Source: Octopus bimaculoides (taxonomy: Eukaryota). From it: a stretch of 32,085 nt of DNA. Location: assembly GCF_001194135.2 (NCBI RefSeq), contig NC_068989.1:66518031-66550115 (forward strand), in the 5' to 3' direction. A model generated the notes under the pieces. The model was not told the origin of the DNA. It made no database searches and saw nothing but the letters and a program-made list of their open reading frames with translations. The position numbers and the translations under genes are program-made. Positions 1 through 32,085 of this stretch are shown in pieces; the first letter of the stretch is position 1; each line of letters begins with the position of its first letter.

Positions 1-510
<510 letters not shown>

Positions 511-1138
511 ATACATACATACCTTTAATGGCAGAAACAGAGCGCTTACATTTTCTAATCTGAGTTCCTTGACAGCGATTATTCGATACTCGCTCTCGCT
601 CATCTTCGGCTGCAAGTTTAATATATGTGTGATGCATGCTTACTAGAGTAGCAAACACCGCCAGTGTAAGACTTAATTTATCTTTAATTATCCTTAATTT
701 TCTATAAATATATATTTTTGCTCCTCATCAAATTGCATTTGCTGCGATATTATTATGATCGTAAATGTAGATGTACATTTATAATCGTGCAGATATATGT
801 TGTTCGATTGGGTATGTATAAATATTTGCATTTACATACTATGGCATATTGCACTGTTGACAGAAAGGAGTTTTACAACCCCATTGCAGAAATCGATCTA
901 CAATTAACCATTTTTTAAAAATCTTATTCATCTATCTGCTTACAACCTGTACTAACGGAGTGTAGATATGGTTTTTAGAGCCATTTGGCGTCTATTTCTA
1001 GCGTTTTGGTGGAGTTTATCCGCTCCTTTAATACAATTATATTATGTAATTATATATTAGTATAAATTGTTACTTGTATGGTTTTGTTACACGTTAGCCA
1101 CTTGATAAAAATCATTAAAGTGATTTTATCCTTAATTT

Positions 1139-1175
<37 letters not shown>

Positions 1176-1328
1176 GGAATTTACAAAAAAAAACAAGCAA
1201 AACAAAAGACGAAGATGGGTTTGTAAACAACTAACAAATGTATTAGTTCAACGTTCGGGAAGTGAGAAAGTCTTTTACGTTTCGAGCCTATGCTCTTCAA
1301 CAGAATGGAACACAGAAATAAACAGAGA

Positions 1329-1371
<43 letters not shown>

Positions 1372-1487
1372 TACACATATACATACATGTGTGTGTGTGT
1401 GTGTCTGTGTGTATGTATGTATGTATATATGTATGTATGTATGCAAGTATGTATATATATACACACACATTTATATACATGCATACG

Positions 1488-1531
<44 letters not shown>

Positions 1532-1534
1532 TTT

Positions 1535-1680
1535 TTTGTTTTACTTGTTTCAGTCATTTGACTGCGTGCTGCTATATCGGAGCACTGCCTTGAAGGGTTT
1601 CAGTTGAATAAATCAAACGCAGTGCTTATTTTTAAAGCGTCGTACTTATTTAATCGATCATTTAGGCAGAACTGCTAGGG
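1535..1680 (-). mobile_element. SINE 3'-half relic
   Basis: TTTTACTTGTTTCAGTCATTTGACTGC...GCACTGCCTTGAAGGGTT...GTACTTATT...GAACTGCTA. The same sequence type recurs at about 18020-18200. Confidence 0.5.
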
Positions 1681-2949
1681 TATGAGGACCATATAACCCG
1701 CGCTTATGCCTTTATAAAGAGCTATGGGAACGAGCACTAAAAACGTGTTGGTCCTCATAGCTCTTTTGGAGGCTACAGGATTTGTGTAATAGAAAATATT
1801 GCGACGCGTTTATACATTAAATACATGGTGTTGTACTGGCTTTGAGTGCATATACTAACGAAAATGTATTTATAGAGGGCTGCTTTCCTTATATGGATAG
1901 ACTGGCCAAAATGTTATTATCAGTCAACACGTATTAAATACTAAACGCAGAGGTAAATGTAAGCATTTGGGGTGTAAACATAGTCTGATACAGATGAGGA
2001 CACGTATATACTTCACTCACAGTTAGACGTTGTTTAAAGTTAATTTTATAAAAGATAGAGATTACTTCGGTAGAAAGAAAAGAGGCCTTGAGAGGTTGTT
2101 ATACGATGGCTTGTGTGATGTGTAGCATTCTAGGGTTTCTTCTTAAGAAATCGGATTCTTTTGGGATGTGGCTTCAAGCAGAGATAATTTTGATACCAAC
2201 GAAAGGGACTGAGACAGAAAGAGACTGAGAGGAGATTTTATTAGATTGTGTGACCTTTAAAAACTTTATAATGAACATTGATTACTATAGCAGACACGAT
2301 AGAGATTTTGACAATGTATCACATAATGGTTGATCGGCAGTTTTAATTAAAATGTGAGACATTGTAAGTTTTCTTCTCAAGGAACTTTATTACAATATAA
2401 CTTCAACCGCATATATTTTTCTACGGAGAATGCAGCGACACAGATGTGAGTAGAAGGTCAGATGTCAACACTGAGTTTTATGATGGGTCACAAGATCATC
2501 CTGCCCATAATATTTGAGGTTTCTTTAAGAGGAAATCCAGTTTTTTTTTTAATATTCTATATTTGGTTTTGGTGAAATGCTTGCAGTTTCCACGAAAGGT
2601 TATTGGAGGTGTTTGTTGCTTTTAGAATTTGCTTTAAGAAACTAATTAGTGAAATGAATATTAAATAAAGTTTTGAATATCTACATTCGTGGAAAATGAT
2701 CAAGCTACTGTATATATAGCCTAGGGGTGTATTTTATTTAGTGATTTCCGCAGCAAGATAACTACAGTAAAGAAAGGAATCAATGCGATAATCAAATTCT
2801 ATACATCTGAGTTGAGAGGATATGACTGGTGACTCCATAAACAAGCGTTGGTTGAGTTAGTATAGTATGCACAGTTTTGTTACAATGAATTATTTTAAAT
2901 ACTAACTTTAACACATATGAAAACAAAATATCCATGAAAAGAAGAAAAT

Positions 2950-2979
2950 ATGTGTGTATGATGTGTATGTATATGTATA

Positions 2980-3032
<53 letters not shown>

Positions 3033-3277
3033 NNNNNNNNNNNNNNNNNNNNNNNNNNNNNNNNNNNNNNNNNNNNNNNNNNNNNNNNNNNNNNNNNNNN
3101 NNNNNNNNNNNNNNNNNNNNNNNNNNNNNNNNNNNNNNNNNNNNNNNNNNNNNNNNNNNNNNNNNNNNNNNNNNNNNNNNNNNNNNNNNNNNNNNNNNNN
3201 NNNNNNNNNNNNNNNNNNNNNNNNNNNNNNNNNNNNNNNNNNNNNNNNNNNNNNNNNATATATATATATATATACAT

Positions 3278-3352
<75 letters not shown>
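2950..3352. repeat. (AT)n / N-gap / (ATAG)n microsatellite block
   Basis: Visible; (ATAG)n at about 3278-3352. Confidence 0.95.
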
Positions 3353-3353
<1 letters not shown>

Positions 3354-3544
3354 AACTTCATGGGAAAAGCAGATTTAAGCCAAAGGAATATCAGTTAAAA
3401 AAGTCATATCAAAGTATACACTGTAAACGTTTGTTCTGGTAAAAAAGCCTGAATACAAATTTTTAAGGTAAACATTTAGTGCCTGAAGATATTCGACCGT
3501 AATCAGTGATCACTTAGCCAAACACAATTGTAAATTTCACAAAC

Positions 3545-3550
3545 TTTATT
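3545..3550 (-). terminator. Candidate polyadenylation signal of the GPCR mRNA
   Basis: AATAAA about 420 nt after the stop codon, followed about 20 nt later by a GU/U-rich stretch (TTGTGTTTGG). Confidence 0.4.
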
Positions 3551-3968
3551 ACTGATGTGTAGATGTTTAACAATAATTTTCCATTTGTTTCTATCATTTC
3601 AGAATCCAGGGAAAAGTTCAAAATGGTGTATTGAGTAATCTTTTGGAATCACTTTCAATACTTGAGAAATGCTGGATATAAAAGAGCAACAGGCTGGTTG
3701 TTGGTAGAATAAGAAGGATTATTTCTTCTTATGGATGGGATACACGATCAATTTTTTTTTTCTATATTTCAAAGTATCTGTAGAGGTACACGTTTAATAA
3801 TTTAATGAGAACAGGAGACAAATTCAGTGACATATTGCTGCTCACAAATGTATTCCAGCCATTTTTATCAATGAAAAGTATCTGATCATAAGTCGGGTCA
3901 ATAAAAGTTAATCGAGAACGAAACAACAAAACCAACGACGATGACAACATTATATGTACGTTTTCAGA

Positions 3969-5081
3969 TTATTTTTTTCTACGACGATTACTACGACAAA
4001 TAAAAGTGTCTTTAAAACTCTTTCTGAAATTATCAGAGACCAGCGCATAGAGGAGAGGATTTAAACCGCTGTTTGCATAATAAAGTAAATAACATATTGG
4101 AGAAAATAAACTTCCAAGAGATCGCGTGTCTGCCCACATGTATAAACAAGATCTGATATGGTAAGGAAGAGCTAATACAGCGAATGAACCAATTATCATT
4201 ACAAGAAGAATAATGACTTTTCTTCGGGCTTGGATCGCTTTCTGTGTAGTAACTCGTGGATAATTTTTTTGATGATGCTGTTCAGGGCATATCTGACTTG
4301 AAATATTGTTGTGCCTTAAAGTTTCTTTAACAAGAGTTACTCTTTGAAGGCTATTTCTGTTACTTGAGTGTCCTTTCATCGATGAACCAGCGCTATTTAG
4401 ACTGTCTATTGAGTAAATCTCTGTGTTACTCCCACAATCAGTTTCACCTTCGCATTCCGACATGCATTCACTTTCTATATAGGGTTCTCTGTTTGATAAA
4501 GTTACTTTGCATTTATCTCTATCCAGAGAAATATCTTTATAACCAGAACACACAAATTCTTTATTTTGATCTTCATACTTTCTGTCGTTCATTTCTCTGC
4601 AGGAATGAGAATAATAGTTTTGATTCTCTTTTTGGTTTGAAGAAACACTTTTTCCGCTAACACATTTTCTGTAAGTCTGAGAACTAGTATTCAAAACAAA
4701 GTTTTTAGAACTACTGCTTTGCCAAAGCACAGCTGCAATTTTGACGTACATGAATGTAAGCACTGATAATGGAATAGTGTACCAAATGACAAGGTTAGCT
4801 AGGACATACGCATTGGTATTTATACTATCAGAACGTATGTAGCAATAAGTGTTGTTGCCAATAACAAACGTATCATAGTCTACAAGTTGAGGAGAGTTGT
4901 AGATAATCAAGAATAACCAGATAAATCCTTGTAAGATCTTCAGCCGTCTAAATGTGAACATCTGCTTGGCCTTCAAAGGATACAGTACAGCTATGTATCG
5001 TTCCACTGAAATTACCGTAAGAAGCAGTACAGGCACGGTCAAACTCATGTAATGAACAAAGTAGTACAATTTACACATCAC
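3969..5081 (-). CDS. TrissinR: Trissin receptor-like GPCR, coding exon 3 (TM3-TM7 and C-tail)
   Basis: Acceptor TTTTTTTTGCAG|GTG ATG TGT. 370 codons plus TAA with C3.25, ERY, TM4 W...P, TM5 IP...Y, TM6 FAVLALPYH, TM7 NSGLNPLLY and helix 8 SDNFRKSF. Spliced CDS is 1440 nt = 479 aa. ARRKVI..L, LPYH and NSG.NPLLYA..S.NFRK resemble insect trissin receptors as I recall them. Confidence 0.93.
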   Translation of the reverse strand: MMCKLYYFVHYMSLTVPVLLLTVISVERYIAVLYPLKAKQMFTFRRLKILQGFIWLFLIIYNSPQLVDYDTFVIGNNTYCYIRSDSINTNAYVLANLVIWYTIPLSVLTFMYVKIAAVLWQSSSSKNFVLNTSSQTYRKCVSGKSVSSNQKENQNYYSHSCREMNDRKYEDQNKEFVCSGYKDISLDRDKCKVTLSNREPYIESECMSECEGETDCGSNTEIYSIDSLNSAGSSMKGHSSNRNSLQRVTLVKETLRHNNISSQICPEQHHQKNYPRVTTQKAIQARRKVIILLVMIIGSFAVLALPYHIRSCLYMWADTRSLGSLFSPICYLLYYANSGLNPLLYALVSDNFRKSFKDTFICRSNRRRKK

Positions 5082-5217
5082 CTGCAAAAAAAAAGCCAAC
5101 TAAAATTAGCATACATATATACACATATGCGTATACGCACACATGCACGCACGCTTACATACATATACAGACACACATACATACATATATAAATAAATAA
5201 ATATATATGTATATAAT

Positions 5218-5258
<41 letters not shown>

Positions 5259-5335
5259 NNNNNNNNNNNNNNNNNNNNNNNNNNNNNNNNNNNNNNNNNN
5301 NNNNNNNNNNNNNNNNNNNNNNNNNNNNNNNNACT

Positions 5336-5406
<71 letters not shown>

Positions 5407-5458
5407 TGATAAAAGATATAGATATAGATATAGATATACACATATACATATACATATA

Positions 5459-6550
5459 CAGAGTGGGAAAGTAAAGTTTGGAATATTTTGGAAGCCTAAT
5501 TTATCATATATTCCTGAGCGTAAATACTAAAATATTTTTTTTATTTGAGGGTGGATGTACATAGAGTTAATTTAAGCAGAAGTTCCAGTCATACTATCTA
5601 GTATGTCCACTTAAGAAACCAAGAGGCAACGCATTGCTAATTTGCTTCGTGCCTGGGTTGCTATTGGACGTATTGTTCAGACTGTCGAGGCCTCTGTGAG
5701 CACTGTCTACATACAACGTTAAGAACCGAATGTTGGATATGGGAAAGTAAGGAAGTGGAGCCATAAAGGGAAAAAATGGGATAATGCATTTATTAAATAT
5801 TTCAAAGCCAAAATTTCCAAAGACCCAACAACATCCTTGAAAGTTGATCCAAAGACCATCAGAAATGCTGTACACACTGATTTACATTTGGGGTCATACG
5901 CGAGGACCCCGAGACACCTATGGACTCATGCAATGAAAGCCAAAAGGCATGAAAGGGCCAAAAAAGTGTTACGATACCTGAAGCACAATGGACAAACCGT
6001 AAAAAACTTTTCAGATGAAAAAATCTTTACCGTTGATGCTGTTTTAAACCGTCTGAAGTAAAGGGCGTCTTTAGGACGAAGCCCCCAGCTCAAGTCATGA
6101 TACTCGGAATTGTGGCGTCTGACGGAAAAAAAGATGCCTCTCCATTTTTTTCAAGTCTGTGGAAAAGGTAGGGACTAGCGTTTATTATAAAGTCTTGCGG
6201 TATAAGGCTTTTCATTATACTAACTACCCCAACAGTAATTATGTGTAGACCGAATATGGTGATCCAGCTCATACGGTGAAGAAAGTGCAGAAATTCTGTG
6301 AAGACAACTTCGCTGACTTTTGGCCTGCCAATTTCTAGCTTTCTTCTAGCCTAGACTTGAACTCTCTGGACTATGCCGTATAGGACAAATTGGAGGTCCC
6401 TACCAACAGAACTTCACATCCAAGTCTTGATCAAGTCTTGAGGGAAGAGTGGGACATCATGTCTGAGTACTTCCTCATAAAGAGTTGTGACGCCTTCAGG
6501 CGGCGTGTGAAGGCTGTGATGCACAATGAAGGCAGATATATTGAATACTT
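5459..6550 (+). mobile_element. Decayed Tc1/mariner-superfamily transposon, DD37D (maT)-type, in GPCR intron 2
   Basis: Fragments FSDEKIFTV, VMILGIVASDGKK and (Y for D)GDPAHT...FWPANF*LSSSLDLNSLDY with 37 residues between the 2nd and 3rd catalytic positions. C-terminal RRVKAVMHNEGRYIE. Starts TA|CAGAGTGGG. It has stops, frameshifts and an internal deletion; no matching 3' TIR found. Confidence 0.8.
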
Positions 6551-6889
6551 TGTCTCTTTATACTCCTACAAACTTGAGATAAAATTATATTTATGTCAGG
6601 TTACTGGTTATTTTAATATAAACAATTCAGTGAATTATCTATCTATCTATATGTATGTGTATATATATATATAATAATATTAGGGATAAAAATCCAAAAT
6701 TACAGGTAAAATCTCAATTAAAATCAATTTATTAAAAATTATAATTAAATTAAGTTTCACAGTATTAAATATATATATAAATATATAGTTTTAGGGAAAA
6801 GAACCAAGGTTCATGAACTCATCGATGAAAATCCACTATATAAACGTCACCAACTACCTACCCTGAGTTATTAATATCGGCACGTTCCT

Positions 6890-7050
6890 GGCATGTATGC
6901 ATGTATACACATACATATACATACATACATACGTACATACATACATACATACATACATATATACATGCATACATACATACATACATACATACATACATAC
7001 ATACATACATACATACATACATACATACATGCATGCATACATACATACAT
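6890..7050. repeat. (CATA)n microsatellite
   Basis: Visible. Confidence 0.95.
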
Positions 7051-7689
7051 GAAGACTAAGCTGGCAGAAATATGGAAGTCACTGTCAATACTGTTCTTGT
7101 TAAAGAATAATAAATATTTACTCTACGAAAAGTATGGAGTAATCCTTCAGTTTAATGTAAAATTGTTTTTATTATATCTTGAAATAAAATCAAACACAAT
7201 ATTTAATATATCTCTCTACCCCCTCCTTAACTCCCTCCCTCCCTCCCTCCCTGTATCTATTTATCTATCTATCAAACTGTTTATCTGCCTATGTACGTAT
7301 GTATGTATATAGGTTAGTATGTGCGTGGTTTTGTGTACAAATGAAAATATGATAAAACTTAGTATACGTAATTTGGTTCATGCTTCGTCGTTAAACCATT
7401 TTACCCATCCCTTTGAGAGTCTTCGTCGAGTAACCTGTAAAATACTTAGGGAGAAAGTGGAAGCTTCTTTGATGTGAAATCCACGTGCTAATTTGATTTC
7501 TTTTTGGATAGTTTATAAACGGCACCACATCGGAATTTAATGAAATCTTTTTTCCATTTTTGTACTGATTTCTTTAAAAAAATCTGCATAATTGATTTCT
7601 TTCTCCTTTTCATGTAATATTAAATTGTAAGTGTGGAGATTTGTATTTAATTATCATTCCACCATTATTCATAATGTTTCCTTTATTTT

Positions 7690-7741
7690 GATAATAATAA
7701 TAATAATAATGATGATGAGGATGATGATGATGATGATGATG

Positions 7742-7799
<58 letters not shown>

Positions 7800-7916
7800 T
7801 AATAATACTAGGGTNNNNNNNNNNNNNNNNNNNNNNNNNNNATTCATAATGTTTCCTTTATTTTGATAATAATAATAATAATAATGATGATGAGGATGAT
7901 GATGATGATGATGATG

Positions 7917-7974
<58 letters not shown>

Positions 7975-7982
7975 TAATAATA
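7690..7982. repeat. (TAA)n/(TGA)n trinucleotide arrays, duplicated either side of an N-gap
   Basis: Visible; see the rejected list for the duplication. Confidence 0.9.
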
Positions 7983-8099
7983 CTAGGGTTTCATTTGAAG
8001 TAATCATTTTAGTTCCAGGGGTAATAAATGCACAAGAAATTATCACAAAGGGATTTCTGATGTAAAAATAATGACAAATGGCTTACTTTCATGCACTTC

Positions 8100-8760
8100 A
8101 AAATCACCACCCCCCCACACACACACACACTCACACACCACACACACGCACGGACACACACACATATACGTATGTAAATATATATATATTGTATAACATA
8201 TATGCATAATATATGTGTTTGTGTATATATATATTTATCCACTCTCACCACTTCAATCCACTACAAACACACAGACTCACACTCATACCTCAGCTGTTCC
8301 ACCTTCCACCCTAACCACACCAAGCTCTCCATCCCCTATTCCCAATTCCCCCGTCTAACCCCACCCCTACATAATCCAGCCCCACCTTCTTTATCCATCT
8401 TCATCCCACCGCCATCCCATCCATTACACTCACTCCCACATATCCCACCTCTACCCACACCCTCAGCCTAACCCACACTCCCACCCTTGCTTTCCTCAAT
8501 CTTGCTTCCCCCACATCCCAACACCACCATACCACACAACACAACCATATCACACAACACCACATCACATCACACCATCACACACGCACTAGCACTGACT
8601 ACTTCTCAGCCCCATATCGCCACACCTACACATACACACACACACGCGTCAAGGTTACCAGCCCTCTTCCACACGCACATATTGCTCTCTTATACACACG
8701 CACGCGCACCTTCATTTTGGGATCACCACTACTTTACTATATCCCCTTCTTCCTAGCTCT
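8100..8760. repeat. C/A-rich low-complexity tract (decayed CA/CCA repeats)
   Basis: Very G-poor on the plus strand, made of cac/ccc/aca motifs. Confidence 0.8.
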
Positions 8761-8924
8761 CATTCACCATGATAGATCGCTAGCCACTACGCATTCTTTA
8801 ATTTCTCTTCCTGTTTCTTTCTATGTTCCTTTCTGTGGAAGAGCGTAGACTCGAAACGTTAAAGACTTTTTCACTTCTCGAGCGTTAAACTAATACATCT
8901 CTTTGTTGTCTACAACACCTGTCA

Positions 8925-9062
<138 letters not shown>

Positions 9063-9069
9063 TATACAT

Positions 9070-10420
9070 ATAACTAAAAATTTATCCCATCCGGAGATTG
9101 AACGTACTAAGAAAGATATAATAAAATTATTTAAAAATAATAATTTAAATATAGCATTTGAAATAAATCATAAGATACCTAATTTTTTAGACATCACACT
9201 TAATCATAAAACTAATCTCCACCATCCATATAGAAAACCAGACCAAACCAAACCAAACCTTTCAGTACCTAAACGTTCTTTCTAATCATCCTAGATCAAG
9301 CCTCGATCGTATTGTAACTGCTATCTCAATTGGAATCTGAAACTGATCGGCGAGCGAGGAGATAATCAGCACTCACGCACCGTATTATTATAGCTAAGCC
9401 CTAAAGTTAAGTGGTTTTAAAAAGAAATATTTTACATCCTTGGTGCAATTCTAAAGACCAAAATTGCAAATATCTTGAACTGCCTTACAATCTAGTAATA
9501 CGAACCCCAGTTTAGAGAAACCAATTAAACATATGAAAAAACACTATATGAATAAGGCCCGCATTAATAATATGGCATTTAGGAATTCAAGTAAATATAA
9601 ACCCTACATCCCCAACCAATCTAATCAGACCAAATACTCAAAATCTAGGAAACGTGAAATTATATGGTTCGCCCCGCCCTTCTCTCTTCTGGTCAAATCT
9701 TTACCCAAATTATGCTTTAAGATATTGAAGGAAAATTTTCCTAAAAACCATAATATCATCCTATTTTTAATAAATTGTCAGTAAAATTGTCGTATTATAC
9801 TACTCCAAATTTAGGTTCGATCATAGCTTCCATCAACAGATCTAAACTCAGCCTTAAGAAATATACCCACACAAATCTTTATAATGAATTCTATAACTCC
9901 AAAATTGACACTATCTCCAACGTAAACATCACGCCAGGGCAACCCCAAACAGGTGGGGGTAATTGGAAAATTAATACCGATGCAGGAGGGGGTTGGGACA
10001 TGTAATTGCCGAATTGAGGAGTCGTGTCTATTAGCCGAATCCTGTTTACGTAATAACGTAGCATATAGGTGTTCTATGGAAATCCCTGCTACACACAGGG
10101 TAAGAGTTTATATAGGAAGCACTGTAGACTTTAAACTTCGATATAGGTCTCATTTGAACTCTTTTGCTAACACAAAATATCAATCTTCCACAACGCTAGC
10201 TTCTTATCTACAAGAACTTTAAATTGTTAGAATTTGACGATGGTAACATAAATATTATGCTCATGGAAAGAATTATCAAGCAAGAAGTTTTGGACACAAG
10301 GATTTGTGAGATGAGCATAGGCTTCTTGAGCAACGCTAGAAAGAGGTTAGCGTGATGGCAGTTAATGAGTAACAGCAGCCGTGTCTCATAGAAGTTTAGT
10401 TAAATTGGTTAACCTATCTG
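9070..10420 (+). mobile_element. Penelope-like retroelement fragment (RT C-terminus/thumb plus GIY-YIG endonuclease), decayed, in intron 2
   Basis: NFLDITL...PYRKP...(frameshift)YLNVLSNHP, then RKREIIWFAPPFS, then CNCRIEESC...VAY...VYIGSTVDFKLRYRSHLNSF...STTLASY. This is the GIY-YIG layout (YIG, R..H) with the Cys-rich linker typical of PLEs. Broken across frames. Confidence 0.85.
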
Positions 10421-10522
10421 AAATTCTCCTTAACATTTTTTTATACATTTGCGTCTCCGGTCTTTTATATGAGCACTTCTGCCTATTGCCTATATAATAA
10501 ACAAAGAAACTTTACTATATAC

Positions 10523-10575
<53 letters not shown>

Positions 10576-11776
10576 GGTATATAAATGTGCGTGTGTGTGA
10601 GTGTGTGTCTGTATGTGATGCATATGTATACATATGGTAACACCGTGTTAGCAGGCTTGTCAGTAGGTCTCACCGGAAATTTGTGGAATGTTATTAATTG
10701 TTGGATGATAAAGAGGAAGACCAGGCTTTAAAATGTTCGATGTGCATGTGAAATATCCTCAGGGATATTGAAGTCTATATTTTATAGCGCTTATTGTGAA
10801 GAGTCTATTTTGCATGCTCTTCATATATCGCGGGAATGAGGTGCGATAATTTTATTTGTTACGTATGCACACGCATACCTAGACAAATACACACAAACAT
10901 ATACACACAAGTATATATATAGAGAGAGAGAGAGATTGATTGATTCCTAGACAGACAGACAGACAGATAAATGGATGTTGATTTCGGGCCTTGTGCCTAG
11001 AGTAGAAAAGAATATGTGCATCTCAGAGCATGAGCAGGAGTAGTGGGAGAGCATAATAATCATGCGCTGAGAGGGATTCTTTGGGGTTTGAATAAATGTA
11101 ACAAAAGCAAAGATTGAAGGAAATATTAGCCATTCTCCATACTTTCTTGGGGTAACAAGCAGGAAATAACAGTTACCACCCCGCAACGAAATTTTATTAC
11201 ACAGTTTAATAAAACAACTGAAAAGATTACATTAATCAAACAGAAGATAATTTTGCGCAACAATTTATTATCAGTCACACTGATAATATAATGTCCTACG
11301 CTTATCCGAATAAGGGTATACTTAAATACGTTTAATATATTAGTATTTTACCTGATTTAAAATATTTATTTCTAAGGAATGAATGAATTGCCTGTATACT
11401 AATGTGTGATTTTATATCCGAGTCCACTATTCATCAAGAATTCTCTTGGACGGGTAGAAGCTTGATTGCGGCTTATAGCCTTTTACACCCCTATCACCGT
11501 TGCGTCAACTGATCCGGATATTAAGAAGTGGCACAGAGAGCAGTTTCTGTAGCCATTACAGTAGTCTACCGTAAGATTTATACAATACCCCAGTTCTGGC
11601 TGACACTACTACCACACTCTATGTTGTCATTGTCTGCAATGGTCATTAACTGCAACGGTCAGCAAAAGTCATGTTCACATTCAAGTCCACCTGAACTTTT
11701 TAAAAATGGATGTTCATGTTATTGAAATGATGTTTTTTGTGTTAACTAATGGAAAAAATACGGATTGAATACAAAC

Positions 11777-11937
11777 TTTTCCAAGATGCCAAACAGGTGA
11801 GAAATATGTCGACAAGTTTGGGAAGATGCAAAATACTCCAACGCAAAAATCTGCCACTGCAAGATTTGCCAGGAAGAAATTGGTACGTGTTCTCATTCGT
11901 GCATTTTTCACAATGATGTAGAGGACTAAAGAATTAC
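11777..11937 (-). CDS. TrissinR: Trissin receptor-like GPCR, coding exon 2 (end of TM1, ICL1, TM2, ECL1)
   Basis: Acceptor TTTTGCAG|GT AAT, then (G)NSLVLYIIVKNARMRTRTNFFLANLAVADFCVGVFCIFPNLSTYFSPVWHLGK, containing the TM2 LAxAD motif and ECL1 WxxG. Donor AAA|GTTTGT. 161 nt, frame-compatible with both neighbouring exons. Confidence 0.93.
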
Positions 11938-12295
11938 CTGCAAAACGATAAAAAATTGATTAGTTTATGAATTAACTATATTAGAAATATCAATTAATAC
12001 ATATAACTCACAGAAATAATTCAAGTGATATTTTTGAATTATTTGTACATCATATATATTTTTAATGGTTTATTTATTTTTTTTGGATAGCATTGTCAGC
12101 AGAATTTCTAAAAAAACTCATATGTACCCTTTACATGCATGCTAACCCTTGCCATCTCTAAAGATCTCCCTTGAAAGAATATTTTCAGCGTAACAACAAC
12201 AGCATCTCAAAAACTGATCTTTTTCTTCAGTGCCAGAAAAATATTTTCCTAACAACGTTTTACAAAACACAGCCAAGACCAGCGATTTTGTACTG

Positions 12296-12455
<160 letters not shown>

Positions 12456-12604
12456 ACAATTACCTTACACACACAAAAGTAAGGTAATTCAAATGTGTAA
12501 CATGAGGTCTCTCACTAACTAAACACTCATCCCAATAAACTCATCCTCTCTCTGTCTCTGTGCCTTTTCTACAAAATATCAAATTGGTGTGTGTGTGAGT
12601 GTGT

Positions 12605-12641
<37 letters not shown>

Positions 12642-14839
12642 TAACTGAATGTTCCGTCGACTTTCTTTTTCTCTTTTTAGTTTAGAGTTCATTTCGACCT
12701 TCTACCAACTTGTTAACAAAGGTTATAAAGGTATGAAGTAAACCATCTTGTTTCATTCAGTATCTTTTAAATGTTAAGAAAGTTTTGCAGGTTTTTATTG
12801 TCCCAGGTATCGTGATCATGTCTAGAGTATGTGTTATAGAGCTGCAGTCGCTCCCTAAGAACTTCAGCCTTTCTTAACTTCAAGCTGGTTGGTAGGTTGG
12901 TGCCCATCCTGTTGTTCCAGTAATTATAAGAATCAAAATAAAAGTGTATATTCGATACTGGATTTGCAAACTCTTTTCCAAACATTTTCTCTTTCTAATG
13001 TATTTTTCTGACCAAAGGCCAGTTGGTTTCCACAACGAAGCATGTCTTTTGTCTCCTAGTCCGACACAATATTTGGATGGTTGTTTTATTATATATGTAT
13101 GTCTAAGTGCGTAGGAGTTCAAGAAGCAGAGATTTAGAAACAATATTTCAAACCTCATCTCGAACACATTTCGAAAGCTGAGTGCATGTACTTCTAGGTG
13201 TGTTTGTTATTGTTGTTGTGTAATCGAGCATACTTATGATCAGAGATTTTCCAGCCGTGACAATACTGTCTAATTATAGGCATCTATCTCCACATTATCC
13301 TAGGCATCCTAGATTTTAAGATGCTACATCATCTAATATGTGCCTGCTGTTTCGGCTATTTTAACGAAAGAATTTGATTTGAGGAAAATTTGACTATTTC
13401 TAGTCGGTCAATCAACCACGTAAAAAAAAAACTCTCTGTATTTCACTATGAACGATATATGTCCGTAGTTTAACTGTCTTCATTGTATTATACTTGCCAT
13501 AGATTTGATTCATTCTCCAACGCTTTCCACCTTTCAATAGGCTTCTGTAGCCTTTCTTTGATGAGAATTATCAATAGCGCTTTTCATTTACCTTGTATGT
13601 TTGATGACTTAAACTCTCCTTTAGGTATTAGTTTAGTGTAGGCATTATAATTTAGCTTTAAGCGGATGCAGCGATATGGTGTGAGCAAGTAATTTGTTAA
13701 TTTGAAGCAATGTGATTAACATTCTTTGCTGATGTAGCCTCCTGATAATTACTGTTGCTGTGTGCAGGTGAATAATAACCATTAATCATATTGCGTACTT
13801 CAGTTATACTATAACTGTATCCATGTTAATCATTCTCATTAGCAAAAGATTACAATGTCCTTTTCCCAATTATTTTGAGTTTATAAATAAGATTAGTGAT
13901 ATAAATCACGACTCTTGTCTATCTCAGCTATACTTGAGCGCTAGTCGTCTTAATGTTTCTCATTAGCAAAAGATAGAATTTTTTTTCTGAAATTATCAAA
14001 AGTACTGATATAAATTTCTATGAGTAAAATACTATGAGTAAAATAAAAAGGCAAACATATTTCTTTCTATGCTACTGATGTATAGAAAAAAAGAGGAAAA
14101 GAGTCTCCTGATACGATGTCTCGTTGTTTGTTAGCCACTCCTTAAAAAGACATACTCTGTTTCCTCCCCCAATCAACAGCACAAATCAGCTGCTATGTCA
14201 AGTAGTCATAAATGGTTGTTATAGTCAGATTATTATAATTTCAACATTAGATGTATCTTCGCATACAGAAATATTATCTCTTCTTTTCACGATTTGCACT
14301 CATGCACACGCGCAAACACACACAAACACACCTCCTATATATAAAAATATTGGTTTCAACGTACCATTCAAGATAAAAATTATTGTGAAACAAATTCAAA
14401 ATCGAATGATTAATTTCTTTCCACTAAATATGTAACCTTATACCTTGGATTGAAACGATTATCTTCTATTGTACTCTACAATTTACTGTTAATGTATATA
14501 ATTAATAAGTATTGTTCCACCATCTTACCTTCCTTTTTCTCCTTGTCATTCTTTATTTACTTAAATGTGTTTTAATATAGAACCAAATCAGAATTGATTT
14601 AGATTTCATTGTTTGGTTACGATTGCAGTTGACTTATACCAGAAGTTTTGATAGAATAAGACCTACAATACATTAGTCTAATGTATCTAAGCGACCTACA
14701 CTAAAACTTACTTTTGTGGTAGATACAATAGATGTAAATGCTTGTTAAAATATCTAAGATTTATCCATTATAAAATAATTACAGCTCGGTTAGATCTCAA
14801 TTTAAGAAATAAGATGGTCTTCTAAATGACTTTTTAAAT

Positions 14840-14977
14840 ATATGTATGTGTGTGTGTGTGAATATGTATACATATATACGGATATGTATATATATATATT
14901 TACATATAGACATGCACACATATATATGCTTATATACATACACACACACATACACACACACACATATATATATATAT

Positions 14978-15011
<34 letters not shown>

Positions 15012-15424
15012 GTGTGTTTGTGTGTATATATATATATATATATANNNNNNNNNNNNNNNNNNNNNNNNNNNNNNNNNNNNNNNNNNNNNNNNNNNNNNNN
15101 NNNNNNNNNNNNNNNNNNNNNNNNNNNNNNNNNNNNNNNNNNNNNNNNNNNNNNNNNNNNNNNNNNNNNNNNNNNNNNNNNNNNNNNNNNNNNNNNNNNN
15201 NNNNNNNNNNNNNNNNNNNNNNNNNNNNNNNNNNNNNNNNNNNNNNNNNNNNNNNNNNNNNNNNNNNNNNNNNNNNNNNNNNNNNNNNNNNNNNNNNNNN
15301 NNNNNNNNNNNNNNNNNNNNNNNNNNNNNNNNNNNNNNNNNNNNNNNNNNNNNNNNNNNNNNNNNNNNNNNNNNNNNNNNNNNNNNNNNNNNNNNNNNNN
15401 NNNNNNNNNNNNNNNNNNNNNNNN

Positions 15425-15507
<83 letters not shown>

Positions 15508-15510
15508 TGT
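14840..15510. repeat. AT/CA/GT compound microsatellite, N-gap, (ATAG)n
   Basis: Visible. Confidence 0.95.
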
Positions 15511-17348
15511 ATATATACTTTTGGTATATTATGATGATATCTAAACACACAATCAATCACAGTATTATTCTAGAAAAGATTCAATTAGTACAGTCTATAC
15601 TCGAGCATACAAGTATAGATATCATGGATTTTCATGTACGAAACAATATCCTCTCAAAAACCGGTTGGTGAGCTATCCTTCCTTTTCTTTGTTTTTTGTT
15701 GTTTTTTTTTCTGTGTTTTGTTATTTTTGTTTTCCTGTGAGGAAGCATCTATTGTTGAAGTTATTTGCATTGTTAGCAAAACATCAAATTATCTGGCATA
15801 TGACAGTGGTAATTAATATTTCTATAGAGAGATTTTACTGCAGACTCATATTGATTTTTGGTATCAAGTAAGATTTCGATTTACAAAAGATAAGTTTATT
15901 GAAGTCTATATTGTTGTTGTTGTTGTTGTTGTTGTTTGGCCATGAGAGATCAATCCTGAATCAACAGACCTATGTTCAAATACCTTGCTACAGTGATAAC
16001 CAACCCCTATATTTTTGCGATATATTTCTTCTGCATTATATGATTCCAAACGTTATTATATCTCCCTCCCTCTCAACCCCCTCTACACACTTCTCTCCCG
16101 CTCTACTTCCTCTCTACACATCTCCCTCTATACCCCATCAATCCCTCTGTCCCTTTTCCCCTTCTCTCTCTGTCCCTCACCCTCTCTCCTCTCTCGCTCT
16201 CCCCTCTCTCTCACTCTCTCTCTCTCTCCTTCACTACACAAGCAGGTGGAATTTGAGGAAGCATTTCTATCATTTTTAAAATGTTGTAAGACTACCTAGA
16301 AGCCTCTGCGTAGGCGTGACTTCATCCTTTAAAAGGCGGAAACAAGTTGAATGAATATGTTCCAAAAAACAAAAACATCTCATTGTTTTAAGAGTAATTT
16401 TCATACGTATTTTCACTTTAGATAAGTACAAAAACTATAATAATTGTTAGTCTGTCGATTATTAAAATTTACAGTCTCATTATTGAAAAGTCCTGTAAAA
16501 TATTCACTTTCCTTTCCTATGAGGATGGCGATATCTACGTGAAAATTTTGAAACGTCAATTGATGATGGCTGCCGTTTAAGGGTTAAAGCATATTTATTT
16601 TTCAATCATGACAGAGTAAAGCTGCTTGTGACCACTGAGGCAATATATAAAAATATCTGAGGAAGTATTAAACATTGTCACAGATTTAAATATAGTTTCA
16701 CTCTCAGCTGTGTCTATTGAATAGTTCAAAGTAGCATATTGCTACTTCACTTTTTCATAAAAGATTTTTCATCATGATTCATTGCTTGCCGCAGAACAGC
16801 GAGAATCCCAACTTAGATCAAATAAAATGATAGAATATTTATTCATTCTTAATACGTTCATTATTTGCCAGAACGTATTAATTATGAATAGATACTTTCA
16901 ACTATGAATGAGTATTGTTTAGATATTCGCTGCACAGCTTGTACCCCATAGATTATTATTTGTTCGGCCGACAACAGTATGTATAAAAATATAATCATCT
17001 TCTGTTGATTCCTATAAACGAAAGCTTGTGCTGTTGTCAGATACATCAGTCCAGCGGGATAACTTTGACTGATGAGACACACAAGATCGAAACACCTTGA
17101 TGTCTCAAATCATTACACCGGTGAATCACCTGTCGTCTAAGGAGAGAAAATATTCGCCGATCATGTAAAACAACAGCGATCAAATATTCACATTCAAATT
17201 TGCTATCACGTATTAAGAATGAATAGATACGCTATTTTTTCTATCTTAAAGTCATAAAAGAAGGTTGCATCTACAACCCGTTGCAGCTCCTCCAAGATAT
17301 GTGGGGTGGGGAGAAGATATGCTTAACTTGAAGGACTGGCAAGAGAGT

Positions 17349-17729
17349 TGTTGGTGGCACTCCGTCGCTTACGGCGTCGAGGGTTCCAGTTGATCCGGTC
17401 AACGGAACAGCCTGCTCGTAAAATTAACGTGCAGGTGGCTGAACACTCCACAGACACGTGTACTCTTAACGTAGTTCTCGGGGATATTCAGCGTGACACT
17501 GTGTGACAAGGCTGGCCCTTTGAATTACAGGCACAACAGAAACAGGAAGAGTGAGAGAAAGTTGTGGTGAAAGAATACAGCAGGGTTCGCCACCATCCCC
17601 TGCCGGAGCCTCGTGGAGCTTTAGGCGTTTTCGCTCAACAAACACTCACAACGCCCGGTCTGGGAATCGAAACCGCGATCCTATGACCGCGAATCCGCTG
17701 CCCTAACTACTGGGCCATTGCGCCTCCAC
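17349..17729 (-). mobile_element. Full-length tRNA-derived SINE (381 bp) with 11-bp TSD, in intron 1
   Basis: 5' head GTGGAGGCGCAATGGCCCAGTAGTTAGGG...GGTTTCGATTCCC has pol III A- and B-boxes. Tail ...GTGCCACCAACA. Perfect direct repeat GGCAAGAGAGT at 17338-17348 and 17730-17740. Confidence 0.9.
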
Positions 17730-18019
17730 GGCAAGAGAGTAGACTCCGTTAAAAACAGTCAAGGTACCGGGAAATGGTGTTGAAGCGGTGACGTCTTAGT
17801 CCTAACTTAGTTAGACCAGGAAATTTAACAATATATTACAAAGAGAATAACTACTTTTTTCCCACTCTCCACACATGCACACATATTTACACTTAAAACA
17901 CTTATATACAAGGAACTTTATGCTAAGAATAACGAAGTTCTAAGATCGATTTCAAAAAACAAATGAACTCGGACTATCAAAAATAAAATAACTGAAGGCT
18001 TACACAAATATTAAACTCT

Positions 18020-18200
18020 TTTATCTTTTACTGATTTCAATCATTGAACGGCGGCCATGCAAGGATAACGTCTTGAAGTGTTTAGACAAACAAATAGACC
18101 TCCAGTACTTATTTTAAAAGTTTGATGCTCATTCTATCTGCTGAAACGCTAAGTTACAGCGACGTAAACAAACCAACACCAGTTGGCAAGCAGTGGTAGA
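18020..18200 (-). mobile_element. SINE relic, same family as 1535-1680
   Basis: TTTTACTGATTTCAATCATTGAACGGCGGCCATG...CCAGTACTTATTTT...GCTGAAACGCTAAGTTAC. Confidence 0.5.
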
Positions 18201-18246
18201 AGATTAACACTAACACGAAGACAGATGCATATGGCGGGAATCTTCA

Positions 18247-18365
18247 CAGTATCTGTCTCACCAAATTCACTCATAAATTCACTTACAGTAGAAGACATTC
18301 GTCCAATGGGCCGCACAGTGAAACTGAACCCGAAACCAAGTGGTTGGAAAGTGAGCACAACAAGC
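18247..18365 (-). mobile_element. Old tRNA/CORE-type SINE relic, about 30 bp from the exon 1 donor
   Basis: CAGTAGAAGACA...GCACAGTGAAACTGAACCCGAAACCAAGTGGTTGG is the reverse complement of the 23205-23385 type of sequence. Confidence 0.55.
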
Positions 18366-18395
18366 AATCGAATTATAAAAATCGTAAACACTTAC

Positions 18396-18561
18396 CAAAT
18401 ACACAACACATGAATATCACAGAGTACAAAAAGCAAAATGTTACTTTGATGTGTATTTTGTTGAACGGGTTTATAAACGTGCCCAAACTGTAACCAACTG
18501 TACCATTAAGAGTATTATTCAATTCGTCAATAGCCACTGTTGAATTAAGCTGGTTTTCCAT
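18396..18561 (-). CDS. TrissinR: Trissin receptor-like class A GPCR, coding exon 1 (N-terminus and most of TM1)
   Basis: ATG at 18561 gives MENQLNSTVAIDELNNTLNGTVG...FCFLYSVIFMCCVF-G, with N-glycosylation sequons (NST, NNT, NGT) then hydrophobic TM1. It ends at a consensus donor G|GTAAGT (GT at 18395-18394). 166 nt, phase 1, joins exon 2 to make the TM1 GN motif. Confidence 0.9.
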
Positions 18562-18713
18562 TGTAATATATATGAAATATAATTATTATTCATTAAGGTA
18601 TTTAATACTGTTATTTCATTTCAAACTTCCCGCTGCCTTGTAATACGTTTATATTTCCAGTAAGATTGCACACTTTTTGTACGTCGATATTAAGTATAGA
18701 TTTTGAATTCTAG

Positions 18714-18742
18714 CTGGAAAATAGGAAAATTAAATAAGAAAA
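18714..18742 (-). promoter_or_regulatory. Candidate 3' splice site upstream of the start codon (5'UTR intron)
   Basis: Minus strand reads TTTTCTTATTTAATTTTCCTATTTTCCAG|CTAG, a long pyrimidine tract with CAG, 152 nt upstream of the ATG. Confidence 0.5.
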
Positions 18743-20379
18743 TTTAAGATCATATCAAAAAAATTAATGCAACATACATTACATATATATCTTTTGCAAA
18801 GTATTTTTCTGCCGGTATACAAATCTATAGAAAAACAATTAAAACAAATGCATAGTACACTAGTATATTATAAACCACAACACAAAAATATAACCGTAAT
18901 ACAATCTTCATTCTTATCATTACTTTAACCTGTTTCAGTTGGAGATAATGGCCACGCCAAGGCACAGTCACTGGTGCTATAAAATGTTTATAAAATCACA
19001 GCGAGATTTAGAATAGATGAAGATCTCAAAAGAAGGTATAAAAAATATAATAGTAAAAATAAAAATAAAGAAAATATTGGTTGAAATAAACTAAAATCTA
19101 TGCATATCTGAAATGCAGAAGGAGAACATTTTGTGAGAATCAACAAGCATGAATAAGGCACGACGAGAACTCACCATGTATTGGGCATTGAAAATCATAT
19201 TAGAAGAAATTATGATTAATGATTCCATATGATCTTCAAACCATTCCTGTCTCTTTCTGTAGCAAAACATCATTTATTTTTAAACTGAAAAGAAAACACC
19301 ATGTAACGATTTAATAATTATCTTTTAAACAAAACCAAAATATAGAATATGAAGTAAAAATTTATAAGAGAGACAGTTATGAAAATTTCGAGTAACAGAA
19401 TAAAAAACAAAATATTTCTGAAGTCTGACTGCATCTTCGTTGATCACACATTATTTCAATTAATACTACATGTATGATCAGGAATTAAGTGATAGAAGGT
19501 CCATACATGAAAACCAAATTTGGCTTCAATTCTATGTATGTATCTGTCGGCGAAACACTTTGTATAGCACACGATATTGTAGTTGAGTTATCTGGAAATA
19601 AATTTGCTTTATGGTGTATCAAAATATTATCACGTACTTTCAGTTATATTAGCGAGTATAATTTCTTTAAAAAATTTTAATTACGTTTATGTTGCTTAGT
19701 TCGAATTCGATATTGCTTTAACATAAAAATACTTTTTCAAAAGTAAACAGGATCAACAAGCAGAAAATTATGAAGAACAGCACGTAGCTTAGTTGCTTAG
19801 TTAAGAAGTGATTAAAATTAAATTTGCTATATGGAGATATGCATTAGAAAATTGCATTGCGGATTCGTTGGGTTGTTTGTTTTTACTTGAAGTAGAAAAA
19901 ATTTTTCTCGTGGACGACAGTCCGATCTATACTAATTCTCAAGCCTACGAAACCTTTCTATATTGTTGTTGTTGTTGTTGTTGTTGCTTTAGCTCCAGGT
20001 CAATCCTGATCGATCAGATTTATGATCAATGTTCCGTCCTTAATCGTTCAAATTCTTTGTATATCGGAATGTATAGTAATAAACAATTCCGAAATTATTA
20101 ACTGTTTATCGATATATATCTGTATCGTCGATATGCAGTATATATCAACATTGTATATCAGTAAATATATATCGACGTACCTAACCCGATATCTATACAG
20201 CTATATTTAGAGATGTAGTGATGTACATATATGGATACCGATATGTCTAAATATCGATGTATAGCTATCAATGCATACATACATACACACATACTTACAT
20301 ACATACATACAGACAGACAGACAGTCAGACATACATACATACATACATACATACATACATACATACATAACAATATGCT

Positions 20380-21144
20380 TGCTCCTATTCCATTCTTAAG
20401 ACGGCTTCGTGTATTTGCAGGAAATTCCATTGATAATTTTAGTTGATCGATTAACGACACGCAGGCTCCCTCGTTGGCTCTTACGATAAGGTCGAATGGG
20501 TCATCGATGTAAACGTCCGAGCACTCTATAAGTAACGTGTGTTCTCTTGTAATCAGTACTAAACATAATTCCAACCTCAGTAGATATATTTCAGAGAAAT
20601 ATAAGCTTACAGAACATTCAGCTTGAATCACATCATGTGCAGGTATCGCCGAGCTTTTGGTAAAATTTGAAGCTGATTCTCCGCCCAACTTTCTCTGTGA
20701 TGTTCAATGCGACGATCACACGCTACACACGTTACTTCCAAGCATTGCTGTGCACAGCAAAAGTAAGCTACAAAGATAAAACTTAATGTGGTGAGCTGGC
20801 AGAAACGTTAGCACGCCGGGCGAAATGCTTAGCGTTATTTCGTCTGACGCTACGTTCTGAGTTCGAATTCCGCCGAGGTCGACTTTGCTTTTATTTTTTC
20901 GGAGTCGATTAAATAAGTAACAGTTACGCACCGGGGTCGATATAATCGACTTAATCCGTTTGTCTGTCCTTGTTCGTCCCCTCTGTGTGTAGCCCCTTGT
21001 GTATAGTAAAGAAATAATAAAGATAAAACTTAATGCGCATGCACAGCAGAGTTTAAGGTCAATTTGTGCCAAGCGGTTTCACTCTGAATGCTTTAGCTTC
21101 GTTACTATGACAACAGTCCGGATACTTATTGATCAGACCACGTG
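20380..21144 (-). mobile_element. 5' portion of a decayed mariner element, interrupted by the SINE at 20789-21018
   Basis: Mariner-like terminus TA|CACGTGGTCTGATCAATAAGTATCCGGACTG (21144-21114). After the SINE is removed, a transposase N-terminus-like peptide NITEKVGRRISFKFYQKLGDTCT* appears at about 20705-20635 (cf. mariner EQR.CIKFC.KLG). The left boundary is approximate. Confidence 0.6.
20789..21018 (+). mobile_element. Full-length tRNA-derived SINE (230 bp) with 17-bp TSD
   Basis: Head TGGTGAGCTGGCAGAA...GAGTTCGAATTCC (A/B boxes), central GAGGTCGACTTTGC...GTCGATTAAATAAGTA motif, A-rich tail. Perfect direct repeat AAAGATAAAACTTAATG at 20772-20788 and 21019-21035. Confidence 0.9.
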
Positions 21145-21677
21145 TATGTATGTGTATGTGTGTATATATATATATATATATTAATTTTATTGATTTTGTG
21201 GTTTTGTTGTACTTTAACCCAACCGGAAACAGCTTCCGTCTCATTCGTTTATAAGAATATACATAGCTTTAATGTATCCTTCAAAGACCTAGGCATTTAT
21301 TTTTGTTAAAGCAAAAACAAACAAAAATACATGTTGCTGTAAGTCATTTAATACTTGACTCACATAACGCTAATTCATTCCTTACAATTCTTTAAAGTTA
21401 TTTCATTTCAAAGCAGAAGTGACAGTTTAAAATTTATATACTCCATAACTTTCCAGCCTTCATGTTCACTATCGGGCCTCAATCTGCAGAAAACCAGAGC
21501 CAGCTTTTCTTAAATTGCACCATAATTTTGCAAAATAAATGAAAGACATATAGAGTAATTTAGTACGTCTAAACAGATGTGATAGTCAAATCGGGAATGT
21601 CCACTTGATCAAAGCTGACTTGGCCCTACGCAACTATGAAAATGTTACCGCAGATTTAGAATCTTATACGGAGTGAA

Positions 21678-21830
21678 GTAGGCGAGGTATGGCTAAATGG
21701 GGAAGTAATCCGGGGTTCGATCTCACTACGCGAGATCTTGCGCTAATGGCATTCTTTATAACTTCGGATCGATTCGTATCTTGTGAATGAAATCGAGTAG
21801 ATGGAAACTAAAATAAAGCCTGCCGGGTGG
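21678..21830 (+). mobile_element. Highly diverged SINE relic, same family as 23205-23385
   Basis: GGCGAGGTATGGCT...GGGTTCGATCTCACTACGCG...GTAGATGGAAACTAAAA. Confidence 0.45.
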
Positions 21831-22254
21831 ATTTTAGATGTAATTCAAAAGTTACAGCTTTGCGACACACTGTGTTACACACTTTGTCCTATTAATTCTG
21901 AAAATCAGAAGTGTGTGGAATACACATCAGCTTAGACGTTAATTGAGGAGTAGGTAATGCAGTTGATCGGGAAAATGTAATGTCAAACGACGGAGATCCA
22001 CTACTACTAGCGTTGGGTTTCCAATTACAATGACAGTGTGCATGTCTTTGTTTCCCGATGCTAAAAAAAAAAGAATATTTTAATTCTATTGTTTGAGAGG
22101 AATTGCAGAGGATTTTTATGAAAGTCTGACACTATATAAGTAGTAAAGATACACGTATACACACATATATATACACATATATCAAAGACATGAACTTCAA
22201 GTTACTTTTTCATTATACACACACTCTCACAGTGAGAGAAAGAGAAAGGGAGAG

Positions 22255-22260
22255 AGAATA

Positions 22261-22291
<31 letters not shown>

Positions 22292-22437
22292 ATATATATA
22301 TTCATATAAACATATATATATATATATACATATATATATATGCATATATATATATATACTCACACACACACACACACACATATATATGAGCATTGCATAT
22401 TTATAAATACATATATATATGTATGTATATATGTATG

Positions 22438-22508
<71 letters not shown>
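22255..22508. repeat. Compound GT/AT/CA microsatellite
   Basis: Visible. Confidence 0.95.
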
Positions 22509-22511
<3 letters not shown>

Positions 22512-23204
22512 ATGAAAAAGTATTTTGAAACTTCATGTACTAAGTTAAACCACCTGCTGCTTTATGTTTTTTCATTTGAGTTTTTTTCTTATTATTTTGC
22601 CCTCTGATATATCAAAAAAAAAAATTAAATTCTGCACTTTCTTGCTTCCATTATTTTAATAAAGCATTTAGTTTCTTCTAAATAACACGTGTTTTTTTTT
22701 TCTTAATTATGTGTTCTTTATAAAAGATGTATACGTCGTTATACCGCTTACTATTTTTTCATGTTTTATATCTCTTTATGTCTATAATGATTATATTTTC
22801 TATAGTTTGATGGGGTTCAGGAACAGCTGTTTCTTATCTTATTTCTACATCCCGCTCAGGTCAACTACAGATCCCGCTCAGGTCAACTTTCCCTTCTATC
22901 CTTCCCCGAGGACTGGCGGAATCATTACGGTGTCCTGTGGTATTTATTTCTAGTGCGTTTTATTCTTAGTTTAATTATAACCATGGTCTACACACACTAT
23001 ATACATATCCATAATTAACCATGAATAATATTAGAGCGATAGCGATTTGAGGTTTTCGACCAGCTGATAACAGACGATAAGAAGAAAGCGATGACGCTTG
23101 AACATTCGACATCATGACATATCGTGAATCTGTATTAATTACTTTTTAACACTCCGTTTTGTATATACAAACATATATACATACGCATATTTTTATACAT
23201 ATAT

Positions 23205-23385
23205 ACAGGCTCAGATGTTAGAGCGTGGTAAGAAGTTTGCTTCCTCACCAACCCCATGGTTCCGAGTTCAGTCTCACTGCGTGGTACTTAGGGCAAGCAT
23301 CTTCTACAATAGCCTCAGTAAGACCACAGCTTTGTAAGTTGATTTCGTTGACGGAAACTGAAAAGTTCCCGTCGTATATAGTTCC
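23205..23385 (+). mobile_element. Old tRNA/CORE-type SINE relic
   Basis: GCGTGGTAAGAAGTTTGCTT...GGTTCCGAGTTCAGTCTCACTGCGTGGTACTTAGGGCAAG (tRNA head plus CORE-like CTTRGGCAAG) ...GACGGAAACTGAAA. Related copies at 18247-18365 (-) and 21678-21830 (+). Confidence 0.65.
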
Positions 23386-23936
23386 GTTAGGAAGTGATTG
23401 TTTCCATTGCTTCTTAATGCTCTTCGGAACTTGCAACATTACAGTGATTGATGTAAGGTAACCATTGTATGGAAAAAAATAAGAGGAAGTAAATTCCGAA
23501 CTGTTGACATTTTAAGGCGAACAAAGACTGGGGACAGCGGCCAGTGTGAAGCCGGCAATGGGTGAAGAGAGTAAAAGAAAGAAATCTGTGAGATAAGTTT
23601 CATAGCAGGGCAGCATGCGACATACTATTACTGAAGAACAAAAGCCATTGTTGTATCAGCAAGAAGGTAGAGTAATAAATCACTAATGTAACAAATACTG
23701 ATTGGGTTATATATAAAAAAACTCTTACACGGTCTTGTTTACTCTTGAAAGTGTAGACTTCCACTATTATTTCTCAGTATCTGAGGAGCGAAACGTTAGA
23801 GATTTCAGATAAACCGTTAAGTAACAACAAAATCTATCGCTTAGATCCTTATTCAAAGCTTCTGAAAAAAGCCCCCGTGGGCCTAGGTGGAGGACAAACT
23901 ATATATATATATATATATATATATATNNNNNNNNNN

Positions 23937-23989
<53 letters not shown>

Positions 23990-24139
23990 ATAAATATATA
24001 TACTCGATGGTGTATACTCGCTCGAAACGTCAGCTTATACGCTGCACACAGTAAAGTTCATATTCGTTGTTCATTTTGTACATTTCAATTAAACGTCACC
24101 ATAACAGAGATTGTGTCTATGAAGACGAACAGACAATCA

Positions 24140-24200
24140 GATACATAGAGAGATAAATATATAGAGATAGAGAGACAGACAAAAACAGACAGACAGACAC

Positions 24201-24235
<35 letters not shown>

Positions 24236-24358
24236 CATACATACATACATACGTACATACATATATGTATGCAAGTATGCATATATGTTTGTATGTATAC
24301 ATGTATGTGTATGTACATGTATGTATGTATGTATGTATGTATGTATGTATGTATGTGT
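24140..24358. repeat. GACA/CATA/TATG compound microsatellite
   Basis: Visible. Confidence 0.9.
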
Positions 24359-25518
24359 GAAGAGTAAGTTTAAGAGTGCTAATGCAATATTCACAAACTA
24401 GCGCTCAGGTAAATCTGAAACTTTAACTGCAGCTCAAGGCTAGGTAACTCCGGTGTAGGAAGTCGGATCTTCACCGATAGAGTAAAGAAGTATAAAAGAT
24501 CGATAAGCAAAACTAAGCATAAGGAGTCTATTTACATGATAGCATGTGTATAAGAATATATGAATGAGGCAATCAAGTTTTACCTTTACAGCTGTTTCGG
24601 ATAAATAACCGATGCCCATAACCAAATAATAAGTACAATAATATTGTAGGTGTATAGATCAACACAGATTTTAGATATCCGTGATGCGACATCATTTTAT
24701 TCTCATCAAAAGATTTTGGCGATTAGCATAATGTGAAACATTGTTTATATGGAAAACTAAGTAAGAGAGATAGAATGGGAGATAAAGTGAGAAACATAAA
24801 GAAAAATGGACAAGATGTAGAAGGGTCGTTACTGAGGTACAGTTTTTAATTAGAAGACATCAGTTGATGGCATCAAGAAGATAGAGGCATAATAATCGGA
24901 GATATCGAACTGGAGAAAAGGAAGGTATTAGCTTTATTAAGGAGAGTGTAGTACGAAATGATCACATCACACATACCGTTCCAAAGAAAAAGTTTATCTT
25001 TTATGAAGGAATAAAACTATAAAGAATGCATTCACTAAGACGTTCTAAGATTTCTCCTTTGATGACAAACTAGAGAACTAACAACTCTGAAGCCATTATA
25101 CTTAAATTGGATTAGAAATCTTCCAAGAATTTTCGCTTGACTACAAATCAGGAATGTGATAAAAAGGACAACTCTGATATCATGCTTGAAATGGGTTTGA
25201 ATCTTAACAAAAATTTCTTTTCTAAATTGGCTTATACATGTGAAGAACGGTAAGCTTTTGCCTTGCTAAATCATTGACAATTGAACGCTCAACGATTAGA
25301 ATTAATAACGATACTAAATCCGCACGCAGTGTTCATGATAATTTTCTGTACGTTCATTTGATTTATTCAACTGTACATAATGTTATCAATGCAAAGAAGT
25401 TACAAATAGTTTATTATATGCTATACATATTGAATAATTTTATTTATTATACATATTGGGTCATCCCATAAATAATGCGTTTTTTTTAATACTTTTGTTA
25501 TTTTTCAAAATCAAAATA

Positions 25519-25911
25519 AACACACATGCACACACACATAACAACACGCAAACACATGAATATGCAGAATACATACATACAAACGTACACACATACATAT
25601 ATACATACGCACACACATATATACATGCATACATACATACATAGATACATACATGTGTATGCGTGCACACTGACCCACATACATGCGCACAAACAGACAA
25701 AAAGAAGGCAGCTCGTATAACGGACAGAGTCAACAACTATTGAAAAGTTTACTAGACGCAACGAAAATTTTAGAAAAATAAATAAATGAGTGGAAACTTT
25801 ACCGGTGAATTTGTCAAATAATAAGGCACTAAAAGAGAATGACTCTCTCCAGACACAACAAAATATACTTCAACATCTCAACTCACATAAAGAATCTTGC
25901 AAGCCGAATCT
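25519..25911. mobile_element. Secondary insertion in the mariner 3' UTR (CATA-microsatellite-containing repeat)
   Basis: Flanked by AAAATCAAAATA (25507-25518) and AAAATCGAAATA (25912-25923), a 12-bp direct repeat with 1 mismatch. Removing it restores the canonical ~1.3 kb mariner length. Confidence 0.6.
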
Positions 25912-25941
25912 AAAATCGAAATATAATAACAAACTTCTTTT

Positions 25942-26971
25942 CTAATCTAAAATACACTCTCCTTGATTTTCTACAATTCTCTTCCATCTATCTTATAGAC
26001 TTGCAAAGCCCCTCTTCCAAACTTTACATGTCCGTGACGAAAAATACTCCTCCAGTACTGTTCTGATCTCGTCTACAGAATTCATATTTTTTCCGTCCAA
26101 ATGATTTTGAAAACTGCGGAATGAATTATAATCAGATGGGGCAACGTCCGGCGAAAATGGTGGCTAAAGCATCGTTTCCTATTCAAACTGCTCCAGCCTT
26201 TGAAATGTCATCCGCGCTGTATGTGGCCGAGCATTATCCTGATGGAAGAATATCTTTCGTCTTGAAACCAAGGATGGTCGTTTTTCTTCTAGCGCTGTCT
26301 TAAGCCGCTCAAACCTCTCACAGTAGATCTCCTTTGTTATCGTTTGGTTTCGGCTTAAAATTTCAAAGTGGACTAAACCTCCCATATCCTACCAAACAGA
26401 TAACAACACCTTACGTGGGTGAAGACCTTCTTTAGCTTGGGGCGCTGGTGTTTCTCCCTTCCCTATCCATTGTTTTCGGCACTTAACATTTTTGTAGAGA
26501 ACCCATTTCTCGTCACCTATTACTATTCGGTCGAAAAAATGTTTCATTCGTGAGACGTGACCGCAAAGAAGAGCATACATTCACTCTCTGCGCGCGATTA
26601 GACTCGGAAAGTTTGTGTGGAAACCATTGACCCAATTTGCTGACTTTTCCGATGACACGCAAGTGATAATGAGTGGTTGAATGACCAAATCCAAACTTCT
26701 CTGCTAGTTCCTCAACAGTTACGATAGGATTTTGTTCCACCAGGGTTTACAAGACGTCCTCATCGAGCTCTACAAATATTCCAGGATGAGGCTCGTCTTC
26801 CAGGCTGTAGTTTCTGGCTCGGAATTTCTGGAACCACCGTTGACACTGACTTACGCTTATTGTCCGATCCCCATATACTACATTAGTATTCCTCACACTT
26901 TCCGTTACGTTGTTGCCTTTATTGAACTCATAAAGCAAAATATGCCGAATATGTTCCTTTGTCACTTCCAT
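25942..26971 (-). pseudogene. Mariner transposase pseudogene (DD34D)
   Basis: MEVTKEHIRHILLYEF (HTH), QWFPHKL (WVPHEL-like), GDEKW, HQDNARPH, PPFSPDVAPSDY. Exactly 34 residues lie between the 2nd and 3rd D. Ends ...IVENQGECILD*. Contains frameshifts and in-frame TAG stops. Confidence 0.92.
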
Positions 26972-27434
26972 TATAGCTTTCAAAATATGACTGTTAAAAT
27001 CGAACTGCATTCTTCAAATCTTTCACTAAGAATAAGGTCAAGGTAAAATTACTACCTTCTTTTATAGTAAGTTGATGCAGGTAGTTTATCCCGTCCTCCT
27101 CCGACTTTTAGTTCATACAGCTGAAAAAGCTGCATTATTTATGGGATGACCCATTATTATGCATATAATAAAATTACGACTGAATATAATAAGTGATAAT
27201 TATCAACTTGTATATAAGGAGAAAGTGAATATAAAATCACCTCCTACATTCTCTTGACAGTTTTACATAAAATCTTTAGTAGGAGCAGCGAAGACTAAAA
27301 AGTATGTTTCACTACGACATCATGTTAATGAAAGATATCAAGGGGAAGTGAATATTCTGGTGAAGAATCTCAGGATCAGTTCTGTACCGTACAAAATATG
27401 CCTTTAAAAATCTGGTTCTAACTGAGCTAAAAAT

Positions 27435-27480
27435 CATCTTTGCCTTTCATCCTTCTGAGGTCGGTAAAATTGGTACTAGT
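27435..27480 (+). mobile_element. Isolated SINE central-domain fragment
   Basis: CTTTGCCTTTCATCCTTCTGAGGTCGGTAAAATTGGTAC resembles the central motif of the 20789-21018 SINE. Confidence 0.4.
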
Positions 27481-30400
27481 TAGGTACTAAGGACGATGTT
27501 TTCGACTCTTCTCTCCACACCAAAACAAAAAGTGTAACTGTATGTCTCTATATAAATATGCTTATTAGTGATATTCTGAATATAAATATGATTATTAGTG
27601 ATATTCTGTCTTTGAAATCCAAATGAATGCTGCGTAAAATATGCACGTAAAAAATCTGACATGAAACATTCAGGAAAATATGCTATATCAGAAACGACTG
27701 GTCATTTATGACCAAACTGAAACCGCTTCTTTTATCCCAAACAACTCATAAAATTCCAAAATGCAAACCTATGTTTTATAAATAATCCTATTCTAAATAT
27801 TTGTATTCTCTAGTATAGAATCGGAAAGTGTTGTGTGATAAATAACTTCATAAGGGACTATGACTACTAACCGGTTTCGTTTGTCACTTAAAGTTAGCAT
27901 TGTCTCCATATTCTATTAATGCCTATGGTAGTTATTTATCCTGATCAATACCCTTTCATGTTTTGTTTTCTTGTCAAACTATCGTTTTCATGTCTAGTTA
28001 TCATGTTTAACACTCCCTTTCATGTTTTGTAATATATCAGTAGCCTGCCTGCACTATATCTGCTGTATTGTTTCTTAAAGGATCCAAACACCATTGTAAT
28101 CTAGTAAGTAATCAAAGTGTCTCAATTTTTCTATTGTGCGTGTTGTTTACTAACCTTATTGAACATGGTTCATCTTTGTAACAAAGAAACACGTGAACAC
28201 TTTCTGTATCATACTACTCAATAGAGAAGACATTTTGAAAATGGCTTTAATGGAGGTGAAATTATATTTAACGAAACACTAAGTTTTTCCTATTCATATA
28301 GAATACAAAAGGTTTTCATAGAAATATTTCATTCTTAGGTATCATTACTTCGTTTCAGTTTCTTGTTCTTTTCTCTAGTTTTTGTGGCTATGTTCTCTGG
28401 TTATTCTTTTGTATGAGCATTATTATATACCTTCATCAGTCTATAATGGTTTAGATGAAATTTACACTGAATGAATGAACAGATAAATAAATAAATTAAT
28501 AATAACTCATATTGAAACGTTTTGAGAAGATACAATAAAATTGCTGAAATTACAGGAAATTTATAAATTTGTATTCAGATTCATTGATAAATAAAGCCCG
28601 AGGGTATATATTCTTTATACAAACATTCTACATGACAGATTCACCCATTAGTTAACTGCATTTGACAGATGTATTAAATGAGCCATCGTCAAAGATGTAT
28701 TAAAAGAGCCAACGTAAAAGTTGTTGGATTCAGAACCAGATTCCGTGTATAGATTACAAGGTTGAACAAAAACAGTTAATATTTCTTTAACGTCCTCAGG
28801 GATTTTGAGAGCATCAATAGACATTTTCTTAGTATTTTAAGTATTCTCTGCATCACCATACTTACTTCTATATACTCCATCTATTGATTTACTCATACAC
28901 AATTTATTACAACAGAAACAGATGAGTATGGGTCGTATTGTGTCATGGTATTATTGAAAACATTACTATATACTCTGAGCTCAAGTGTCGCCAAATCCAC
29001 GAGATTTGATTCAAAATGTCTACTTGAACATCCAACAATACAAGAAGAATAAAATAAAGTAGTAATCAAGCATTGGAGATCAGTTACATTAATAATCACC
29101 CTTGTTCAAAACGTGTACTGTATTCAAATAACTATTTATATACATCACTCTTTTGGGTAAAATGTATTAAGAATAAAAATATGTTTATTCTAATACGAGT
29201 AACATCTTGCAGAATGAGCATACTGCTATGCTGAACAGTGATAAATCAGTTTAGTACTAGTTGTTACTGCGCTCTTTCTTTTTTAGAGCAAAATCTGTAT
29301 TTGCGTCATTCTTAATAACTTCACTCAATTTTATTAACTTTTAACAACCAATACATATAACTCATGAATTTCTGTGTGATTTGTCACCTACCCGCAGCAC
29401 AACAAGCGAGAGTTGTGTTTTAGCCAGTAGGGTAAAGTTAAAACTCGATCTTTATAATATTTGACAATATTTTCCTTCAATGCAAAACTCTATATACAAT
29501 ATAATTTTTCTTTACATCGATGATATACTTTCGAAAATTATCCACCGACTAATCAAATTGTGTGTGCCGTGTGAAAGTGCGTATATAAGATTAGGTAAGT
29601 TGAAAACTTTGTATTAAATTATATCATTCTTGAAATTCAACGAAAAATACCCGCTATATTTGCTTTGTAAGATCCACCCTAAATGCATTATGCCTTCTTA
29701 AAGATATAATCTCAGCAATTCTTCAAATATACTATATGTGTAAAACAATTGTACTCCGACATTGCCGCATTCTAATGACCGAAACTACTATACATATATA
29801 TAATTGCATAATATTTTTATTTGTTTTGTTAAATGTTTTAATTCGGTCTGTTTTCCTCGCATACTGTTTTTCTCTGTTATATTGGTGCGCTACGGTGGAT
29901 TACTTAAGACTTGGCTCTTATTTCTAGCAGGTAGATGCTCATTAAGCATCATTACGATATTTCATAGCTCCTTAAAGCTATCATAACTGCGTTCCACCAA
30001 TGCTACTACTGGTGATATCATCAAATTTTGAATTTATCCACAGATGATATGAACAGTAGTGACATCGAACTTCAAATCTCCGTGTTTGAATATTTCATTT
30101 AAATATATATATATATATATATATATANNNNNNNNNNNNNNNNNNNNNNNNNNNNNNNNNNNNNNNNNNNNNNNNNNNNNNNNNNNNNNNNNNNNNNNNN
30201 NNNNNNNNNNNNNNNNNNNNNNNNNNNNNNNNNNNNNNNNNNNNNNNNNNNNNNNNNNNNNNNNNNNNNNNNNNNNNNNNNNNNNNNNNNNNNNNNNNNN
30301 NNNNNNNNNNNNNNNNNNNNNNNNNNNNNNNNNNNNNNNNNNNNNNNNNNNNNNNNNNNNNNNNNNNNNNNNNNNNNNNNNNNNNNNNNNNNNNNNNNNN

Positions 30401-31049
30401 NNNNNNNNNNNNNNNNNNNNNNNNNNNNNNNNNNNNNNNNNNNNNNNNNNNNNNNNNNNNNNNNNNNNNNNNNNNNNNNNNNNNNNNNNNNNNNNNNNNN
30501 NNNNNNNNNNNNNNNNNNNNNNNNNNNNNNNNNNNNNNNNNNNNNNNNNNNNNNNNNNNNNNNNNNNNNNNNNNNNNNNNNNNNNNNNNNNNNNNNNNNN
30601 NNNNNNNNNNNNNNNNNNNNNNNNNNNNNNNNNNNNNNNNNNNNNNNNNNNNNNNNNNNNNNNNNNNNNNNNNNNNNNNNNNNNNNNNNNNNNNNNNNNN
30701 NNNNNNNNNNNNNNNNNNNNNNNNNNNNNNNNNNNNNNNNNNNNNNNNNNNNNNNNNNNNNNNNNNNNNNNNNNNNNNNNNNNNNNNNNNNNNNNNNNNN
30801 NNNNNNNNNNNNNNNNNNNNNNNNNNNNNNNNNNNNNNNNNNNNNNNNNNNNNNNNNNNNNNNNNNNNNNNNNNNNNNNNNNNNNNNNNNNNNNNNNNNN
30901 NNNNNNNNNNNNNNNNNNNNNNNNNGGTGAATACAGTGTCTTCCGTTTCCACCAACGGCAGCGGACGTACTGTTACAAAACTTCGTGCTCTGTAAAAACA
31001 GAATAGATGCCCTATGGAGGAAAGAGGGGATTAATCGTGGGTACGCAGC

Positions 31050-31727
31050 CCACTTTTTAGCATTGCAGAATTGGCAATTGAACCGCATTTCCCCTATATT
31101 TATGTCAGCGCGGATGGAGTAATTAAAGTTGGGCTCATACTTGAAAGCCCGTAGGTGCCAGTAAGGGCTGCTGGGACTCGTCACACCGCACGCAGCTTCT
31201 CACCGTTGACTGTTCCGCTGCAACGTAGAACGTTGCCCGTGTTGGTCGTGGGAAGGTCTCGCAGCAGTAGCAGAAGCCACGTTTTCAATGGTAATGGTCC
31301 GCCCATCTGCATCTTCAGAAGCCATGGAAGCGGTATTAGCGGCAGTGTTCCTAGCAAAGCGAGTTGTCCGTTGTTCCAAACGTTCGGAAGACCTGGAAGC
31401 GGCAGTTGCTGCAGCGTTTGTAGCCAGTCAAGTGGCTCTTTGTTCCTAGCCCTCTGAAGACCTGGAAGCAGCATTAGCAGCAGCGTTTCTAGCTAGGCGA
31501 GTCACCCTTTGTTCCGGGCCCTCTGTAGCCCTGAAAGCAGCATCGTATGAAGCCATTTTGGCTAGGCGTACGGTGCGCTGTTGGAAACTTTCAGCAGCTC
31601 AGCATTCTGCTGAACGTAAGGCGCTCTGTGAAAGTCTAACAGGAGTTTGGTCGGAGGACTCGTTTGCTCTAATCGCCTTTAGCACCAGTGCTGATGCGGT
31701 ATAAGAACTTCTCTTTTTCGGTGGCAT
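31050..31727 (-). pseudogene. Decayed Helitron-like RepHel N-terminal fragment with 23-aa STPR-like repeats
   Basis: One frame from ATG 31727 (MPPKKR...) through E.xQR..RLA repeats with a 69-bp period to RAFKYEPNFNYS...IGEMRFNCQFCNAKKW. The last part resembles the AF.Y.P...IG.M...C..C.A.KW zinc-finger region of animal Helitron RepHel proteins. Four in-frame stops, no frameshift. Confidence 0.7.
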
Positions 31728-32085
31728 TCCATGTCTCAAAGAAAGGGTGAAATTACTTGTACAGAGAAATTGTTTTGGAAAGTGTGTATAAAATTGAAGG
31801 GGGGGGTGATAAGAAACGGCAAATGAATAAATAAACTGACAGGTATTTGTATGTATGTGTATATTTGTATGTATGTGTGTATTTGTATGTATGTTATCAA
31901 TCAGTTTCATTTCTGTATTTCTTGTCCATAGAGAAAGAGCCGGACTCTAACATAGATTCAAGGCTCCTTCATTGGAACTTTTATCAACATCAACTAGGTA
32001 TTTGTGCATATGTGTGTGTGTGCAGTATTTGGTGTTAGTGTATGCGCAGATTTGTATGTTTGTTTTATGGATGCGTTTTTATGTC

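What the first reader, a model, noticed from the sequence alone, without database searches (positions are those of the whole stretch)
31248..31661. Five 23-aa STPR-like repeats at the N-terminus of a Helitron-like protein
In one minus-strand frame with an exact 69-bp period: ESSDQTPVRLSQSALRSAEC*AA / ESFQQRTVRLAKMASYDAAFRAT / EGPEQRVTRLARNAAANAASRSS / EG*EQRAT*LATNAAATAASRSS / ERLEQRTTRFARNTAANTASMAS, plus a degenerate sixth. The period and the E-x-x-E-Q-R-x-x-R-L pattern, and especially RLAKMASY, match the STPR DNA-binding domain of silkworm FMBP-1 (23-aa repeats such as ETSEERAARLAKMSAYAAQRLAN, from memory). The repeats follow an NLS-like MPPKKR start and precede a CxxC-A-x-KW Helitron-type zinc-finger region. 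The ORF track misses this because stops split it. It points to a Helitron family with an STPR-type DNA-binding module, and to transposons as a possible source of host STPR factors (inference).
Basis: partly seen in the sequence, partly recalled or inferred. Interest (0 to 1): 0.7.

Follow-up and report, generated by a model that had tools for sequence, protein, structure and literature searches.

The report
Decayed Helitron fragment encoding STPR repeats
The repeats are real and do encode the STPR DNA-binding motif at the start of a Helitron transposase gene, but this copy is a dead, internally deleted transposon remnant, and the link between STPR repeats and Helitrons was already published in 2024.

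Summary
On the minus strand, 31661-31248 is six in-register 69-bp units (23 aa each) after an MPPKKR start at 31727. The fragment hits Pfam STPRs (E=3.8e-18, 66 bits against a cut-off of 27) and the solved FMBP-1 STPR domain. Shuffled, reversed and other-frame controls score nothing.

The Helitron reading is also right, but only relatives show it. Octopus copies continue in series into Helitron_like_N (Rep) and a PIF1 helicase, and end in a hairpin plus CTAG|T. The IGEM.F.C.FC motif aligns to the N-terminal domain of the bat Helitron transposase Helraiser.

The window copy itself is dead:
- It has four in-frame stops.
- At about 31037-31043, just after CQFCNAKKWA, it jumps to a ~117-bp piece of the Helitron 3' region. 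The Rep and helicase (about 4.5 kb) are deleted.
- It then runs into a 798-N assembly gap, which hides the 3' end.

STPR arrays fused to the N-terminus of Helitron-like transposases are widespread: molluscs, insects, a pseudoscorpion, a lizard, a hagfish, and amphioxus Helentrons. HELIANO (NAR 2024) already lists STPRs among domains carried by Helitrons.

Verdict: a new member of a known kind, of low to moderate interest. Whether host STPR factors derive from transposons remains open.

The parts
31844..31894 (-). 18-bp tandem (about ACATACATACAAATACAC, 2.8 copies) at the upstream limit of similarity to the O. bimaculoides copy. This is the zone of the presumed 5' boundary or flank.
   Evidence: TRF. 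Similarity to L002 stops at window 31859 = L002 7665, where L002 reads A|TC. The terminus is tentative because only two copies are available.
31728..31859 (-). 5' leader upstream of the ATG, shared with the O. bimaculoides Helitron copy.
   Evidence: blastn: window 31859-31318 matches L002 7665-8239 at 77%; the last ~47 bp also match L001 at 85%.
31662..31727 (-). Start codon and basic leader MPPKKRSSYTASALVLKAIRAN (NLS-like; that function is inferred).
   Evidence: An MPPK[KR] leader is conserved in octopus, hagfish, snail and metagenome relatives.
31248..31661 (-). Six in-register 69-bp units encoding 23-aa STPR repeats (R1-R6; R6 degenerate). Three in-frame stops lie inside the array (31601-31599, 31448-31446, 31430-31428).
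31098..31247 (-). Degenerate seventh unit and linker (DQHGQRSTLQRNSQR*...YWHLRAFKYEPNFNYS...), with a fourth stop at 31202-31200.
   Evidence: The segment is conserved in octopus relatives P0001, P0007 and P0008.
31050..31097 (-). IGEMRFNCQFCNAKKW: the first half (CxxC) of the Helitron N-terminal Zn-finger-like motif. The second half (E..PG.CC..GKV) is lost.
   Evidence: The L001 equivalent aligns to Helraiser 7LCC from residue 115. C215, C218, A220, E226, C231, C232, G235 and K236 are (nearly) invariant in alignment A5. Coordinates.
31037..31043 (-). Internal-deletion junction with short microhomology (about ACCCA). The 5' part is joined directly to the 3' region, and about 4.5 kb (Rep plus helicase) is missing.
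   Evidence: Window 31553-31037 matches L001 10160-10685 and L002 8084-8580. Window 31043-30926 matches L001 15169-15287 (78%) and L002 13084-13200 (86%).
30926..31042 (-). Fragment of the Helitron 3' non-coding region. It corresponds to sequence about 270-390 bp upstream of the CTAG terminus in relatives.
30128..30925 (.). Assembly gap of 798 N. The expected 3' hairpin and CTAG terminus would lie about 275 bp into it.
   Evidence: No 3'-end motif is found anywhere in the window.

Best explanation
The feature is the decayed 5' end of a Helitron (rolling-circle DNA transposon) in what is most likely an octopus genome. It preserves the start of the RepHel transposase gene:
- a basic MPPKKR leader;
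- an array of six 23-aa STPR repeats;
- the first Cys pair of the Helitron N-terminal Zn-finger-like domain.

An internal deletion then joins this directly to a piece of the element's 3' non-coding region, so the HUH nuclease and the PIF1-like helicase are gone. Four stop codons confirm that the copy is non-functional.

In intact relatives the same array is translated in frame as the N-terminal head of the transposase. By homology with FMBP-1's STPR domain, each 23-aa unit forms one alpha-helix that lies in the major groove and covers about 4 bp. Recognition is mainly of the shape of AT-rich DNA, through Arg6/Arg9 phosphate contacts.

The most likely role is to tether the transposase to AT-rich double-stranded DNA, at the target site and/or near the element ends. 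The Zn-finger, Rep and helicase core then carries out the single-strand 'peel-and-paste' reaction.

Basis of each step:
- Shown: identity of the repeats, the fusion architecture in relatives, and the deletion and decay of this copy.
- Inferred: nuclear import by the leader, DNA binding by this array, and its role in targeting.
For: STPR identity.

Helitron context:
- O. sinensis locus L001 carries STPRs, then Helitron_like_N (2.9e-59), then PIF1 (1.7e-64) and Pif1_2B in series.
- L002 (O. bimaculoides) and L004/L005 are collinear with it.
- Helraiser aligns to the N-terminal region.

Canonical termini in relatives:
- 3' ...GCCCCGAGCAACGCCGGGCA.TTC.GCTAG|T in four independent insertions (five loci, of which L001 and L005 are orthologous), with the flanks diverging immediately afterwards.
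- 5' A|TCTCTTATTATAAAAGGCAG in three independent copies.

Deletion in the window: blastn and tblastn maps. An independent deletion derivative exists in gap-free O. vulgaris sequence (L003).

In-frame fusion in single predicted proteins from many phyla: P0007, P0034, P0037, P0039, P0042, P0105, P0129, P0254.

Structure: AF2 of P0007 gives six helices of 20-24 residues separated by 3-residue breaks, pLDDT 60-90. This matches the BmSTPR zig-zag described in PMC4856987.

Conserved residues: the window repeats keep Glu1, Arg6, Arg9 and Leu10.
Against: - The window holds no Rep or helicase and no observable 3' terminus (N gap). Its 5' terminus is only tentative. Element membership therefore rests on 72-86% DNA identity to relatives.
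- The C-terminal half of the octopus units is Ala/Ser-rich. It lacks FMBP-1's Met13, Ser14, Tyr16 and Leu21 contacts (Tyr16 is present only in R2), so the binding preference may differ.
- No experiment links any Helitron STPR array to DNA binding or targeting.
- The flank test for AT-rich microsatellite targeting depends on the threshold and has n=6.
- Helraiser, the only biochemically studied Helitron transposase, is not hit by the STPR profile. The array is therefore dispensable for the core reaction.
Confidence: 0.88

Rival explanations
1. The locus is a pseudogene of a host STPR transcription factor (FMBP-1/ZNF821-like) and has nothing to do with a transposon.
For: Host STPR factors exist widely in animals (PMC4856987). 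Several octopus relatives are annotated as ordinary 'uncharacterized protein' genes with only PF21107.
Against: - The ORF continues into the Helitron-specific IGEM.F.C.FC motif, which aligns to Helraiser.
- The sequence then joins a Helitron 3' region.
- Every close relative whose locus I could read is a Helitron or a Helitron deletion derivative.
- No C2H2 or other host-type domain is present.
Confidence: 0.02
2. The STPR segment is a passenger: a captured host gene fragment carried in a separate ORF, as HELIANO implies for most accessory domains. It would not be a working part of the transposase.
For: HELIANO states that 17 of the 20 accessory domains, by implication including STPRs, are encoded in ORFs different from RepHel, and it treats them as capture events. 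Helraiser works without an STPR array.
Against: - The array sits between the ORF's own conserved MPPKKR start and the Zn-finger domain, in the same frame.
- This holds in uninterrupted predicted proteins from snail, flies, wasps, pseudoscorpion, lizard, hagfish and octopus.
- It also holds in amphioxus Helentron-type proteins.
- Position and reading frame are conserved while repeat number varies.

An ancient capture followed by fixation as a domain remains compatible with the best explanation.
Confidence: 0.07
3. The missing Rep and helicase is an assembly artefact (a collapsed or mis-joined region beside the 798-N gap), and the real locus holds a full-length element.
For: A large N gap lies 112 bp from the junction. 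The window has seven N gaps, so the assembly is fragmentary.
Against: - The junction at 31037-31043 lies in uninterrupted sequence and shows microhomology.
- The order 5' part then 3' part is what a deletion gives.
- O. vulgaris L003, which has no Ns, shows an independent deletion with its right breakpoint only 17 bp away.
- The four stops show decay regardless.
Confidence: 0.06

Closest known systems
STPR DNA-binding domain of Bombyx mori FMBP-1 (Pfam PF21107; PDB 5D23/5D2Q/5D2S)
   Same: Strict 23-aa period. E1-x-x-E-Q-R6-x-x-R9-L10 core. Predicted tandem helices with short breaks. Significant reciprocal profile matches.
   Different: - The C-terminal half of each unit is Ala/Ser/Asn-rich and lacks the Met13/Ser14/Tyr16/Leu21 contacts; the basic residue is at position 21 rather than 20.
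- There are six or seven units rather than four.
- The array is at the extreme N-terminus of a transposase, not in the C-terminal half of a small transcription factor.
- Here it is a pseudogene.
Helitrons (HLE1) carrying STPRs, as catalogued by HELIANO (Li et al., NAR 2024, PMC11417382)
   Same: Same association: an STPR domain upstream of RepHel in Helitron-type elements. The octopus relatives have Helitron_like_N plus PIF1 and 5' TC / 3' hairpin-CTAG ends.
   Different: - The paper lists the domain without describing it, and implies it lies in a different ORF from RepHel. In the relatives read here it is an in-frame N-terminal fusion.
- The paper calls STPRs almost exclusive to HLE1. I also find it on DUF6570/OTU/APE-bearing Helentron-type proteins of amphioxus.
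- The window copy is a non-autonomous remnant.
Helraiser, the reconstructed bat Helitron transposase (PDB 7LCC)
   Same: The N-terminal Zn-finger-like region (C..C...CC..GKV, then ..YN..F.FTS.GA..) aligns at E=2.7e-24. Octopus relatives share the downstream Rep and helicase architecture.
   Different: No STPR array is detectable in Helraiser with the STPR profile. The window retains only the first CxxC of the finger.
ZNF821 / CG14440-type host STPR proteins
   Same: They carry the same repeat family (PMC4856987).
   Different: They combine STPR with C2H2 fingers or other host domains. Only 3 of the 112 top STPR carriers that lacked a detectable octopus-like Helitron part had C2H2 fingers. Of the top 150, 38 had such Helitron parts and a further 14 had DUF6570. 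The profile used was built from Helitron-linked arrays, so these counts are biased.

Membership tests
STPR domain (Pfam PF21107) | Tandem repeats of exactly 23 residues | tested here: met
   69-bp period by TRF. Six in-register units. Identity is 62% at period 69 and at most 36% at other offsets.
STPR domain (Pfam PF21107) | Profile score above Pfam's gathering threshold | tested here: met
   66.1 bits against a cut-off of 27, E=3.8e-18. Independent profile 71.6 bits against a shuffle maximum of 4.6.
STPR domain (Pfam PF21107) | Conserved Glu1, Thr/Ser2 and Arg9 in each repeat (PMC4856987) | tested here: inconclusive
   Glu1 is present in R1-R6. Arg9 is present in R1, R2, R3 and R5; it is a stop in R4 and Thr in R6. 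Position 2 is Ser in R1-R2 but Gly, Gly, Arg and Asp in R3-R6.
STPR domain (Pfam PF21107) | One alpha-helix per repeat, running along the major groove of AT-rich DNA | not testable with these tools
   AF2 of the intact relative P0007 predicts six 20-24-residue helices with 3-residue breaks. DNA binding itself needs an experiment.
Helitron (HLE1) transposon | RepHel ORF with an HUH/Y Rep nuclease domain (Helitron_like_N) | tested here: not met
   Absent from the whole window (tblastn), having been deleted. Present in relatives L001, L002, L004 and L005. The window copy therefore qualifies only as a Helitron-derived remnant.
Helitron (HLE1) transposon | PIF1-like helicase domain | tested here: not met
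   Absent from the window. Present in relatives at E=1.7e-64.
Helitron (HLE1) transposon | N-terminal Zn-finger-like motif of the transposase | tested here: inconclusive
   Only the first half (IGEMRFNCQFCNAKKW, 31097-31050) survives. The full motif in relatives aligns to Helraiser.
Helitron (HLE1) transposon | 3' end with a GC-rich hairpin about 10 nt before CTRR, inserted between A and T; 5' end TC | not testable with these tools
   The window's 3' end lies in the N gap. Its 5' end is tentative (about 31860, by comparison with A|TC at L002 7664). In relatives both ends are canonical.
Helitron (HLE1) transposon | DNA homology to both the 5' and 3' regions of bona fide family members | tested here: met
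   31859-31037 and 31042-30927 match the 5' and 3' regions of the O. bimaculoides element at 77-86%.

The most novel reading that the evidence does not exclude
The STPR array may be an old, integral DNA-binding head shared by Helitron-like transposases of both major groups. The groups are Helitron/HLE1 (octopus, snail, insects, lizard, hagfish) and Helentron/HLE2 (amphioxus).

On this reading the array steers insertion towards AT-rich, short-period repeat DNA. The animal STPR transcription factors (the FMBP-1, ZNF821 and CG14440 families) would be domesticated offshoots of it, rather than its source.
Probability: 0.15. Interest if true: 0.6.

Novelty: new member of a known kind. Interest (0 to 1): 0.27.

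Why it matters
For this window it matters little. The locus is one more dead Helitron remnant in a repeat-rich cephalopod-like genome, and it should be masked or annotated as such rather than as a gene.

More broadly, the relatives show that the STPR array is an in-frame N-terminal module of many animal Helitron-like transposases, including Helentron-type ones. This is more specific than the published statement, which lists STPR as a captured domain, implies a separate ORF, and calls it almost exclusive to HLE1.

STPR reads the shape of AT-rich DNA in 4-bp steps, and Helitrons insert at AT sites. This suggests a concrete, testable idea for how some Helitrons choose targets, and a candidate origin for a little-studied family of animal transcription factors.

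Tried and rejected
1. Word-indexed homologue search seeded with FMBP-1's STPR domain found nothing. I therefore could not compare host and transposon STPR neighbourhoods that way.
I re-ran it with a stop-free slice.
3. I tested whether the STPR array binds (ATAC)n/(TTTA)n tracts inside the element's 5' end. The window and L002 copies do have such tracts near the presumed 5' boundary. The well-defined 5' terminus of the O. sinensis/vulgaris subfamily has none, so I dropped this as a general explanation.
4. Targeting of AT-rich microsatellites: 4 of 6 independent 3' flanks are TA/TACA-like against 12.8% background at one threshold, but 2 of 6 against 10.8% (P=0.13) at the next. This is suggestive only. 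The threshold was chosen after seeing the data, n is tiny and the genome is rich in microsatellites.
5. Helraiser having an STPR head: not supported.
6. The 5' terminus of the window copy: the L001-type terminus is absent from the window and from L002. Only a two-copy boundary at about 31859 is available.
7. The HELIANO supplementary table on STPR is not held in the library.
8. A fuzzy-regex search timed out and was replaced by blastn.
9. A fold search was not run. Outside the helical array the AF2 model has low confidence (mean pLDDT 53).
10. Rfam: no hits in the window.

Full report
**1. The observation**

The window looks eukaryotic: AT-rich (about 33% GC), full of microsatellites, and broken by seven N gaps.

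On the minus strand, Tandem Repeats Finder reports a 69-bp array at 31318-31568. A 22-aa leader (MPPKKR...) is followed by six in-register 23-aa units, R1 at 31661-31593 through R6 at 31316-31248, and then a barely recognisable seventh.

There are four in-frame stops, at 31601, 31448, 31430 and 31202. Unit-to-unit DNA identity is 68-80% for R3-R5, 55-58% for R2 and 41-48% for R1 and R6. Off-period offsets give a mean of 25% and a maximum of 36%.

**2. Is it STPR?**

Yes.
- Pfam PF21107 (STPRs) scores 66.1 bits against a gathering cut-off of 27, E=3.8e-18.
- The solved STPR domain of FMBP-1 (5D23) aligns in register at E=6.7e-8.
- A profile built only from Helitron-linked arrays of other animals hits 5D23 at E=2.3e-18 and the window fragment at 71.6 bits.
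- With that profile the reversed sequence scores -16.5, 1000 residue shuffles score -16.6 +/- 3.4 (maximum 4.6), and no other reading frame scores. This is not a composition artefact.

Measured against the published structure (PMC4856987), the window units keep Glu1, Arg6, Arg9 and Leu10. Their C-terminal halves are Ala/Ser/Asn-rich and lack Met13, Ser14, Tyr16 and Leu21, except that R2 (RLAKMASY) keeps Tyr16.

**3. Is it the head of a Helitron protein?**

The window alone cannot show this. tblastn with Rep and helicase queries finds nothing in the 32 kb, and only residues 1-228 of the N-terminal piece match (31727-31038, 50% identity, E=2.7e-44). Relatives settle the question.

- The best protein hits are octopus proteins, plus a hagfish and a metagenome sequence. 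All start MPPKKR and all carry PF21107.
- In the O. sinensis locus L001 the same ORF continues, with two frame breaks, through CQFCNAKKWAGEPPAMCCLNGKVSLPP...IRKYNCAFQMTSFGA.
- It then runs into LPHAHILLW / YICKYVNKG (the HUH and Tyr motifs) and FFLDAPGGTGKTF.
- Pfam gives STPRs (5.8e-10), Helitron_like_N (2.9e-59), PIF1 (1.7e-64) and Pif1_2B (1e-13) in that order.
- The segment from IGEM.F.C.FC onward aligns to residues 115-388 of Helraiser, the bat Helitron transposase (7LCC), at E=2.7e-24.

The ends are canonical.
- 3' end...GCCCCGAGCAACGCCGGGCA.TTC.GCTAG|T is found in five loci, which represent four independent insertions because L001 and L005 are orthologous. The flanks diverge immediately afterwards.
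- 5' end: A|TCTCTTATTATAAAAGGCAG in three independent copies of the O. sinensis/vulgaris subfamily.

**4. What the window copy is**

Window 31859-31037 matches the 5' part of the O. bimaculoides element (L002 7665-8580, 77-81%). Window 31042-30927 matches L002 13084-13200 (86%) and L001 15169-15287 (78%). That sequence lies downstream of the helicase stop and about 270-390 bp before the CTAG end.

The copy therefore lacks about 4.5 kb, comprising the second half of the Zn finger, the Rep and the helicase. The junction at 31037-31043 shows short microhomology. The sequence then enters the 798-N gap, which hides the expected 3' terminus.

O. vulgaris locus L003, in gap-free sequence, is an independent deletion derivative. 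Its left breakpoint is different, but its right breakpoint is only 17 bp from the window's.

The 5' terminus of the window copy is tentative. Similarity to L002 stops at 31859, where L002 reads A|TC, and the window has an 18-bp tandem repeat there.

**5. How the module probably works**

In intact relatives the array is in frame between the ORF's own start and the Zn-finger domain. Examples are P0007 (octopus), P0037 (the snail Physella), P0034 (Musca), P0105 (Cotesia), P0129 (Leptopilina), P0254 (pseudoscorpion), P0039 (Anolis), P0003 (hagfish) and P0042.

Repeat number ranges from about 3 to about 17. Arrays expand by tandem duplication: a 147-bp unit at 2.7 copies and 96% identity in L001, and a 69-bp unit at 3.3 copies and 83% in L002.

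AF2 predicts six 20-24-residue helices with 3-residue breaks for P0007, at pLDDT 60-90. This matches the BmSTPR zig-zag, which runs along the major groove at 4 bp per helix and prefers AT-rich tandem 4-bp units.

My inference is that the array tethers the transposase to AT-rich duplex DNA. Helitrons insert at A|T, so target choice is the most attractive role. I could not establish it. The flank test is suggestive but depends on the threshold, and the end-binding variant fails for one subfamily. Helraiser lacks the array, so the array is an accessory to the core reaction.

**6. What is known**

HELIANO (NAR 2024) lists STPRs among 20 domains stably carried by Helitron-like elements. It calls them almost exclusive to HLE1 and implies they lie in a different ORF from RepHel. 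Helitrons are also an annotated TE order in O. vulgaris.

Two details go beyond the paper.
- The fusion is in frame.
- The array is also found on Helentron-type proteins. Branchiostoma floridae XP_035683454.1 reads STPRs-DUF6570-Helitron_like_N-PIF1-Exo_endo_phos, and an ENA protein reads STPRs-DUF6570-OTU-Helitron_like_N-PIF1.

An exhaustive HMMER search finds 1355 cluster representatives with this repeat at E<=1e-3.
- Of the top 150, 38 have octopus-like Helitron parts.
- Of the remaining 112, 14 have DUF6570 and 3 have C2H2 fingers, and most of the rest are short STPR-only predictions, many with the MPPK[KR] leader.

The profile came from Helitron-linked arrays, so these proportions are biased and do not settle the direction of transfer between host genes and transposons.

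**7. Verdict**

The object is a dead, internally deleted Helitron remnant: a new member of a known kind, of low to moderate interest. The open and more interesting question is the role and origin of the STPR head in Helitron-like transposases. That question lies outside this window and needs experiments.

Noticed in passing
window 3969-5099 (-): A 376-aa ORF with a rhodopsin-family GPCR domain (7tm_1, E=3e-34; ERY and NPxxY motifs). This is probably a genuine host exon or gene.
   Followed up: partly
window ~26000-26990 (-): A mariner/Mos1-like transposase pseudogene (HTH_48 1.3e-20, Transposase_1 9.4e-21) with stops and frameshifts.
   Followed up: partly
window 31037-31043; L003 ~9798: Two independent deletion derivatives (the window copy and O. 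vulgaris L003) have different left breakpoints. Their right breakpoints are only 17 bp apart (L001 15169 and 15186), and both keep about the last 390-410 bp. This may mark the minimal 3' cis region or a recombination hot spot.
   Followed up: no
P0147 (Branchiostoma floridae XP_035683454.1), P0132, P0260: STPR arrays also head Helentron/HLE2-type proteins (STPRs-DUF6570-[OTU]-Helitron_like_N-PIF1-[Exo_endo_phos]). This is at odds with the published statement that STPRs are almost exclusive to HLE1.
   Followed up: partly
P0003 (hagfish Eptatretus burgeri) and P0002 (JGI contig, 3.6 kb): These two near-identical N-terminal sequences are 54% identical to the octopus Helitron N-terminus, including the MPPKKR leader. 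They could reflect horizontal transfer between distant animals, or contamination.
   Followed up: no
L001 10054-10451; L002 8013-8239: STPR arrays are dynamic. There is a 147-bp (two-unit) tandem at 2.7 copies and 96% identity in O. sinensis, and a 69-bp tandem at 3.3 copies and 83% in O. bimaculoides. Repeat number ranges from about 3 to about 17 across taxa.
   Followed up: partly
L001 8857-15561 and L005 6889-13559: The O. sinensis and O. vulgaris copies share both flanks, so this is an orthologous insertion that predates the split of the two species. Both sides of this insertion and of the L004 insertion are TA/TACA/TG microsatellites.
   Followed up: partly
L001 5461-5490 (-), L005 3434-3463 (-) and 38821-38850 (-): 3' ends of a sister Helitron family (AACCCGAGCAACGCCGGGCGATACTGCTAG|T) lie a few kb from the STPR-bearing copies.
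   Followed up: no
window 29832-30121: A repeat about 74% identical to L001 6319-6619, in the same orientation as the Helitron but lying upstream of it in L001. It is an unrelated interspersed repeat just beyond the N gap.
   Followed up: no
L001 8923-9034 and 9214-9325 (also L004, L003, L005): The long 5' leader of the O. sinensis/vulgaris subfamily contains two ~110-bp direct repeats about 290 bp apart (74-76% identity). They are possible subterminal binding sites.
   Followed up: no
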